Of a stretch of 64,000 bases of DNA, positions 1 through 64,000 are shown one piece after another. This stretch comes from Glaucostegus cemiculus (taxonomy: Eukaryota), in contig CDPCPM010000077.1 in NCBI GenBank assembly GCA_976551045.1, forward strand, positions 1,674,001 to 1,738,000, in the 5' to 3' direction. The notes beneath the pieces were generated by a model. The model was not told the DNA's origin. It did not search any database and worked only from the letters and a program-made list of their open reading frames with translations. A program made the position numbers and the translations under genes. Numbering within the stretch: position 1 is the stretch's first letter; each line of letters begins with the position of its first letter.

Positions 1-95
1 ACGTTTATACGTTCTCCCGTGTCTGCGTGGGTTTCCTCCGGGTGCTCCGGTTTCCTCCCACATTCTAAAAGACGTACGGGTAGGTTAATTTGGGG
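1..95 (+). mobile_element. V-SINE (HE1-like) fragment cut by the window start
   Basis: V-domain core gttctcccgtgtctgcgtgggtttcctccgggtgctccggtttcctcccaca, shared with many copies in the window. Confidence 0.8.
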
Positions 96-119
96 GTTTA
101 AAATTGGCGGCGTGGACTA

Positions 120-1380
120 ATCCCTTTCCTTATTGCCTACTTGGTGGTTCTTTGTTGCTTTTTATAAGTTTTTCCAGTCTTCCAGTTTCCCACTATTCTT
201 GGCGACTTTGTATGCGTGAGCTTTCAGCTTGATTCCTCCTTTTATTTCCTTAGCTATCCAAGGCTAGCTCTCCCACCCTTACTGTCCTTGCTTTTAACTA
301 GAGTATACTTTTGTTGAGCACCGTGAAAAGTCTCTTTGAAAGTCTTCTACTGTCCCGTCTTATAGCCTGTTTATCCAGTCTACACTAGCCAGCTCCTCCC
401 TTATCCCATAGTAGTCTTCCTTGTTTAGGCATAATACACTGGTTTTAGATTGAACTATTGTACCCTCCATTTGTATGAGAAATTCAATCATACTATGATC
501 ACTCTTTCTGAGGGGATCCCTAAAAACAAGGTTGTTAATTTTACCTGTCTCATTGCACAGGACCAGATCTAAGATAACATTTTCCCTTGTAGGTTCACTA
601 ACATGCTGTTCAAGAAAGCTGTTACGGGTGCATTCTATGAAGTCCTCCTCAAGACTGCCTCGACCAACTTGATTCACCCAATCGATGTAGAAGTTAAAGT
701 CCCCCATGGCAACTGCCGTTCCATTCTTACATGCATCAAATAATTCTTGGTTTACTGCCTGTGCCACTGTACTGTTATTATTCAGTGGCCTATAGATAAC
801 TCCCACCAGTGATTTTTTTTTTCCTTTTACTGTTCCTAATTTCTACCCAGATGGACTCAACATTCTGCTCCCTAGATCTTGTATTGTTTCTCACTGTCGC
901 CCTGATCTCATTCTTAATTAAGATTGCTACCCCACCTCCCTTACCTTCTTGCCTATCCTTCTGTGATCTTATTACCTGATACCCTTGCATATTTAATTCC
1001 TACTCATCTCCACCCTGCAACCATGTTTCTGTAATGGCCACTAACTCATACCCCTTTGTACTAATTTGTGCCCCAAGTTCACTCATCTTGTTTTGAATAC
1101 TATGGGCATTCAGATAAAGTGCTCTTACACTCATTGTCCTTTTAGAATCTAGTAACCTTTGTGTCCTTTGCGTTGGACTCCTCTGCACTCCACTCTTACT
1201 TTTCTCTTTTCTAACTTCTGCTCTGGTCTCTGCTTTGCTTCCCTCTGTCTTTCTGCATGGATTCCCATCCACCTGCCATATTAGTTTGAACCCTCCCCAA
1301 CAGCACAAGCAAACAATCCCCATTGATCCCAGTCCTGCCCAGGTGTAGACCATCCAGTTTGTACCGGTTGGCAGACGTGG
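120..1380 (-). mobile_element. CR1 LINE fragment: end of ORF1 (SGNH esterase) and AP-endonuclease region of ORF2, frameshifted
   Basis: Minus-strand ORFs give RYKLDGLHL (esterase DxxH), LYLNAHSI..ELVAITETWL, GKGGGVAILIK, ESIWVEI, GVIYRP, MGDFNF, LDLVLCNE and SDH. Confidence 0.9.
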
Positions 1381-1711
1381 GCTGAGACAGAGGCACAGTG
1401 ATAGAGACTGGGGCAAAGTCTCCCCCCGAGGCTCATGATTGAGGGAGGAGTTTGGTGTTGTCTTAGTTAGAAGTTTCCATTCTTTGACTCCTCACTTAGT
1501 TCAGGTACATGTTGTCCAGCTGCCATAATCAACGCGACAGTATTTCTTTCTCTTAAGCGATCTCTCAACACATTTCTAGAGTGGGGGATACAGCTCCCTA
1601 TCCCTATCCAGGCAACCATTGCGTTTCCATTGCATCTGTCCGTCTACTTGCCCTGCAGATTTTCTAGCCTATTATTCAGATGTCCCTCTGAGAAAAGCAG
1701 CACAGCCCCAT

Positions 1712-1905
1712 GGAGATGCAGGAGAGTGCAGATGCTGGGATCTGGGGCAACACACAAGAAGCTGGAGAAACTCAGCGGGTCAGGCAACACTTGTGCGGGA
1801 AATGGATAGTCAACATTCCGGGTCCAGACCCTTCATCTGGCTGAAGTATCTCAACCTGAAACGTCGATTGTCCATTTCCCTCCACAGATGCTGCCTGACT
1901 CACTG
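1712..1905. mobile_element. Fold-back (palindromic) Penelope pLTR-derived mini-element with degenerate hammerhead at the apex
   Basis: Arm ~1771-1836 is the imperfect reverse complement of ~1841-1907. Flanked by direct repeat agcacagc(c/t)ccat at 1699-1711 and 1906-1918. Confidence 0.75.
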
Positions 1906-2569
1906 AGCACAGCTCCATTACCTGGCTGAGAAGTGTTTTAATCCTTTGGGTACTGAGTAACAAATGAAAGCATCGCACAGCAATCCAGTGAGCTGCAGAT
2001 AACAACACAGGCATCGTAATTTCTTTTTCTGTCATTGCTCACTCCATGCTATCCTCTAATTATGAATGTGCAGAGATAAAGCATTTAGCAGGACTTCAAA
2101 CAGCATTAACAAAGCACATTTAAATAAGTGATATTATCCACGATAATTTAGAAAGGGTTGGGACTGAGGTTTGACTTCATCCATATGTAGGTTTGTTTCA
2201 GACTCGGATTGAGTGCTGTTTCCTTTAATACTAGCTTGTGTGCGCCAAATGCAAGCTATAAATCCATCAGTTGACGTATTGGCAGATATAATTGAGAGAA
2301 TGTTATTGTGTATAGCAAAGCACCCTTCCCATTGTCTCTAATTACTGTTATGTGTTAGAGGAACATTCACCCAACCTCGCCTGTTTGTAGTGATGGCGCT
2401 TTGGAAATGTATTGACATCAAGATATCCCTCGGTCATTTGGTAGAACCAACCATTGAACACCGGTGGAATAACAACCAGGTCCCAAGCTGACAGAGCACA
2501 ATCCAGTCAGAAGCTCCTGTCGTCCACATGAAGATGAGGAATCCTTGTAGATACGCAATATATAAATGA

Positions 2570-3020
2570 AAACAAGAAAATAAGAGCAGAAGTAGACCAT
2601 TGTGCCTGCCCCGTCACTCAATATGATCAACATTGGCCTCTGTCCTCTTCTGTACCAGATCCCATAGCCCTCAATTCCCTGATCTTCCAAACATTCCCAC
2701 CTCCATCTTTTCTAATGATCTAGTCACCACAGTCCACTTCCAGAGAATTCCAGAGGTTAACCACCCTCTGCAAAAAGAAATTCCGAATCAGTCAGCTTTA
2801 AATGACTGGCTCTTGTTTTGTATCTTAGTCTCCTCGTTTGAACTCTCCCACTTGTGAAAACATCTCAATGCCTACCCTATTGTACCCCCTCAGAATCTTA
2901 TATGTCTCAATAAGGTCTCCTCTCAATTCTTGAAAACACCAAAGAATACAGATCCAAACTTTTTAGCCTCTCTTGATAGAACAACACTATTATTGCAGGA
3001 ATTAGCCTCATGACTCTTGG
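2570..3020 (-). mobile_element. Decayed CR1 3' end
   Basis: Reverse complement resembles the 3' portion and tail of the CR1 copies at 42912-45420 and 60935-62235. Confidence 0.7.
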
Positions 3021-3364
3021 CAGGTGAGGTCATGTCTGGGTGAGAGAAAAAGGGTTTGTGAGCTGGAGCTCATCGACTAATAGCAGCTGTAACAAAACTG
3101 TGTGTGTTTAGCCATTTGGTCAGGAGCGGTAAATCATAAATGTCCAGGACATATTGAGCATTTCAGTGGACCAGGCGTTATCAGGTTGCTCCGCTGCAGG
3201 AGTCTACATTGAGTCTGGCCACAGAGCCATAGCATTCCCCTAGGGAATTGCATCCCAGATTCTGAGTCATGTCTGACTCAAGCACAAGGTTCGAGACCCA
3301 TTCATTACAATGGGATTTGAAGAACTGCAGATTTAGAAACAAAGGAAAGTAAGTTGTTCTTTGG

Positions 3365-3560
3365 ACTTGTTTGACCTTGCACCTTATTGTCTACCTGCAA
3401 CGCACTTCCCTGTAGCTGTGACACTTTACTCTGTATTTTGTTATTGTTTTTACCCTGTACTACCTCAATGCACTGTGTAATGAATTGCTCTGTACAAACA
3501 GTATGCAAGTTTTTCATTGTACCTCACTGTACAAGTGACAATAATAAACCAATACCAAAT
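3365..3560 (+). mobile_element. Rex1/Babar LINE 3' UTR fragment
   Basis: Same sequence as the 3' UTRs attached to Rex1 RT remnants at 20013 and 49778; ends ...tgtacaagtgacaataataaaccaatacc. Confidence 0.8.
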
Positions 3561-3774
3561 ATTTTTCTTTCATTTAATATTTTAAATAATTTACTTTTAG
3601 TTAATATCTCATGTTTTTAAAACATTGATCCTTTTTAATTATTTACTTAAATTTTATGATTTAATGTCTCTAAATGGCAGAGACATTTAAAATCTGTTAG
3701 AAGTCACGTGGCTTTAATGGCTAGTCAGGCTGGGGTGGGGCCTCCTCACTGTGCCCCCAGAGATCTGGTATCTG

Positions 3775-4640
3775 GCAGTATGGTGGTGAGTGAAGATGGT
3801 TGTCTAAGGTTACAACAGCATCTAGATCGACTGGGAAAGTGGCAAAGGAATGGCAGGTGGAACTTAATTCTGACAAGTGTGAAGTGATGGATTTTGGGAG
3901 GTAAACTAAGGCAGGATATAACAGTGAATGGCAAGGCCCAAGGGAGTGTTGTAGAACAGAGAGACCTTGGGGTACAAGTGCATTGTTCCCTGAAAGTAGT
4001 GACACTGGTAGACAAGGTGGTGAAGATGGCATATGGTATGCTTGCCTTCATCAGAAGGTGCACTGAATGTAAGACCTGGGACATCATGTTACAGCTGTAC
4101 CAGATGTTGATGAGACCGCACCTGGCATATTATGTATAGTTCCAGTCACCATACTATGGGAAGGATGTTATTAAGCTCAAGAAGGTGAGAAAAGATTCAC
4201 AACGATGTTGCCAGAACAGGAGGGCTTGAGTTATAAGAAGAGAGTGGATAGGCTGCGACCATTGTCCCTGGAGTGAAGGAGGCTGAGGGTGACTTGAGGT
4301 TTATAAAATCATGATGGGCATAGATAGGGTGGATGGTCACATTCGTCTTCCCAGGGTAGGGAGTCTAAAACTAGAGGGTTTAGGTTTAAGATGAGAGAGG
4401 AAAGATTTAAGGGGGGATTTAAGGGGGATTTTATGCAGGGTGGTGGGTATATTGAATGAGCTGCCAGAGGAAGTGATTGAGGGTTACAAGTACATTTGGA
4501 CTGGTGCATGAATAGGGAAGGTTTAGAGGGATATAGGCCAAATGCAGGCAAATGCGACAAACTCAAGAAGGCACATGGGTCAGTATGGATGAGTTGGGCC
4601 AAAGGGTCTGTTTCCATGCTGTATAACTCTGTGACCATGA
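3775..4640 (+). mobile_element. 5'-truncated CR1 (RT C-terminus and tail)
   Basis: ORF 3894-4139 EQRDLGVQVH.SLKV..VDKVVKMAYGMLAFI..LYQMLMRPHL; tail gggccaaagggtctgtttccatgctgtataactctgtga. Confidence 0.9.
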
Positions 4641-4824
4641 CTCTTAGCTGCAACAGGTGGGAATACAGGGCAAACAGAGTGGTTAGTACCTCTCCAGTTT
4701 TTTTCTCTCTGCTTTCCCTTTTCTTGATGGACATGAAGGTTTAAAATCAGTGCTCTTTTGTTCTGCTGACAATTATGGAAAAATAATTGGAAAATGCATT
4801 CTTGTCCACTGGAGATAATATAAT

Positions 4825-5120
4825 ATGAACATAAAACAGGAGCGGGAGTAGATTACTTGGCCCCTTAATATGAGCATGGCCAATCTGCCTCAGGCCTCAT
4901 CTCTTCTGTGCCAGCTCTCCACAGCCCTCGATTACCTGATCCTTCAAAAATATGCCTACTTCCACTTTAAATGCCCCAACTGATCCAGCTTCCACAACCC
5001 TCCAGGGTAGAGAATTCCAGAGATTCATCACCTCCATGACATAAGAAGCTCCTACACATCTCAGTTTTAATCCTAATCTTATAAATCTTGAATCTGCAAG
5101 ATTCTCCCACTTGTGGAAAC
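4825..5120 (-). mobile_element. Decayed CR1 3' end
   Basis: ccacaaccctccagggtagagaattccagagattcatcacc is the reverse complement of the CR1 RVVNLWNSLP region. Confidence 0.7.
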
Positions 5121-5308
5121 ATTATGTGAATCCCCTTTTCCCACAGAAGTGGTGTATTAGCTGAGGGATTACTTCCAGATTGCTTGTAGTGATTCCACTT
5201 GCCCACAGGACATGCATGTCATTGGGCTAACAAAAGTAGAAATGGCAAGAAGTATCAACGCACGACGGGTGGGGGGAAATAAACAAAATTATCTTATTTG
5301 TGTCATAT

Positions 5309-6128
5309 TTAGTCTGTTAAAAGCTTTCATCACACACTGCTGTGAAAGTTCATGATTCATGGCCTCCAACACACTGAAGCCATGTATTGAAAAGTCTGTA
5401 TGTACAGTTGCTCTGGGAGATCAGGAGATATTTCTTGCCCATCAGTTGCTGCCACTTTGTCCAAAGAAAATGAAGATTTTTTCAAAGAAATAATTAAGAT
5501 AAAACATGAGCTAGTCTATAAGTGCTATTGTTATAGCTATGCTTTGTAGAAACCAATAACTAATGGGTCTTTCAAATTGTTAATATTAACTGAAATATAT
5601 CTGATTTTGCCACATATTAATGAAGTCTGAAATGGCACCCCTTGTCTGAACTACAAACAAAAAAACGAAAATTCCAAACACTCATTATAATTAAACCTGC
5701 TTATACAGTTTGCACAGCTATCACAAACCGATTTGTAATGTTGAAAACCTGCCTCTGATATTTTGGTCGTCCTTCACGTAACAAAATGCACCTCTTCTGA
5801 AGCAGGGCAGATAGCCCAAAGAAACCGTTTGCCTGAAGTCAGCAGACTGCTGACATTTATCAGTCTTTTAATGCAGTTTATTATCCCTTATCATAGCTCT
5901 GACTTCACTTAACTATGTCCTTGCTGATAAATGCAGCACCATGTTTATGTCAGTCTTAGTCTGTTAAAAGCTTTTATCACATACGGCTGTGGAAGTGCAT
6001 GATTCTTGGGCACTGTCATGCTGTAACCCTGTATTGAATGTCTGTATGTAAGCACAACTGCTCTGTTGTAAACGTTCATATCGGAAGATGTCTCTTGCTC
6101 ATCAGTCACCACTACATTGCCCATAGAA
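5309..6128 (+). repeat. Diverged ~160-bp direct duplication (5309-5468 and 5956-6128)
   Basis: Both copies begin ttagtctgttaaaagcttt.atcaca.ac.gctgtg.aagt.catgattc and share tgtattgaa..gtctgtatgta and tcttgc.catcagt. Confidence 0.8.
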
Positions 6129-7471
6129 GGTGGCAACATGTTAAACCTAAGCACTGTGAATTAGGCTAAAGGCCAACGTTGAGTAACAAGTAAAACATAT
6201 CGAAAGTAGTATCAGGTGTCCACTCTGCAAGTTTTCTTACACCCTCGTGACGTTGACTCTTCCCCGAAGGATCAACGGGATTTAGGAGGCATGGCAGCGA
6301 GCTGTAGCCAGAAGCATTGGTTTCGAAATAGGAGCTGGAGCTCTGAATCAGAACTGAGGGGTTCAGTGTTGCATAATCCTCGAGGCTCAAGTTCCTTCTG
6401 ACTCAGTAGTATGTTTGGCAAGGAGTTCACAGAGGGATGCGTACAGTTGGAGATTAGCTGAGAATGCATGTTAGCCGGCAAGGCAGTCTCATCAATCAAA
6501 AGCTGAGTGTTGGGAATTAGTTGTCAGAAAGAATGGAACAGATTGTATCTCAGAGGTCTGGCATCCTCCTCTGGATCATGGATCCCAAGTGTCCTGTGTC
6601 AACCCCCTGAGAAATCCACTAGAAAGTCTCCATGGTGCATTTGTGTCTTCTGTGGTCATTCTGCCATAGTCTCTTGCTGATCTCTGTCTGTTGATATTTT
6701 CTCCTGACCATTGTATGTCCTCGCCCTGAATGAGCTGCTATTCTTAGTCCAAAACCTTCGGCAGCCTGCAGGTTGCTGAACTGGAGCTTAGAAATTGGAT
6801 CTATTAGCACACGTTTTTATGTACACATGACGTCTGAACGTGATTATTTACGTGTGAAATCATGCCCATGGGTAACTGTGCCTGACATTAGTGACCTCAC
6901 TTCATGTTAGAGTCCCAAAGTACTTGAATGAATGAATCTCTGACGCATTTACAGAATTAGTTCATTCCAACTTTTTTAGTGTTCTGCAACTCACTCTGAC
7001 ATATCCTGTGAAGACAGAAAACTTGTGTCTACGAGGCATGAATGAGTGGAGATTCTCATCCATGGAGCCACTTCCTGCCAGGGTCTTCCTGTGGTGGCCT
7101 GCCAACCACACCCCACCCCAAGACCTCCCTCTTTTCTTATCGCAACAATGACAAATGCAGGGTCTCTTTCACTGAATCTAAGGCCTTTCTCTCCTCCTCC
7201 ATCATCCCAGCTCACCTCCATGGCAGTTATAATGTGTGTTACCAGTGTCTGGCTATCATGGGGAGTGTGCCTTTAAGGGCTGCTGCCCCTCTCTGATTGG
7301 TACATAGTAAATTTTGGGAGGTATGCTCAGTTGGATCTGGTCCTGTTTTAGTGCATGATTCTGTGTATAAGCCACCCTAACACTGATTACATGATTATTT
7401 GTATGGGCTACTTTGGTGCCATAGGAAATATATATGTAGCACACAATAAATGGGTGAGATTTATTTTCTTT

Positions 7472-7747
7472 ACATCCAGTACGTTGGATTCCACACCAAC
7501 TATCAAGTACCCATTTTACTCTCATCCCATTTTATTCTTCCTACATTCCCCTCAATCTCCCCAAGATTCTACCGCTCACCTACACTAGGGGCAGCGGCCA
7601 ATTAACCTGCACGCCTTTGAGATGTGGGAGGAGACCCATGTGGTCACGGAGAAAACATGCAAACTCCACACAGCACCAAAGATCAGGATTGAACATGGGT
7701 CGCTGGAGCTGCAAGGCAATGGATCTACTAGCTGCACCACTGTACCC
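7472..7747 (-). mobile_element. V-SINE with CR1-type tail, decayed
   Basis: Reverse-complement tRNA-like head (gattgaacatgggtcgctggagctg...ctactagctgcaccactg) plus part of the V core. Confidence 0.75.
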
Positions 7748-7799
7748 TTCTAAGCTGGACGACATTAGCACATGGGTATAGTCTTTCTTGTTCACAGTG

Positions 7800-8158
7800 T
7801 ATTCAGGGTATGGATGTCACTAGTAAGAACAGTGTTTACTATTTACTGCCTTAATTATTCCTTGAAGAGTAATTCATGGTCCCTCCTGAGAGCAGTTAAA
7901 AACTGATAACATTGGTGGGACTGGGATCACAAATAAGGCAGACAGGATAAAGATGACAGATTTCCTTCCTTGATGATCATTAGTCATCTGGATGGGTTTT
8001 TGTAGTTAGCATTACAAATAACAACAGCTTTTCATTCCAAATGCATTTAATTACTTGAATTTAAACTCTGTAGCTGCCATGGTGGGATTCAAATTCATGT
8101 CTCCAGATCAATATTCCAGGTCTCTGGTTACTAATCCAGTATTTAACCACTGTGCTAA
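7800..8158 (-). mobile_element. tRNA-derived SINE of a second, non-V family, decayed
   Basis: On the minus strand: A-box-like tagcacagtgg and B-box-like region (reverse complement of ggtgggattcaaattc), body cagatttccttcc..cattagt..ggatgggttttt. The tail resembles the LINE 3' end seen at 10140-10520 and 30075-30180. Confidence 0.55.
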
Positions 8159-8529
8159 AATATTCCCTACTTGATCCTAGGAAGAACTATAACTTTATCC
8201 AGTCTGTAATAAATATCCATCTTAATAAAAATGCATTGTAAACACACAACTATCATCCATTGTAATAATATGATGGTAAAAGAAAATGTCCACATTCTTC
8301 CTTTTATATACACTTTTATTTCCATTAAGCTTAAATTAGAATATTAAGGGAGAAATTTCCTGGTGTTGTGCCTGTGGAGGTTAGTTTCCCTGTGCATTGA
8401 GAATATTGGAATACCAGACTGAGTTCAAGGCAAATCTTAAAAAGTTGCTCAGTTTCTTTCTGCAGTGAAGAACTCCAGCTATGACCACACAGTTCTCTGG
8501 TATTCAGGCTGATCAGGTGGACCCAAGGG

Positions 8530-8838
8530 TGACAGTGACCGAGCATATACGGCTGTTGCCTCACACCTCCAACCAGGGGCCTCAGTCTTGACCTTAAGTG
8601 CTGTTGGTGTGGAGGTTGCGTGTTTTATTTGACTGTGTGTGTTTCCTCGCACATCCCATTGATGTGCAGGTTAGTAGATTAATCGGCCACTGTAAACTGC
8701 CACAATGTAGGTGGGTCGTAGACTCTGGGGGAGTAGATGAGAATGTGGGGAGAATTTTAAAATAAGTGGAATTCCTATATATGGTTGGTTGCTGGTTGGT
8801 GTGGGTTGAGGGGCTATTTGATGCTATTGATTCTATCA
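8530..8838 (+). mobile_element. Old V-SINE
   Basis: Degenerate head and V core (gtgtggaggttgcgtg..gtttcctcgcacatccc..gtgcaggttagtagattaat). Confidence 0.65.
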
Positions 8839-9094
8839 TCTTCCTTATTGTGACTCCTTTTGAATGCATGATTTTTAGGAAATAGTTCAAAGCCATAATG
8901 TGTAGGCAGCAATAATTTCCCGAGTTCATCTCAGGAATGAGAGGTCTACAGCTATAACTAAAGAAATCCCTGATTAATTCACACCTGGAATATCAAGAAC
9001 AGTTCTGCTCACTGTGCCCTTAGTTACAATACATTGGCCTTGTAGTGGGTGGGCAGATTTATCAGAATGATACTGGACCCCAGGTGAAAGGTTC

Positions 9095-9525
9095 GAGTGA
9101 CACAGCCAGGAGAACTGCTACCTCATGGCACCAGAGACCTGGGTTCAGTTCTGATCTTGGGTGCTGTCTGTGTGGAATTTGCATGTTCTCCCTGTGACTG
9201 TGTGGGTTTCCTCCAGGTGCTCCTGTTTCTTCCCACATCACAACAGTGTGGGGTTGGTAGGTTAACCGGCAACTGTAATTACCCCCTAGTGTGTGGGTGA
9301 CTGCTCCCATAATATCCCCCAACCACCCTTACCTTGGGACCTGGACCTATAATTTCCTTGTTCTCCTTTGCATGATCTACATGATTGCATGTTAGAATAT
9401 GGACAGAGTTAATGTGGGGAAAATAATTGGGATTAATGTAGGATTGGTTCAGATGGATGGTTGATGGTTGGCATGGAATCAGTCGGTCAAATGGCCTGTT
9501 TCTGTGCCATATCTCTCTATGACTT
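9095..9525 (+). mobile_element. V-SINE with CR1-type tail, interrupted by a ~95-bp insertion
   Basis: Head gacctgggttcagttc, V core, tail aatggcctgtttctgtgccatatctctctatgact; extra segment at ~9298-9395. Confidence 0.8.
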
Positions 9526-9559
9526 TATTACAAAATTAGTATTATGTGGAATTTAGAGA

Positions 9560-9900
9560 TGTTTTGATTGAAATTTCCAGGATTTTCTGGAGAACTGATA
9601 GGGTAAATAGAGAAATACTGTTTCCACTGGTTGGAGAATTTGGGACCAGGACAGACAGCCAAGAAATTAGAGTCCCTTCTATCTGCAGAACATGATAGAA
9701 ATTTGGAATTCTTTTCTGTAATAGCAATCAATACTTGATCAATTGTTTATTTTAAATTTGAGAGACTGGCTGATTTTTGTTGCATAAAAGCATTAAGGGT
9801 ATGAGATGTCAGGTACATGGAGTTAGGTCAAACACCAGCCATTGTTTTATTGAATAGATGAACAGGCTCAAGGGTTTAGATGAACTACCTCTGTCCATAT
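9560..9900 (+). mobile_element. Old CR1 3' end
   Basis: gatagggtaaatagagaaatactgtttccactggttggaga..tttggaattc..tail gctcaagggtttagatgaactacc. Confidence 0.6.
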
Positions 9901-9939
9901 ATTATGAGGAGAGAACTCAGAAATCTGTTTCTTTTCTCC

Positions 9940-10520
9940 CCACACTCACACTCTCCACCAGCAAGAAGGGCAAGGACAACAAGAGCATGGCCACACCACC
10001 ACCCGGGCACTGCCTCCAATTTGAGCACCATCCCGGCCTGGAAATGTATTGCTGTTTTTCCATCATTCCTGGATGAACCTCCTGAAACTCCTTCCCCAGG
10101 AGTATTCTTGGAGAGCCTCACCAGAAGACTGCAGAGGTTCAAGAAGGCAACTCACCAGTACATTCTCCAGGGCAATAAAGGATCAAGTTCAAATTTATTG
10201 TCATGGACATGCATACCCAGGGTATAAATGCCATGAAAATCAGCTTTTTTCAGCTGCAGCACAGTACATAACAAACACGGCAACGTAAATTACATAAGTT
10301 TTAATTAACATAAATTATGCAACAGGATAAACAAAACAAACACAACAACATTAGTGCAAGTTGAGGGAAGTATAGTCTGAGGTAGAATTAGGGTTTTTCA
10401 AGTTGGTTCAAGAACCTGATAATAATGGGGAAGAAGCTGTTGTTGAACCTTGAGCTGTGGACCTTCAGGGGATGGACAATAATCGGTGTTTTTGCCAGCA
10501 GTGCCCACATTACAACAATG
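9940..10520 (+). mobile_element. LINE 3' end (CR1/L2-group family) split by a short antisense Rex1 fragment at ~10184-10466
   Basis: ...gcagaggttcaagaaggcaactcaccagtacattctccagggcaataaaggat resumes as ggatggacaataa..tgccagcagtgcccacat after the insert. The insert reads HSSRFNNSFFP..IRFLN on the minus strand. Confidence 0.65.
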
Positions 10521-11014
10521 AATATTAAGAACAAATATCTGATATTGGTGTCCAAAACTGAGGCTTCAGGATAAAGTGGAAATTTGCTGGTGTGATGGAA
10601 ACTGGAGTTGATGGCCTTGGATTGGGTCATGACTATTGTTTTGCAGTTCAATTTCATAAGAAAGCAGATCAATTAAAAAGGCAGATCATGACCAACTGTG
10701 ATTTCCACAATGTCCATGTTTTTCCTGAGTCCTGCATGTACCTGATACACAGAGGAACCTAGATCATGCTGTGTGAAGTGTGTGGCTGGATGCTGCTTCT
10801 GTCAGTTTGGGCAGATGTGCCTGCCCTGTAGTTGGCACTGGAAGCTTAGCTTAAGCAATTACTCTTCGGGTAAAAATCTTTCATTAAAAACCATCCATTG
10901 CTTGAATCTCCATTACCACACCTCACAACAACCCCCTTGTCCACATCTCCATCCAACTCAGTGATCTACCACCTGAAGAGAAGCTGATTGTGATTTCCTT
11001 CCAGCCTACTGAAG

Positions 11015-11180
11015 TAGATGCAATAGAGGTATATAAGAGATTTTAGATAGATGGGAATATGCAGGGAATGGAGGGATATGGATCATGTGCAGACAGAAGA
11101 GATTAGTTTAATTTGGCATCGTGTTCAGCACAGACAGAGCGGGCTGCAGGGCCTGTTCCTCTGCTGTACTACTCTGTTCT
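11015..11180 (+). mobile_element. CR1 tail fragment
   Basis: ggatatggatcatgtgcag.cagaagagattagtttaatttggcat..gggcctgttcc; near-identical to 51975-52080. Confidence 0.75.
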
Positions 11181-11373
11181 TTCTGATTCTTCCTGACTGT
11201 TCCCATGATACTCCCCACCTGGACTCATAATTTGCTTGTCCTCCTTCACGTGATCTACCATTGCAGAATGTATGAAGGAAAGGCCCTTGAGGATATGAGG
11301 CCTATTCTGTAGTCCACAGTGTCTTGTCTTTTACACTGTGGACTTTTGCCAAGGCAAGCCATTGAATAACGTT

Positions 11374-12765
11374 GACACAAGATGCTGGAATCGTAGCAAC
11401 ACACACAAAATGCTGAAGGAACTCAGCAGGTCAGGCAGCATCTATGGAGGGAAATAAACAGTCGACGTTTCGGTCCTTCATCAGGACTGGAAAGAAAGAG
11501 GGAAGAAGCCAGAATAAAAAGGTAGGGGGAAGGAGAGGAGCACGAGCTGGCTGGTGCTAGGTGAGTTCAGGTGAGAGGGGAAAGGCAGGTGGGTGGGAGA
11601 GGAAAGGGAATGATGAGAGAAGCTGGGAGGTGATAGGTGGAAGAGGCAAAGGGCTGAAGAAGGGGGAATCCAATACGAGAGGACACTAGACCATGGAATA
11701 AAGGGTCGGAGGTGGGGAACCAGAGGGAGGGGATGGGCAGGTCATGAGGGCGGTGGGGGAAGAGCAAAGAGAAGGGGTGAGGGGGCCACAGGAAAGAAGG
11801 AAAACAAAGTGGGGAGGTGGAAGGGAGAACAGGAGGGGTTACCGCAAGTTAGAGAAATCGATGTTAATGGTGTCAGGTTGGAGACTACCAGGACGGAATA
11901 TGAAGTGTTTCTCCTCCAACCTGTATCTGGCCTCAGCGTGGCAGTAGATGAGGCTGTGGACAGATGTGTCAGCACGGGAAGTGGAATTGAGTGGCCACCA
12001 GGAGATCCTGCTTGTTGTGGCAGATAGAGTGAAGGCGCTCGGCGAAGGAGTCACCCGATCTGCGTCAGGACTCACCGATGTAGAGGAGGCGACGCCATTT
12101 ATTACTGCATGCAATAAATGACACCCTCAGATTCACAGATGAAGTGCTGCCTCACCTGGAAGGACTATCTAGGGCCCTGAATGGTGGTGAGGGAGGAGGT
12201 GTAGGGGCAGGTGTAGCACTTTGCATGTTGCAGGGATAAGTGCCAGGAGGGTGATTGATGGGGAGGGAAGAGCGGACAGTGGAGTCACAGAGAGAGCAAT
12301 CCCTATGGAAAGCGGAGAAGAGGGGGAGGGGAAGATATGATTAGTGATGGGATCCCATTGAAGATGGCAGAAGTTCCGGAGAACGATATGTTGGGTGCGG
12401 AGGCTCGTGGAGTGGTAGGTGAGGACAAGGGGAACCCTATACCTCTTATGTTGGGGAAGGGGAGGGAATAAGGTGAGGGCAGATTGTGGGAAATGGAGGA
12501 GATGTGGGTGAGGGCTGCATTGATAATGTGGAAGAGAAACTCTGTTTACAGAAAAAAGAGGACATCTCTGATGTCCTGTAATGGGAAGCCTCATCATGAG
12601 AACAGATGTGGCAGATGAACTGAGAGATGGGAATAGCATCCTTAAAAGCAATAGGGCAGGAAAAGGTGTAGTCAAAGGTAACTGTGGGAGTCAGTGGGTT
12701 TGTAGAAGATGTCGGTGGATAATCTGTCTCTGGAGATGGAAGCAGAGATCATGAAAAGGGAGGGA
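11374..12765 (-). mobile_element. Penelope-like retroelement (Neptune-type), 5'-truncated: RT thumb, Cys knuckle, GIY-YIG endonuclease, 3' UTR/pLTR
   Basis: Minus-strand peptides RVPLVLTYH..LRTQHIVLRNF.HLQ.DP..IFPSP, PGTYPCN../KCYTCPY (~12200-12250), GVIYC...LLYIGES (~12068-12126), RLEEKHFIFRPGSLQPDTINIDFSNLR*; followed by a pyrimidine-rich UTR and hammerhead motif. Confidence 0.9.
11459..11489 (-). ncRNA. Minimal type-I hammerhead ribozyme motif (core intact, stem II shortened)
   Basis: Minus strand reads CAGTC CTGATGA AGGACC GAAAC GTC GACTG: stem I CAGTC/GACTG, CUGAUGA and GAAA cores, GUC cleavage triplet; same sense as the Penelope ORF. Confidence 0.7.
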
Positions 12766-14359
12766 AAGAAGAGAAACTGAGCAATGTGACCTTTGGTCCA
12801 CCTGTTTAATGTGCATTTACAGCCTCCCTAGAATTTGTAGCTCTGTACATTTAAGACCAAAGAGAAATGTTGCAGTGAGGAGAAAGACAAAAGCAGGAAG
12901 CTTGCAGACTAGTTACCTAACACCAGTCATGGGGAAAATGCTGGAATCCATTATTAAGAAGATAATAGCAGAGCATTGATTAATATGTTTACATTAAATT
13001 CCTGTGCATTAAGCAATGCAGTAAACCAGTTGGAAATTAGGATCATTATCAGATATTGAGAAGCAGGTGCAGTAGGCTATATTCTCTCCCCATAACTGCT
13101 TGCCACTACCTGACTGACTAGTGTGATTGCACAGCTAACAGCTGTGTTAAGTCAACACCAGGCAGATTTTCCATTAATACGTTAATCTCTGTACTAAAGT
13201 TAGAACTCGGGAATTTCAGTTCCAAAGGGTCCTGCTAGGAAGCTGGAAATTTTAATGTTGCTTATTGAACTATGTAAATAAACTATAAAATGATGTTTCT
13301 ACATTTACTGCCAGCTTAAGTCATTGCAATCTATAAAATATAAAATGTCATTTCTATTACTTTGTGACAATATAAAGCATAATAAACCATTTATGAGACA
13401 TTAAAACTTTAAAAGCAGACAGCAAGAATTGCAGTTTTGTCTGCAGGAACTTAATATTTCTTTTCCAACAGATGTTCCCAAATGTTCCGAACCGAAAAAA
13501 TTGGGTCATAAATCCAGTTTCTTCCACAGTTCTGGAGATGAAATCAGCTAATTACTATGTAATTACATTACCGCAGGTTTGGCCTGATAGTATGGTGGTC
13601 ATGGATTTGAAGTAAATGACATATTCTGCTCCATGTTTTTTTTATCTCAGATTCTAGTTGTTAATCCTTCATAGAGTCATACAGCATGAAAGTTCAGATT
13701 TGTCTCATTTATATTCAGGAGAGCTGTCCTCTATTTAAAAGATATTGAGAGCCACAATTTTTTTGGTTTTTTTATATAACAAAAATAAAATGAGGACCCA
13801 GTAAGAAAGCATTCAAATTCCATCACAGTCAGTGATGAAGGGGGACCAGGGGATTTGTTTCCTTGCTACTCTCACAACTTGTCTCCTGAAATTGAAGCAG
13901 TTACTCATATGTAGATGTTCGCAAAAAAGAATTCACTAATTGCTGAGTAATTATATTACTGTTGCTTTGACTTGGCAACATCATACTTGCGGATTTGATG
14001 TAAATGTCATATGTAAAGGGTCAGTCTTATGTGCTGTTGGGAGACTATGTTCTGAGTGCTGTGTTAACAAGCGCGCATCTTTCAGTGGCGTAAGGCCAAA
14101 TGATAAATTGACAGCATATTATTTCACCTGTCGCTAAGGGGCATGACTTTCCAAAATGTTTAGATGAGATCAGGGCAGGTCAAGTACCAAGGTCTGTTGT
14201 ATGCTGTGTGATTTATGGCCGTTGATAATGGAGTCCATTGTGAACATGTGTATTATTATGCTGTAAGATGTTAGAAATATTGCTGGAGAATTTTAATACT
14301 ATCACAGGGGCTAAGACCATGGATCCCAGTAGTTAATTCAAATCCGTAATGCTAACATG

Positions 14360-14710
14360 AGAGTCACAGGATGGATGGGGAGAGGATATTTCCTTTGCAT
14401 GGAAGAAGGTAGAACTAGAGGTCTGTTCAAAACTATGGGGGTCACCCACTTAAAATACAGAGGAGGTGAATTCTTGTTCTCTGAAGGTTATAAGACTTTG
14501 GGACTGTCTTCCTCAAAGAGTGGTGGAAGCAGAGTGATTGGATGTTTTTAAGGCCGAGGTAGACTGATACTTAATAAGCAATGGGGTGAAAGGTTACTGC
14601 AGGTAAACTGATACAGCTGAGGTTACAATGAAATCAACCACGATCATATTAAATGGCAGAGTAGGCTTGAAGAACTAAGTGGCTAACTCATGCTCTTAAT
14701 TTGTACATCC
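14360..14710 (+). mobile_element. Old CR1 3' end
   Basis: agaactagagg..gaattcttgttctctgaagg..tttttaaggccgaggtagac..tail ggcttgaagaactaagtggctaactcatgctc. Confidence 0.7.
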
Positions 14711-14779
14711 GTATGCCATGTGGTTAAAAGAGTGAAACACCCAGGAATAATCTTGTGCCTTTGTGGTGAAACAAAGTGT

Positions 14780-15045
14780 CATACAGCATGGAGACAGGCT
14801 GTTCGGCCCACCAAGTCCATACTAGCCATGCAGCACTTGGTTTCACTGACCCCATTCTTCCCATACACTCATCAACTCCTCCCAGCTTCTAGCCAACACC
14901 TACACAACAAGGGCACGCTACAGGAGCCAATGAACTTGGGATGTGAGAGGAAACCAGAGTGCTCAGAGGAACATGAGAACTCCAAACATGCCACTGAAGG
15001 TCAGGATTGAACCTGGGTCGTTGGGGCTGTGAGACAGCACTGTGT
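14780..15045 (-). mobile_element. Decayed V-SINE with CR1-type tail
   Basis: Reverse-complement B box (ggattgaacctgggtc), V-core remnant ttgggatgtgagaggaaaccagagtgc, tail catacagcatggagacaggc. Confidence 0.7.
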
Positions 15046-15726
15046 TAGGGGAAATTCTATTGCGGATCTTCTTTGCGAGATCCTTTAGAAATCCCCACTA
15101 TTAATTAATGTGTTTATGAATTTTAAGTGACATCAGGGACCCAAAATCCGACAATAAAACAAAAACAGTTTTATTTATGTTATTGAAGATCGAGGACTTG
15201 CTGCATGGAGTGCAGAATAAGTGATTTTACTTCCACTTCCACTTCCACCGTGCCTGAAATGCCTACACCCACTGGCTCTCAATGATGAGCAACACACACT
15301 TATGTGTGACTTAATTGCCGTGGTCAGTGCAGCCAGCGTGCATAGGCAGGATTTCTCTGCACCTGTGAAGTCTGAGCTGGTCACAAGGTGACTTTGGGAA
15401 CCCAGGTCAAGTAGGTCACTAGTTGCTGTCTAGCCTGCTTCTTCAGACACCCTACCCTGTCTCCCAGATTTCCTCTCCTTCAGCTTGTGACCCTCACTCA
15501 ACACCTCTCGCCTTTCAATCTCACCCCCAACTACTGACCAATACACATCCCCCATGCCTGATCGCCCCTTAACTACCGACACCCATACTTCAACTCCCGA
15601 TCATAGGCCCTCCCAAAGACTGAACCATGATTGAATGCCTCATCTCATGAACAGCTCACACCCTGATCCCTCTACCTATCGGCCTGATCCCTCACCCTCT
15701 CCTCCATACCCAACCAGACAGAAAAG

Positions 15727-16287
15727 TAGCAACACACGATCTGCTGGAGGAACTCAGCGGGTCGAGCAGCATCTATTGTGAATGTTTGGGTTAAAACCCT
15801 GCATCAGGACTGAGAGTGGAGAGGGGAAATAGCCAGTATAAAGAGGGGGTGAGACAGAGATGATTGGTGGACTGAGGAGGGGTTGAAAGATGACGGACAG
15901 GTTGCAGCAGGTGGGAGAGGGGAGGGGGTCGAGTTGGGAGACATTGACAGATGGATGATAGCTGGAGGCAGATAAAGAGAAAAAAATGAGAGGCATTTGA
16001 GGGGAGGGTGAAAGTTGCAGACAACTGCTGGAGGGAGATTCACAGGAACACAAAGGGCTACCGACCGGTGCTGGAATCCGATAAATAAAGGAGGTGATGA
16101 TGGGGAAGTGGGGAAGTCTATGGGTGAACTGTGTGTGTAGCAGGTGGATGGAACCAGGAAGGGGAGGGAAGAAACATCGGCAATCCCTCACCCCCCCCCC
16201 CGCCCCTCCACAGATGCTGCTCGACCTGCTGAGTTCCTCCAGCAGATTGTAGCTCCAGATTCCAGCATCTGCAGTCTCTTGTGTCTC
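15727..16287 (-). mobile_element. Penelope 3' UTR/pLTR fragment bounded by inverted pLTR copies
   Basis: 15739-15774 atctgctggaggaactcagcgggtcgagcagcatct is inverted at ~16212-16246. Degenerate hammerhead on the minus strand at ~15781-15812 (GTC CTGATGC A GGGTT TT AACCC AAAC). Confidence 0.8.
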
Positions 16288-16944
16288 CAGACTGGAGGAT
16301 AAACTGGTACGCAAACTGACAAGAAAGCTTTCAAAGCTACATGTGGTTGCTGGAAGAACTTTGTAATTTTATCCCTGCTCCCCCCTCCAGTATTAAAGTA
16401 CTTGAGTGGTTTCAGTGATGAGATGGTATACTGCATTTTACATGGTCATCTGTCAGCCATCACTCATCGCAGTAGGTACATTCACCCCAGAGAGTCCTCA
16501 AAGTTGGATGCAGCGTCCAGCTTCCCTGTCATCAAGCTCATTGAGAGTTGTGTGTTGACACTGGGTTGTATCGCACATCACAGGAACAAACAGGAATTTC
16601 ATGCTTTGCATTCTTCTTTAAAGAGCAGGCAGCTCAGGGCATCCAGCAGGGATCAGAGGCACACGCTGTTAATGAGCAAACATTTGCTCTGCACCTTGAG
16701 ACAGCTAATAAAACCACGGTTTAACATCTCGCCCAAGCGCTGGTGTCTTTGATAGCGCAGGACTCTCTAGGCAGTCCACACCAGTAAACATGCATTCTGT
16801 CGTTCCTGGAAAGTATCCCTGAAGGTGATAAAGTAGGAGCGGGGGCAACTGACAATCGATGGCTTTGCACTGAATGTTGTCCTCTCTCTATATTATAGCC
16901 TTTGTTCATTTTTGCAGAAGAATGAAATTTTAGCATAAATTTGA

Positions 16945-17876
16945 GTCACAAAAGACTGCAGATGCTGGAATCAACAACTCTGCTTTCACCAGTCTCTCAG
17001 GCGGTGTATTCCAGGTACTCACCGATCTCTGGGTGAATGTACTCGGTGACTGAGCTGCCACGGCTCTGGTGAATTCCAAAGATCCATCACCCTAGGGGTG
17101 AAGCTTCTTCTCATCTCTGACCTGAATGGTGAAACAACCTGCAGGAGGAACTCGGCGAGTTGAGCAGCATATTCCGACTGGGAATTCTACAAACCAGTGG
17201 CATGAACATTGAGTTTTCCAGCTTTCGGTAGACCTCCTCTCTGGTGTGTTATTCCTCTTCCCCACCACCCCCCTTTCCAATCCTCCTCCCACCTTTGTCA
17301 CCCTTCCCTCCTCCCCATCCCCTTATCACCCATCTTTGCCTCCCTCCCCCTTCTTAGTTCACTCACAGGTTCCTTCCCCCCATCCCCTCCCCAATCTGGT
17401 TTTTGTTCCGTCCGCCACTCATATCTCCCTGAATGGTTCCTGCTTCACCTCCTTTACATATCAGATTCCAGCACTGGGAGTCTTATGTGTTTCTGCTAAT
17501 CACCCTCCAGGATTCACCCTCCCCTCACTTCCCCCCCACCTCACTCCCCCCACCTCACTCCATCTGCCTCCCATCTTTTTGTCTGCCTCCATCTATCAGC
17601 CACCTGCCTCTTGTCTTCCAAATCCCCCCCTTCCACACCCCTCTTCCTCAACTTGCCTGTCATTCTTCACCCCCTCCTCAGTCTACCAATCACCTACTGG
17701 CCCCTGTCTCACCACTCCCCTTTTCCTCTGTACGTGGGCTATTTCCCCCTCTCCATTCTGTCCTGATGCAGGATTTCAAACCAAAACGTTGACAATTCCT
17801 TCCCCCCCACCCTGCCCCACCCCATCACAGATGCTGCTCGACCTGCTGAGTTCCCCCAGCAGATTTTTTGTTGCTT
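16945..17876 (+). mobile_element. Penelope 3' fragment with inverted pLTR piece at its 5' end, itself interrupted by a CR1-derived segment
   Basis: Inverted pLTR pieces at 16945-16972 and 17132-17170; ORF end IFRLGILQTSGMNIEFSSFR* from ~17170; pyrimidine-rich UTR; degenerate hammerhead 17758-17795; terminal cagatgctgctcgacctgctgagttcc. Confidence 0.8.
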
Positions 17877-18189
17877 AAGAATAAACTGGCTGGTTATTGC
17901 CAAGTTTATTGTAATATCTTGCTTTTCCACCTTCTACAAAAGCTGAGCTTGCCTCCTCTGAAAACAACCTCGATAATTCCTCCTTTCTCCTCGGCATCCA
18001 TCATTATGAGAACCAGAAATGTGCCTTTAGCCATGTCAGTGTTCTTTTGCATGCATCATCATTCACTCTGTCCTTTCAAAGCACCTGGCCACAATCTTAA
18101 ATGCATTCATTCCACAACTTCACTCTTTCTATTCATTAGACATGTTTGCATCTAAGCTGCTATTGCCCTTATTATTTCATGGTCTAAAA

Positions 18190-18500
18190 AACTAATGTGT
18201 GTTTCCTTTTAATCAAATACCCTTTGAAAGTCTGTATGCACAATGCTAATTGTACTGCCCTCAATCATGCTCTCTGGGACTCCATCAAAAATCTCAATCA
18301 TCTTAGTTAAACAGGACTTTTCCTTTGCAAAACATGATGGCTTTAATTGATGCTTGCCCAAGTGGCTGTTAATTTTGGTCACAGACATTTTTATTTCAAA
18401 TGCTTCGCCAATATTAAACTGACTGGCGGATAGTTGTTAAGTTTATTGTTCTTCCTGTCTTGTAAATAAGGTGTAACAGTTATCATCCTCCAGCTACTGA
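18190..18500 (-). mobile_element. Old CR1 RT fragment
   Basis: aaactgactggcggatagtt is the reverse complement of the NYRPVSL motif; ttcctttgcaaaacatg corresponds to HGFxKG. Confidence 0.55.
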
Positions 18501-18529
18501 GGCAGATGATGCAATGGAATCAATTTAAC

Positions 18530-19500
18530 AGAACCATAACCCATCATAATATGAAATATAAGCAGGAGTAAGTAATTTGTTCTCTTGTACCTACTGCTCC
18601 ACTTAAGATAAGATTTCTTTATTAGTCACATGTACATCGAAACACACGGTGAAATCCATCTTCTTGCACCAAGTGTTCTGGGGACAACCCACGGGTGTCG
18701 CCACACATCCAGCACTAACATAGCATGCCCACAGCTTCCTAACCCGTATGTCTTTGGAATGTGGGAGGAAACCGGAGCACCCGGAAGAAACCCATGCAGA
18801 CACAGGGAGAATGTATATTCTCCTTACAGACAGCGCCCAGAATTGAACCCGGCTTGCTGGCGCTGTAATAGCAACACTGATCCTTTATCTAAATGGCACT
18901 TCCCTGCATTAACCTAATTTCCCATAGTATCAAAAATCTTTCCGTCTCTGCCTTGAATATAGAGTTATAGGGTCATTCAACATGGAAACAGACCATTCGA
19001 CCCACCAAATCCATGCTAACCAGTGGACACCCATCTGTCTGCCAGCAGTCTGTCCATGGCCTTCTATGCCTAGGTGATTCAAATGCTTGTCTAGAAACTC
19101 ATTAAATGCTGTCAGCAACTCTGCTTCCACCAGTTTCTCAGGCAGTCTATTCCACGTACTCACCACTCTCTGGGTGAATATATTCAGTGGCTGAGCATCC
19201 ACAGCAGTCTTAGCTAGTGAATTCCAAACCACTCTTTGGGTGGTGAAATGTCTCATCTCTGACCTCTGTGGCCAAATCCTTTACTTTGAGACTTTGACCC
19301 TGTTTCTCTTCAGCCAGGAAACCATCAACTCCACATCTTCCCTTTGAAGCCCCTGAAGGGTTTTGTATGTTTCAATGAGATCTCCTTTCATCTAAACTTG
19401 AGAGAACAAGGTTAACCATACAACAAGTCTGCCATCCCTAGAATCAATCTGTGAAACTTTGCTGCATTTCTTCAATCACAAGTATATCCTTCCTTAAGTA
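18530..19500 (-). mobile_element. CR1 3' end containing a nested V-SINE (18605-18878) and a nested second CR1 tail (18962-19174)
   Basis: ORF 18930-19256 shows the motif twice (FTTQRVVWNSL.. and IFTQRVVSTWNRLP). The inner CR1 is flanked by tgaatata at 18954-18961 and 19175-19182. Confidence 0.75.
18605..18878 (-). mobile_element. Young V-SINE subfamily with Rex1-like tail
   Basis: Reverse complement of the element at 49224-49521. Confidence 0.9.
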
Positions 19501-19650
19501 GGAAGGAAGGAAAAGTTAGAGTAAGCAGTAAAGCTAGCCAGAAATGTAAAAGCAATAAGAGTTTCCTTAGATATCTAAAAAGGAAATGTGCTAATGAAGT
19601 AAGTGTTGTTCCTATCAAAAGTGAGTCTGGTGAGAATTAGTGAAGGAAAA

Positions 19651-20008
19651 TGGAGTGGCACAGTGGGCAGCTAGTAGAGCTGTTACCTCACAGTGCCAGT
19701 GACCTGGGTTCGATCCTGATGTTGGGCGCTGTCTGTGCGGAATTTGCACATTCTCCCTGTGCCTCTGTGTGTTTCCTCCAGGTGCTCCAGTTTGCTCCCA
19801 CTTCCCAAAGATGGGAGGGTCGATAGGTAAAATGGCCTCTGTAAATTGCCCTTTGTGTGTAGTTGAGTGGTAGTATCTGAGCAGAGATGATGAGAGTGTG
19901 TGGAGAATTATAAAAAACTGGGATTCTTGTAGGATTGGTGTAAATGAGTGGTTAATGAGTGGCTCTATTTTGATGGGCTGGGGGTGCGTGTATCCTTGCT
20001 GTGTGACT
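19651..20008 (+). mobile_element. V-SINE with CR1-type tail
   Basis: A box tggcacagtgg, B box ggttcgatcct, V core, tail ccttgctgtgtgactc. Confidence 0.85.
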
Positions 20009-20012
20009 CGAA

Positions 20013-21321
20013 GATGGTATTGGTTTATTATTGTCACTTGTACCGAGGTACAGTGAAAAGCTTGTCTTACAAACTGATCATACAGGTCAATTCATTACAC
20101 AGTGCAGTTACACTGAGTCAGTACAGAGTACATTGATGTAGTGCAGATAAAAACAATAACAGGACAGAGCAAAGTGTCACAGCTACAGAGAAAGTGCAGT
20201 GCAATATGGTGCGAAGTCACAACAAGGTAGATCGTGAGGTCAGAGTCCATCTCATTGTATAAGGGAACTGTTCAATAGTCTTATCATAGTGGGGGTAGAA
20301 GCTGTCCTTAAGTCTGGTGATATGTGCCTTCAGGCTCCTGTATTTTCTATCCAATGGAAGAGGAGAGAAGAGAGAATGACCTGGGTGGGTGAGGTCTTTG
20401 ATCATGCTGGCTGCTTCACCAAGACAGCGAGAGGTAAAGATAGAGTCCAAGGATGGGAGGCTGGTGTCTGTAATGTGCTGGGCTGTGTCCACAGCTCTCT
20501 GCAGTTTCTTGCGGTCCTGGGTAGAGCAGTTGCCGTACCAAGCCATGATACATCCAGATAGGATGCTTTCTGTAGTGCATTGATAAAAGTTGGTGACAGT
20601 CAAAGGAGAAAAAACAAATTTCCTTAGCCTCCTAAGGAAGTAGAGGCACTGGTGAGCTTTCTTGGCAGTGGCATCTACATGATTTGACCAGGACAGGCTG
20701 TTGGTGATGTTCACATCCAGGAACTTGAAGCTCTCAACCCTCTCGACCTCAGCACCATTGATGTAGACAGGTGCATGTACACTGCCCCCTTTCCTAAAGT
20801 CAATGACCAGCTCTTTTGTTGACATTGAGGGAAAGGTTGTTGTCATGACACCGTTCCATTGAGCTCTCTACCTCCTTCCTGTACTCTGACTCATCGCTGT
20901 TTGCGATATGGCCTACAATGGTGGTATCATCTGCAAACTTGTAGATGGAGTTCGAGCAGAATCTGGCCACACACAGTCATGAGTGTATAGGGAGTAGAGT
21001 AGAGGGCTGAGGACGCAGCCTTGTGGGGCACCAGTGTTGAGAATTATCGTGCCGGAGGTATTGCTGCCTATCCTCACTGATTGCAGTCTGTTTGTTAGAA
21101 AGTCAAGGATCCAGTTACAGAGGGAGGTATTGAGTCCTAGGTCTCGGAGTTTGGTGACAAGCTTGCTTGGGATCATTGTATTGAAGACAGAGCTGGAGTC
21201 AATAGATAATTGTCTAACATAGGTGTCTTTACTGTCCAGATGCTCCAGAGCTGAGTGGAGGGCCAGGGAGATGGATTCCACTGTAGTCCTGTTTCGGCAG
21301 TAGGCGAATTGCAATGGGTTC
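20013..21321 (-). mobile_element. Rex1/Babar LINE, 5'-truncated (RT domain to 3' UTR), frameshifted
   Basis: [63 protein letters not shown]; TKELVIDFRK..VERVESFKFL..LSWSNH..KKAHQCLYFLRRLRKF..ESILSGCI.AWYGNC. Confidence 0.93.
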
Positions 21322-21687
21322 AAATGGCAAATAAATTAAACAGTTATCTTGCATCAGTCTTCACAGTATAGGATACACAAAACATCCCAGAAATAGTTGT
21401 AAATCTGGAATTGGAAGGGAGAAGGACTAGAGAAAATTGCAATCACCATGGCAATGATAGGGAGCAAAATGTCGGAGCCACAGGCTGACAAATGCCGAGG
21501 TCCTGATCAACTTCATTCCAGGAACTTAAGAGAAGAGGTCGATATGGGTAATTAGACCACAAGACATAGGAGCAGAATTAGGCCATTCAGCCCTTCGAGT
21601 CTGCTCCTGAAGAGCAGAGTTGATGTGTTAGATTTTATGTCCCAAAATCTCCTGGATTCAGGGTAAGTTGCATTAGGTTGGAAAATC

Positions 21688-22210
21688 AGAACATCAGAAT
21701 CAGTTTTATTGTCACAACCATATACATACATGGTACGCATAGGAGCAAGATACCGTCCTCCACAGGAACACGTCTCATAAAAAAGAATAACATAACAACC
21801 AACAGAGAGACACATACACACTTGGCAGAATACACAGTACAAAACATTACCCATTAGTTCTTACATAAATAGATCTTAAAGTGAACGGGCTGGTGTCGGG
21901 CATTTAAAGTGCTGGTGCATTTCTGTGCACCTAGCATCTCCTAGTGTTAACAAAGGAAGATGGAGGGATGAGAGAGTTTGCAGTTCTTATGGCTTGCGGA
22001 AAGAAGCTATTGTTCAGCCTGGACGTTCTTGCCCTGATACATTTAAGCCTCCTCCCTGATGGCAAAATTGTGAAGAGGTGGTGGGAGGGGTGAGAGGGGT
22101 CGGCCATTATGCTTTTGGTCTTCCTCACACAACGGTCTTTGTATATGTCTGCGAGGGATGGAAGCGAGACACCTATGATCCACTCCGCAGCCTTAACTAT
22201 CTTCTGGATA
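21688..22210 (-). mobile_element. Rex1/Babar-type LINE 3' end (second family)
   Basis: IQKIVKAAEWIIGVSLPSL..DPSHPSHHLFTILPSGRR..ARTSRLNNSFFPQAIR; tail ..gtgacaataaaactgattctga. Confidence 0.85.
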
Positions 22211-22224
22211 TAGCAAATGTAATT

Positions 22225-22520
22225 CCCTATTATTCGCAGGGAGACCAGACCTGCACTCACTATTCCCTACGCAGTCTCACCAGGGCCCTATATAATTGGA
22301 GAAAGGCATCTCTACTTTTGTACTCAAATTCTCTTCCAGTGAAAACCAACATACTGTTCATTGCTGTCCTAATTGCTGAACCTACATGTTAACATTGAAT
22401 AAGTTGTGTTTAAGGTCCTTCTGATCTCCAACACCTTTCAATCTCTGACCATTTAAAAATATTCATCCTTTCTATTTTTTCTACCAGAGTGAACAGCTTG
22501 ATATTTTTTCTGCTTTATCT
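22225..22520 (-). mobile_element. Old CR1 fragment
   Basis: gagaccagacctgcactcactattcc..cagtctcaccagggccctatata is the reverse complement of LYRALVR.LE..VQVWSP. Confidence 0.65.
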
Positions 22521-22784
22521 GCACCTTTCAGCAGGAGATGTGAACTACTACATGCAGCCCTGGACTTCCGACCTCCAACTGGGGTCATTGGCTGTTCCTT
22601 CCAGCGGGTCAGAACCAGAGATAGTTGTGTGATGGGATTTTCATGGCAGTGTCCAATCTGTGCACGGCCCTTGGTTAATGTTATTGTCATGCAAGTGGTG
22701 GCCAGGGGTTACTCTGTAGCCTCAATGTTAAATGCTGTTGAAACCTCAACAGGCGTGATGGAGGTGACCAGGATTCTAATGCAG

Positions 22785-22882
22785 ACGTTAGAGAGACTGC
22801 AGATGCTGGAAATCTGGAAACACAAACACAAAATGCTGCAGGAACTCAGCAGGTCAGGCAGCATCTGTGGAGGGAAATGAAC
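22785..22882 (-). mobile_element. Solo Penelope pLTR tail (part downstream of the hammerhead cleavage site)
   Basis: gactgcagatgctggaaatctgg..ggaactcagcaggtcaggcagcatctgtggagggaaatgaac; possible TSD attctaa at 22773-22779 and 22883-22889. Confidence 0.75.
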
Positions 22883-23551
22883 ATTCTAAAGGATGTGGCA
22901 GAATATAGTGATGTCTTTCTTCATATATCAGCCTCCACAGTGACTGTTGGCACAACTGGTGAGAGGAATGTCTTTGCCCACATATTGGTGAGGCAGTACC
23001 ACTGTGTCATCCAGCCATCCCATTCTGATATTCTTCTGGAAATTAATGAATTCCAGCTTCATTTGGGAAGTCTATTTCTATCTGAATTAGGGGTGGGTTG
23101 GGGAAGGAATAGCAGATAGCAGGTTTGCAGTAAAATAGCAGATCAGTGCGTTGCAAGAAACATCAATAAAGAAACAAATTAAATCAACAAATCCCATCAA
23201 TCTCTCCACCTTCCTGTCTCTCGCAGTGATAGAAATCTTGGATGCCCATTATCTACTGGCAAGAACATATCTAGTGGTAGTTTACAAAGAATTGGATCGA
23301 TGATGCCATCTTGTCATCAGAAACATAGTTAGTCATCTGTAAAGTGCCTTGAATCTTCTGTGTAACGGGTACTGTTAGTGTTTTCACTACCTACTGAAAT
23401 AATGTAAAATTAAGGTAGGAACAAGCTGAGTAGGAGTTTGCAGAATGTAAGCTGCATACATGTCCTCCTGCATGATCTGTTTATTACAGGTGAGCAAGAG
23501 TTGAAAGTCCATGTTCTAGTATACATGAGGCTAAAGCAGGATCTAAAATGG

Positions 23552-23935
23552 CTAAAATATTGAATTCTCCCACTTTGGGTAATCCCCACAATCCCCCCCC
23601 CCCACCCCCCATGCTTCTTCTCTTCTTCCCTTTCCTAGCCTTTTTTCCTCTTTTACCTTTGACCCATCCCCCGGTGGATCTGCTCTCCACTCCTCCCCCA
23701 CACATGCCCATCACTGTCTCTTACCTGCATCTACCTAACACCACCCTGTGCCCACCCGGCCTCCCCTCTTTTGTTCACCTATCACCGCTCTGTTTTTCCC
23801 TTCTATATATTGGGCTTCCCCTTTTCCTACCTTCAGTCCTGAGGAAGGGTCCTGACCCGAAACGTTGACCGCCTGCATTTCTCCACGGATGCTGCCTGGC
23901 CTGCTGAGTTCCTCCAGCATCATCATGTTTCTCAT
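23552..23935 (+). mobile_element. Short, relatively young Penelope 3' fragment with near-intact hammerhead
   Basis: ORF end aatattgaattctcccactttgggtaa (NIEFSHFG*), pyrimidine UTR, hammerhead, pLTR tail. TSD caggatct(g)aaaatgg at 23537-23551 and 23936-23951. Confidence 0.85.
23834..23871 (+). ncRNA. Minimal type-I hammerhead ribozyme motif (best-preserved copy)
   Basis: CAGTC CTGAGGA A GGGTC CT GACCC GAAAC GTT GACCG: CUGANGA core, extra A after A9, 5-bp stem II, GAAA, loopless palindromic stem III (ACGT), GUU triplet, stem I 4/5 paired. Confidence 0.75.
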
Positions 23936-24769
23936 CAGGATCTGAAAATGGTTTTACTTATTGAAATCCAGGGAAATGTTGTGATTTTTAATTGACTTTT
24001 GGTGGACTGTAACTTCTTTTCCAGTAAAATCTGAGTTCCTTGTGGGACATTTGTGCGTTTACTGTTAAGCTGAAAGGTGACACAAAGGAATTGAAGCCAC
24101 TACTATCTTTTAAAAATAGCATTCCACTGAGATGCAATCGAGATCAGCAAAGGAGCAGGGAAGTAGATTATTACATTGATATCTGTTAATCAGCCCCCAG
24201 AGCAAGGTTGATCTTTGCAACAACTGATTGTCAGTGCACTGTAAAAGGAAAGCATTCTGAATGTTTGTTTAGTGCCCAGTAAAGCCAGCTTTCCTACTGA
24301 TGAATACTTTGAGCAGAGTAAACAAAACAAGATATTGTGTATGATTTATCTCTGCACTGAGGAATAGGGCACACCAGTGTGAAGCTTAGTGTTAGGCTCT
24401 GGCAGAAAGCTGGACTGTGGCAATATTGTAACGCACTGTGTGACAAGATACATGCACACTTCTTATCAGTGTTAGAAAATTCCACTTGAATGTTAGCCAC
24501 ATGCTAGTTACTTCTCTGTTTGACAACACTGAGAGCATTTGCTTGCTTCTCAGTAGTGTCACTTTATAAGTCATTTTATCATTCGATTGTAAATTCTTCA
24601 GCTTTTTCTAAAGTATGCTGTGAAGTTCATTTCTAATCCACTGAGATTGGTTTCCATAAAAAAGACATCCTTAGCTACCCCACTAAAATGGAAAGAGCCA
24701 GAACTGCTGTCTCTCAGCACGTGGTCGTTATGTGCTGTGTGATAGATTTTGAAATTGAGAATCAGTCGT

Positions 24770-24995
24770 AGAATCATAGAGAGATACAGCACGGAAGCAG
24801 GCCCTTCAGCCCACCAAGTCTTTGCTGGGTATCAGGCACCCATTTTTACATTGATCTATCCTAACCCATTTTATTCTCCCCAGATTCCCAACAACTCAGC
24901 CATCCTCACAGATTCTACTAGTCATCTACACACTAGGGGCAAATTACATTGTCCGATTACACCAACCTACACGTTCTTGGGATGTGGGAGAAAGC
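24770..24995 (-). mobile_element. V-SINE 3' half with CR1-type tail
   Basis: tagaatcatagagagatacagcacggaagcaggcccttcagccca..tacactaggggcaa..ttgggatgtgggag. Confidence 0.75.
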
Positions 24996-27900
24996 TGAAA
25001 AGGCCGGTAGTTTCAGTGCTGTGCAACAGGGAAGTCATCCCCACATCCTCTTGTGAAACGGTGTCTCCAGAGGCCCAGGCTTTGAACTTTTTGCTGGGTT
25101 TAAAACAAAATGGTGGGCCAAACATGGGCAAGTGGGACTAGCTTATATGGAAATCTTGGCCGGCATTGTCCAGTTGGGCTAAAGAGCCTGTTACCGTGCT
25201 GTATGACTCTCAAATTTATCTTTCAAACAAAGTTTGGTGGTTCCATGCTAAATAATGAGACCATACTGCGGTTGAGGTAAAGTTGAGGGGCCAGAAATGA
25301 AGTGTGTCCTGCCCCTTGGTCCACCAACTTAAAGTACACTCCTGGGGTGGAGCGGGAGGCCTGCTGCATCTGCATCAGTCCTCCAGCGCATTTCTGAATT
25401 CCACGGTGCTGCGTGCAGACTTGGAAGTCTGGAATGTGCTGCAGCTAAGCGGGAGGTTCTTTGCCGATCTGCCATTGGCAAGTTTCAGACCACTCATGAA
25501 GTGAAATGACAACTTATGTAGTGCTTTTAACGCCAATGTGTTTTGTTTTGGTGAAGTCTGAATGCCTACCACAATTAGAATGTCATAAGTTGATAAATTC
25601 CATACAACTGCCCAAGTTAACTCCATTCATTGTAATATATCAAAACCCTACATGTTGCCTTAATTGTGCAATCCATCACAATGCCACCAAGTAATTTGAA
25701 GAGTTGCCCTTGATGTCTCGGAAATCATTCAAGGCCAACATGGTCTCAGATTTTTCATCTCTGCCTGGAATGTCAGCCCTGACCTTGGAAAATCGGTAAA
25801 TTCGCCTCCCTATTCCGGTCAGAAAACGGATTCAGTCATTACCAATTTCTGCCTCGCAGGTGGAAGTGTCTAGAGTTTTAAATCAGCCAAGTGTACTTTG
25901 TCATTTCAGATCTCGTGCTTAGATCAGCAGCAATTAGGATCCATTTTAGGCTGGGTGCCAGTTGAAAAGTGCCAGTTTTGTAGCGTTGATCCAAGGCTAG
26001 AACAGATGTCGATTCCATTGATTCATTTGAGCTTCTCACAGCCAGATCAGTGTTCACATCAGAGGAGCAGATTTTTTTGCCAGCTTTCAATATACTGGAT
26101 CACCTTGAAACTAGAGTGTGGAAATAAATCCAGTTTAGTGCAAAAATTGGAAGAGGAGATACAAAACTAGCAGAGCAATCTTGCCCTTTAATGCAAGTAA
26201 CTTTTAGAATATGTCCACGAATTATACATGCTAAGTTATACTGGTGAAACCACGGTAAGACGCATTATTGGAAATACGTGAGGACTCAGGATTTTAAACA
26301 AAGTGTGGCAGTTCATTCAATGACCCCTTCCACAGTCTCCTTGTTGTTAGTACAGCTCGTGTGACAGTGATGTCATCGGCATATTTGCATGCACTACTTT
26401 ATGCCTCCACAGGAAGTTATGTTCCAGAGACAGGCCATTTGGTCCATCGTGTTCCTGCCAGCACTTTGCAGACTATGGCACATCAAGTGCCCAAAGGGAG
26501 CATTTTTTTAAAATGAGAATGCAAGCAAAAACCCCTCATGTCATTTTAGGCAGTAAGTTCCAGACCACCACTCATAACTCTTTGGATGAGTGGATATCCA
26601 TACTTATACATATTTACCTGAGAAGCCCACAAACCAGCCTGGTCAAGTATTGCATTGAGTACAACAAGACGTCAAGACGTGACTTGGGGACTAATTGGGT
26701 CTATTAATGCTTCTTGGGAACAAAGCCTTGGGATGTCTTACACTGTTACTTTTACTTGTTCAGTAATTGTTTGTATTCTAAGCCAAGTAGTAGCATTTTC
26801 AGTGACCACGGTAGCTTGAAAAGTCCAGTGTTGAATTAGATCAGCAGAGACGCAGTCACAATGTGTGCCATAATTTGGTCTGTCTCACATCTACAGGCTT
26901 GATTATCTCAGAGACCCCACAATGCTGGTTGACTGCACAGAGTCTTCGCTCAGCCTAGAAACAGTGACAATATGCCCATTCGTGATCCAGGAGGTTGAGC
27001 GCAAGGTTTCATGATCAGGAGCCTTGTTCATGGGCAATGTCAAGTCTTGCAGTCTCTGCTACATACTGGCATGGCAGCTTCGACCAGAAAGGGTGATGAG
27101 TTGGTCATTGAACAGAGACAATTTTGGGTTGGCACATAGCTTTGAGAGAAGTTTGTTGTTTGTGGCTTCTCGTAATGTGAGAGGGAGCAATGTGGCTCAG
27201 AAATGGGAGCCATGGAACCCAACAGATTGGAGAGTTCTTGTAATGATTTACATTGTTAAAGAGGTAAATTGCTGTTGGACTATAACCAGCTGTAACACTG
27301 TTACTTTCTCAATATAATTGTTTTGTTGAGCCTGGCAAGGAACATTCCTAAAACCAGGATGACTACCGTGTCCTACAGATGGGTGGTTTTCTCGTCAGCC
27401 ATGGTCATTGTTGCACACCGATTGTCTTTACCACACTTTGCCACCCCTTCCTAAACTGTGGTTACTGAGACATGCATTTAGCTATGGAGAAATGTGCAAT
27501 TTGGAACAAGTATACAAACTCAATTATTCCAACTATCACGAGACTAAAACTACTGAGGCATTGACTTTTTCACCATGAGTTCCTGCTCCTGTATCAGCTA
27601 AGATGTAGGAAAGAGATAAACCTGACAGTAATGAAGCTGAAGGATTAGATTTAATTATAATTTCCTTTGCAAAGAAGGTTCCCAGTGCATCTTGTACCAC
27701 CTCTTCTGGCCAAGGTCAGAACTTGAAATTCTGGACCTGCCTGATGCTCTAATTTCAATCCTCATTCTTACAGTAATTAAAGTGTAGAAGAATGAATTTG
27801 TCCAATTGTCCATGAAATCATGTCTTGATATGGTGCCAAGGGATATTAGGACATTCAGCTGTACTATAAATGCAAGATGATATTGTCAGATAAAACTTTC

Positions 27901-28724
27901 ATCCATTGAATTCTTGCTCTTACTTTACACAGCAAATAAACATCATGAAGTGCCATTGAAAACATTCAAGTGCAACTGTGTGCATTAGTCAGTCAAATTG
28001 CAAAACTTTCAGGAGAAATAACATGAACTAATAGGGAAATTATCATTTAGCATTTTTTGATGTTGCATTGTTTAGGAAGGATGTGAATTTAGGCACAAAA
28101 TGGCACTTGTTAGGTTTGCCAGGTTTTACGATAGTCTCGTGAACAATATTTTATCTCCTGAGCACTACCTGCAACTCGCGTTAATGCCAGGAAACCACAG
28201 AGAGCCCATGGCATTGCTTCCAGGATCTTGCATGCAAATACAGATTGTATAATATTAAATGTAAGGATTGTGGCCATTCCCTGGAATGTGATTGGTCTTA
28301 GACAATGCTCAAAATAAGCAACTCATTTTACATGGCCCTGTTTTCTTTATTGGTTTTAATAGGGGAGGAAATAAAACATATTCAAGTGGGATGAAATATC
28401 AGAAGACAATTGAGCATCACTATCTTGTGCCATCACCCAAGGCCACGTGAATTTCCAGAAGTGCTTCCATGTAATTGGGTGTAAAGAAACAAAAGCTCAA
28501 TGAAAAGTGGAACAAGGGGGGTAGGGGGCAAGATTATGAATTGTAAAACTGTTGCTAAGGTATTTGAGAGAGTCTCGAGTTTGATTTATTTTTTTGCAGC
28601 AGTTTTACATCAGCTACTTTAAGTACACTCCACTCTTTGTAATGGTGCAACAGAGTACACAACGGACGCTGTTGCAAGTTTTCGGTTTATAATGAGCTGA
28701 CAAAGCTGTGTCAGTCACAGGGGT

Positions 28725-29300
28725 TAGATAGATTAGATAGATAGATTCACTTTACTATCATTTCTTTGAGTATTTACACACACAAAAAAAACAAAATACT
28801 GTTTCTTGCCAGTTCATGTCAGTGTGCAAAAGAACAGTGATAAATATCTAAAATAGTCTAAAAACATCTCTAAAAACAAAACTGAAAACATAACAAGACC
28901 ACATATTCATATCTGTTTAAAGTGCATCTATGTATTAATAAGTGCTTATACAGTTCGAGATGAAGTTCAACTTATCATGTAACTATCAAACTGTTTCTGT
29001 GTTTATGTGAGTATATACATGTGTGGAGGGAGAGCTTGTTGGTGGAAGTGGAAGGAGACACATTCCACTTATGATCCTGACTGCTTGTGGGGAAAAAGCT
29101 GTTCAGCATCCTACTAGATCTAGAACAGATGCTCCGATACCTCTTCCCCAACAGCAGGAGGGAAAACAGGTCATGAAAAGGATGATGAAAATCCTTAATA
29201 ATGGCCATAGCTCTGCGAACACAGCGTTGTTGATAGATCTCTCTCAAAAAGGGGAGAGGGGCACCGATGATCCTTCTAGCTGTCTTCACCATCCTATTTA
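28725..29300 (-). mobile_element. Rex1/Babar-type LINE 3' end with terminal (GATA)n microsatellite
   Basis: LNRMVKTARRIIGAPLP..IIKDFHHPFHDLFSLLLLGKRYRSICSRSSRMLNSFFP; gatagattagatagatagatt at ~28726-28748. Confidence 0.8.
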
Positions 29301-30074
29301 ACCAATTGGTCAGGTCAGTAACCGGTGCCTTCAAGGCCATTTCTAGCAAGTGGTTCTGTAGTTTTGAATCAATTCAACTTTAACTGAAACTAGGTTAACA
29401 AATCAATGCACATTCAATAATTCCCTTAAATAGCCTGCTGCCATCTTTGCTTGATCCTGGGGACTAAAAATGCATATCCCACTGCTAACGATTATATAGA
29501 TCTATATACTCAGACATCAATGTTTAGGATTAGGTGTATACCTTATTGCTTTACATTCCATGTTTTATAGAGTAAGTGGTAGATTTAGTTAGGACAGTAT
29601 AGAGATTTATCAAGCCCGCAGAGAAAATAAATGCTATTTACCAAAGTTAAATTGAATTCACAAAAGTGGAATCAGTCTGAAAAGGTAAATCCTGACAAAA
29701 GTCATGTTACAGCAGGGGAATTTAAATGAACTGTTCTCTTTGTTTTATACTGGGAATCAAACAGACTTTCTGAAAATAGAAAATAAATGCACTTGGCCTT
29801 AACGGTTTCTGGGTCACAGCTCTCAAGTGGATTGAAAAAATACAAATAATAGTTTCTATACATTAATCCAGTTACTTGCATTTTTCCAGTGATTAAATCT
29901 AAATCAATATCACAAGGGCTACAGTGACAGAAGAGAAAATTACTTGTTTGGAACTCCAGGGTAATCAAAAAATGGATCAGGACAAATTCAAAATAATAGT
30001 TGTAGGAGATTACATTGCCTCAATGCTTGATTAAAATTGACAAGATTGGGTAGAACAAATGGTGGATTTTTCAA

Positions 30075-30600
30075 AATTCATTCATGGCATGCTAGCTCTG
30101 TTGGCAAGATCATCTTTTATTGACCATTCCCAAAAGTTCCTTGGTGATTGTGAGCTGCCTTCTTTTGAGTGGTGAAGGCGTTTGCTGGTGAGTTCTGGGA
30201 TTTAGTTTCAGAACAATGAAACAGGGTTATGTTTCCAAGTCAGAGTAGTGGAGGGGCACTTGGAAGGTGGTGACATTCCCTTGCACCTCTCACCCTTTTC
30301 AGAGTCTTGAGTTTGCATAATTGGACAGTACTGATAAGAAAACTTGGCAAGGTGCATTTTGCAGACAATACACAAGGTAGCTATGTTGTTGCTCTGGGGA
30401 TGGTGGAAGTGACTATTTAAAATGTTGGATGAAGCGCCAATTGTGAGCATGAGGCTCTTTGATACTGAAAGACCTGCAGTTATCAGGAAAGTGAAGAGAT
30501 TTCCCTCATGCAGATGATGGTGTACTTTGGAAGTCATGAGATAAGATCCTTATCCCTTAGTATCAAGCCTCTGACCTGCACTTGAATAGTTATGTGGTAC
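30075..30600 (-). mobile_element. Old LINE 3' end (same family as 9940-10520)
   Basis: ttggcaag..ttttattgaccattccc..tgagctgccttctt is the reverse complement of the tail at 10140-10520. Confidence 0.55.
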
Positions 30601-31049
30601 TTATAGCTCTGGTCCTTTTAGGTTATGAGGAAGAGATGGCCTTGGGATGTCCATTATGCCTTTCATCTGCATTGATTCCCAATTAAACTATGCCTCGATT
30701 TTTCAACATTTTCATCTATTTACAGCTCCTTCAGTGGCCTAGCCCTTCCTAATTTGTAACCTTGCCAGTCTTTCAAACCTCTATGACAGCTGCATTAGAG
30801 GTCTGCATTTAAATAAGGTTATAATTTTTTCCATGCCCAACCGTTGCATAAATATGACAATCTCAAACATACTAGTGACCTGTTTGAGGATGAAATACTA
30901 AATATTTTCAAGAAGAGGACACATGCTGAGCGTCATCCCTGGCAACCTGGCACAGTGCAACCTGACCCACTGTGAACATGACGTGTAGTCAGATCGTGTT
31001 TGGTTCAGGTCAGGTAACCACGCTCTGTGCTCAAAGGTTGTCCTATTAT

Positions 31050-31290
31050 ACGTCCCCAATGATCAAGGCTTCAGCTGCTGAAGCTGGAGACTCTGGAATT
31101 CCCTCCCTGAACTTCTCTGCATCTTTTTCCCCCTTTAAGACATTTTCTAGAACTACCCTCTTTGGTCATCTGCTGTACCATAGTTTTATGTGGATCAGTG
31201 TGAAATTTTGTTTGATAACTCTCCTGTGGAGCGTCCTGCTGTGTTTTAACATAGTAAGGGCATGTAATAAATACATTGCACTTGTTACTG
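31050..31290 (+). mobile_element. L2 LINE 3' end
   Basis: gcttcagctg..ctctggaattccctccct..tttaagaca..ctctttg..ctcctgtggagcgtc..aataaatac, typical of an L2 terminus. Confidence 0.65.
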
Positions 31291-31687
31291 ATGGCGTGGG
31301 ATTCAAGTGTGCTGAACCCAATGAAGATCATTCAGAGTTGGTTAGACTCTATTGTTGGAGATTGCTGTAGTCTAGTGTTATTGTGAAAGTGTAAATCCAG
31401 AGGCCACTTCCCATTCCTGTAACTGTAGTGCTGTATCAGATAAGGTTTCTTATGGTTTTGTCCTACAGTCATTATGTGTTAGTGTGAAATGTTGTTGTCA
31501 TGTTTTCTACCATCTTAGTATTTTATCAAAACTTTGTAAGATTTTCAGTTTAATGACTCTCAAAACCATAGTCATGCTTTGGCGATAGGTCAAAGAACAG
31601 AGGTAGCATTTTCTGAATGAATTGGACACGTAAAATATTGAAAGACATGGCTAACGTTTTTTTTAATAAGTTGGTGATAAAATTGGT

Positions 31688-32235
31688 AAACTGTTTTATT
31701 GTTGTCACGTGGACCAAGGTACAGTGAAAAACTTGTCTTACATACTGTTCATACAGATCAATTCATTACACAGTGCATTGAGGTCGTACAAGGTAGAACT
31801 ATAACAGAATGCAGAACAAAGTGTGACAGTTACATAAAAAGTGCAGTACATGTAGACAATAAGGTGCAAGGTCATAACGAGGTAGATTGTGAGGTCAAGA
31901 GTCCATCTTATCGTATTAGAGAACCGTTTGATAGTCTTATAATAGTGAGGTAGAAGCTGTCTTTGGATCTGGTGTACTTGCTTTGAGGCTTTTGTACCTA
32001 CTGCCTGATGGGATATCTGGGGTGGGTGGGATCTTTGATTATGCTGGCTGTTCTACCGAGGCAGCAAGAAGTATAGACAGAGTCCGTGGAGGGGAGGCTG
32101 GTTTCCGTGATTGTTCTGAGCTGTGTCCACAACTCTCTGCAGTTTCTTGTGGCCACAGGCAGAGCAGTTGTGTACCAAACCATGATGCATTTGGGTAGAA
32201 TGCTTTCTATGGTGCATCGATAAAAATTGATGGAG
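31688..32235 (-). mobile_element. Rex1/Babar LINE 3' fragment
   Basis: NFYRCTIESILPKCIMVWY..TITETSLPS.DSVYTS.CLG..ASIIKDPTHP; same UTR as 20013. Confidence 0.9.
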
Positions 32236-33049
32236 GATAGTAAGTCAAACAACAGGACAGGACCCTGGTGGTGACATTACAAATGTCTTTAAAACTTCCA
32301 GAATGATTCTATTTCTGTGTTTGTATAACTTCAAAGTTTCCAAGGGTGACATTGAAGAGTCCCTTTCATTCACCTGTTTTTCCAACTGCTCTTCAGCATC
32401 TATTAACCAGATTTGATATGATCAAAGAGCAGTTGAGCCAGACATCTCTAGATTATATTGTTGGAAATTCTGTACAATGGAGTTGTCCCAATTCCAAGAA
32501 GTAAGATCAATTCAATGACTAGGGTGAACATCCATTGCTATGGACACATGATCCTGTCTGAAACCAGGTTAAATTGTTCACAACGTTTTCAGGCTTCACC
32601 ACAGAAGGAGTTTCAGGTCTACTCCTTCATCACCACAACATCTTCATAAAACAGTGAACTTTGCCTCTGGCTCAACTAATTTGAACACATAACACATGAT
32701 GATTCCAGTGCTCTCCTGACTGGACTTCCTCATTCTAGTCTCAGTCATCTTGAGATCAAACTAAACTACTGCCAACACTGAGTCATGTCTGTTATGTTTG
32801 TTCTTCATTAAGAGACAAAACTTGGCATGGGTTTTAACTTCTGAACTTCTTAATATAACACATAATACAATGACTGCATCTTGACTGTCCAGCTGCTGAT
32901 GAATCTCTTGCAAACCCAAGAGACTCTGCTAAGTCATTCACCTTGTTTACACAGCTTGCTTGCTTACTCACAGTCACTTCCTATTCCTCCAGGTGACCCC
33001 TTGCATTGTCTGCTGGGAACTGTAGTTCTTTATAACAACACATAATAAC

Positions 33050-33560
33050 ACAACGTCCATCATGGCTCCTGTGCTCATTGACATACATAGGCTTCTTATT
33101 AAGCAATGCCATGATTTTAAATTCTCATCCTTGTTTTCAAGTCTCTCCAATTCTCCATCTCTCCCCTGAGCTGGCCCCTGCAAGTGGGACTAGCTCAGAT
33201 AGATGACTTGGTCAGCATGAACAAGAGTTGGGCAGGAGGATCTGTGTCCATGCTGTATTACTCTGTGACTCTCTCACTTTTATCTTTTCAATTCCTAAGA
33301 CCTTCTGTACAATCTGCACATCTCTCATTACTTCCTCTTGATCTTCCCTGATTTTAACTTCTCCATGATTGGCAGCTGTCGCTTTGACCATCAAGCCCCT
33401 GCCTTTGCTCCGAAATACCCTCCCCACACGTATCTGTCTTTCCACATCTGTTTCCAATTCAGGCACTGCTTAAAGCCTGCCTCATTTGCTGAAGTTTTGG
33501 TTATCTCTCTGCTATCTCCTTCAGTGGTTTGAATTTGATATCTACATTTTATCCCTCTCA
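33050..33560 (+). mobile_element. Old L2 3' fragment with inserted CR1 tail (~33176-33270)
   Basis: ctcctgtgctcattgac.tacat.ggct..gattttaaattctcatccttgttttcaa (L2 LHWLP..FKI region); insert caagtgggactagctcagat..tgtccatgctgtattactctgtgact. Confidence 0.6.
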
Positions 33561-34954
33561 GGAACTGAGGTTAAAAACACCCCATGACACCTCTTTATGA
33601 GCTTACTCATGTGAATGAAATAAGCTCATATCTTCTAAGGTCAGCTCACTTCAGCCCTTTTCCCTGATTTAGAACATTTAGCTTAGAAATTCCAGTGCAC
33701 TGAAAAACGAACCACATAGAAACCCATGGCATTTTCCCTCAGGGACCATGATTGAGCGATTTCCTTATAGGTTCTTGTGCATGGAATTGTGTATTTCCCA
33801 GAATTTCAGTAGAGTTGTACATATGAACCATATGCATCTTCATGTATCACACAAGAAGCATGACATTACCTAATAGTCAGAATAGTCTGTAGGTTAACAT
33901 TTGGAGTGATCCTTCTATTTCTGTTTTCATAAGTACTGCCTGACTTTGCTGCATTTTCTGTTTTCGAGTTTCAGATTTCCAGCATCTGCAGTTTATTTTT
34001 GCTTCAATTGCATGCATACCTTTTTTTTATAAGTGAGAATTTCACGAAGCTGTTGTTCATGTTTTATTCTGCAATGCAATTTGAAGTGGGTTCAACTGCA
34101 CTACCAGTGCAGAGATGTTAAGTGCTGACACGCTGATGGGTAGAGTCTGTCATGTTAATCACAGAAGTATTACAACTGTGTAGAAGCCTTTGAATCTAAA
34201 CTGAAGAAGCAAAGTATCACAAAAATATAAGAATCGATGGAATTTCATTATCATTTGATTGTTTTGTTAGAAGCAAAGCCAGCAATTGCATCATTCGTAA
34301 ATCCGAGGATTTTTTGTTCCCCAAAAGGAAAAATTTATGAGCCAGCAGTGTGACTGCTGTGTTCCTTTTGTCGTTATGTGCCAAGAAAGTCGCCGCTGCC
34401 TTGTTCATGAAAGAATTTCACACTGCTGGTCACAGCTGCAGTTCATGTCGGACTGTGCTGCTTCCCCTCGTGTAGTCTGAGCCCCAAGCAGCAAGTACAT
34501 CAGGAACTGTCATCCACCGCACGGAATCCCCTGGTGGAACGGAGTCAAGATGGGCAGAGGAAAGGTCATGAGAAGGGGGGAAGTGCCTCTCAGACACGCG
34601 GTAGAGTGCCTCTAAGCACTCGTAAAGGAGAGGTTACAAGGCAGTGTGACTATTATTTAAGAAGATATTGTTAACTTATCTTTCCAATATACTTAATGAT
34701 TGATCAATGTACGATGCTTTCACGTAAGAACACAAAAACATCAAGAAAAGCTTGCCTGAAAATGTGCTAAGCAGTGAGTGTCCAGTACAGAGTGGGACAG
34801 GACTTCCTTGCTTCCCACAAAACTTGGTATGTAGCCTGGCAGGTAATTTATTGATCTGGAAACACAGGTTCAAATCTCCCCAGTGCAACTGGAGATTTTC
34901 AGTCTAAGTAATTAAATAAGGCTGCTTCTGTTGTGGTGACCATGAAATTGTAAG

Positions 34955-35505
34955 GAAGACACAAAAACTGTTTCTTTGAGTCAAAGAGTCAGCCCCTTGT
35001 CCCAATTCATCCATGCTGACCAAGCTGTCGACCTAAGCTAGTCCCAGTTGCCTGTGTTTGGCCCATATACCTCTGAACCTTGCCTGTCAATGTACTAAGC
35101 CAAATGTCTTTTAAATGCTATTATTTTATTTGTCTCAACTATTTTCTCTGGCAGCTCATTCCATACATGCTCCACCCTCTCTGTAAAGAAGTTGCCCAAG
35201 TCCCTTCTAAATCTTGCCCCTCTCACCTTAAACCTATGCCCTCAGGTTTTTGATTCCCTTTCCCTGGGACAAAGACCATGTGCGTTCACCCTATCTATGC
35301 CTGTCATGATTTTATACACCCTCTATAAGGTCACCCCTCTTTTCCTGCATTCCAAGGAATAAAGACCCAGCCTGCCCAACCTCTCCCTATAACCCTCGAG
35401 TTCTGGCAACATTCTCATAAATCTTCTTTGCACTCTTTCCTTTAAAAGGGTAACCAAAATTGTACACAATACTCCTTGTGCAGCCTCACTGATGTCTTCT
35501 ACATC
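34955..35505 (-). mobile_element. CR1 3' fragment
   Basis: Reverse complement of the CR1 copy at 4130-4640 (gctagtcccagttgcctg..cctctcaccttaaacctatgccctc..ccctatctatgcc). Confidence 0.85.
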
Positions 35506-36239
35506 TCAATAGATTTAAAAAAGAGGAACTGATAGGGAAGGAGCATAAATTAACACCAGAAATAAAGGGAGGAAGAGAAATTGGAGTGAGAGAAAAAAGT
35601 GATAATGAAAAACCATTTTTTTTTAATTGCATTTTACTTTCCACTAGAATAATTTTCTTCTGGCAGGAACTTTTCAGAGTTTCTATTCTGGCCCTTGAAG
35701 TTCATTGTTATCATATTAATAACTAGTGCCTTGTTACAGATCTACTTGCACTGTCAGATTCCAGCCCTCAAATCTTGCGATGCACTTAATAAGGAATTAA
35801 AGTGCAAATTCAGCAAAAGTATTGGGGAGTCCAGGAGCTAAAATGTTAACCAGAGTCTCCTCCCTTTCCAGCTGCTGCTTGACTCTCTGAGTGTTTGCAA
35901 CATATTCTGTGTTTTTGTGTCTGGGAGGAATACTTTCCTCTCCACAGGGGTGTAGCTGTTGGAAGCCTTCTACCAGATTACTGCTTGAAGCACCTATTAG
36001 TGAACATTCCCTACTAATCTGGAACAATCAGTGCTTTACCACCCACAGAAAAGGCAGCCTCTTCAAAGTAACTAGTCTTATTTTCCTTAATTGCTCTCAT
36101 TAAATTAATGGGCATTTCTGAATGATGCTTTGTTTTATGTACACTGTTAATTCAAGACTATTAAAATGGATTTCTCTTAATTTATTGTGCACTATGAAAT
36201 GGCATTAAAAAAATTGTTAAAAGAACAATTGTAAATTAT

Positions 36240-36490
36240 ACTGACACTGGGGAGGATACTGGGCCTCTGGCCCGGGAGTATGGCTGACAGTGAGCAGGGC
36301 ACTGGGCCTCTGGCCCGGGAGTATGGCTGACAGTGAGCAGGGCACTGGGCCTCTGGAATGGGAGTACAGCTGACACCAGAGTACTGGGCTTCTGGCCGTG
36401 AATTGCTGTCAGTGAGCGGGGCCCTGGGAGTATGGCTGGCAGCAGAGTACTGGGTCTCTGGCTCAAGTGAGCAGGGCGCTGAGGCTCTCA
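36240..36490 (+). repeat. GC-rich minisatellite, 43-bp unit
   Basis: actgggcctctggcccgggagtatggctgacagtgagcagggc occurs exactly at 36258 and 36301; a third unit starts at 36344, then rearranged and degenerate units follow. Confidence 0.92.
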
Positions 36491-39400
36491 GTGGTTTGTG
36501 TGGGAGAGAATGTTAGGGCTCTGCGCTCTGGTTTATGCAGCTTTCCCCTTCCAAGTTCAACCTTCAGCTTCTGCCTTGAGTTGAGGCTTAATTTTGCATT
36601 GCAGATTTTATTGCCTTTATTTTTGGAGTTGAATTTCCCTGCGTCATTAGGAGTTGTAGAAATTACACCTGAAGTGAACTGTGGGAGTTTATCCTCTGTT
36701 CCCTTATCCCTCCTTCAGACCGCTGACCCAGTCTTCACTTCTCAAAGTGCTTTTGCCAGCACTCACATTATAACCTGTACGTCCTGCTTCTCATCTGAAG
36801 TCTGTCAAATGTAATCTTCAATGTGCCCTTGTCACAGACCCCGTAATCCTTGTGAATAGCTAATAAGTAGTTTGTTTCTAACCCTTCATAACGTTAGCTC
36901 TTTCACCTCAATCTCCTCCATTCTAGTAAAAGAAGCATCATTTATCCAAAGTCTCTCCCCTCCTACCAGGCAGCACCTTACTGAATCTGTGCTATAACCT
37001 GATTTAGCTCAGCATCTTTTCTATTGTGTTCTGTCGCCTACTTTGCTGCATTTGCCAGATATCATCCAATCGAGGTACAGTTCATTTGAACAAGATGTAC
37101 CACTGCAAATTTTCTTACAATGAATTCCATCCACCACTTTTTTACCCTTGTAGCAATCTTATTGAACGCCACTTTGCAGTTTGCCTCAGGCTTCAGAACA
37201 ATTCAGCGAACTTCAAACGCATGTCCAAATCATCGAAGCACACATTCTGCATTGGTCTCAAAATAAACCTGTATAGGATACTGCTAGCTAAGTCCACCCA
37301 CACTATAATGTTGCCCTTAACTCTACCTCTCTGGGTCTAACTTTAACTGTTGTACATGGGAGGGTTTTGATTGCGTGGGAGGTTCAAGTGTTAAAGATGT
37401 GAAACAGGAATCCAACCCAACTCAAGCCCACAGCCGATTTCCATTTCCATTGGGGATGAGGTGAAGGAAAGAGCACTGACATCCTCTCGTGCTGGGTTTG
37501 CTAATGCAAACTTTTAAATTGTGGCTTCATTTTTAACCACGTTTGGCTAGATTGTCTGAACCCAGGGAAACAGTCACTGGATCTACCAAGTAAATACCTT
37601 TCACAGCTCCACTTGGAGGGAAACCCTTCCCCTATTCCACCATCTTCCCTCATGTACCAACCTGCATCCCCTTATCCTTGCAATTGTTTGCCTTATAACT
37701 TCAAATGACCCTCCCATTCCTACCCACCCCCACAATCTCTGCCATTGCCTCTGATCACTGCTGATAGCCCATCTGTGCCTCCAGGTTTGTTCACATCCAC
37801 AGCAATTCCTGGCCAAGACCAAGCCAAAGCTGTCAATCAGATTCCAGCTGGGGCACCTGTCTTTCTAAGGAATAAAACACACTGGAATTAAAATGATGCT
37901 CAAGGAAACCCAGACTTCCGAATTCCCCAGTAACAGTTCCTCACTCCCTGGCTCGCAAATCCTCTCCCTGTAAATATCAGGACCTCTTTCTTTCCGCCTA
38001 ACTAGTTTTTAAACCCAATTATTGCCCTAACCCCAACTCCACGCTAGTCAAGTAGCAGCCTTGAAGTAGAACAGTAAGGTTATGAATCTCCTTATTGGCA
38101 GCTAAGCATCACAGCAGCATGCCAGATTCCAGATATATATTAGGCTAGATTTTCTGACTGACAGGTGCCATAGGAAATCTGTGTTTACAATATGTGATCA
38201 AAGTTTTCAGTGCACAAGTGAACCAGTACTTTCAATAAAGCACTGGCTCATTTATATTATTGGTTAGCATGGATTGCAGTGATTATGACGTAAGATGGAT
38301 TGCAAGCCTTCGATCAACCTTGCTCAAGAGTTGAAATGAAGTTACAAATTCTTCAAAGCCAGATAATTCTATAAATAAGCAAGTTCTCAGAATTATGATT
38401 GCAGTGCATCATTTGATCTTTCTGTATTTCCCTGGGTGATTGTTTTCTCTTTCCTGGGATAAGTGAGATTCAAATTTGTTTCATAATCTTTCCCTTAATG
38501 GCTATTATTAAAATAATGAGTGTTATTTCTGGGCACTACCTTCTCAAAATGCATTTACTATTATCTCTAAGTCAAGGAATGTTTGAATGTAGTTCAGTGG
38601 TGCCATCTTCAGGCTTAATTGGCATAAGTAGCTTGTTTTATTCCAAATGGAATTTCAGTTTTTGTCTAATTTGCACGGGGAGAATTATTGCAGTTTGCTT
38701 TCAGTAGGAAAGTAGAAATATGATATCCAGATGTGTACTCAGCAGCAGACGTACAATCCAGTGGAATAATTTCTGCTATCAAGATTAACCTGTGGAATAT
38801 ATGTGATAAAGACCATAACCTGAAGTAAACCTATCACGGAATAATTCTGCACATCTCACATATAAGTTTCTATGGTAATTTCATCCTTAAGAACAATTTA
38901 CATTTATGTAGTGGCTTATCATCATGCAAAGTGTTTCCCAGGTACTGTGCATCACTTTGATGCTCGTTAATTGTTGTTTGGGCAGAGACAGCTGGGATTT
39001 TATTGCTGGCCAATTCTCGCCAATAGCAATGAGACGTATGAGACCAACTATTCTGTAGCTGATGATTTTGGTTGTGCATGACATTTTTTGCAATTTTCCC
39101 TTTGACATTTGTTTACAATAATAGTTTATGATAAGTGTCTTGACTTCAAATTCCAAAGTCATTCAATTGGTCACAAGTTTTCAAATATTTTGATTTTGAA
39201 TGTGAGGACTCCGCTGGGACTTCTGTTAATCTTTCCCAGCTATTTACAGGGCATTCCTGCAAACAGATGCCTATTATCATTCCATTTTAACGTGTAGCAA
39301 AGCAGATGAGAGAGCAGTTATGGCAAGCAGGACAGGTGGAGTAAATGTGGTCTCAGCAGATCAACGACTGTGTTGGGAAGTCCATAAGCAGTTCTGTAAT

Positions 39401-39829
39401 GCAAACATATTTTTAAGGTTCGGCTTGAAGGATGTAGCATTGGAAGGACCTGCAGAACCCAGTGGGGCAGGAGGCAAAGCATGAGTTGTTGTAGATTTGG
39501 AGTCCAGAAATTCTTCTTCAGCGGTCATTCTCTGGAAGAAAACACAACCAGATATGTGTTCAAAATCCAAATCATGGTCTGAAAGTCCCCAGAACTGGTC
39601 CACATGAATATTTTCCTCCTCCTATTAGTGGACTATTCAGTACTCTTGCCCATAGGGTTACGGTAGTGGGGAAGAAGTGTGGAGGTTGGGAGGGGTGCGA
39701 TGGTGGAATGTGTGATCCGACATATATTGTCTTTGCTCTAACGGAGCCTGTGTACTAAGGTGGGTCATTAGTAATTGTTGTACTTTTGCTAGTGGAATGT
39801 GCACAAGGCATGGTCTTATTTTTTAAAAA

Positions 39830-40115
39830 GACTCAATAACAACAAAACAAAGCATTCTTAAGCAGGTAAGATGTGTCAAAGTGCATGAGAACGATGCTAC
39901 CAAACAAAATGTGACATCAACCTGTATAAGGAGAAATTAAAACAATAACTAAAAGCTTGGTTAAGAAGCATTTCAAAAGAGGAGAGAGAGGTGGAACAAT
40001 CTGGGGAAAGATTTCGAGAGACCAGGGTCTCAGGAACTTAATGCACAGCCAGCAAAAGGGGAGTGGTTAAATAAGGATTTGCACAAAGACCCAGAGGTGG
40101 GGGAGTGTAAGGCTA
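39830..40115 (-). mobile_element. Old L2 3' end
   Basis: Reverse complement resembles 31050-31290 (caaagtgc..ccaaacaaaatgtgaca..aaaagcttggttaa..ggaaagatttcgagag). Confidence 0.55.
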
Positions 40116-42094
40116 AAGGATATTAGAAAGAAATGTTGTCAAGACTGAAGCTATAATAACTTCTGTTGTATAGAGCCATAGAAAGAATATTAGCAGAGAG
40201 GTTTTGTATGAGCCAAATCACTGTCCCAGTTTTATTTTCCTCTTATGGATAAAATCTACCAATGTGGCTAACTGCCTGTGTGTTTAGTATGGTGAAATTC
40301 TGGCTGAAATCACCTACACATCATCAAGAAAGGAAGCAAAGAAGTATGTGCTTTACAGGTGCAGGCTCTAAAAGAGACCAGCACAGTGTCTGTGTGGCGT
40401 GTCAATTATGCAGATATTCTGTGTTGTACATGATAAATTTTGACAGCCTATCCACACACCCTGTATCCCAGGACATAAGGATAAATGGACTTATTTGTTG
40501 ATAGAATACGTCCTGCCCATCTCACAAAGAAACCCCAAGACCTTTGCTCCAAAGTTGAGGAGGAAGGGGAGCAGCCAGTGGAACCCCCATATTTCTCTAT
40601 CTCTATGACAACAGAAAAAAATTTGATGTTAATGTTGAGGAAAGTATCTAAAGTGTATTGCTAGAACAATTTAGGTAGGGATATCAGCACTGGTGTTTAA
40701 CTAGGATGGGAGTGCAGCATGTTATTATGTTTACTTATGGTATCGAAGGAGGTCACATTGCAGCCTCCTTCCTCCTCCTGAATTGTAGCAAGGTATGAGT
40801 TTTCATGTTTTATGCCAAGCTTAATGTGACACCTGAACAATATTTTTTTGCCTCCTTTCATCTAGAGATGTTCTCCATTGTGTGGGGGATTCCAACACCC
40901 GTGTTTGGAACTCTGTAGTGGAACGGTTCCTTCCATTGCAGTTTGCACGGGGCATGTGGTAATGTCTGGAAAGGACGGCTCGATTTCACAGGTCCCTAGT
41001 GCACCAGGAGCAGTTCATGTGGAAACATCTGCTACTGCAGAGAAGTTGTCCAAATGTCAAAATACACCCAGAATTTGCCTTGACTCAACTGGAGAATGGC
41101 AATGAGCAGTTACACTTGAGACATTCCAAGTCTACTTCAATATCTGCTCTGTATTAATACCATGCAGCAGTTCTCTGTCAGCTCTGTGCACAGAGCAATG
41201 AGCAGTCGCCAGTTGGCACCAGTGTCAACAGCAGTTTAGCCTTGCACAACTGGAATTTGGTGCTGTCTTAAAAGGAAACATGTCAATCAAGACTCCAGCA
41301 AAGATGAATGGCTGCTTTTTAATGTCAGAGCTGGAGGTATGTCAGGTATGATTACATACACTAGTGTTTGCATCAGTGTGTACTGTGCAAACCTCCTTCA
41401 GCAGTGTGAGTAGATGCCATCAACAAGTCATTGTTAAAATTGAGAAAATAGTATTCAAGCACAAAACAGTTGTTTGCACCATAGCTTTATCTGATATTTC
41501 ATCACTGTGCTTTCAAGCTGCATGCTGGTGGTCTGAACTAAATATGGCAAAACATTCACAAATAGAAAACAGTTATATCAAACAAATATCAATAAGAATG
41601 TGCATTATTTCTTGGCCTATATTGGCCTGTTTTCTGCTGATGATTTTAAAGCATATTCATTCTCTAAATATGCCCAGATTGAGATGTTTAGCCATTATCC
41701 TATCAAACTGCAAGTAGCTCTCATGGCCTAGACTACAGGACATTTGAAGGTCTCTTGATATTTCAAGCATCTTCCTAATGACTGCCTTGTTCTTCCACTT
41801 GTCTTACTGTACATCTTCTCTGCTGGAGTTTAGAGGACAGTTCTGATATTGGTTACTGTGACATTGGTCTGCCCCCAGAATGCATGGGTTGTACAATCTC
41901 CACTCTCACTGCTGAGTCTGATCATGTTCAACTGCCATGCAGGCGTCATCATACCCCAGGAATAGAGCATTATTTTTTCAGCATTTAGATGTCTTATTTT
42001 CTAGTAGAGGTCTTAATCACTACTTATCGCTACTGAGGCTGTGCAAGGGATGTACAACTGAGAACCGCTGCATGTGGTTCCACTCGTAGGTATT

Positions 42095-42270
42095 AAAAAT
42101 AAAAAATACTGGAAACACTCAGCAGGTCAGGCAGCATCTGTGGAACGAGAAACAGCTAACAGTTCAGATCCAGGATCCGTTGTCAGAACTGGGAAAGGGA
42201 GAAGGCAAGTTAGTCCAGGTGGCAGCGAAGGTGGAGGGGGCAATGGGTGGAATAAAGGAATGCCAAATGA
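42095..42270 (-). mobile_element. Penelope pLTR fragment with degenerate hammerhead
   Basis: ctggaaacactcagcaggtcaggcagcatctgtgga; minus strand AGTT CTGACAA C GGATC CTG GATCT GAAC at ~42162-42190. Confidence 0.7.
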
Positions 42271-42304
42271 AATGATGCGACCATGGGTGTTCTGTAAGAA
42301 ATAG

Positions 42305-42730
42305 ATGACTTGAATTTACATAGCTTTTTCATGACATCTCAAAGTGTTCACAGCCAACTGAGTGTGTTTTGGTCACTCCTGTTATAATACAGAAGGCAGC
42401 AACCAGCCAAATTATGCACAGCAAGATCCATCAAACCAAAATGAAATAAATTTATGAAAATAATCTCTTGAGGTAGAAATGTTCATCAAGTTAGCAGAAT
42501 AAGTAAATCTGCCAGCTTTCCAAATGGACTGCCCCCACTTCTGCTATCATTGAGGAAATACTGGGAGTCTTTTTTAAGCCACCCAACAAGGCACACAAGG
42601 CTTCCTTGGTCTGAAAGACTCATCAGGACACTCCCTCTGTGTGGCACTGAGGTGACAGTCTTGGGTGCCAGGGAAAGGCTCGAACCTGTAATCTCTTGCC
42701 TTGGAGGTGAAAGTGCTGGTCATAAGGCAT
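42305..42730 (-). mobile_element. Highly decayed Deu-domain-like SINE (SacSINE1/AmnSINE-like) with L2-type tail
   Basis: caaagtgttcacagccaa..agccaaattatgcacagcaagatcc..gggagtcttttttaagccacc..ctgaaagac..cactccctc..gcactg resembles recalled DeuSINE consensus; recognition by eye only. Confidence 0.45.
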
Positions 42731-42911
42731 TACCAGAAAAAAAGGTCAGACGCTAGAAATAGCTCTACACCATTTTCTCCAGCGTTCGGTGCTGTGGGTC
42801 ACCCTATCAGTATTTGTGAAAGCCGTACAAAGCGCCAGAACCTCAGCTGTGAGCTTCACAGAATGGCATGTTGCGTAAAATCAAACTAAAATTGACATTG
42901 TTGGCTTTGGT

Positions 42912-45420
42912 GCAGGATGTGGGGTACAAATTACAACAGGAGATAGAAAAGGCATGTAAAAAGGGCAATGTTATGGTGGTCATGGGGGATTTCGATATGC
43001 AGGTAGATTGGGAAAATCAGACTGATACTGGATCCCAAGAGAAGGAATTTGTAGAATACCTACAAGATGGCTTTTTAGAGTGGCTTGTGGTTGAGCCCAC
43101 TGGGGGAAAGGCAATTCTGGATTTGGTGTTGTGCAATGAACCAGATTTGATCAGGGACTTGAGGAAAAAGGAACCCTTAGGAGACAGTGATCGTAATATG
43201 ATAGAATTCACCCTGCATCTTGAGAAGGAGAAGCTAAAATCTGATGTACCAGTATTACAGTTGTGTAAAGGTAACTACAGAAGCATGAGAGAGGAGCTGG
43301 CCAAAGTTGATTGGAAGGAGACCCTAGCAGGGATGACAGTAGAGCAGCAATGGCAGGATTTTCTGGGAGTGATTCAGAAGACGCAGGATCAGTTCATCCC
43401 AAAGAAGCAGAAGCATTCTAAAGGGAAGATGAGGCAACCATGGATGACAAGGGCAGTCAAAGACAGCATAAAAGCAAAAGAGAGGGCATACAATATTGCT
43501 GAACTTAGTGGAAAGCTAGAGGATCAGGAAACTTTTAAAAACCAAAAGAAGGCAACTAAAAAGGCAATAAGGGGAGAAAAGACAAAATATGAAGGTAAGC
43601 TAGCCAATAATATAAAAGAGGATACCAAAAGTTTTTTCAGATATATAAAGAGTGAAAGAGAGGGAAGAGTGGATATCGGACTGCTGGAAAATGATGCTGG
43701 AGAGATAGTAATGGAGAACAAAGAAATGGTGGAGGAACTGAATAAGTATTTTGTGTCAGTCTTCACTGTGAAAGACACCAGCAACGTGCCAGAAATTTGA
43801 GAGAATCAGGGAGTAGAAGTGAGTGTAGCCATTATTATTAAGGAGAAGGTGCTTTGGGAAGCAGAAAGGTCTGAAGGTAGGTAAGTCACCTGGACCGCAT
43901 GGACTATACCCCAGGGTTCTTAAAAGGAAGCTGAGAGATTGCGGAGGCATTAGTAGTGATCTTTTAAGAATCATTAGATTCAGGAATGGTTCCGTAGGAC
44001 TGGAAAATCACAAATGTCACTTCACTGTTTAAGGAGAGATGGAAGCAAAAGACAGGAAATTATAGGCCATTTAGCCTGACTTAAGTGGTTGGTAAGATGT
44101 TAGACTCCATTATTAAGGATGAGGTTTCGAGGTACTTGGAAGCACATGATAAAAGAGGCCGAAGTCAGCATGGTTTCTTTGAGGAGAGATCTTGCCTGAC
44201 AAATCTGTTGGAATTCTTTGAGGAAGTAATGGGCAGGGTAGACAAAGGAGAGTCAGTGGATGTTGCTTGGATTTTCAGAAGGCTCTTGACAAGGTGCCAC
44301 ACATGAGGCTGCTAAACAAGATAGAAGCCCATGGTGTTACAGTAAAGGTACTAGCATGGATAGAAAATTGGCTGACTGGCTGAAGGCAAAGACTGGGAAC
44401 AAAGGGGACCTTTCCTGAGGCTGCCGGAGACTAGTGGTGTTCCGCAGTGGTCAGTACTGGGTCCCCTACTTTTCATATTATATGTCAATGATCTGGATGA
44501 CAGAATTGATGGCTTTGTGGCCAAGTTTGCAGATGTTACAAGGATAGGTAGAGGGGCAGGTAATGTTGAGGGAGCAGGGAGTCTGCAGAAGGACTTGGGC
44601 AGGTTGGGAGAATTGGCAAACGAATGACAGATGGAATACAGTGTAGGGAAGTGTACGGTCATGCACTTTGATAGAAAGGATAAAGGTGCAGACTATTTTC
44701 TAAAATAAGAGCAAATTCAGAAACCAGAGGTGCAAAAAGACTTGGGAATCTGAATGCAGGATTCCCTAAAGGTTAACTTGTAGGTTGATTCAGTAGTAAG
44801 GAAGTCAAATGCAATGTTAGCAATCATTTCGAGAGGACTAGAATATAAAATCAAGGATGTAATGCTGAGGCTTTATAAAGCATTGGTCAGACCATATTTG
44901 GAGTATTGTGAGCAGTTTTGGGCCCTATATCTAAGGAAGGATGTGCTGGCATTGGAGAGGTTCCAGAGGAGGTTTTACAAGAATGATCCTGGGAATGAAA
45001 GGGTTAACATACAAGGAGCATTTGATGGCTCTGGGCCTGTACTCACTGGAGATTAAAAGGACGAGGGGGGATCTCATTGAAACCTACCAAATATTGAAAT
45101 GCTTGGATAGAGTGGACATGGAGAGGATGTTTCCAGTAGTGGGAGAGTCTAGGATCAGAAGGCACAGCCTCAGAAGAGAAGGACATCCCTTTAGAACTCA
45201 GATGAGAAGGAATTTCTTTAGTCAGAGGCTGGTAATTCTGTGGAATTCATTGCCACGAATGGCTGTGGAGGCCAAGTCATTGGGTATATTTAAAGTGGAG
45301 GTTGATAGGTTCTTGATTAGTAAGAGCATCAAAAGTTACAGGGAGAAGGCAGGAGATTGGGATTGAAAGGGAAAAGTAAATCTGCCATGATTGAATGTCT
45401 AATTCTACTCCTATGTTTTA
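42912..45420 (+). mobile_element. CR1 LINE, ~2.5 kb 5'-truncated copy (end of endonuclease, RT, tail), with stops and frameshifts
   Basis: VMGDFD..LDLVLCNEP..PLGDSD..PWMT..KSFFRYIK..LNKYFVSVFT; GNYRPFSLT; SQHGF..RSCLTNLLEFFEEV; tttgcagatg (FAD); LYKALVRPYLEYCEQFW; MRRNFFSQRLVILWNSLP. Confidence 0.95.
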
Positions 45421-45857
45421 CGGTCACCAAATATCCAGCATGTAGCAAAGGGATGCAGTCTCTTAAAGGGACATCCCACCAAACACCACATCGTATGAGC
45501 TGTTTAACTGGCCTTGGAATGGAGTGCCACTTAGGAAACAGAAACGGCTGAACATGGATGGGCATAGAACTCCCCTCTGAGGAACTCCTGCAATGGCGTC
45601 CAGGGGCTCCTACAATTGGCATTCAATGATCACATTCACCTTCCTGTGCACAAGACATGACTCCAACCATTGACATTTGCTTTTGCCAGAGCTCCTTGAT
45701 GATCACTCTCAGCTAAATGCAGCCTTGATGCCCGGGACAGTTACTCTCACCTTGTCTCTGGAATTCAGCTCATTGGTCCTTATTTTGACCAATGCTGTGA
45801 TGAAGGTGGGAGCCAAATGGTTCTGGTGAAACACAAACTGACCATCAATAAGCAGGT

Positions 45858-46421
45858 GCCAAAAACAAACTGCTGGAGGAAATCAATGGGTCAAACAGCA
45901 TCTGTGGAGACCAACCTTGTCAAAATGCACCTAGATACAATAAGCTATCTTTGTTAGTCACATGGACATCGAAACACATACCGAAATGTATCTTCTGCGT
46001 AGAGTGTTCTGGGGGCAGACCGCAAGTGTCGCCACGCTTCTGGCGCCAACATAGAATGCCCACAACTTCCTAACCTGCACGTCTTTGGAATGTGGGAGGA
46101 AACAGGAGCACCCAGAGGAAACCCACGCAGACACAGGGAGAACATACATACTCATTACAGACAGCGGCCAGAATTGAACCTGGGTCATTGGCGCTGTAAA
46201 ACATTACGCTAACCGCTACACTACCGTGCCTCATTAAAAGCCTCGACTTCTCCACTCCGCTCACCCACGCCAACCTCACCCCTCTGAGCAAGCAGCTCTC
46301 CACTTACTCTGCACCAATCCCAACCTTGTCAAACGTCTCCACAGATGTTGCTTAACCCATTGGATTCCTCCAGCACTTTGGTTTTTTGCTCCAGATTCCA
46401 GCATCTGCAGCCTCCTGTGTC
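45858..46421. mobile_element. Fold-back Penelope pLTR element with a ~410-bp central insert
   Basis: 45871-45910 (tgctggaggaaatcaatgggtcaaacagcatctgtggaga) is inverted at 46336-46375. Direct repeat ccaaccttgtcaaa at 45911-45924 and 46320-46333. Confidence 0.75.
45945..46230 (-). mobile_element. Young V-SINE with Rex1-like tail, full length
   Basis: Reverse complement of 49224-49521; ends ..gctaaccgctacactaccgtgcc. Confidence 0.9.
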
Positions 46422-47034
46422 TAGGTTATTGGTGACTGAGTGCCATCTGACAGCACTGTTGATGACACCTTCCATCACTTTGCTACTCATTGAGAGTAGA
46501 CTGGGCGAAATGAGCTTAGTTAGATTTGTCCCGCTTTGGTGAACAGGCCATCCCTGAGCAATTTTCCACCTTGGGTAGATTCCTGGATTATAACCGTACT
46601 GAAGCAGCCTTGGTAGAAGCATAGCTAGTTCTGGAGCACGTCTTCAATATTCCGGCACAGATATTCCCTGGACCCGTAACCTTTACTGTATCCAGTGCTC
46701 TGAGCTATGGAATGAATCAAATTGGTTAAGGGCTGACCTGTGATGTTTGAGATCTCAGAAGAAGGCCAGAGACCTACACTGCTCACTCTGGCTGAACATG
46801 GTTGCTTTAACTTCCTCTTCAGCACTAACCTGCTGGGTCCTGCCATTGTCTTCAGCAACTCCTCATCCCATGAGCTGTTTAATTGTCCACCACCATTCAC
46901 AACTAGTTGTAGAAGAACAGCAGAACATTGATTCGATCCACTGGTTGTGAGATCACTTAGCTCTCTGCGTACTGTTTTATTTTTCCTTATGGTATGTATT
47001 ATCATCCTGAATTATAGCTTCACCAGACAAGAAT

Positions 47035-47152
47035 CCCCCCCTCTCTCTCTCTGCCCCCTCTCTGTCTCTCTCTCTGTGTCTCTCTCTCTCTGCCCCCTCT
47101 CTGTCTCTCTCTCTGCCTCCTCTCTCTGTCTCTCTGTCTCTCTGTCTTTCTC
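47035..47152 (+). repeat. Imperfect (CT)n microsatellite with higher-order unit
   Basis: ctctctctctctgccccctctctgtctctctctctg occurs twice, followed by further CT/CTGT runs. Confidence 0.9.
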
Positions 47153-47527
47153 CATCCCCACCTCTGCAGTGTTGTGGAGTGTCTAATAACGACCACTATA
47201 CTAACAGTTACAGGCTAATCACTGTTGACTCACGACTGTGATAATGTGTCAACGCCTTTGTTTTTACTAACATTGACTTCTGGTCAAATGCAGACAGCCA
47301 CTCACTATTCTCCTTGACTCTATTTTCATTATTTACTTTTAATAAAGGCGGCTAAGTATATTGACCTGATCGAGGCCTATAAATTTAGAGAGGTTTTATA
47401 AAGTTAATGGAAGGGAGATGTTTCCACATTGTGGAGTGCGAAAACCAAGGCTCTTGAGTGTAGGATGGTCACATAAATCCAATGAGATGTCAGGCTCATC
47501 TTCTGTAGCTAGGCAGCGATGATATCC

Positions 47528-47843
47528 AGGGTGGTGCAGTAGGGCAGCTGGTTGAGCTCCTGTCTCATAGCTCCTGTGACTCTGGTGCTGTCTGTGCACA
47601 TTCTCCCTGTGACCATGTGATCTTCATGTGGGTGCTCCGGTTTCTTCCCACATTCCAAAAATGCGTGGATTGGTAGGTTAACTGGCTACTGTAAACTTCC
47701 TTTAGTGTGTGAATATGGGAGCAGGGGAGTTGACTGGAATGTGGGGAGAATGAAAAGAGTGAGAGTAGAGTTGGTATGAAAATGGGTGCCTGATGGTCAG
47801 CACAGACTCTGTGGGCTGAAGGGCCTGTATCTCTCTATGACTC
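47528..47843 (+). mobile_element. V-SINE with CR1-type tail
   Basis: Head gggtggtgcagtagggcagctgg, V core gggtgctccggtttcttcccacattcc, tail gtgggctgaagggcctgtatctctctatgactct. Confidence 0.8.
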
Positions 47844-48459
47844 TAAACTGGAACTCCTAAACGCATCAAATGGTTGCAGCACTTAGCATAGATGGATCGA
47901 AAGTGAAGTTAAATAAATATATGAGGGAAAGTAATTGGAAGTCCTGACAACAAGGAGGGAGTTTGTATGGAACATAAACACTGGCAGACAGATGTCAGAC
48001 CGAATGACCTGTTTCTGTCCTGTAAAATTCTATGAAATTGCATGATATCTGTGGAAGATTCAGTTTTGTGATGCTTGCTTTATCTGATAATGACTGGAAC
48101 AGAATTATCTGCTTGAAAGACTACTGGAAAATATATTCGAATCTATCCTGTTCACATCAATTGCCATCATATTTATCATGTGAAAGGTTTTCAAAAAGGA
48201 ATTGAGCCTTTGAAGTGTTGAAAAATACTTGTAAATGCAGCAGTCCCTTTGAATGCTGACTCTGATGCAACACTATATTTTTTGTAGATATATACAGCCA
48301 GGATTATGGAGTGAAAGAGTGATTTTTAAAGGAGAATGGAAATGATCTGGATCAAAGTGAAGAAAATTGGAAACAAATTTTGAAATGAAAAAGCATAATT
48401 TTTCCTCTGTCTATTGAATGTTAGTTTCTGTTGTTTAAAACAAACCCGTTTGTTATACA

Positions 48460-49015
48460 GGGACACAAGATTCTGCAGATGCTGGAATCTGGAGCAACAC
48501 ACAAAATATAAGATGATGAGAGGTATGGATCGGCTAGATAGTCAAAGGCTTTTCCCCAGGGCTGAAATGGTGGCCACAAGAGGAGATAGGTTTAAGGTGC
48601 TGGGGGAAGATATAGGGGAGATGTTAGGGGTAAGTTTTTTACTCAGGGAGTGGTGAGTGCGTGGAATGGACTGCCAGAGATGGTGGTGGAAGCGGATACG
48701 ATAGGGTCTTTCAAGAGACTGTTGGATAGGTACATGGAGGTAAATAAGATAGAAGGCTATGGGTAAGCCTAATAGTGTGGGGACATGTTCAGCACAGCTT
48801 TGTGGGCCGAAGGTCCTGAATTGTGCTGTAGGTATCTATGTTCTATGCTCTAAAAAGTGCTGAAGAACCTAGCAGGTCAGGCAGTGTCTATGGAGGGAAA
48901 TAAACAGTCGACGTTTCGGGTCGAGTCCTGATGAAGCGTCAACCGTTTATTTCTCTCCATAGATGCTGCCTGACCAGCTGAGTTCCTCCAGCACTTTTTG
49001 AGTGTGTTGCTCCAT
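48460..49015. mobile_element. Fold-back Penelope pLTR mini-element interrupted by a CR1 3' fragment (48507-48851)
   Basis: Arms ~48853-48915 and ~48937-49000 are inverted; the apex holds hammerhead pieces (cagtcgacgtttcgggtcga / gtcctgatgaag). Perfect TSD tttgttataca at 48449-48459 and 49016-49026. Confidence 0.85.
48507..48851 (+). mobile_element. CR1 3' fragment
   Basis: YKMMRGMDRLDSQRLFPRAEMVATRGDRFKVLG..; tail gtgggccgaaggtcctg..tctatgttctatg. Confidence 0.9.
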
Positions 49016-49223
49016 TTTGTTATACAAAATATAGGACTATTTATATTTAATTTCATTAAAGTATTAACTGCAGCAGAAATAGTTGCATTTTTTGCAGTCA
49101 CTTTCTCAGTTTTCCCATATCATAGGCCGCTTTCAGGGTAAGAAGTGGGATGGGAAGCTTCATTCCAGTGCTGTAGTAATTGCTGGTTTTTATAAACCCA
49201 TTGGGGTTGGTCTTTTACATTAA

Positions 49224-49521
49224 GGCAGGCACAGTAGTGTAGCGGTTAGCATAACGCTATTACAGCGCCAGCGATCCGGGTTCAATTCCGGCCGCTGTCT
49301 GTAAGGAATTTGCATGTTCTCCCCGTGTCTGTGTTGGTTTCCTCTGGGTGCTCCAGTTTCCTCCCACATTCCAAAGACCTACGGGTTAGGAAGTTGTGGG
49401 CGTGCTGTGTTAGCACCGGAAGCGTGGCGACACTTGCGGGCTGCCCCCAAAACACTCTACGCAAAAGATGCATTTCACTGTGTGTTTCTACGTACATGTG
49501 ACTAATAAATATACCTTATCT
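49224..49521 (+). mobile_element. Young full-length V-SINE with Rex1-like tail
   Basis: Pol III A box TAGTGTAGCGG 49235-49245, B box GGTTCAATTCC 49279-49289, V core, tail gcatttcactgtgtgtttctacgtacatgtgactaataaa. Confidence 0.92.
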
Positions 49522-49777
49522 CAAAGCTGGCGGATCCACTTGGATCAGCCAGAGGTGCAGCGTTCCATTCCAGTGATACGTCAGCCTCAGGGTAGGAGTT
49601 GCATGTGCTGATTGACTTCCCATAGAGTCCAACAGGTCAGTGCAGACTTGCTCAGGTTTACCCACTTGCCCAGCTGAGGCACCAGACCTTGCACAGGTTA
49701 CATCTGGCACAAATACAGATATCTCATTGAAATGAATGTGAAGGAGCAGCTGCTGCGAGAGTAGTAGGTACTTTGGA

Positions 49778-51345
49778 ATCGGTTTATTATTGTCACATGC
49801 ACCGAGATACAGTGAAAAGCTTGTCTTACATATCGTTCATACAGATCAATTCATTACACAGTGCATTGAGGTAGTACAAGGCAAAGCAATAGCAGAATGC
49901 AGGACAAAGTGTAATAGATACAGAGAAAGTGCATTGCGGGTAGACGATAAGGTGCAAAGTCATAATGAGGTAGATTGTGAGGTCAAGAGTCCATTTTATC
50001 CTATTAGGGAACCATTCAATTGTCTTATAACAATGGGATAGAAGCTGTCCTTGAGACTAGAGGTACATGCTTTCTGGATTTTGTACCTTCTGCCTAATGG
50101 AAGAGCAGAGAAGAGAGAATGTCCATGGTGGGTGGGTCTTTGATTACGCAGGCTGCTTTACTGAGGCAGCGAGAAGTGTAGACAGAGTCAGACAGGGGAG
50201 GCTAGTTTCTGTGATGTGCCAAGTATGCTGAGAGCAGTTGATGTACTGAGAGCAGTTGCCACAGTACATCAACCAATGTATTCGGATAGGATGCTTTCTA
50301 TGGTGTATTAATAAAAATTGGGAAAGGTCAACAGGGACATGCCAAATTTCTTTAGCCTCCTGAGGAACTGGAGGCACTGGTGAGCTTCCTTGACCATGGA
50401 GTCTTCATGGTTAGACCAGGACAGGCTATTGGTGATGGTCACTCCTGGGAACTTGAAGCTCTCAACCCTCTGGACCTCTGCACTATTAATGTAGACAGGA
50501 GCATGTGCACCGCCCCCCTTCCTGAAGTCAATGACCAGCATTTTGTTTTGCTGAAATTGAGGGAAAGGTTGTCATGATACCATGTCACTAAGCTCTCTAT
50601 CTCCTTCCTGAACTCCGACATCGTTATTTGAGATATGGCCTATTACGATGGTATCACCTGCAAATTTGTACCTGGAGTTAGAGCAGAATCTGGTCATGCA
50701 GTCATGAGTGTCTAGAGAGTAGAGTTAGGGGGTTGAGGACTCAGCCTTGTAGAGCACCATTGTTGAGAATAATCATGGTGGAGGTGTTGCTGCCTATCCT
50801 TAATGATTGCAGTCTGTTGGGTCAGGAAGTCAAGGATCCAGTTGCGGAGGAAGTTGTCAAGTCTCAGGTCTTGGAGTTTGGTGAAGAGTTTGCTTGGAAT
50901 TATAGTATTGAAAGCGGAGCTGTAGTCAATAAATAATAGTCTAATGTAGGTATTTTTACTGTCCAGATGCTCCAGAGGTGAGTGTAGGGCCAGGATGATG
51001 GCATCTGCTGTAGACCTGTTTCAGTGGTAGGCGAATTGCAGTGGGTTGAGGTTGTCTGGGTGGCTGGAGTTAATGCGTGCCATGACCAGCCTCTCGAAGC
51101 AGTTCATGATAGTGGATGTCAGAGCCACCGGGCGTAGTCATTAAGGCACGTTACCTTGTTTTTCTTAGGTACCAGGATGATAGTGGTCTTCTTAAAGTGG
51201 GTGGGAACCTCAGATTGAAGCAGGGAGAGGTTAAAAATGTCTGCAAATACCCCTGTGAGCTGATCAGCACAGGATCTAAGTATACAGCCAAGGACACCAT
51301 CTAGGCCAGATGCTTACCACAGGTTCACTCTCTGGAGGACTGATT
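49778..51345 (-). mobile_element. Rex1/Babar LINE, 5'-truncated ~1.55 kb, decayed
   Basis: LVIDFRKGGGAHAPVYIN.AEVQRVESFKF.GVTITNSLSWSNH..LRRLKKFGMS; upstream LNDYARWL (ancestral LNDYRPVAL); colinear with 20013-21321. Confidence 0.93.
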
Positions 51346-51469
51346 AATTGATTTAATCCAGTTGGTTTAAATTTAATTATTTCTGTATTCTTTAGTTGTT
51401 ACATTTTACTTTAAGGAACTGTATTTGTATTAATTTTGTATTCATTGTCTTCAATAGTTTTTGAGTTAT

Positions 51470-52085
51470 GTGAATGTTGGACAAACAGGTTGTTTTCTCT
51501 GGACCATTGGAGGTTGTGGGGAGACCTGACTGAAGATTATAAAATTATGAGAGGCATAGTTAGCGTAGACAATCGGAATCTTTCTCCCAGGGTTGAAATG
51601 TCAAATACTAGAGGACATGAATTTCAGGTGAGAGGGGGATAGTTTAAGGGAGGTGGGGCAATTTTTTTTACACAGAGAGTGATAGTCAAAGTCAAGTTTA
51701 TTGTCATATGCACAAGTTCACATATGCACAGGTGTGATGAAAAACTTGTTTACAGCAGCATCACCGGCACATAGCATCAGATACACAACATTCACAAGAA
51801 AATCATAAATTATACACAACCTTTACAGGAAAGATCACAAGTAGAACAAAAAAAGAAGTCCATTGTTGTGCAAACTGCCTGGAACGGGGTAGCGGTGGAA
51901 GCAGATATGATAGTGGTCTTTAATGGGCTTCTAGATAGACAGATTAAGATAGATCTAGATAGCAGGGTCTGGAAGGATATGGATCATGTGCAGGCAGAAG
52001 AGATTTAGTTTAATTTGGCATTGTGTTCAGCACAGACATCATGGGCCAAAGGGCCTGTTCCCGTGCTGTACTGTTCGATGTCCTA
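51470..52085 (+). mobile_element. CR1 3' fragment interrupted by an antisense Rex-type tail (~51685-51872)
   Basis: LFSLDHWRLWGDLTEDYKIMRG..NTRGHEFQVRGG; tttttacacagagagtgatag resumes as tgcctggaac after an insert similar to 10184-10380. Confidence 0.8.
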
Positions 52086-52744
52086 ATGTTAAAGATCAAT
52101 CTAGTAATGGCTGTGAAAGACAGTGGGCCTGAGGACAAGGCCTTACTGTCTGGGAGCGTAGCCTGCAACTTGTGCTCTGAGAGGGGCCTTGCCAATCAAC
52201 CAGGGGGTCACCCTCTCAGAGGACGACTGTGCTGGAAGGTGGATTGTGGTCCACGGACAAGTGTGAAGCGACCTCAGGTAGCTCAGCGGTCAGCAGGAAA
52301 TCATTAAACACTAATGCTTGGTTGCAATTGGACTTGCACCCGTAGGCAAGTCTGTCAGTGTGAGATCAGGCAGTCTAATGAAATGTGACAGGTCCAGTGT
52401 TCTGGAGAACTGGCACCACATTTGAATTAAAATGTGAAAGTCAAAATTACAATCAAAATATTTAAAGTAATAAGTTCAACTTCACACATGAAAAATAGAA
52501 CAGGAAACATACCCATCAACCTGAAAATAATAATCCAAGTGAAGGCACTTCATCCGTCCCCTCGCTGCTTGTCCCTGTGTCTCCATGGTAACCATTTCCC
52601 TACACCGACCACTCCCACTCATTTATACAAACATGCCCCTCCCTTACTGTATTTGCTATTTAACAAGTCCATCTCCACTTATATTTCTGCTCTGCTAAGA
52701 ACTCACTCTGTCATTCTTCAATGCTCTAATGGTACTTGAAAATG

Positions 52745-53375
52745 GAAAAAAAAATGCAGATGCTGGAAATCTAAAATAAAACCAGAAAGTGCTGGAAATA
52801 CTCAGCAGGTCAGGCCACACCTGTGGGAAGAGGAACAGAGTTAATGTTTCAGGTCAAAGACCCTTCATCAGAATTGTGAAAGAGATAAAAGAACCTTGTT
52901 AATTGCAGGACAGGTGGGGAAGGAGGGTAAAACCATGGGGATAAGCTGTAAACAAGGTTATCTGGTCAATGAGTGAATGGGAGCAAATAGAGAGCAGGGG
53001 ACATTGACAAAAGAATGTAGGAGTTGCAAAATGCAGAGCAGGAAGATGTGCCCGGCAGTTCAGGCTGGGTATGTCCTCCACTTCCAGTGCAAATAAAAAG
53101 GGAAAAAAAGGGAGCAAAAAAACAAACAAGCCGAGCCAATATCACAGACAGATGACTGATACTGTCAGAAATCAAGTTACCTGAAGTTGTAGAATTTCAT
53201 GGTGAGTTGAGAAGGCTGTATCGAACCCAGGTGGAAGATGAGGTGCTGTTCCAGAAGCTAGCCTTGGACCTCATTGTAACAGTTCACGAAAGCATAGACT
53301 GATAGGTCAAAGTGAGAGTGAAGGTGTTGGGTAACAGGAAGCTCAGGGTCACTCCTACAGACTGAATGTAGGTAC
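52745..53375 (-). mobile_element. Penelope 3' fragment (ORF end, UTR, hammerhead, pLTR tail)
   Basis: Minus strand EQHLIFHLGSIQPSQLTMKFYNFR* (~53177-53252), then UTR and pLTR ctgacctgctgagtatttccagca..atttccagcatctgca. Confidence 0.85.
52839..52875 (-). ncRNA. Hammerhead ribozyme motif (core and stem II intact, stems I and III decayed)
   Basis: Minus strand AATT CTGATGA A GGGTC TTT GACCT GAAAC ATT AACT. Confidence 0.6.
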
Positions 53376-53494
53376 TTGATTTTTGCTTTCCTCTATTATA
53401 TCAGTGATTGCATCTGACAAGTTGTTTACTCTGAAAGGGACACAAAAGGTGCTATATAGATCCAAGACCTTTTCAGTTTACTCAGTGTTCTTTT

Positions 53495-54300
53495 ACGTTA
53501 GAACATAAGTAAACAGAGCAGGAGTAGGCTATATGGCTCTTCAAACCTGCTCCACCATTCACCGAGAACATAACGGATCTTCCACCTCAGTGTCATTTTC
53601 CAACACTATCTCCATATCCTTTGATTCTCTTATTGCCCAGAAATCATTCTCAATGAACTGACTGACTGGACTTCCATAACTGTCTGGGATAGAGAATTTC
53701 AAAGGCTCACCACCTTCTGAGTGAAGAAGTATCTCCTCATCTCAATCCTAAACAGTTTGTCCCTTATTTACAAACTGCTACCTGGGTCTAGACTCCTCAG
53801 TCAGGGGAAAACACCCTTCCTGCATCAAACTTGTCAAACCCTTTTAACAATTTCAATGATATCTTCTCTCATGTTTTTTTAAAACTAAAGAATGCAGTCC
53901 ATGTATACTCATCTTTCCTCATATGGCAAACCTGCCATCCCTGGTACCAGTCCAATAAACCTTCACCTAAGTCCCTCTGCTCCCTTTTTTGTTTCCTTTT
54001 TTTTGCTGTGGAAATGGAGGACATACACAGGCTGACCTGCTGGGCATGTCTTCCTGCTCTGCATTTTGCAGTTCCTACATTCTTTTGTCAATGTCCCCAC
54101 TCTCTATTTGCTCCCATTCACTCATTGACCAGATAAACCTTGATTACAGCTTATCCCCATGGGTTTACCCTCCTTCCCCACCTGCCCTGCAGTTAACAAG
54201 CTTCTTTTGTCCCTTTCCTAGTTCTGACGAAAGGTCTTCCATTCCACGTAAAGAGACAAAAACTATCCACAATACTCCAGGTGCAGTCTTACCATTTCAT
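53495..54300 (-). mobile_element. Old CR1 3' fragment containing an inverted copy of nearby Penelope UTR (53979-54238)
   Basis: Tail agaacataag..gagcaggagtaggc..; ctgggatagagaatttcaaagg; CR1 resumes after 54240 with aactatccacaatactccaggtgcagtcttacca. Confidence 0.7.
53979..54238 (+). repeat. Inverted duplicate of 52857-53115
   Basis: For example, ctctctatttgctcccattcactcattgaccagataa and tacagcttatccccatgg are exact reverse complements of segments in 52933-52994. Confidence 0.9.
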
Positions 54301-55440
54301 AAGACGTTAGAGCAGAAATAGACCGTGCAGGCCCTCATGACTGATCTTGCCTAATTCCAGTAACCCTTGATTCCTATAAAGTCTAAGAATCTATTCAACT
54401 GACCCAGTCTCCATCTCTCTCGGGCCTTCAAAAATTCCAAACACATACAAGTCCTTGAAAAGAACCCCTGCCTCACCTAAGTGATAAATAGTCAACTCCT
54501 TTTGCTGAGAAAGCTCCCTAGCTCTGTGGAAAAACCTCAGACCGTTGATCCTACCACCCTCTCTCCCTTCACTACACCAAGACACGTATTTCAAGGGGAT
54601 TGTGTCCCATTCCTCTAAACTCTCCCGAGTTTCCTCACTTGATCGTCTGCATCTTTCCCTATACCACCCTCTCCCATTGGCTTCTCCTCCATCTCCTTGC
54701 CCCTCCTCCTGCTCCCTTTTCCATCTGCTTCCATTCTTGCTCTATGAACATTCGGACACAAACAGCAGCTTTCACTGAAGATTGATTTGTTTTCTGTTGA
54801 TCTATCATTAGCCGATTGCAACAATACAGAAGGTACTATTCCAATGGGATTTGATGCTGTGAAAGTGTTTTTGAATGTAATTTCTAGCTTGTTATTTTAT
54901 CAATTACTATTTAACAAAAATGCCCAGCATGTTTACATATTAATTACCTTTTTCATTCACACTAAATTAAAGAATGCTCCACAAATGCCCAGAAGATTTA
55001 TATCCTATTAAATAGCAATATGTAATTAGTGCAACAAATAAGAATAACACCTTGAAACATTACAACTTATCTTACGAATGGGAACTGTAAAGTATTTATT
55101 TGCGTAAAGATTAAAAAAAACATTGAAACTGTTTGTCAGTTGTATTCCATTTATATCGTTGGTAAAAAAAAAACTCACCGGTGGATTAACATGGCATATC
55201 GCAATGAAACTGAAACTGAAAAATAAATTTGACTTACTAATCCTATTTTTTGTTTATGTCATTGGCCCATGACATTTGGTTCAATGCCAATTCCCTCATG
55301 CTAGTCTTTTGGAGGTACAGGTATATCTCTCACTGACAATCCACTGTGAATCCTCTTCTTGTACTGCCGTTTCTACCATACCGCTTACTGATGTGAACGC
55401 TTATCAGCTGCCACATTGAAGGACGTGGGAAAGGGTTTGA

Positions 55441-55612
55441 GCAGGTCAGGCAGCATCTATGGAGAGAAATAAACAGTTGATGCTTCATCAGGTCTCGACC
55501 CAAAATATCGACTGTTTATTTCTCTCCATAGATTCTGCCTGACCTGCTGAGTTCCTCCAGCATTTTGTGTGTGTTGCTCCAGATTCCAGCATTTGCAGAA
55601 TCTCTTGTGTCT
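55441..55612. mobile_element. Fold-back Penelope pLTR mini-element
   Basis: gcaggtcaggcagcatctatggagagaaataaacagt (55441-55477) pairs with actgtttatttctctccatagattctgcctgacctgc (55511-55547); apex cttcatcag/gtctcgaccc. TSD aaagggtttga at 55430-55440 and 55616-55626. Confidence 0.85.
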
Positions 55613-56233
55613 GGAAAAGGGTTTGATGGTCCACTCAGCCTCTGACACTTTATTAGCCCATTTTACCTCTGGCTACATTACTAATGTAAATCCAACTGAG
55701 AATAAATTTATATGAAGAGTTTATCATTTGATTGGGAGGCCAAAACACTTCATTATCTTTTATTGCCCTTTGCATTTCCCACTGCAAATTGCAAAATAAT
55801 GGACACATTATTTATATTAGTTTTTTTATTATATGTGTTCAGCAGGAATTATCACTTTGATTCATCTTTCAACACCTTGTTTAAAAATAGCATTTCAAGT
55901 TTAAGGTGATCAGTTGGAATAATGTGCAAGATCTGGTGAGATAGTCATGTTCTATTGTACTGTATCCCTATTTAGTTTCAAGGAAAATAGTTTGATACAG
56001 ACAGGAATGTTGAAGAGATTCGTGGACTTATTCCCTCCAGGGTAACGCCAGGCAGGGGACATAAAAGATTGGACTAAAAAATCTTAGTTTGTCTGACTCT
56101 GAATTCCAATGGTAATATTGAGAATATAATTAGCTTTGTAAGTCCTATTTTAAAAGAAAGAAAATGCTCAGTTTGAAAGCTGACAGAAAATCTTTCGGTG
56201 CTCAAAAACAGTTAATGACCTTTCTTCTTAAAG

Positions 56234-56497
56234 GTATGAAACGGCCATTAAGTCCTCCTCTGCCTCCTGAAAGTGGTGATGCAGATGCTTCCTTGGTGAA
56301 CGAGGATGTCACGGAGTTGCAATCTGTTACCACAGACAGCGCACAGAAGCGAGAAAGAAAACTCCAGACTTTCACTCTTTGTGGGGTTTGTAACATTCAG
56401 CTCAACTCTGCCGCTCAGGCCCAGATCCACTACAATGGCAAATCCCACCAAAAACGACTTAAAAAGCTTCATAATGGAAAAATGCCCACAAGCCAAG
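56234..56497 (+). CDS. ZNF385C: Coding exon of a ZNF385-family RNA-binding zinc finger gene, most like ZNF385C (first matrin/U1-type finger)
   Basis: Acceptor ...atgacctttcttcttaaAG|GT ATG at 56232-56233 and donor CAAG|GTAAGG at 56498; 264 nt, phase 1-1. Translation MKRPLSPPLPPES...KRERKLQTFTLCGVCNIQLNSAAQAQIHYNGKSHQKRLKKL contains C-x2-C-x12-H-x5-H. The MKRPLSPP start and KRERK..TLC.VCNIQLNSAAQAQ.H match my recollection of the long ZNF385C isoform. Family assignment is firm; the paralogue is less certain. Confidence 0.85.
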
Positions 56498-57235
56498 GTA
56501 AGGTTGGAATGAGGTGTGCTGAGAAAAAGGGGTTTCCCATAAACCAGTACATCTGGTTCATCCTTTAACAAAAGCAACCCAATTAGGTGAACTACTCACA
56601 GAGAGAAATAAGGTTCATTGTCATGGTATTAATCATGTGTGTGAGAAGGGGAGTTATCCCTGTTGATGACTTATTGCTTGTCCAGGAAAGATTACTCTTA
56701 AAGGATCCATTATGGCTAATTGTTAAGTTTACGTTATCCTTTGGAAAGAAGGGAGTTTTGAGCATTAACTGTGAACAGGGATGGAAAACATCGATTACAC
56801 CTCTAGGCTCACATCTGCCTCTGAAACAAGATGTCACTCCTTTGCATGAGAGGCTGGCTACTTCCCATCTCTGCCATGTCTCTGTTCTAAGAAATGGCCA
56901 TGAGTTTCTTTATAGTTCATCCTTCTCCATGACTCCAGTAGCAGAATGATGCTGTGAATTGGTTGATGCAGCAAGACCACCAATTGGGAATTCCCTGGCC
57001 ACTTCCGATTCTGAGATTTGTTATTTATTTGTCCACATACTGCCAAGGTTCCAAATCTGTGCTTTGAGAGAGGTAAGTGAGAAAATGTATTCACAGAATC
57101 TGACTTGTCACCACTGTCCAAAGGAAAGAAGGGGATAGGTAAACCACAGGCAGAGTCCCTGAGTGAACCATTTGGCCCAGGGAAAGTAAAGGAATTCACG
57201 TCAGCTTGGACTTTGCACTGTTGTATTACAATACA

Positions 57236-57515
57236 GGCATAGCGTCACGCTATTACAGTGCCAGCAACCAGGGTTCAATTCTAGCCGCTGTCTGTAAGAA
57301 GTTTGTATGTTCTCCCCATGTCTGCGTGGGTTTCCTCCGGGTGCTCAGGTTTCCTCCCACATTCCAAAGACATACGGGTTAGGAAATTTTGGCCATGCTA
57401 TGTTGGCACCAGAAGTGTGGCGACACTTGCAGGCTGCCCCCAGAACACTCTATGCAAAAGATGCATTTCACTGTGTGTTTGGATGAACATGTGACTAATA
57501 AAGAAATCTTATCTT
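57236..57515 (+). mobile_element. Young V-SINE with Rex1-like tail
   Basis: Same as 49224-49521 with a short deletion in the head. Confidence 0.9.
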
Positions 57516-57724
57516 TGAGCATTGAGCTTTACCTTTCTGGAACCTAGCATGTGGGAGTCAATGAATAAAAATAAGTTTATTTTATTCATTATTTCTTATT
57601 TTTCAACATGTGCTGTATTGACAGAAGATAAAATTGGATGAAACCTGGATTAGGCATTATGAAGATAATTTTGTGGAATTGGGTATTGCTCATGATGACC
57701 ACTGGTGTAGGAACTTCACAGGAA

Positions 57725-58022
57725 CAGAATCTTACTGCACAGAAATCAGCCCTTCATGCTGATCATCATGCACCCATTTACACTGATCCCATTTTTACTC
57801 TCCCCTCATCCCCACACTCTCCCCAGAGTCTACCACTCATCTGTACAGTTGAGGCAAATTACAATGGCCAATTAACTTGTCAGCTCTCGTGTCTTTTGCT
57901 TGTCGGAGGAAGCCCAGGCATTTTCTGGGGAAAACGTGCACATTCCACACAGACAGCATCAAAAGTCAGAACCCAGGTCACTGGAGCTGAGAGCAGCAGC
58001 TCTACTCCCTGTGTCACTCTGC
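57725..58022 (-). mobile_element. Old V-SINE
   Basis: cattccacacagacagcatc..gaacccaggtcactggagctgagagcagcagctctact is the reverse-complement head. Confidence 0.7.
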
Positions 58023-58169
58023 CATCTGCACTTTTAATTGCTATCCATTGGTACTTTGCTTTATCGTTGGTTTATAATCATTTGAGGTTTGTGTATTCTG
58101 CAAAAAAGGAAGAATTAAAATATTTTTTGTGGCGCTTAAACCTTTGTAAATTGTGGGCAACATCACATG

Positions 58170-58475
58170 GGCAGGCACGGTAGTGTAGCAGTTAGCAAAA
58201 CGCTATTACAGTGCCAGCGACCTGGGTTTAATTCCGGCTGCTGTCTGTAAGGAGTTTATACGTTCTCCCCGTGTCTGCGTGGGTTTCCTTTGGGTGCTCC
58301 GGTTTCCTCCCACACTCCAAAGACATACGGGTTAGGAAGTTGTGGGCGTGCTATGTTGACGCCGGAAGTGTGGCAACACTTACAGGCTGCCCCCAGAACA
58401 GTCAACACGAAAGGATGCATTTCAATGTGTGTTTCGATGGACATAACAAATAAAGATCTTATCTTATTGTCTTAT
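58170..58475 (+). mobile_element. Young full-length V-SINE with Rex1-like tail
   Basis: ggcaggcacggtagtgtagcagttagc..gggtttaattcc..V core..gcatttcaatgtgtgtttcgatggacataacaaataaagatcttatcttat. Confidence 0.9.
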
Positions 58476-60521
58476 GATCAATACCATGTCATGAAACCTC
58501 CATGTCCACTTCTAACCAGAACAGTCTGTCAGACTGTGGAACACGACTACAAGATTTTGCACTTGCCATTTCCCACAGTTAGGTCTTTTTATTACACTGT
58601 GCCTCAGCTATGCCTCTTGAAGCTGCACATTCTCATCTCCTGTTAGAGGTGGAGCATAACTCGCCAGCTCAGCCAGCCAGAACCATGTTATTTGTTTCTC
58701 AATGTAAGAAAAAATATGGCTATTTAAAAATAAATACACACTCTAACGACTTGTTTGATTCAGTTTATGCATTTCTTTGAATACTATTACAGTTAGATGA
58801 CTGATTCCCCTGTACAGACCTCGTCCAGAATCCGTTTACTTTAGAAATAAACATTCAGGCAGCCCAAATGCTTTGTCTAATAATATCAACTCTCAATTTT
58901 GCCCTTTGTTTGCTGATTTGTATGGCTTGTAAATATTTAAACACATTTTCACTGGAGATTTTGACCATTTAAGGGGACAATTTACTAATCTGCATGCAAT
59001 ATCTCTTTTGAAATGTACTTAAGGTTGCTTGTTAATTGATTTGAACATAGGTGAGATTTTGTAGTTTAACTGTTCTAAACATGATAGTGTGCCTTTGGCA
59101 ATTTCACCAGTTGAATGCTTAATTCATTTTTCTGCCTGTAACTTTAATGAAAGTGTTTACCCATTGAAAATAAATTCGCTGTTAAAATGTGCACATATTA
59201 TAGGAATGTGTTTGGGAAATAGGCTAAATCATACTACCTGTGGCTGGCAATTCTGAAGGGAATTGTATACATTTATCCATTCCCGTTCCGGTGAATTCTG
59301 GACTTGTGCTGTCCTGTAGCAAGTTCTGGACTTAGATAAACAGATGCCACTTCTGTGCTCTGCAGAGTTCCCAGATTTGTCGGGTTTACTCAACATTATC
59401 CTGGGGAAACTGCTTCTCTGATTACTGGAGTGGAGATGCCACTCATTTTACTGGGATTTCTCAGCCTGAACAATGGGCAAGGAGATTTTAAGTTATGTTA
59501 CTTTGACATGTAGGCTGGTTTGAAGTCGTTTCTTGAGATGGGCATTCAGTGCTGGGACCCATGCATGCGTCAACATTGTAATGCACAGCAATGAATTTTG
59601 AACTGGATCCAAAATATTCTACACCCATTCATTTAAATGTGCGCGAGCAGCAAGGTTGTTTTATGTCCAAAATAGACTGTCGGTTGTTAAATTGTTTCAA
59701 ATTTTGCAGCACGATTTTTGTTTTTATTCACCCACATTCTGGCCCCTTGATCATCTGTTCAGGAGATAGCAATTTTCTTCTGAATCCTGTTCATTAGCAA
59801 TCACATCCAAACTGCACAAGATTGCATATTACTGAAATGACGCCATGCAATAAATGTTTCATAAATCACATATTTGAGTTTGTGTCTTCATTTATTCTCT
59901 ACGATAATTATAATGAGCTGCAGCAATTGATTTTTTCCCCTTACGCAAAATGATCCTTTTAATTAGAATTATCAAGCAAACACATTAACCAGATTTTGCT
60001 ATGCATGTTTTTACTCAGTCTGGAGATACTGACTATAAAAAAAAAGCACATTCAGAATAAAACAATTTATGAGTGCTTGAATTATTGCACTTTTCATAGA
60101 TTTTTGGTAATTGCATACACTGAATGATGTGACAAGTTGTGTCCAAGTTCAGTGGAATAGATTGCCATTATATTGAAGTGTTTGTTTAATAGACCTGATG
60201 GAAAGCACTGATTTCTTCCATGGCATTGATAATCTATTGACTCCAACAAACATTCACATCCAACTGATGTTCCTTTTATGTTTACCTTCGATGGCTCCAG
60301 CAAAAGGCCATAAACCATGTTCAAGGTCAGACCTTACTGGAATTTTTGGCTTCCTGCAAGTTCCAAATAAACCTGGCCAGTCACATTTGCAGTGGCTTAT
60401 CTGCAGAGCTGAGCTAGGAAGTGGCCCACCAAAATGGATGAAAGGTCAGCTGATAGAATTATTTTTTGGCCAGCAGGAGCATTTGTGTCCCATGAGAGCA
60501 GCTTACAGCTGATCCTTTAGA

Positions 60522-60790
60522 GGAGACACACAAGAGTGTGGATGCTGGAATCTGGAGCAAAAAAAACGAGCTACTGGAGGAATTCAATGCATTGGGGGGC
60601 AGTTGTGGAGGGAAATGGATAGTTTCGGGTCAAGACCCTTTCTCTAGACTAGGGTAGAGGGGAGATGGCCAGTGTAAAAAGCTAAGAGGGAGAGGCGTGG
60701 CAAGAGCTGGCAAACAATAGATGGGTCCAGGTGAGGAGGGATTGATTGGCAGATGGAGTGATGCGGCACAGTGAAGAGTGGAGACAGCAA
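60522..60790 (-). mobile_element. Decayed Penelope pLTR/UTR fragment
   Basis: gatgctggaatctggagc..ctggaggaattcaa..gtggagggaaatgga..gtttcgggtcaagaccctt: hammerhead stem II and GAAAC retained, CUGAUGA lost. Confidence 0.7.
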
Positions 60791-60934
60791 CACTCCTAAT
60801 TTGGAGGAGCATTTGTTGTGACCGCTCCGCACTAAGCTCCGCAGATAGGAAAGGAGTCCATTCCAGATGTCAAGGTAAGGGTTTGCTGCTGTGGAGCAGA
60901 GACCACTCTGTCTATGTTAGAGGTTAGATATTAG

Positions 60935-62235
60935 AGTCCATTATTAAGGTTGAGGTTTTGGGGTACTTGGAAGCTCACAATAAAAGAGGCTGAAGTCAGC
61001 ATGGTTTCCTTGAGGGGAAATCTTGCCTGACAAATCTGTTGGAATTCTTTGAGGAAGTAACAGGCAGGATAGACAAAGGAGAGTCAGTGGATGTTGTTTA
61101 CTTGGATTTTCAGAAAACCTTTGACAAGGTGCCACACATGAGGCTGCTAAACAGAATAGATGGTGTCACAGGAAAGGTACTAACATGGATAGAAAATTGG
61201 CTGACTGGCAGAAGGCAAAGAGTGGGAATAAAGGGGGCCTTTCCTGGTTGGCTGCCTGTGATTAGTGGTGTTCCACAAGGGTCGGTGTTGGGACCACTAC
61301 TTTTCACATTATCTCGATGACAGAATCGAGGGCTTTGTGGCCAGGTTTGCAGGTGTTACAAAGATAGGTGGAGGGGCAGGTAATGTTGAGGAAGCAGGGA
61401 GTCTGCAGAAGGACTTGGGCAGGTTGGGAGAATGGGTAAAGAAGTGGCAGATGGAATACAGTGTAGTGAAGTGTACGGTCATGCACTTTGGTAGAAGGAA
61501 TAAAGGTGTAGACTGTTTTCTAAATGGGGGTACGAATTCAGAAACCAGACGTGCAAAGGGAGAGTCCTAGTGCAGGATTCCCTAAAGGTTAACTTGCAGG
61601 TTGAGTCAGTAGTAAGGAAGGTAAATGCAATGTTAGCATTCATTTCGAGAGGACCAGAATATAAAATCAAGGATGTAATGCTGAGGTTTTTTGTTGGTCA
61701 GACCACATTTGGAATATTATGAGCAGTTTTGGGCCCCATAGCCAAGGAAGGATGTGCTGGCATTGGAGAGGGTCCAGGGGAGGTTTACAGTAATGATCCT
61801 GGAAATGAAATGTATGAGGCGCCTTTGATAGTTCTGGGCCTGTACTCACTGAAGTTTAGAAGGATAAGGGGGGATTCTCATTGAAACCTACCGAATATTG
61901 AAAGTCCTGGATAGAGTGGATGTGGAGAGGATGTTTCCAGTAGTGGAAGAGTCTTGGACCAGAGGGCACAGCCTCAGAATAGAAGGACGTCCCAGAATAG
62001 AGATGAGGAGGAATTTCTTTAGCCATTGCCACAGACAGTTGTGGAGGCCAAGTCATTGAGTATATTTAAGGCGGAGGTTTTTGGTCCTTGATTAGTAAGG
62101 GAGTCAAAGGTTACAGGGAGCAGGCAGGAGATTGGGGTTGAGAGGGAAAAATAAATCAGCCTTGATTGAATGGTGGACCTGACTCGATGAGCCGAATGGC
62201 CTATTTCTGCTCCCATATCTTATAGTCTTATGTTC
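60935..62235 (+). mobile_element. CR1 5'-truncated copy, same subfamily as 42912-45420
   Basis: EFFEEVTGRIDKGESVDVVYLDFQKTFDKVPH.RLL..WIENWLTGRRQRVGI..SGVPQGSVLGPLLF; long near-identical stretches with 44100-45420; tail gagccgaatggcctatttctgctcccatatcttatagtcttatg. Confidence 0.95.
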
Positions 62236-62789
62236 CTCAACATCCTGGTAGTGAATAGAATCAGCACCCAGTGAGTCTAAACAGCTTTGCTGGATCACTT
62301 GGCACTGGATTTTGTGTGCCGCCGAAAACTATTTGAATGTAAAACAAAACGTGGAGAGAGATCAAGGAGTTGGTGCAAATTGCACAAAGCCTGCAGCTTT
62401 TCTTCTGTGGCCCTGTCCGTCCAACTGACAAACTAATGCACAGGGCAGCGTGGAAATGGCGAACTACGTGTGGTGGACACACAAATGAGGTTTTCTTCCA
62501 TCTGTGCATAAGCCCCTTGTCGTGGCTTTGATTTAATGTAAATCCAGCTCACTTATTTTTAAATAGTTTAATTTAATTTGCAAAAGCTATTCACTATCTC
62601 AGTTGGAATTACAAGTTATCTGCCAATTCCATTTCTTAGAGTACAACTCGGATTGTTTTGGCAACATTTTTCACCGAACTCTCCATCCGTGGTTAGCCGA
62701 TGTTGAAATGTAAGTGCGTTTACCAATGAATAATTCCTGCTCAGCAGTTCATTCATTATAGTTTTAATATTGCATTATCCAAACATAAG

Positions 62790-63143
62790 AAGTCTTAATA
62801 TGCTGCATTCTATTAGAATTTCCTTGGCAAAGATCTTGCTAACATCCATGTAGACAACATCTACCACCCTACCCTCATCCACCCTCTTTGTCACCCCTTC
62901 AAAAAACTAAGTCGAACTTGTGAGACATGATTTTCCCACACAACATGATGCCAGAGGAAGTGGTCAAGATGGGTACGATTACAACATTTATCCATGTACC
63001 TGTTTAAACGTCTTTTAAGAAAGGTTTAGGGAGATATGGGCCAAATGCAGGCAAATGGGAGACTAGCTCAGGAAGGCACCTTGGTCAGCATGGATAAGCT
63101 GTGCCAAAGGGCCTGTTTCTGTGCTGTATAACTCCATGACTCT
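62790..63143. mobile_element. Adjoining CR1 fragments in opposite orientations
   Basis: ~62790-62945 is an antisense RT piece (acatccatgtagacaacatctacc = VDVVYMD); ~62950-63143 is a sense tail ending gggcctgtttctgtgctgtataactccatgactct. Confidence 0.7.
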
Positions 63144-64000
63144 TGGTCATTCTTGTCGCTATCCATTTCAACTTGATTAACCCAATCAACATGGAGATTA
63201 AAGTCTCCCATTGTTATTGCACTGCTCTTTACAAGCTGTCATTAATTGTTGGTTTACAGTATGCCCTTTCCCACAGTGTTAATGCAGAAGTGCCACTGAA
63301 GACCCCTGAAGGGTTAACACTGAAGTTGCTGAAGCAGACCAGAGGCATTGAACTGATTCCATACTTCCACGTGACCATTACTGAGTGGACAATGTGCTCA
63401 GGATTACAGGGAGTTGGAGAATTTTTTTTCAGTGCTTTATACTTTCAGAAATGGAAAAGAACCCAAACATCTTCAGAGGTTTGATAAGACTTAGAACAAC
63501 TTGGAGGCTTAAAAAATTGACAGTATCCGCAGATATTGGTTTCAGTCAACTGTTGACAGAAGATTATGGAATGCCTCCAGATTAGAGCAGGGCCTGCCCG
63601 AATCATTTCAGCAATGATGAGCTTTTTAAATTCGTGTACACGCAATACCAGTGCAGCACAGGTATTACTCCACCGTTCAAGGTTCCAGGTACACGGAGTG
63701 AAATGTTTCCATCACCACAGGTTAGCCTGAGCTCTGATGGAATTAAAACAAAATTCCCGTCACCTGTGGTTGCAAGTGTAAAACTGTCTGGACCTTCTAA
63801 TATATTGAATTAAGGAATAAAAAAGATCTCTGCCCATTAATGATAAATGCTTATATCCAATTGGTGAACCCTTAGCAGTGCTGTATCACACCGATAAAGG
63901 AGTGCTCCAGAGAAAGTAGTGCTATCCAACCAAGTGAATATAAACTGGAAATGTTAATACCTATGCATAAACCTGTCTTTAGTCTGCACTACAGTATATA

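Follow-up and report, generated by a model that had tools for sequence, protein, structure and literature searches.

The hammerhead motif considered here (23834-23871, plus strand) lies in a solo insertion of a Penelope-like element (PLE) that is truncated at its 5′ end and flanked by a target-site duplication. The features of this insertion and of its relatives in the window, i.e., the whole 64-kb stretch of DNA that was analyzed, are collected in Table 1. The two copies of the duplication align locally with a score of 12, for which the null values are 0.003 in random 46-nt windows and 5e-5 in 25-nt windows; the G missing from the left copy is present in a contig of organism C, a relative. 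In two DNA runs, read depth is single-copy outside 23548-23950 and 4 to 5 orders higher inside, with the jump into the repeat falling in the bin 23548-23578; the depth ratio at the motif bin, 5 x 10^4 to 1 x 10^5, is a rough indication, since depths summed over contigs do not give a copy number. The insertion starts with the end of the PLE ORF (stop codon at 23580-82), which aligns with the ORF ends of the copies at 17758, 11459, and 52839. A previous, sequence-only reading of this DNA had put the motif just downstream of ORF ends. It is indeed downstream, but the distance is about 250 nt in this copy (hereafter, the index copy) and 300, 350, and 530 nt in others, the ORF end being demonstrated for 4 of the 9 core-bearing copies.

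Table 1. Features of the index insertion and of related sequences in the window.
Feature	Position	Strand	Remarks
5′-truncated solo PLE insertion	23552-23935	+	384 bp
Left target-site duplication	23537..23551	+	15 bp, one G short of right copy
Right target-site duplication	23936..23951	+	16 bp; single-copy depth from 23951
Last PLE ORF codons and stop	23552..23582	+	NIEFSHFG, then stop; at the 5′ truncation point
Pyrimidine-rich 3′ UTR / pLTR body	23583..23833	+	251 nt, high-copy depth throughout
Stem I	23834-38 with 23867-71	+	4/5 pairs; A.C mismatch 23835/23870
Core CUGAGGA (C3-A9)	23839-45	+	
Extra A between 9 and 10.1	A23846	+	
Stem II	23847-51 with 23854-58	+	includes G10.1-C11.1 pair, G23847-C23858
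GAAA (G12-A15.1)	23859-62	+	
C15.2, G16.2, U16.1, U17	U17 = 23866	+	predicted cut after 23866
Conserved downstream segment to short 3′ end	23872..23935	+	64 nt
Hammerhead copy	11459..11489	-	stem II removed by 8-nt deletion
Second-subfamily hammerhead copy	52839..52875	-	core retained; ACAT for palindrome; stem I 3/5 pairs
ORF end of 52839 copy	53177-53380	-	
Decayed copy	17758..17795	+	A9 to C, G12 to A
ORF end of 17758 copy	~17170-17231		
Inverted tail of 17758 copy	17132-17170		
Decayed copy	15781..15817	-	A9 to C, G12 to A, cut-site deletion
Inverted tail of 15781 copy	16163-16295		
Decayed copy	42152..42190	-	G8 to A, A15.1 to C; compensatory stem changes
Decayed copy	60612..60650	-	three core changes and a deletion
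Inverted pair	1715..1907	-	decayed full motif 1809-1842(-) and partial forward arm
Copy ending within stem II, without tail	54221..54238	+	
Hairpin mini-element without intact core	55441..55611	+	15-bp duplication 55426-40 / 55612-26
Second hairpin mini-element, same centre	48460..49015	-	11-bp duplication 48449-59 / 49016-26
Decayed PLE ORF remnant	11839..12745	-	RT C-terminal part, Cys linker, GIY-YIG endonuclease

Every base of the motif is as the sequence-only reading gave it, including stem III, which is reduced to the loopless palindrome ACGU (23862-65), with positions 15.2-16.2 palindromic as a minimal hammerhead (min-HHR) requires. All 11 core letters (CUGANGA ... GAAA ... UH) are present, and the PLE min-HHR consensus, in the form in which it appears in Fig S3 of PMC4209133, is fully satisfied. 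Thus, judged by its letters, 23834-23871 is a complete minimal hammerhead-ribozyme motif of the published PLE kind. A full descriptor finds the index copy as its single match in the window, against a mean of 0.005 in shuffled windows (a match in 1 of 200 shuffles); the descriptor is based on the published consensus but was composed after the motif had been seen, so the enrichment is somewhat generous. Rfam models gave eight matches at E ≤ 5, none of them to a hammerhead family. With 8 matches in the window against 7.48 expected, the bare core pattern shows no enrichment. When the index copy is folded with its native flanks, pair probabilities are at most 0.01 for stem I and 0.07-0.34 for stem II. 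The only motif difference among those listed for the family reads is at N7, where G is replaced by A in 70-82% of them; the index copy thus departs from about 80% of family reads at this position.

Downstream of the motif, the conserved segment 23872..23935 holds a 4-bp hairpin with one compensatory change; a longer tail hairpin drawn by eye was dropped, as RNAalifold retained just 4 pairs. Most copies carry a pyrimidine run, CAG, and an ATG about 20 nt past the cut site (23872-23891 in the index copy, where the acceptor-like AG is mutated). PLEs are known to have an intron in the pLTR.

A family profile built from 12 copies has 22 matches in the window at E ≤ 1, 21 of them at E < 0.01, which by rough spans occupy about 8% of it. 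The abundance claimed earlier (about 10 traces in 64 kb) therefore holds, with a count that is if anything low; likewise, all coordinates in that copy list contain family sequence, and the three stem II variants quoted (GGGTC/GACCC, GGGTT/AACCC, GGATC/GATCT) are all present. The family can be called ribozyme-bearing, but most of its traces cannot: the core region is present in nine copies, and the index copy is the sole intact one. Two others that had been counted as copies of the motif, at 11459-11489 and 52839-52875, are broken. At least two core changes are found in each of the copies at 17758, 15781, 42162, 1840, and 60622, and 5 of 7 other aligned copies do not keep all 11 core positions, as the index copy does. 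Such retention is compatible with youth or chance, and also with constraint. The copies at 17758-17795(+) and 15781-15817(-) belong to the same subfamily and have in common the changes A9 to C and G12 to A (a CpG site), the former hinting, from their sequences, at the spread of a master whose core was dead.

The structure of these copies is typical of PLEs: 5′ truncation, an inverted 5′ copy, and an optional 30-40 bp tail at one end are all seen. Among 18 listed 3′ ends, 10 enter a long tail and 6, including that of the index copy, stop about 35-40 nt earlier, the remaining two being ambiguous in one case and split by an insertion in the other; in inverted units, one arm has the long end and the other a short or clipped one. 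Target-site duplications are clear in 2 of 13 units, borderline (scores 9-10) in 2, and not evident in 9; among further comparisons, the one for the unit at 48460-49015 was positive, and four more gave none. Neither a head-to-tail array nor a full pLTR-ORF-pLTR tandem occurs in the window. The tail-only copy at 22780-22886(-) starts about 4 nt or less from the predicted cut site and has a 7-bp flanking repeat of weak significance; it is the one copy that could derive from cleaved RNA. At 45862-46425, an inverted tail pair surrounds an unrelated repeat of about 290 bp, with a 14-base stretch repeated on either side. Other retroelement fragments (LINE-like ORFs and 3′ ends, identified by eye) lie at 48513-48851, 42853-43800, 20217-21335, and 60994-61570.

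Two units in the window, one at 55441-55611 and the other at 48460-49015, consist of the PLE downstream segment arranged as a near-perfect hairpin and are identical at 112 of 127 positions; the latter is split by a later insertion of about 340 bp, another retroelement fragment. Their common centre is scrambled, with half of the core inverted and stem II skipped on one arm, and neither strand of either unit carries an intact core. Each has a duplication of its own (15 and 11 bp), and the two were inserted separately. The simpler reading of their sequences, which we hold with some preference, is that both come from a shared ribozyme-less master, and the hairpins possibly represent a ribozyme-less non-autonomous family. 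An idea that the hairpin was copied from both strands was dropped, as one arm is split by the later insertion.

The stems of the motif covary among the local copies. When 8 of the 9 core-bearing copies are aligned (54221 and partial arms excluded), 85.5% of 76 stem cells are paired vs 77.2 ± 2.1 in shuffles, none of 500 of which reaches this value, and 5 of 10 pairs, from stems I and II, show changes on both sides (reached by 6 of 500 shuffles); as the copies are related by descent, these shuffle figures are not probabilities. Only 16-39% of cells are paired in slid-register controls, while the count of further pair types is not above shuffles (7 vs 7.4). The G10.1-C11.1 pair is retained, as GC or GU, in all eight copies. 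The earlier statement that stem II pairing survives sequence change is thereby upheld, and stem I covaries as well. Agreement with the majority letter is 74/85 in the core, 54/61 in stem II, and 59/79 in stem I, compared with 119/181 in the 30 columns upstream and 335/384 (0.87) in the downstream segment, so that among the window copies the core is no better kept than the segment that follows it.

The second line of evidence comes from metagenomes, which were scanned with a pattern that fixes the core and stem II and leaves stem I and position 17 free. The scan yielded 96 loci; 96 matches were scored (two at contig edges were skipped), of which 70 are distinct, although a few families dominate the set, and the 70 matches are therefore not 70 independent cases. 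Position 17 is C in 60, U in 9, and G in 1 of the distinct matches. At the first three pairs of stem I, 84-86% of matches have Watson-Crick pairing, with letters that differ from those of the window. Stem I has a mean of 3.14 of 4 pairs vs 2.62 ± 0.07 with partners shuffled; a slide of +2 also gives 2.61 pairs, because the metagenome stem I is a dinucleotide repeat. A tblastn match to a PLE-like protein was found at 33 of 96 loci and lies on the motif strand at 29, where it is upstream of the motif in 28 and ends 56-166 nt before it in 25. At one locus (L001:1501-1526), the motif is upstream of a same-strand PLE-like ORF match, as in a 5′ pLTR. A scan with a 23-base tail motif gave no metagenome match. 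A chance resemblance within a repeat, for which the unenriched bare core and the silence of the Rfam hammerhead models might speak, deserves practically no credence, considering the descriptor count (1 vs 0.005), the covariation, and the match to a published consensus in its published position; the metagenome families together with the covariation refute it for practical purposes.

The window family is tied to a coding PLE by the remnant at 11839-12745(-), in spite of several stops and frameshifts, one of which is spanned by its Cys linker. The remnant retrieved 34 protein relatives; eight of these were traced to their sources, which are rays, a skate, and whale shark. One relative, P0002, matches the remnant with E 1e-24 (tblastn) and contains RT motifs, a Cys linker, and a GIY-YIG-type region. 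The 54 long relatives of P0002 include 41 with PF00078 and 16 with PF01541, which we take to be RT and GIY-YIG, respectively; a CX2-5CxxC linker is present in P0002 and in 52 of the 54, and DKG/DKA in 52 of the 54. Direct Pfam scans were negative both for the decayed frames (0 of 12 PLE-frame translations) and for RT or GIY-YIG in 16 relatives, P0002 included, and a word-indexed search with the decayed frame gave none among 5254 candidates. None of the 54 full-length relatives begins with the tail peptide, the one motif match being internal, which does not favor the tail as an ORF start. As judged from these sequences, the remnant would place the family among EN+ PLEs. The combination of linker and motifs points to Neptune or Nematis in the portion of PMC8557442 consulted, and Neptune and Poseidon are the vertebrate PLE clades listed in the accessible part of a preprint (bioRxiv 10.64898/2026.07.22.740005); from its linker motif, the family probably belongs to the Neptune clade. 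Two annotated proteins, P0014 (neuromedin-U receptor 1, Rhinoraja) and P0026 (LAMP3 isoform X2, Hypanus), have C-termini that match the C-terminus of the PLE endonuclease; these ends would be exonised repeats or gene-model errors. Taken together, the minimal type-I hammerhead in the 3′ pLTR of an abundant PLE family, as proposed by the sequence-only reading, is backed by anatomy, covariation, protein relatives, and read depth, its anatomy, duplication, ORF link, covariation, and abundance being matters of observation.

Whether such a ribozyme cuts is a separate question. Motifs of this kind are described, in the text available of PMC4209133, as having no activity as monomers and low activity as dimers. 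For the Anolis element PAc, the corresponding sections of PMC11167929 report that cleavage by the hammerhead requires the element's protein and that insertion is normal when the core is mutated. They further describe two downstream RT starts, by which the tail is defined, and find no RNA-seq reads with ends at the site. In the window, 8 of the 9 core-bearing copies have sequence from both sides of the cut site, two with a small deletion there; thus, the templates were either uncut or religated at the site, and the continuity of the copies cannot separate these two states. RNA of organism C, of which 18% and 24% of each of two runs were read, gave 9626 and 13286 reads on the element in both directions. 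No place, the cut site included, gathered read ends up to the threshold of one fifth of depth in either run, and the depth step across the site is 2.46 and 2.28 in RNA vs 1.58 and 2.35 in DNA; this test, made in a relative, is insensitive and would miss rare cleavage. The window holds no second intact motif, the nearest same-strand core being mutated and 6 kb upstream. The lone index copy is probably inert.

The reading that we favor, at a probability of roughly 0.74, is that the index copy is a complete hammerhead in a dead 384-bp PLE stump, that its parent cuts slowly as a dimer joined through ACGU and aided by protein, and that the lone copy is inert. According to this proposal, a tandem parent transcript would carry two motifs, between which helix III would form via ACGU; the paired motifs could then cut after GUH, likely slowly and probably with the element's protein. 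RT would begin at either of two sites that lie about 35-40 nt from each other and 65-105 nt past the cut, and would copy RNA left uncut at the motif, which is proposed to be why the copies run through the site into the UTR. Premature 5′ joining would have left the 384-bp stump, and the index copy, having competing folds and no intact partner nearby, would decay like its neighbors. By analogy, the two classes of 3′ ends match the two RT starts given in the available text of PMC11167929, and the window as a whole fits the published picture of a ribozyme that works slowly, is assisted by dimerization and protein, and is dispensable for insertion.

The same continuity through the site is predicted if the dimer cleaves tandems to unit length and a ligated circle, in which the site is restored, serves as the template, as proposed in the accessible part of PMC4209133. 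The conservation of core and stem II between subfamilies, in excess of the upstream columns, suits this cut-and-circle route. Nevertheless, we regard it as unlikely: the portion of PMC11167929 at hand describes normal insertion by core mutants in vitro and a lack of reads ending at the site, two hairpin elements devoid of an intact core were inserted separately in the window, and the expected head-to-tail array is absent there. Less likely still is that cleavage has become vestigial in the family and that the fold persists as a signal without catalysis, be it for protein binding, as a promoter, or in a splice context. The downstream segment conserved like the core, the A9 to C change common to two copies of one subfamily, and the acceptor-like stretch with ATG would agree with such a role, as would the Naiad PLEs, which thrive without hammerheads according to the available part of PMC8557442. 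Against it, shark-type families and distant metagenome ones alike retain the catalytic letters in addition to the helices, with a letter other than G at position 17 in 69/70, and related motifs cleave in vitro as dimers in the parts of PMC4209133 available.

The sequence-only reading further supposed that sense copies such as this one are transcribed inside ZNF385C pre-mRNA. This gained no support: the first annotated coding exon lies 32 kb downstream, and no exon upstream of it turned up in the window. In elasmobranchs, the exon, 56236-56499(+), matches proteins that bear the name ZNF385C or D, with 89-94% identity, and its tetrapod matches are mostly ZNF385C; for two of four proteins, the exon corresponds to the sequence from residue 1 on. 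No other ZNF385 exon was found in the window, except in one gene model, which incorporates the repeat at 55517-55682. There, a PLE tail and flank match the N-terminus of the Narcine ZNF385 gene model P0093 (weakly, E 0.086) at a site 550 bp upstream of the first coding exon, suggesting, from the sequence match, an old orthologous insertion or a gene-model artefact. In the two runs of the relative, RNA reads are all but absent from the unique flanks of the index insertion (bin depth < 1), and 3 of the 9 core-bearing copies are in sense with the exon, which is no significant orientation bias (p = 0.51). Co-option of the index copy by the host to cut ZNF385C pre-mRNA would be in keeping with its sense orientation, its perfect core, and the probable presence of the insertion in organisms A and C (junction contigs); we consider it very improbable in view of the missing partner copy, the stem I mismatch, the minority N7, the near absence of RNA reads on the flanks, and the 3:6 ratio of sense to antisense copies. 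Hardly more probable is a wider scheme, in which solo motifs among some 10^5 dispersed copies, transcribed on both strands, would pair in trans via ACGU and cut host pre-mRNAs. If true, such pairing, with the element's protein helping in the germ line, would amount to a genome-wide ribozyme network in rays and sharks.

Among known systems, the closest are the min-HHRs that Cervera and De la Pena described in 2014 from pLTRs of metazoan PLEs (PMC4209133), which, in the material seen from that paper, resemble the window motif in CUGANGA-H, G10.1-C11.1, GAAA, the loopless palindrome CG, and UH, in a helix I of 4-5 bp and a U-rich upstream flank, and in being mostly solo copies in truncated elements. 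The layout is that of its Acropora Neptune example, and helix II has 4-5 bp, as in Acropora and Crassostrea, unlike the 7-8 bp of Schistosoma. No shark or ray is among its 31 Table S1 rows or the Fig S3 rows inspected. With PAc, as described by Frangieh et al. in 2024 in the available text of PMC11167929, the window family shares a hammerhead upstream of two 3′ end sites, a tail of 30-40 nt, copies that run through the cut site, and a lack of RNA-seq ends there; PAc, however, is a Poseidon element with the ORF start inside stem II, whereas the linker motif of the window points to Neptune. The Neptune clade, as summarised by Craig et al. (2021) in the part of PMC8557442 consulted, likewise has a C-terminal GIY-YIG, a CX2-5CxxC linker, 5′ truncation, an inverted 5′ copy, and a tail at one end only; it differs in that the window has no full element or tandem, and the linker is also common to Nematis.

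Non-LTR retrozymes, as presented in the accessible part of bioRxiv 10.64898/2026.07.22.740005, are type I and PLE-derived like the window motif and are reported in one chondrichthyan genome. They are tandem units, each with a hammerhead, whereas the window copies are dispersed, several with ORF ends; with one intact motif and no head-to-tail units, the window family does not qualify as a retrozyme. Nevertheless, the chondrichthyan family of that preprint may be the same as the family in the window. The few papers retrieved on Penelope elements in sharks and elasmobranchs have nothing on this motif, judging by titles or the starts of abstracts. The motif is thus of a known kind, for which we found no detailed description in the cartilaginous-fish lineage. 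The index copy does not settle the purpose of PLE hammerheads, and the ribozyme-less hairpin derivative is, in our opinion, the less ordinary lead. The window supports, at the genomic level, what was found in vitro in 2024, namely, that insertion can do without the hammerhead in cis, and it adds cartilaginous fish, with their enormous family, to the min-HHR observation of 2014.

Follow-up and report, generated by a model that had tools for sequence, protein, structure and literature searches.

Three short non-coding insertions in the analyzed stretch of 64,000 nucleotides of Glaucostegus cemiculus DNA (the window), located at positions 1712–1905 (E1), 48460–49014 (E2), and 55441–55611 (E3), are genuine insertions, each consisting of two head-to-head pLTR ends of a Penelope-like element (PLE) between long target-site duplications (TSDs). 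They are mostly ordinary and are likely dead by-products of the fold-back copying already known for PLEs. The oddity is a rearranged centre common to two neighbours, E2 and E3, whose arms are likely derived from distinct source copies.

Architecture of the fold-back insertions

The arms of E3 were located at 55440–55481 and 55507–55548 (42 nt, 95% complementary), and the corresponding head-to-head pairs were found at 48862–48917 and 48933–48988 in E2 and at 1797–1835 and 1842–1880 in E1. The folding z scores were −6.4 for E1, −14.0 for E2, and −9.3 for E3, and an equally good fold was reached by none of the 200 shuffles of each element. The paired arms and these scores bear out the first-pass annotation, which had described the three insertions as head-to-head copies of the pLTR tail. 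The hairpins are reduced to two pLTR ends, with a unit size of 170–200 nt. Their arms are unequal, as had also been claimed; a tail of approximately 33 nt, lying between an inner and an outer end, occurs on the long arm only in E1–E3 and in a fourth fold-back, E4, described below, and the short arms stop further in. The inversion had been placed inside the hammerhead motif, and all three junctions do lie in or at its 5′ half.

In E3, the left TSD (55426–55440) is followed by the short arm (55441–55482, minus strand), an inverted pLTR end without the tail that extends from the last hammerhead bases to an inner stop. Abutting this arm is the centre (55483–55492, minus strand), which corresponds to the 5′ half of the hammerhead core in inverted orientation and lacks helix II and the GAAA (15 nt). 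The long arm (55491–55611, plus strand) contains helix II, a mutated GAAA and cleavage region, the pLTR end, and the tail (approximately 55579–55611), and its limits are supported by loose contig ends before 55491 and behind 55612. The right TSD occupies 55612–55626. E2 begins, after its left TSD (48449–48459), with the long, tailed arm on the minus strand (48460–48924), which is split by the 3′ end of a LINE (48507–48851, plus strand) that was inserted later in an A-run of the arm. This LINE piece, which we take to be a CR1, matched the LINE ORF of the window at 44935 (tblastn, E = 2.4e-13), confirming that E2 was interrupted by a LINE, as the earlier annotation had stated. The centre and the short arm of E2 (48925–49014, plus strand) have the same junction and the same 15-nt loss as E3; the short arm stops at the inner boundary of the tail, and the right TSD lies at 49016–49026. 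E1 belongs to a different subfamily; its tailed arm is on the minus strand, and its centre (1831–1846) lies on a natural inverted repeat.

The separate, long TSDs reported previously were recovered for all three elements: 13 bp with one mismatch for E1 (1699–1711 and 1906–1918), 11 bp exact for E2 (starting at 48449 and 49016), and, for E3, either 11 bp exact (55430–55440 and 55616–55626) or 15 bp with one mismatch (starting at 55426 and 55612). Eleven exact matches were reached by none of 1,500 random position pairs, where the search range was ±8 nt for the null and ±25 nt for the elements. Seven of the 10 elements tested for TSDs, which were the longer or linear ones, remained at the chance level of 5–6 exact matches.

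The ends of the arms were concentrated at a few positions. Among the 13 arm ends printed, seven were at the outer end of the tail, four were at its inner boundary (approximately 33 nt in), and two, the short arms of E1 and E3, were approximately 30 nt further in. When contigs from four related genomes were aligned on E3 (42,227–82,399 contigs per run), loose ends piled up behind 55612 in all four (645–826 contigs) and also accumulated before 55491. This pile-up, together with the one-sided tail, is the tail signature of PLEs. In vitro, the PLE Poseidon of Anolis carolinensis uses two reverse transcriptase (RT) start sites that bound a tail of 30–40 nt, cuts and extends each strand of the target, and can dispense with ribozyme cleavage for insertion (PMC11167929). 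Inverted pLTRs, a 31-bp tail, TSDs of 8–10 bp, and palindromes at the inverted junction that were read as self-priming have been described for PLE units, for which pLTRs suffice for mobilization in trans (PMC3846280).

E1–E3 have the tested features of the endonuclease-positive (EN+) PLE insertion unit, namely an RT/GIY-YIG family, a hammerhead motif, an inverted 5′-truncated pLTR, a one-sided tail, a variable long TSD, and a junction palindrome, and they fail the tests for MITEs, retrozymes, and microRNAs. The published EN+ PLE units with inverted pLTRs (PMC3846280; PMC8557442) share with E1–E3 the head-to-head inverted pLTR, the one-sided tail of 30–40 nt, the long TSD, a short junction palindrome read as self-priming, and later microhomology deletions. 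They differ in the length of the TSD (8–10 bp, versus 11–15 bp here), and the elements in the window are distinguished by retaining only two pLTR ends (170–200 nt), by a junction in the 5′ half of the hammerhead, and by the presence of two neighbours with one rearranged centre. The likeness to Poseidon (PMC11167929) covers the tail bounded by two RT starts, the cutting and extension of both strands, and the dispensability of ribozyme cleavage; our elements are known from their genomic footprint alone, and their parent, which has a CxxC linker, is likely of the Neptune type. The non-LTR retrozymes (bioRxiv 10.64898/2026.07.22.740005) are likewise short, non-coding, pLTR-derived, and hammerhead-related, but they are described as units repeated directly in tandem, each with a functional ribozyme, whereas E1–E3 are inverted and ribozyme-dead. 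MITEs are also short non-coding hairpins, but E1–E3 lack symmetric termini and a fixed short TSD and have a retroelement origin.

The parent family and other copies in the window

An arm-type end was located 3′ of a broken ORF (11839–12760, minus strand), within a linear, 5′-truncated PLE of the E2/E3 subfamily (11376–12760, minus strand) that comprises the broken end of the ORF (RT thumb, linker, and GIY-YIG), the 3′ UTR, the hammerhead, and the pLTR end. The last 49 residues of this ORF matched 18 proteins in a full HMMER search. Nine of these were scanned, and one contained GIY-YIG alone, one contained RVT_1 and GIY-YIG, both GIY-YIG scores being below the Pfam cut-off, and three were unrelated repeat proteins. 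The protein P0010 covers the PLE ORF of the window (tblastn, E = 3.5e-33); it had no Pfam match, and its RT, CxxC linker, and GIY-YIG motifs were recognized by eye. The broken PLE fragments of the window itself had no match in Pfam, and one word-based protein search with them found nothing. Because the linked broken ORF matches PLE proteins, the arms are assigned to the pLTR ends of an endonuclease-positive PLE. The CxxC linker was present in the reading frames of the window and in the related proteins, which suggests that the parent PLE is likely of the Neptune type; the motif has been described previously and is also shared by Nematis (PMC8557442).

The hammerhead of the linear PLE copy at 11376–12760 has a 7-nt loss in helix II that is distinct from the loss in E2 and E3, and helix II losses are thus recurrent in this family. 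A linear pLTR copy at 23800–23935 (plus strand) contains the whole core of a minimal hammerhead and a natural 17-nt inverted repeat (23831–23847), and was used as a reference. The pattern search used the consensus letters of the hammerhead core, and a hit denotes a sequence match. The whole core pattern was found in two of the 14 stretches tested, both of which were linear copies (at 23839 and 52871) with the core, helix II, the GAAA, and the cleavage triplet, and no helix III; it was found on none of the six strands of E1–E3. The two linear copies are consistent with the minimal type I hammerheads of PLE pLTRs (PMC4209133), whereas E1–E3, with no whole core on either strand, have lost the ribozyme. 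The term "ribozyme-centred" used in the first-pass annotation is therefore a misnomer.

A fourth short fold-back, E4 (45859–46422), belongs to another PLE subfamily, and its arms stop 3′ of the ribozyme. Its loop contains an inserted repeat of approximately 400 nt with a 14-bp duplication (45911–45924 and 46320–46333). The repeat landed exactly in the loop, which may reflect insertion at the apex of the hairpin. Two longer inverted PLE units were also found. One (15722–16289) lies next to a further inverted PLE unit of the same other subfamily (16944–17878), and its forward arm starts at the hammerhead GAAA (16171). The other (52755–54238) has arms of approximately 380 nt, of which the left reaches the end of the ORF (53180–53380) and the right stops inside helix II; no clear TSD was identified for this unit. 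Considering E4 and these longer units, the short hairpins represent the short end of a continuum in which the breakpoints are often, but not always, at the hammerhead.

Among the other repeats in the window, an interspersed repeat of approximately 290 nt, presumably SINE-like, occurred at 45940–46231, 18608–18868, 49227–49519, 57240–57512, and 58173–58470, its copies being 82–86% alike. Broken LINE ORFs were found at 42853–45366 (plus strand), 360–1491 (minus strand), and 20217–21335 (minus strand); the ORF at 42853 had an endonuclease–RT match in Pfam, and the ORF at 20217 had an ALKBH8_N match.

Junctions and the shared centre of E2 and E3

The natural inverted repeat in the linear copy at 23831–23847 consists of 5 bp with a 7-nt loop and overlaps the start of the catalytic core. 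A single gap sufficed to fit a palindrome modelled from this unrelated linear copy to the centre of E1, and, out of 5,625 placements of the E1 junction, the best ones were on the axis of the inverted repeat. The loop is antisense on the E1 strand that starts with the tailed arm (score 55.1 versus 47.1), as expected if a tail-primed cDNA snapped back and copied itself. In its sequence, E1 therefore fits the snap-back of a cDNA made on a sense RNA, and self-priming at palindromic inverted junctions is an idea already published (PMC3846280). The stability of the 5-bp repeat does not exceed that of shuffles (z = 0.97), and only some of the linear copies have it in full. Fold-back at the self-complementary ribozyme stems had been proposed in the first-pass annotation; such a fold-back, or a template switch, in the vicinity of the hammerhead is indeed the likely origin, but the stem at the E1 junction is neither helix I nor helix II.

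The centres of E2 and E3 tell a different story. The plus strand of E3 and the minus strand of E2 are identical at 97 of 107 positions through the centre, with no gap, so the earlier statement that the inversion point falls on a different nucleotide in each element is valid only for E1. Relative to the palindrome model, the centre lacks 9 nt on one side, where the gap falls between GACC and GTCC, and 15 nt on the other, comprising helix II and the GAAA, where it falls between GAAG and GAAA; the 15-nt loss was read by eye from the long arms and the loose-end consensus, and the aligner put that gap at 8 nt. The losses are thus flanked by micro-repeats at offsets of 9 and 15, and the centre is a deleted and flipped form of the 17-nt inverted repeat. 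The orientation of the loop is opposite to that in E1, suggesting that plain self-copying from the tailed end could not make E2 or E3 and that a second primed cDNA or a flip would be needed. Reading the centre as a mutated helix II would need four substitutions and a 2-nt gap, and the E2 centre had an exact 12-nt match to the upstream consensus in all four runs; this reading was rejected. A segmental duplication was ruled out by the unrelated flanks of the two elements, which also have opposite orientations and separate TSDs.

The two elements do not share the arm variants of a single master; the arms of E2 carry one variant and those of E3 another. Specifically, both E2 arms have a C-plus-T5 variant, and the long arm of E3 and two linear copies have T4; the C at 55563 is a variant present at 23–25% in the family in four related runs. 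At the site equivalent to 55507, A is present in both arms of E3 and G in both arms of E2. The short arms of the two elements have in common a G-to-A change, located 5 nt away from the centre and absent from the long arms, but it is at a CpG site and is thus weak evidence of common descent. In the comparison of E3 with a linear copy there were 85 matches and seven substitutions, and E2 is no nearer to E3 (97/107). The tails of E2 and E3 showed 42 matches, two substitutions, and one 2-nt gap. The one difference at the junction itself, A versus T at 55493, coincides with the mismatched position of the 9-nt repeat, the pattern expected of two separate joins.

The shared centre is rare in four related genomes. 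Contig depth, which is not equivalent to copy number, was, at the centre-only position 55489, 0.14–0.28% of the depth at 55502, 13 nt away. The same position was covered, in all four genomes, at 15–45 times the depth of a single flank contig (29–75 times in the inclusive table), which again is depth and not copy number; this is how we infer the two depth columns at 55489 should be read. Many different small indels were present in contigs at the E3 centre. Four of the 32 contig pieces listed crossed the centre with near-equal spacing and 17–24 differences each; these four need not share the E2/E3 centre, and one may be the orthologue of E2. Within the window, the exact junction occurred in two copies. 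The centre motif had no matches in viral contigs, and the tail motif had none in viral and prokaryote contigs; two matches of the centre motif in metagenome contigs were attributed to chance, as no pLTR surrounded either. We found no published report of a PLE family of shared-centre hairpins in elasmobranchs in the mostly open-access literature searched.

Origin of the insertions and their meaning

The PLE protein would make staggered nicks 11–15 bp apart, and synthesis of a cDNA on the pLTR RNA would start from the outer tail site. In E1, this cDNA would snap back on the natural 5-bp inverted repeat and copy itself briefly. In E2 and E3, either a second priming of cDNA or a subsequent flip of the loop would be involved; a slip between the GAAG and GAAA repeats would skip 15 nt across helix II, and the join between the GACC and GTCC repeats would fall 9 nt short. 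With such micro-repeats, two different source RNAs would end up with an identical centre. The resulting insertion would be inert DNA, forming a dsRNA stem only if crossed by host transcription; a dsRNA hairpin from transcription of the elements is structurally plausible. E3 is likely a dead one-off insertion, in which reverse transcription halted at the 5′ boundary of the hammerhead and an inverted copy was attached.

For E2 and E3, we lean towards separate insertions with a convergent centre; this and the gradings that follow reflect rough weighing, not computation. At least two rearrangements are required to make this rare centre, so two independent events 6.4 kb apart are unlikely a priori (the probability of a neighbour within 7 kb is 1e-4 to 6e-4 per copy, given 15–75 copies in 1.7 Gb), and the A/T difference at the junction could be plain mutation, since three of the 10 central substitutions are A/T. 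Ectopic gene conversion would dispense with this coincidence. E1–E3 would again be independent insertions, and the centre of E2 or E3 would later have been overwritten from its neighbour after breakage of the young palindrome, accounting both for the proximity of two copies with a rare centre and for their different distal arm variants. It would also agree with the change beside the centre shared by the short arms, and unspaced inverted repeats are reported to attract homology-directed repair in mammalian cells (PMC3300023); the fragility of palindromes and snap-back at 5–9-bp repeats have been reviewed (PMC7999016). We nevertheless regard conversion as a doubtful, although possible, origin. 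The centre (97/107) is no more alike than the tail (42 matches, two substitutions), so no young tract is seen, and the A in the E3 arms versus the G in the E2 arms next to the centre would limit the tract to approximately 27 nt. Moreover, the depth at the centre implies more short-centred hairpins elsewhere, whose origin would still need explaining. Convergence, our preferred reading, shares with conversion the premise of separate insertions, which the different arm variants and the rarity of the centre make likelier than a self-propagating family.

Such a family is improbable, even though E2 and E3 have the identical apex that the first-pass annotation had named as its hallmark; that identity stands, but the variants in the arms indicate separate source copies, and few copies have this centre. 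It would be a small, non-autonomous PLE family of sharks and rays, inverted and not tandem, in which a ribozyme-dead fold-back master is transcribed and the RT of a Neptune-type protein, acting in trans, starts at the unpaired tail of the hairpin RNA and re-inserts the copy with variable truncation of the short arm, 11–15-bp TSDs, and local hopping. Such a master would account for the doubly rearranged centre common to both elements, for their opposite orientations, unrelated flanks, and separate TSDs, and for a tailed end that is fixed and a short arm that varies. It would also fit the depth across the centre in all four genomes and the four crossing pieces. Furthermore, ribozyme cleavage is reported to be unneeded for insertion in vitro (PMC11167929) and pLTRs to suffice for mobilization in trans (PMC3846280). 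Weighing against it, the arms differ by family-type variants common to both arms of each element, the indels at the centre are many and different, and the crossing pieces, with their 17–24 differences, may lack the E2/E3 centre. Nor would tens of copies place two within 7 kb by chance, given the probability stated above. Scarcely credible is an origin as MITEs moved by a DNA transposase or as microRNA genes, for which the hairpin shape and weak Rfam matches to MIR856 and MIR2275 could be cited. These matches scored 29–40 bits, far under the gathering scores (29–32 versus 60.5 bits and 40 versus 297 bits). The MITE reading is refuted by the unequal arms and the 11–15-bp TSDs; the termini are asymmetric, the duplications are long and of varying length, and the arms derive from the ends of a PLE, in agreement with the earlier view of the hairpins as products of PLE retrotransposition.

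E3 lies approximately 620 nt upstream of an exon (56236–56508, plus strand) that begins after an acceptor-like AG and encodes a matrin/JAZ-type zinc finger matching ZNF385C/D, the four best matches being from sharks and rays, at 89–94% identity, as befits the DNA of a cartilaginous fish. No other exons of this gene were found in the window. Given this downstream exon, E3 is probably intronic. Single-depth contigs run from the left flank into E3 for 25, 27, and 13 nt in three of the four organisms; these pieces have 15–18 differences each, most of them in the flank, and although the overlaps are below the 31-letter bar for bridging, they follow the element and not the sequence of an empty site. 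One single-depth contig crosses the right junction in one of the four organisms. Since flank contigs continue into E3 in related species, E3 likely predates the species whose flanks differ by approximately 10%. No empty site was seen among the best 15 of 379 joints, the right flank being under a long piece in one of the four runs. Joints on E3 in the "opposite strand" configuration were set aside as likely artefacts of aligning contigs on a hairpin.

The short hairpins are a countable footprint of PLE priming, recorded in the position of the junction and in the direction of the 7-nt loop relative to the tailed arm. An earlier study leaves undecided whether a sense or an antisense template gives rise to inverted PLE ends (PMC3846280). 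Each elasmobranch run contains tens of thousands of contigs of the family, and counting such footprints across a whole genome could discriminate between the models of priming. If the shared centre of E2 and E3 marks a re-mobilized hairpin, it would represent a small new type of non-autonomous retroelement, a retro-mobilized counterpart of MITEs; otherwise, the finding is a point of annotation, namely that hairpins of this kind should be annotated neither as MITEs nor as microRNAs.
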